Shown here in pieces: positions 1-7,686 of a stretch of 7,686 bases of DNA (positions are counted from its first letter, which is position 1; every line of letters starts with the position of its first letter). Position numbers and translations under genes: made by a program. Under the pieces are notes generated by a model. The model made no database searches and was not told the DNA's origin. It was given only the letters and a program-made list of their open reading frames with translations. The stretch spans positions 1 through 7,686 of the forward strand of contig NW_021828798.1 of the NCBI RefSeq assembly GCF_006345805.1, read 5' to 3'. The DNA is from Octopus sinensis. Lineage: Eukaryota.

Positions 1-166
1 AGTCGGTATGGAGGATGCTTACAGCCATTGGAATGAGAAGAATAGCTTGAAGGGTGGCTGTGCGCAGGATGTGAGAGGCAGCAGAAAGAGCTTCTTGCTG
101 GTTATGGGGTAAGAGTAAGGAGTTAAGAGATAGCATGTTTACGGTTAGAATGAATTTCAATGTAGG
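1..166 (-). pseudogene. Possible heavily decayed Penelope-like (PLE) reverse transcriptase C-terminal fragment
   Basis: The minus strand reads PTLKF (166-152), then in a shifted frame with stops AIS*LLTLT...HPAHSHPSSYSSHSNGCKHPPY (ends at 6). This resembles the recalled PLE RT series P-x-LKF ... ISFLDLT ... KPTDSH ... YxSSHPxxCKxxIPY with similar spacing (~36 codons between KF and YSSH). By-eye similarity only. Confidence 0.3.
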
Positions 167-268
167 TTTTTTCAGTCAAGAATTAAACAACAACAATGGC
201 GGCGAGTTGGTAGAATCGACGACATATTGGTCAAAATGTTCAGTAGCGTTTCTTCGGCTCTCTACATT

Positions 269-529
269 CTGAGTTCAAATACCTATTTCTTTACTACCCA
301 CAAGGGGCTAAACTCAGAAGGGACAAACAAGGACAGACAAACGGATTAAGTCGATTATATCGACCCCAGTGTTTCACTGGTACTTAATTTATCGACCCCC
401 GAAAGGATGAAAGGCAAAGTCGGTCTCAGCAGAATTTGAACTCGGAACGTAGCGGCAGACGAAATACCGCTAAGCATTTCGCCCGGTGTACTAACGATTC
501 TGCCAGCTGGCTGCCTGAGTTCAAATACC
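269..529 (+). repeat. 15-bp target-site duplication ctgagttcaaatacc (269-283 and 515-529) flanking SINE copy A
   Basis: Perfect 15-bp direct repeat immediately on both sides of copy A. Confidence 0.9.
284..514 (-). mobile_element. Full-length tRNA-derived SINE (family 1, copy A), cephalopod-type
   Basis: Reverse complement is ~94% identical to 693-925 by manual alignment (13 differences in ~232 bp). It has an A-box-like TGGCAGAATCG and a B-box GTTCAAATTC, ends ...gtaaagaaata, and has a 15-bp TSD. Confidence 0.92.
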
Positions 530-579
530 GCGTGGCTGATTTTGCCTTCCAAGCTTTCGAGGTCTATAAAGTTTGACAG

Positions 580-646
580 AATCAGAAAATGGTGGTATTT
601 CAATCAGAAAATGGCGGTATTTCAATCAGAAAATGGCAGTTATTTC
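580..646 (+). repeat. Three tandem copies of a 22-bp unit aatcagaaaatggcggtatttc
   Basis: Units at 580-601, 602-623 and 624-646, each with 0-2 differences from the unit. Confidence 0.92.
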
Positions 647-675
647 TTTTGCGTCTTCCTGGGTGAGAGCCAAAC

Positions 676-942
676 GAAATAGCGCACGCGAAGGTGGCGA
701 GCTGGCAGAAACGTTAGCACGCCGGGCGAAATGCTTAGCAGTATTTCGTCTGCCGCTACGTTCCGAGTTCAAATTCTGCCAAGACCGACTTTGCCTTTCA
801 TCCTTTCGGGGGTCGATAAATTAAGTACCAGTGAAACACTGGGGTCGATATAATCGACTTAATCCGTTTGTCTGTCCTTGTTTGTCCTCTCTGTGTTTAG
901 CCCCTTGTGGGTAAGTAAAGAAATAGAAATAGCGCCCGCGAA
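676..942 (+). repeat. 17-bp target-site duplication gaaatagcgc(a/c)cgcgaa (676-692 and 926-942) flanking SINE copy B
   Basis: Direct repeat with one mismatch (686 vs 936). Only a single copy is present in the uninterrupted Y at ~5489-5505. Confidence 0.9.
693..925 (+). mobile_element. Full-length tRNA-derived SINE (family 1, copy B), cephalopod-type
   Basis: A-box-like TGGCAGAAACG at 703-713, B-box GTTCAAATTC at 767-776, a 17-bp TSD, and an inverted near-identical partner at 284-514. Confidence 0.92.
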
Positions 943-1160
943 GTCCACTCTAATTTCCTTTTGCACATACGCTTTTCTTATATACCTCATTAACACATCA
1001 AACAGCGGGCATAATTAATAAACGAGGAAAAGAAAACGGGAAGGAAACAGCAAAAAATAACGAAAGCACAATGTGATTTAGGAGTTATTATACATGCAAA
1101 CGTACACGTTGTGATACGCACTCAGCCCCACCCTCATACGAACGCACACCCAAGGAGCGA

Positions 1161-1197
1161 TGTAATCGATTTACCCTCTTCCCTCAAAATTTTCGGG
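1161..1197 (+). mobile_element. Short SINE family-1-like 3' fragment
   Basis: cgatgtaatcgatttaccc resembles cgatataatcgacttaatcc of copy B (846-865). Confidence 0.35.
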
Positions 1198-1363
1198 TGT
1201 CCCCTTCAGGAAGTAATGTTGTGATCGCGGTCACTTATTTGCCGTGGAAACCAGGTGAGCGGTTTTCTTGACTCCTACAGCTCAAGAAATTTATTTTCGA
1301 AAAGAAAAAAGCAAGAAAAAAAGGCAGTAAAATAACGAAAACAATACAAATCAACACCCATGA

Positions 1364-1378
1364 GTGTGTGTGTGTGTG
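1364..1378. repeat. (GT)n microsatellite
   Basis: Direct inspection. Confidence 0.85.
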
Positions 1379-1610
1379 GGGGGAGTCAAAGGCTTTATAT
1401 AGTTGCTAAGCCTGCCAGTAATAGCAGCTAGATCTGTTGCAAATTGTGCCTTGCCCTTTTAGAAAGCTCAGTGTACCTGAATCTCAAACAGGTTGGGTGG
1501 CCATATGTATAACGCCTTCCTTTTCGCTCTTGTTTGCTCGGTCAGCGCAGACCTGGGATTAACAATTTCAATTACAACAACAATAACTACTGCTACTGAA
1601 GATAATAATG

Positions 1611-1612
<2 letters not shown>

Positions 1613-1645
<33 letters not shown>

Positions 1646-1663
1646 ATGATGATGATGATGATG
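1613..1663. repeat. (GAT)n microsatellite with a one-base register slip near 1646
   Basis: Direct inspection. Confidence 0.95.
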
Positions 1664-1670
1664 ACAACGA

Positions 1671-1740
1671 TACTACTACTACAGCTTCTGCTACCGTTAC
1701 CTCTGCTATTCCTACTACTTCCACTATTACTACTAAAATA

Positions 1741-1803
<63 letters not shown>

Positions 1804-1898
1804 TAGTAGTAGTAGTAGTAGTAGTAGTAGTACAGATGACACTGCTCTTGCTGCTACTACAACTACTACTACTTCTACTACTACTACTACTACTACTA

Positions 1899-1929
<31 letters not shown>

Positions 1930-1973
1930 GCTATTATAGTAAATCAATGACTACTACTACTGCTATTATAGTA
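1671..1973. repeat. Compound (CTA)n-like / (TAG)n / (CTA)n microsatellite block
   Basis: Degenerate CTA at 1671-1735, (TAG)n at ~1739-1830, (CTA)n at ~1853-1929. It ends in a 24-bp direct repeat actactactactgctattatagta (1918-1941, 1950-1973). Confidence 0.95.
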
Positions 1974-2202
1974 CACAGCGTCCAAAGCGCCATTATCAGT
2001 GATGACGACACAGAAGTTGACAACGACCGAAGAACGTCATCGGTAAAAGACTTGTCTTCAAATTTTCGGACAGACTCGCAATATAATTGCGATTGGGCAG
2101 GCAACGAGCGAGAGGAGAAGAAGACGGCATGGCATCAACCCTCAGAATGATGAGAACAAATTGTCAGCTATCTTCACAAATATTGACAGAGGTTCTTCTG
2201 GA

Positions 2203-2419
2203 GTTTGACAGAATCAGAAAATGGCGGTATTTCTCAGGAGACACCGGACATCATTAATAAAAGAGGAAAAGAAAAACGCGGGAAAGTAACAGTAAAAAAA
2301 AATAACGAAAGTACAATGTAGTTTAAGAGTTATTATACATGCAGACGTACACTTTGTGATACACACTCACGCCCTCACACACACAAATACGAATGCACAC
2401 ACACATTCATACGAACGCA
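2203..2419 (+). repeat. Unclassified repeat 'X', copy 2 (uninterrupted)
   Basis: Colinear with 571-601 plus 1002-1146. Only 7 nt (2234-2240) separate the segments that are 400 nt apart in copy 1. Confidence 0.75.
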
Positions 2420-2721
2420 AATACACACACATACACGCACACAAATATATGTGTGTATGTATTTATATAAGAGTCTATGAGTCTATGCGTATATTTAAAT
2501 ACACACAGAAAAAAGAGAGAAATTCACGCATACATGTAGAAATGTATATGCATATGTGTGTTTGTGTGTACACAGAGTCACACAGACACACACAGACACA
2601 TAGACATACTTATACGCAGATACACGTACACAAATAAACGGACCCCTTGGTTCATTTTGCGATGGTTCTGTCGATGAAAAATACTAAAAATGTCTGTATA
2701 GTTAGATAAATAGATAGACAG

Positions 2722-2723
<2 letters not shown>

Positions 2724-2766
<43 letters not shown>
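2724..2766. repeat. (TA)n microsatellite
   Basis: Direct inspection; abuts the 3' end of the family-2 SINE. Confidence 0.97.
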
Positions 2767-2769
<3 letters not shown>

Positions 2770-3066
2770 CGTGATCACCTTGACCGACCAGGCTATCAGA
2801 TGTTGCTACACATCGCTGGTCACAATGTACTTTGCATTGTTTTTAGCCTTCAAATGACGCCACCCCGCTGGCTAAGTGACCAGGCCAACAGAAGAAAGAG
2901 TGAGAGAAAGTCGTGGCGGAAGAGTACGGCAGGTGTTGCCACCACCCCCTGCCGGAGCCTCGTGTTTTCGCTCAATAAACACTCACAACGCCCGGACTGG
3001 GAATCGAAACCGCGATCCTACGACCGCGAGTCTGCTGCCCTAACCACTGGGCCATTGCGCCTCCAC
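2767..3066 (-). mobile_element. tRNA-derived SINE (family 2), probably near full length
   Basis: The minus strand begins gtggaggcgcaaTGGCCCAGTGG, a canonical A-box (3054-3044), with B-box-like GGTTTCGATTCCC (3011-2999). The tRNA-like head is followed by a ~230-bp body recalled as a common octopus SINE. The 3' boundary is approximate. Confidence 0.8.
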
Positions 3067-3075
3067 TTTTTTTTA

Positions 3076-3180
3076 AGGTAAAGTAGACCTGGGTGGAATT
3101 TGAAGTCAGAATGTAGTAATGGACGAAATACCACTGACCATTTTGTCCAGTGTGCTAATAATTCTGCCAGCTCACCACCT
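3076..3180 (-). mobile_element. Diverged 5' fragment of SINE family 1
   Basis: Aligns with many substitutions to 412-516 (gaatttgaa...gacgaaatacc...attctgccagctcaccacct). Confidence 0.8.
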
Positions 3181-3181
3181 C

Positions 3182-3478
3182 ATATATATATATATATATA
3201 TATAAGCATATATCCACCCATCTACATATACACACATGCACATGCAGACTCAGTGAAACAACCCTTTGAATCACCTTTGTAACTTTATGTCGATTGAAAA
3301 CATTGCAAGTGTATGTGTGTGTTATATGAGTGCGCATGTATACATACTCACACGCGCAAACTGGCATACACACGCACACACACACATACACACACACACA
3401 CACGCACAAATACGAATGGACACACGCATACACACACATGCACACACAAATACACACACACACTCGCACGCATGCACA
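3182..3478. repeat. (AT)n at 3182-3204 followed by compound (CA)/(TA)/(GT) microsatellite-rich tract
   Basis: Direct inspection. Confidence 0.85.
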
Positions 3479-3560
3479 TAATGAACGAGAGATATAATCA
3501 GACAGGTAGCTCTCATTACATCTCTCTCCTTTCTCTTCCCAATCTCTCTTTGGACTTTCC

Positions 3561-3600
3561 TTTGATATCTGACGAAGAACTATCTCCGAAACGTTATACT
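3561..3600 (+). ncRNA. Degenerate minimal type I hammerhead-ribozyme-like motif (Penelope type)
   Basis: CUGACGA at 3569-3575, extra A, weak stem II (gaactatctcc), GAAA at 3588-3591, palindromic stem III ACGU, H17=U at 3595, 3-bp stem I (uau/aua). Confidence 0.45.
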
Positions 3601-3967
3601 TATATTAACTATGAACGTCCCTTGGACTTTTGTTGTTTGTATTATTTGCATATGATGGCTTTTGATTTTTGTATAATTTTCAATCATACATACACATATA
3701 CAGATATATATAGATACATGGTTGCTCCATCTTCACAGCTGATTGCCGTCTCCTTGGGTTTCCTCACTCTCAATGGCATTTCTGACTTTCTGTCCATGCC
3801 CTCTCAGATAACTATGTAGGAAGCAAATTTATGAAAATCTACAAGTCTAGAATTATTGGCGAAGGAACAAGGAAATTTACAGTGTCTTAGAAATGCAAAA
3901 AAATTCATACAAGAAGAAAGATGCTTTTAAAAGATACAAAGACATAGTAATGCTTTTAAAAAAAAAG

Positions 3968-4068
3968 CACACACACACACATATACATATATGTGTGTAT
4001 ATACATATGTATATATGCATACACACAGATGTATGCACACATATACATATATATATATATGTGTGTGC

Positions 4069-4124
<56 letters not shown>

Positions 4125-4126
4125 TA
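3968..4126. repeat. Compound (CA)/(TA)/(GT) microsatellite with pure (TA)n at 4072-4117
   Basis: Direct inspection. Confidence 0.93.
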
Positions 4127-4214
4127 GGGAGAGTTTAGGAAAAAAACAAAAGACGAAGACAGGTGTGTACAAAACAACAGATATATTAGTATAACACTCA
4201 GGAATAGAAAAAGT

Positions 4215-4250
4215 CGTTTACGTTTCGAGCCTACGCTCTTCTACAGAAAG
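4215..4250 (-). ncRNA. Minimal type I hammerhead-ribozyme-like motif with variant core (CUGUAGA)
   Basis: The minus strand reads cuuu CUGUAGA a GAGC guag GCUC GAAA CGU a aacg. It has a perfect 4-bp stem II, GAAA at 4226-4223, palindromic ACGU stem III, H17=A at 4219, and stem I with 3 of 4 pairs. Confidence 0.6.
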
Positions 4251-4267
4251 GGATACAGAAAAAACAA

Positions 4268-4303
4268 GGAGAGAAAAAAGGAGAGAAAAAAAGAGAGAAA
4301 AAA
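4268..4303 (+). repeat. Three tandem 12-bp units (g/a)gagagaaaaaa
   Basis: Units at 4268-4279, 4280-4291 and 4292-4303. Confidence 0.85.
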
Positions 4304-4323
4304 GACACACACATGTACATATA

Positions 4324-5203
4324 TACAGGGGTGGGATAAAATAGTGGAAACACTTAGCATCATAGGATCATAATTTTGAAATATCTATAAAACCGTCAAA
4401 GGCTTGTTCATTTTTATGTTTTTTGATTTATTATTAGTGTTGCTTAATATGTTTTGCTAAAATTGCTGTTTCTTTTCAGATGACATCAAAAAAAGGTAAT
4501 TAAAATTCATTAAAACGACAGATCTATCGGATTTTGAAAGAGATGAGATTGTTGGTGTTCGTGTGGCAGGCGCTAGCTTAATGAAATCAGCCGAAATGCT
4601 TAGTGTTTCAAGAAGTACTGTTTCAAATGTAATGACAGCCTTTGACAAAGAGGGAAAAAACCTCCTCGTTGAAACAAAATTCCGGAAGAAAACAAAAACT
4701 TTCAGATTGGGGCTGTCGGACGCGAAATGTTAGAAAAGATCACAAAAGTACAGCCCCCCCAAATTACTGCAGAGCTTAATGACCACCTTGAGAACCCAGT
4801 TTTCCACAAAAACTATTCACTGGGAGCTGCACAAAGCCGGATTTCACAGGAGGGCTGCAATCAGAAAAACACTACTTTCAAAAACAAACGTTGCAAAGCG
4901 TTTAGAGAGGAGCAAAAATCCACAGAATTGATCTCTAGGGCAGTGGAAGAATGTTATTTTCTCGGACGAGTCATCCGTTACCTTATTTCCGACCACCAGC
5001 TGAATATACGTGTAGAGACAGCGAATAGAAGCATTAGATCCAGACTGCTTTCTTCCAACTGTTAAACATGGAGGAGTATCTGTGATGATCTGGTGGGGCG
5101 GGCTTTATCTTGGAAATCCGCCGTCCCAATGGTTTCTCTTCATGGCAGAATTAATAAAGACTATTTAAGCATTTTATCTGATCAAATTCATCCTATGGTT
5201 GCG
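4324..5203 (+). mobile_element. Tc1/mariner (Tc1-type) DNA transposon, decayed and 3'-truncated
   Basis: TA at 4324-4325 followed by CAGGGGTGGGATAAAATAGTGGAAACAC, a Tc1-like left TIR start, then a transposase relic. No matching right TIR was seen. Confidence 0.88.
4515..5203 (+). pseudogene. Tc1-family transposase pseudogene (HTH region and first catalytic Asp)
   Basis: Reads (ACG)TDLSDFERDEIVGVRVAGAS..AEMLSVSRSTVS (HTH) ... SGRKQKLS ... QITAELNDHLENPV/STKTIHWELHKAGFH ... WKNVIFSDES (4944-4973) ... TVKHGGVSVMIW ... LHGRINKDYLSILSDQIHPMV. There are several frameshifts and stops (TGA 5001, TAG 5013). The second D and the E of the DDE triad are absent. Confidence 0.92.
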
Positions 5204-5303
5204 TTTTTCTTTTATCTTTCTTCCAACCTCACTTGTATCATGTAGTTTGTAGAAAGAAAAACTTAGAAACATCTTCTGACCACATATTTCTATACTAGTC
5301 TGT

Positions 5304-5367
5304 CCGGGGCTATAGTAAAAGGCACTTGCTTAAGGTGTTGGAGAGTGGGACGGAGCCAGAAACCATG
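5304..5367 (-). mobile_element. Fragment of a third tRNA-type SINE (CORE-like accttxxgcaagtg motif)
   Basis: The minus strand reads catggtttctggctccgtcccactctccaacaccttaagcaagtgccttttactatagccccg, resembling a recalled cephalopod SINE head/CORE junction. Not verifiable inside the window. Confidence 0.5.
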
Positions 5368-5373
5368 AGAATG

Positions 5374-5411
5374 CATCGTTATTTCCAACCACATGGTTGA
5401 AAATAACGATG
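5374..5411. repeat. 38-bp near-perfect palindrome
   Basis: catcgttatttccaacca-ca-tggttgaaaataacgatg; 17 of 18 pairs, with one mismatch at 5385/5400. Confidence 0.92.
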
Positions 5412-5458
5412 GTTCTGCCAATTTGCGAGTCGTAAACGCAAAACCATGTAGCCACTTA

Positions 5459-5552
5459 CTTTTGCGTCTTCCTGGGTGAGAGCCAAACGAAATAGCGCCC
5501 GCAATAGTCCACTTTAATTTCATTTTGTACTTACACTTTTCTTATATACATC
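5459..5552 (+). repeat. Unclassified repeat 'Y', copy 2 (uninterrupted, empty-site form)
   Basis: Colinear with 646-692 plus 943-988. Confidence 0.85.
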
Positions 5553-5859
5553 CGTATTGATTTCTCTCATTGATGATACCATTCCCTACATAGGCACAAA
5601 GGTAATTATTTCCCCACAAAATTGTACTTGATATTCGAGACTCTAATAAAGTTATAAGGAGTTATTAAGGCACTCAGCTATGAGTCCACTGTATCTTATA
5701 GCAAAAATAGCTGTAAGCTAAGTTCATAAGATAATCACCAATTCCTTTGTCATCTCTTTCTTTCTTATTACCGTTCTACACTCAGCCAACACTTCATTCT
5801 GAAACATTGAGTTCTACACCGGGTTATTCATCTTGAAATGCCTGAGCGAAGTATTAAAG

Positions 5860-5921
5860 CACACACACACATATATATACACACATACACACAATATATA
5901 TACATGTATACATATATATAT
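5860..5921. repeat. Compound (CA)/(TA) microsatellite
   Basis: Direct inspection. Confidence 0.85.
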
Positions 5922-6060
5922 TAAACCACGGTTTGACCTTTAAATTACCTACTACCGTATGTCTTATAACAAGGACCATACATACTGAGGTAATACACCA
6001 AGAGTGCCTACGGTTACATCTATCACTTAGATGGTTGCATAACCTCTAACTTATATCTTA

Positions 6061-6069
6061 CACAATATA

Positions 6070-6152
<83 letters not shown>

Positions 6153-6185
6153 CACATACACATACATGTATATACATGCATATAT
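6061..6185. repeat. Alternating (TA)n/(CA)n compound microsatellite
   Basis: Direct inspection. Confidence 0.93.
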
Positions 6186-6190
6186 TTTAA

Positions 6191-6265
6191 TTGCCTCGAT
6201 GACTGAAGAGATGCCGGTGCAGGTTTCTGCCCCAACATCCGAAACTCGGAGTTTTATCATGGCAA
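6191..6265 (+). ncRNA. Type I hammerhead ribozyme candidate (Penelope/retrozyme type)
   Basis: Core CUGAAGA at 6203-6209 and GAAA at 6241-6244. Stem II is GAUG/CAUC (one extra C), extended by GG/CC and GCAG-guuu-CUGC. Stem III is ACUC-g-GAGU (6244-6252). H17=U at 6253. Stem I is 6198-6202/6254-6258 (5 bp including one GU) plus UUGCC/GGCAA (6191-6195/6261-6265) across a 2x2 internal loop. Confidence 0.8.
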
Positions 6266-6358
6266 CCGAATAATTGTCCCATTTTATTTTACGAATAAAT
6301 TCCACTAGTTACATAATATCAAGGGCTCTTTTATTCTTTTGGTTTTTATTACCATTAC

Positions 6359-6361
<3 letters not shown>

Positions 6362-6396
<35 letters not shown>
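6362..6396. repeat. (TA)n microsatellite
   Basis: Direct inspection. Confidence 0.97.
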
Positions 6397-6399
<3 letters not shown>

Positions 6400-7169
6400 A
6401 AAAAATGCATTGTAAATAAAGATACGGAGGCTCTTTAATTCTTCATCCGTTATTAACCAGAATAGTAATACTCAGTTTCGTACCTTTAATGATGAGGCTG
6501 ATGGGGGCTTCCCATTTTGGCGGTGCCTGTGACGCACAAGTTTCACATGTGTAAATTTATATTAAAATCAAAATGAAGGAAGTGTTTTGAGAACTTTATC
6601 ATAGAGAAAAAGAAAAAAAGTATTTACACTTTCATCGAAACATGCTACCAGTTTCAGTCGCGTAAAATGACGATTTAGTTATGCAACAATAACGAAAAAA
6701 AATAAAAGAGATAAAACGTAAAAACGAATTAAAATAAAATGAATTAACTTAAGCTTTCATGGTATCAGTTCTGGAAGCTCACATGTTTTTCTTACAAAAA
6801 TCACATTGTGTTGTCAGTTGGTTTCCTTCTGTTTGTTGCTGGGTCGTATGTATAAATGTGTGGTGCGAAAGCGAGCGAGCTAGAGCGAGAGAGAAGTAAA
6901 AAGAAAGAGAAGTAGATAGATAGTGAGGTAGATAGATGCATAAGTTATTGTAGAACAATAAGTGACATAATATCCGTTGCTAGAGTATCACGAAAGGGTG
7001 GGGTATGTTATTCCTTCAAGTGAAACTATCTCTATGTAAGATAAGTCAGAGAGTTAAAATTCTGGCGGATGTTGGGGGAAACTGGAGATTTTTCACCGGA
7101 AGCTCTTGTTCTTGTACGTCAATAGGAGCTTGTCAATGGTGCAGTGGCAGATAGAATGATGGCGTAATT

Positions 7170-7198
7170 GGAGGAGGAGGAGGAGGAGGTAGAGGAGG
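7170..7198. repeat. (GGA)n microsatellite
   Basis: Direct inspection. Confidence 0.9.
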
Positions 7199-7351
7199 CG
7201 GAAGAGGTTAGGAATGAGTGGTAGGAGTTAAAATAGTGAAGTAGGAGATGAAAAGTAGTGATAGAAGTTAAAAGGAGCGTACGTGTGTATGCGTGCATTT
7301 GCGGTTTCTGCGCTTCCAAATACGTGTATTTGTATGTTTGCATAGGTGTGC

Positions 7352-7459
7352 AGTGAGTGAGTGAGTGAGTGAGTGGGTGTGTGAGTGAGTGAGTGAGTGA
7401 GTGAGTGAGTGAGTGGGTGTGTGAGTGAGTGAGTGAGTGAGTGAGAGTGAGAGAGAGAG
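7352..7459. repeat. (GAGT)n tetranucleotide array with two identical GGGTGT interruptions
   Basis: Interruptions at 7375-7380 and 7415-7420 are exactly 40 bp apart. Confidence 0.93.
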
Positions 7460-7495
7460 GAAGAAGATACTGTGAATTAGAAGGAAAGTGTGAAA

Positions 7496-7564
7496 ATATA
7501 TATGTATATATGTATATATGTATATACAATATATATATATTTATACGTATATATATATATATAT
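7496..7564. repeat. (TA)n-rich microsatellite
   Basis: Direct inspection. Confidence 0.9.
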
Positions 7565-7686
7565 TAATCAGCCGAAATATGCTAATATGATCTGGTTCTG
7601 ACTGATGACTGAGGGCTTGGAATGTCCCGTCCTGTGGTTCTTGTGTCGTCTCTGGGTGTTCATGTTTTGTCCATGTCTGTATTTAA

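What the first reader, a model, noticed from the sequence alone, without database searches (positions are those of the whole stretch)
6191..6265. Nearly complete type I hammerhead ribozyme between two TA microsatellites
Seen: all conserved core elements are in the right order and register (CUGAAGA, GAAA, U-H), and all three helices can be built. Stem I has 5+5 bp, stem II is long with a GUUU tetraloop, and stem III is ACUC/GAGU with a 1-nt loop. The predicted cleavage is 3' of 6253 (GUU triplet), and AATAAA follows at 6294-6299. Established: a stem III too tight to close in a monomer is the hallmark of metazoan type I hammerheads that cleave as dimers, as in newt satellite 2 and Penelope-like elements. 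The internal loop in stem I plus the stem II loop is where type I tertiary contacts form. Inference: this is the self-cleaving motif of a small non-autonomous Penelope-like or retrozyme element, with longer helices than the typical minimal PLE form. Caveats: one extra C before GAAA, and GUU is a less efficient triplet than GUC.
Basis: partly seen in the sequence, partly recalled or inferred. Interest (0 to 1): 0.85.

Follow-up and report, generated by a model that had tools for sequence, protein, structure and literature searches.

The report
Hammerhead-derived motif in truncated Penelope-like retroelement
The hammerhead-like RNA motif is real and descends from the self-cleaving ribozymes that Penelope-like retrotransposons carry near their 3' ends, but this copy is a dead 180-bp tail fragment of such an element inserted in a TA microsatellite, and whether this divergent version still cuts RNA is untested.

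Summary
The described motif is at the stated coordinates: CUGAAGA 6203-6209, a 30-nt interrupted helix II 6210-6239, one extra C 6240, GAAA 6241-6244, ACUC-G-GAGU 6244-6252, U17 6253, and a 5+5 bp helix I. A relaxed descriptor hits only 2 of 3000 shuffled windows.

It is not a small retrozyme. Window 6182-6361 is the 3' end of a 5'-truncated Penelope-like element (PLE). Longer copies in the same 2.72-Gb animal genome run upstream into a 717-aa ORF. A homologue's fold is best matched by telomerase reverse transcriptases, and the ORF ends in a GIY-YIG-like region. The family shows a pseudo-LTR, head-to-head inverted copies, a "tail" and (TA)n flanks.

Homologous elements from other organisms carry a type-I hammerhead with an uninterrupted core, at the same 3'UTR position, with the same ACUC-N-GAGU helix III. 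So the motif is hammerhead-derived by homology.

Catalysis is unproven. No Rfam hammerhead model matches, although a core-intact relative also escapes. The extra nucleotide is present in every subfamily sampled. The youngest, most abundant subfamily has U4 changed to C. The window copy is solitary, so it has no partner in cis for the dimer its tight helix III requires.

Verdict: a real, ordinary kind of feature; a new variant of a known kind.

The parts
6065..6185 (.). Compound (AT)n/(AC)n microsatellite upstream of the insertion. It is the probable target tract.
   Evidence: TRF. PLEs of several clades insert preferentially in (TA)n (PMC8557442).
6182..6290 (+). Last ~110 nt of the PLE 3'UTR (pseudo-LTR segment). 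It contains the hammerhead-derived module.
   Evidence: It aligns to both pseudo-LTR copies of the full-length element L077. The 5' boundary at 6180-6196 is shared by most copies sampled.
6191..6202 (+). Helix I, 5' strand. Distal UUGCC is 6191-6195, the internal loop is 6196-6197, and proximal GAUGA is 6198-6202.
   Evidence: Across 87 unique copies, the proximal pairs are 96.8% standard and the distal pairs 81.8%, against 8-69% for slid controls.
6203..6209 (+). Core C3-A9, CUGAAGA.
   Evidence: Position 7 varies A/C/U between sub-lineages. U4 is C in the young subfamilies.
6210..6239 (+). Expanded helix II: 4 bp, mismatch(es), 3 bp, mismatch, 4 bp, then an R-UUU loop.
   Evidence: Compensatory pair 6220/6229: C-G 54, U-A 16, U-G 4. 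Pair 6221/6228: A.C 54, G-C 19, A-U 12.
6240..6240 (+). Extra nucleotide between helix II and G12. Alternatively C6240 pairs with G6210 and C6239 is bulged.
   Evidence: It is C or U in every subfamily sampled in this genome.
6241..6253 (+). G12 A13 A14, then helix III ACUC-G-GAGU (6244-6252), then U17 (6253). The predicted scissile bond is 6253/6254.
   Evidence: The same ACUC-N-GAGU or a perfect palindrome occurs in the relatives' hammerheads.
6254..6265 (+). Helix I, 3' strand.
6291..6361 (+). PLE 'tail'. It is the first ~70 nt of the next unit's 5'UTR, copied because reverse transcription starts inside the downstream unit. It includes AATAAA at 6294-6299.
   Evidence: It aligns only to the L077 upstream pseudo-LTR-to-5'UTR continuation, not to the L077 3' end, which stops at (TA)n. 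Many copies and most inverted partner copies end at about 6285-6297 instead.
6362..6396 (.). (TA)17.5 microsatellite at the 3' junction.
   Evidence: TRF. Other copies end in (TA)n, (CA)n or (TG)n.

Best explanation
Window 6182-6361 is a dead, 5'-truncated insertion of a Penelope-like retroelement (PLE) into a TA microsatellite.

What it contains. It comprises the last ~110 nt of the element's 3'UTR (the pseudo-LTR segment) plus a ~70-nt 'tail' copied from the start of the next unit. The hammerhead-like motif at 6191-6265 is the pseudo-LTR hammerhead module of this PLE lineage. It is homologous by position and by sequence (CUGANGA ... GAAAC-UC-N-GAGU-H) to type-I hammerheads with an uninterrupted core in related PLEs of other organisms. 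In this genome's lineage, helix II has grown from about 4 bp to a 30-nt interrupted hairpin, and there is an extra or bulged nucleotide where helix II meets G12.

Inferred mechanism in the parent element. The module is transcribed within each pseudo-LTR. Its helix III (ACUC-G-GAGU, a near-palindrome with a 1-nt loop) cannot close stably in a monomer. Two modules, from the two pseudo-LTRs or from two transcripts, would therefore pair to form a double hammerhead that cuts after GUU (6253).

My commitment on activity. I judge this activity to be weak at best in the window's subfamily, where the core is intact. I judge it lost in the youngest subfamilies, where U4 is C. There the conserved fold may persist for another reason, for instance as part of the RNA the element's reverse transcriptase handles. 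The window copy itself is solitary and non-functional.

Shown versus inferred. Shown: the anatomy, repeat-family membership, the PLE architecture, and homology to relatives' hammerheads. Inferred: dimerisation, cleavage, and any residual role.
For: 1. Dispersed repeat. Window 6186-6330 gave 1965 first-look candidates at 86-92% identity.

2. 5'-truncation ladder. Copies start at 6182 or extend about 30 to 1000 bp upstream. The longest run through a conserved 3'UTR into ORF remnants.

3. A full-length relative, L077. It has an upstream 3'UTR copy (pseudo-LTR), a 5'UTR, a 717-aa ORF, a 3'UTR with the same module, then (TA)n. Window 6291-6355 matches only the pseudo-LTR-to-5'UTR continuation, which identifies it as the tail.

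4. Reverse transcriptase. The predicted structure of the homologue P0002 (about 49% identical to the L077 ORF; pLDDT 89, pTM 0.85) is best matched by telomerase reverse transcriptases (E 1.6e-8), then by other RTs. The C-terminal Y..YVGLT..R..H pattern weakly matches the region beside Rfam-detected PLE hammerheads in this genome.

5. Insertion signature. Head-to-head inverted partner copies occur in about 12 of 30 loci and at 6 exact palindromic junctions. The 3' ends lie in microsatellites. These are the signatures described for PLEs (PMC8557442; PMC11167929).

6. Homology. ORF homologues from other organisms (about 43-47% identity) carry type-I hammerheads with an uninterrupted core at the same 3'UTR position (or in the upstream pseudo-LTR copy, as in L103). 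They have ACUC-A-GAGU, ACUCGAGU, ACUUAAGU or ACUA-C-UAGU as helix III and are followed by (TA)n or AATAAA. They are L078, L079, L100, L101, L103 and L106-108.

7. Structure. The helices are kept across 87 unique copies, with compensatory changes. Only position 7 of the core varies freely between sub-lineages of the window's subfamily.

8. Energetics. The homodimer is predicted about 8 kcal/mol more stable than two monomers, and the monomer MFE is not the hammerhead fold.

9. Precedent. Metazoan PLE hammerheads are described with a large helix II, a bulge at its base, a palindromic helix III and low in vitro activity (PMC4209133).
Against: No Rfam hammerhead model matches, either at gathering scores or at E<=10 on 181 nt. 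This weighs little, because the core-intact relative L106 also gives no hammerhead hit, and L079 reaches only 24.8 bits against the Hammerhead_3 model, below its cut-off.

The nucleotide inserted 5' of G12 is not part of the canonical core.

The youngest and most numerous subfamily (2411 exact pattern matches, ORFs still open) has CCGAAGA. U4 is a core position where substitutions strongly reduce activity in model hammerheads (established knowledge: Ruffner, Stormo and Uhlenbeck 1990). Catalysis is therefore evidently dispensable for proliferation.

No copy in the sample begins at the predicted cleavage site.

Pfam (local copy) and PDB sequence searches do not recognise the ORF. The GIY-YIG assignment therefore rests on motifs and one weak match.

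The covariation comes from related repeat copies, and most changes are transitions, some at CpG sites, so it is modest evidence.
Confidence: 0.85

Rival explanations
1. It is a fully functional self-cleaving type-I hammerhead. It works as a dimer and processes PLE or read-through transcripts at 6253/6254 in vivo. The long helix II and the bulged nucleotide are tolerated lineage-specific embellishments.
For: The core is intact in the window's subfamily and in about 1526 exact-pattern copies. Position 7 is the only freely varying core position within that subfamily. The helices are maintained with compensatory changes. The relatives' hammerheads commonly have a non-Watson-Crick U.U at the base of helix II, so an odd II/core junction is a feature of this group of related elements. 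A predicted dimer is favoured.
Against: The youngest expanding subfamily has U4 changed to C. There is an extra nucleotide next to G12. PLE minimal hammerheads show only low activity in vitro even as dimers (PMC4209133). No genomic copy in the sample starts at the cleavage site. No covariance model supports it.
Confidence: 0.3
2. It is a small non-autonomous PLE derivative or a metazoan non-LTR retrozyme: a short tandem repeat that circularises by hammerhead cleavage.
For: The unit is short (182 bp), it contains a type-I-order motif, and many copies share the sharp 5' end at about 6182.
Against: No tandem arrays were seen in the window or in about 100 loci. Copies form a continuous 5'-truncation series into a 717-aa RT-endonuclease ORF. 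The last 70 nt are the 5'UTR start of the next full unit. Retrozymes are defined as tandem repeats of about 150-450 bp (PMC7229834).
Confidence: 0.05
3. It is a chance resemblance to a hammerhead inside an unrelated SINE or MITE.
For: No Rfam hammerhead match. The fold z-score is only -1.56. A relaxed descriptor would give a few hundred chance hits genome-wide (extrapolated).
Against: There is positional and sequence homology to uninterrupted-core hammerheads in related elements of other organisms. The element has PLE architecture. No tRNA-like part was found. The inverted copies are head-to-head partner insertions, not terminal inverted repeats.
Confidence: 0.02

Closest known systems
Minimal or atypical hammerheads in the pseudo-LTRs of metazoan Penelope-like elements (Cervera and de la Pena 2014, PMC4209133; the dimer-cleaving variants of Lunse et al. 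2017 are cited from memory)
   Same: The location is the same: the pseudo-LTR or 3'UTR of an RT/GIY-YIG-type element. So are the type-I strand order, a helix II larger than in canonical animal hammerheads, an unpaired nucleotide at the base of helix II, and a short palindromic helix III that implies action as a dimer. The element shows the same 5'-truncated, inverted and microsatellite-associated insertions.
   Different: Helix II is much longer (30 nt, with two internal mismatches) than the 6-8 bp described. The unpaired nucleotide is on the 3' side (before G12) rather than between A9 and 10.1. Helix I is long (5+5 bp). The youngest subfamilies have C at position 4.
Drosophila virilis Penelope hammerhead variant (PMC4209133)
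   Same: It is an atypical PLE hammerhead that escaped descriptors because of a bulged nucleotide in helix II and other departures. It was found only by manual inspection of pseudo-LTRs.
   Different: The bulge position, the helix I length (2 bp there) and the helix III all differ.
Newt satellite 2 and Schistosoma type-I hammerheads; metazoan non-LTR retrozymes (PMC7229834)
   Same: Type-I order, and a weak helix III that requires a second copy. A U.U at the base of helix II, as in the relatives found here, is described for axolotl HHR_Amex2.
   Different: Those sit in short tandem repeats that give circular RNAs and have loop-loop tertiary contacts. This motif is in a dispersed, ORF-derived PLE fragment with no tandem array.
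Rfam Hammerhead_1 (RF00163) hits in the same genome
   Same: The core spelling is the same (CUGAAGAG ... CGAAAC) and AATAAA lies downstream. These hits appear to belong to another PLE lineage: GTACCTGAAGAGACCCAGAAYGGGTCGAAACATGTGTCGTAC, scoring up to 48 bits.
   Different: Those have a 5-bp helix II, helix III as ACAUGU, a 4-bp helix I and no inserted nucleotide. The window motif scores below E=10 with every hammerhead model.

Membership tests
Hammerhead ribozyme, type I | Conserved core CUGANGA ... GAAA ... U-H in type-I strand order | tested here: met
   CUGAAGA is 6203-6209, GAAA is 6241-6244, U16.1 is 6252 and U17 is 6253.
Hammerhead ribozyme, type I | Helix II abuts A9 and G12 with no inserted nucleotide (the 10.1-11.1 pair lies next to G12) | tested here: not met
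   There is one extra nucleotide: C6240, or a bulged C6239 if G6210 pairs with C6240. It is C or U in all subfamilies sampled. The relatives have U.U at this junction.
Hammerhead ribozyme, type I | Three helices supported by sequence variation | tested here: inconclusive
   Standard pairs make up 74-97% of cells, against 8-69% in slid controls. Compensatory changes occur at 6220/6229, 6221/6228, 6198/6258 and 6215/6234. However, the sequences are related repeat copies and the changes are mostly transitions.
Hammerhead ribozyme, type I | Match to a curated covariance model (RF00163 gathering score 34 bits, or other hammerhead models) | tested here: not met
   No hammerhead family matches at gathering scores or at E<=10. 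As controls, the core-intact relative L106 also gives none, and L079 gives 24.8 bits against the RF00008 model.
Hammerhead ribozyme, type I | Homology to recognised hammerheads at the same place in related elements | tested here: met
   L078, L079, L100, L101, L103 and L106-108 all carry one.
Hammerhead ribozyme, type I | Site-specific Mg2+-dependent self-cleavage | not testable with these tools
   This needs in vitro transcription and cleavage assays.
Penelope-like element (PLE) | Telomerase-like reverse transcriptase | tested here: met
   The predicted structure is of homologue P0002, about 49% identical to the 717-aa ORF of L077, and has pLDDT 89. Its top fold matches are TERTs (E 1.6e-8), then other RTs. 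Pfam and PDB sequence searches were negative.
Penelope-like element (PLE) | GIY-YIG endonuclease domain | tested here: inconclusive
   The C-terminal pattern IIYEA..KKYVGLTEGNFK.RFNNH is GIY-YIG-like by eye. One weak tblastn match (39.5% over 43 aa, E 2e-4) falls beside Rfam-detected PLE hammerheads. Pfam gives no hit.
Penelope-like element (PLE) | Pseudo-LTR (partial tandem), 5' truncation, an adjacent inverted copy, and a tail | tested here: met
   The pseudo-LTR and tail are seen in L077. The descriptions come from PMC8557442 and PMC11167929.
Penelope-like element (PLE) | Insertion bias for (TA)n or other microsatellites (known for some clades) | tested here: met
   The window copy lies between two arrays. 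Other copies and the relatives end in (TA)n, (CA)n or (TG)n.
Metazoan non-LTR retrozyme | Short tandem repeats (about 150-450 bp), each with a hammerhead, and no coding capacity | tested here: not met
   The window holds a single copy. The copies are dispersed and continuous with an RT-endonuclease ORF. The definition is from PMC7229834.
Metazoan non-LTR retrozyme | Expressed as small circular RNAs | not testable with these tools
   No RNA data were available.

The most novel reading that the evidence does not exclude
The lineage-specific module (30-nt interrupted helix II, an unpaired nucleotide 5' of G12, and GUU) is still an active double hammerhead. More radically, the C4 version in the young, still-proliferating subfamily also cleaves, or has been co-opted as a structured recognition element for the element's reverse transcriptase. 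That would make this family a natural series recording how a transposon ribozyme is remodelled or retired.
Probability: 0.12. Interest if true: 0.6.

Novelty: new variant of a known kind. Interest (0 to 1): 0.35.

Why it matters
Hammerheads in Penelope-like elements are known, and their role is unresolved. This family gives a within-genome series. An older subfamily has an intact core. Abundant young subfamilies still have open reading frames but have lost U4. All keep the same fold. That series directly addresses whether PLE proliferation needs ribozyme catalysis or only the RNA structure. It also shows that curated covariance models miss this class of PLE hammerhead: even core-intact relatives go undetected. 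Repeat annotation of such genomes therefore under-counts them.

Tried and rejected
- **Rfam.** A scan of the whole window and a permissive scan of 6150-6330 gave no hammerhead. The only hits were spurious miRNA-like matches to TA/CA repeats.
- **tRNA-derived SINE.** ARAGORN found nothing.
- **MITE.** The inverted copies are head-to-head partner insertions meeting at the element's 5' end, not terminal inverted repeats.
- **Retrozyme or tandem array.** None was found.
- **Pfam on the ORF and on homologues.** No significant family in the local copy. The precomputed weak or faint tags were DUF8422 and HTH_animal only.
- **PDB sequence and profile searches.** Nothing found. The fold search was needed to show the RT.
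- **Rfam on six related loci at E<=1.** This was swamped by palindromic (TA)n hairpins matching miRNA models.
- **Naming the organism.** A literature search did not confirm this, so the identification stays unverified.

Full report
**1. The observation**

- Helix I is UUGCC-UC-GAUGA (6191-6202) paired with UUAUC-AU-GGCAA (6254-6265): 5 + 5 bp around a 2x2 internal loop.
- The core CUGAAGA is 6203-6209.
- Helix II is a 30-nt hairpin (6210-6239) with a GUUU loop and three mismatched positions in this copy.
- One extra C sits at 6240.
- GAAA is 6241-6244.
- Helix III is ACUC/GAGU around a single G (6244-6252).
- U17 is 6253, and AATAAA is 6294-6299.
- The flanks are a compound (AT)n/(AC)n array at 6065-6185 and (TA)17.5 at 6362-6396.

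A relaxed type-I descriptor that I wrote finds only this site in the window. It hits 2 of 3000 dinucleotide-preserving shuffles.

No Rfam family matches the window at gathering scores, and no hammerhead model matches 6150-6330 even at E<=10. The minimum-free-energy fold of 6186-6270 keeps helix I and the tip of helix II but not the hammerhead junction, with z = -1.56.

**2. The motif sits in a dispersed repeat**

The window belongs to a 2.72-Gb, 13,516-contig genome, evidently an animal. Its size and one scaffold length match, from memory, the Octopus sinensis assembly. I could not verify this.

Window 6186-6330 has 1965 first-look candidates at 86-92% identity. In 30 fetched loci the repeat unit is 6182-6363. 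Its 3' end runs into (TA)n, (CA)n or (TG)n.

Many copies start within a few bases of 6182. Others extend upstream by about 30, 60, 90, 120, 200, 355 or more than 420 bp. About 12 of the 30 loci hold a second, inverted partial copy (6182 to about 6285-6297), head-to-head with the first. Six loci have exact palindromic junctions.

**3. The repeat is the 3' end of a Penelope-like element**

Searching with the upstream 151 bp brought in 30 longer copies. The longest reach about 1 kb further, through a conserved TG/TA-rich stretch, into remnants of an ORF C-terminus reading IIYEATV..KKYVGLTEGNFK.RFNNH...C.LC.

That 110-aa segment has more than 15,000 first-look candidates in the genome. Open frames reach 717 aa, and many hits form head-to-head pairs.

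One such copy, L077, is a full unit of a sister subfamily. In order it has: (TA)n, a 3'UTR copy (pseudo-LTR), a 5'UTR, a 717-aa ORF, the 3'UTR, and (TA)n.

Window 6186-6290 aligns to both of L077's 3'UTR copies. Window 6291-6355 aligns only where L077's upstream copy continues into its 5'UTR. The last ~70 nt of the window unit are therefore the PLE "tail", the start of the next unit. This is the signature explained by internal initiation of reverse transcription (PMC11167929).

5' truncation, partial tandems forming pseudo-LTRs, an adjacent inverted copy, tails, and a bias for (TA)n are together the published PLE insertion signature (PMC8557442).

Pfam and PDB sequence searches do not recognise the ORF. 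A structure predicted for the homologue P0002, about 49% identical to the L077 ORF, from a 30-sequence alignment (pLDDT 89.4, pTM 0.85) is best matched by telomerase reverse transcriptases (3du5, E 1.6e-8). Prokaryotic, LINE-1 and group II intron RTs follow. That fits PLE RTs, which are the sister group of telomerase RTs.

The endonuclease assignment rests on motif spelling and one weak tblastn match beside an Rfam-detected PLE hammerhead in the same genome.

**4. The motif is hammerhead-derived by homology**

Homologous ORFs (about 43-52% identity in the hit table; about 43-47% for the loci used below) occur in many other assemblies. I fetched the DNA around ten of them. Eight loci, from six of the proteins, carry at the same position a type-I hammerhead with an uninterrupted core. 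That position is tens of nt after the stop codon and tens of nt before (TA)n or AATAAA.

| Locus | Hammerhead sequence |
|---|---|
| L079 | UUCUGU CUGACGA GCGC-UUAG-GCGC GAAAC UCAGAGU A ACAGA |
| L078, L100, L101 | CUGA(C/U)GA U CGC(C)..(G)GCG U GAAAC with UCAGAGU, UCGAGU or UUAAGU, then A |
| L103 (in the upstream pseudo-LTR copy, 5' of the ORF) | ...GAAAC UCAGAGU U (a GUU triplet, as here) |
| L106-108 | CUGAAGA U CGCC..GGCG U GAAAC UACUAGU C GUGC AAUAAA |

Helix III is a palindrome or a 4-bp stem with a 1-nt loop in all of them, as it is in the window (ACUC-G-GAGU). Several relatives have U.U where helix II meets the core, so an irregular junction is a trait of this group of related elements.

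Rfam also misses these relatives. L106 gives no hammerhead hit at E<=10. L079 gets 24.8 bits against the type III model and 14.9 bits against RAGATH-1. The negative Rfam result for the window is therefore weak evidence.

The genome does hold hammerheads that pass Rfam's cut-off, apparently from another PLE lineage. They read GUACCUGAAGAGACCC..GGGUCGAAACAUGUGUCGUAC followed by AAUAAA, and score up to 48 bits.

**5. Variation within the genome**

From 20 further 3'UTRs and the earlier loci I distinguish several subfamilies.
- **S1, the window's subfamily:** GAUAA CUGAAGAG AUGCCGGUGCAGGUUUCCGCCCCGACAU C CGAAAC UCGGAG UUUUAUUAUGGCAA.
- **S2:** CUGAAGAG AUGGUGGUGUGGAUUUCCACCUCGGCAU C CGAAAC UCAGAG.
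- **S3-S5:** CCGAAGAG ... C (C/U)GAAAC UCAGAG.

Exact pattern counts are 1526 for the U4 form and 2411 for the C4 form, with zero for the reversed-pattern controls. The C4 copies are nearly identical to each other and include ORFs still open over 717 aa, so they are the youngest.

The extra nucleotide before GAAA is present in every subfamily sampled.

Across 87 unique copies the proposed pairs are standard in the following proportions, against 8-69% when the 3' partners are slid by 1-3 columns:

| Helix | Standard pairs |
|---|---|
| Helix I, proximal | 96.8% |
| Helix I, distal | 81.8% |
| Helix II | 73.9% |
| Helix III | 97.4% |

Pair-type counts at the covarying positions:

| Pair | Counts |
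|---|---|
| 6220/6229 | C-G 54, U-A 16, U-G 4 |
| 6221/6228 | A.C 54, G-C 19, A-U 12 |
| 6198/6258 | G-U 47, G-C 26, A-U 7 |
| 6215/6234 | C-G 58, U-G 17, U-A 4 |

Within S1, position 7 is the only core position that differs between sub-lineages (A, C or U), as the hammerhead rule allows. These are related repeat copies and most changes are transitions, so I treat the covariation as supportive, not decisive.

**6. Is it catalytic?**

This cannot be decided here.

*For:*
- The core is intact in S1 and S2.
- The helices are maintained.
- The irregular helix II/core junction is shared with the relatives.
- A predicted homodimer is about 8 kcal/mol more stable than two monomers (-51.5 against 2 x -21.7). 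The monomer's hammerhead-like fold (-17.7) is less stable than its MFE. That is what a dimer-type hammerhead looks like.

*Against:*
- A nucleotide is inserted next to G12.
- U4 has become C in the lineages that proliferated most recently, so catalysis is dispensable for transposition. The same argument has been made from hammerhead-less Naiad PLEs (PMC8557442).
- Metazoan PLE hammerheads have low activity even as dimers (PMC4209133).
- No copy in my sample begins at the predicted cleavage site. Instead, 5' ends cluster at 6180-6196, just outside helix I. That cluster may mark a pseudo-LTR transcription start, an RT stop or a snap-back point. This last point is inference.

The window copy is a lone 180-bp fragment and has no partner in cis.

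I put about 0.3-0.35 on detectable cleavage by S1- or S2-type dimers in vitro.

**7. Comparison with known systems, and verdict**

The closest known systems are the atypical hammerheads of metazoan PLE pseudo-LTRs. The differences are the 30-nt interrupted helix II, the 3'-side unpaired nucleotide, the long helix I, and C4 in the young subfamilies.

It is not a retrozyme. There are no tandem arrays, and the copies are continuous with an ORF (PMC7229834).

The feature is a new variant of a known kind, of moderate interest. Its main value is as a natural series bearing on whether PLEs need their hammerheads.

Noticed in passing
window 6397-6540; L075 (reverse complement) ~9505-9630: The ~140 bp that follow the 3' (TA)n in the window are homologous to the sequence following the (TA)n of an unrelated copy. 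The local alignment score is 85, against 26 +/- 4 for shuffles. The (TA)n tract may itself belong to another repeat family that serves as a preferred target.
   Followed up: partly
G000 C5:61734300-61738800 (L077), and the places listed: A young, very homogeneous PLE subfamily exists. It has 2411 exact matches of its hammerhead-homologous module and ORFs open over up to 717 aa. Many copies are in head-to-head pairs 1-3 kb apart. Its core reads CCGAAGA instead of CUGANGA. It has probably been active recently.
   Followed up: partly
G000, e.g. C13:29988995-29989039 (L031) and L032-L042: Hammerhead_1 hits at or above the Rfam cut-off (8 of them, up to 48 bits) come from what appears to be a different PLE lineage. 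They read GTACCTGAAGAGACCCAGAAYGGGTCGAAACATGTGTCGTAC followed directly by AATAAA. Several ~105-nt hits have a large insertion in helix II.
   Followed up: partly
L043-L076, about 200-550 bp upstream of the module (e.g. L075 reverse complement 8850-9200): The 3'UTR of the window's subfamily contains a ~350-bp TG/TA/CG-rich low-complexity stretch. It is conserved in sequence between copies, so it is not a free-running microsatellite. The young subfamily lacks it; its 3'UTR is only ~280 nt.
   Followed up: no
window 295-516 and 692-913; also 3075-3180: A 222-nt inverted repeat, 95% complementary, has 175 nt between its arms. A third, 74-75% similar copy lies at 3075-3180. This is another repeat family, and the same sequence is present in several fetched loci.
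   Followed up: no
window 1660-1970: A (TAG)n tract faces a (CTA)n tract, forming an imperfect long palindrome of trinucleotide repeats. The arms at 1766-1832 and 1870-1936 are 96% complementary.
   Followed up: no
L079 1449-1490; L102 3740-3960: In the other organisms' loci, further hammerheads of another spelling (CUGAUGAG UGAG-GCAA-CUCA CGAAAC AG..) lie next to the elements. In L102, two element ends with hammerheads face each other across a (TA)n tract. Rfam scores this as a spurious miRNA hairpin.
   Followed up: no
window 643-689 / 5456-5502 and 942-988 / 5506-5552: Two short direct repeats (47 nt each, 96% and 87% identical) lie about 4.6-4.8 kb apart. The two segments are adjacent at the downstream site.
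   Followed up: no
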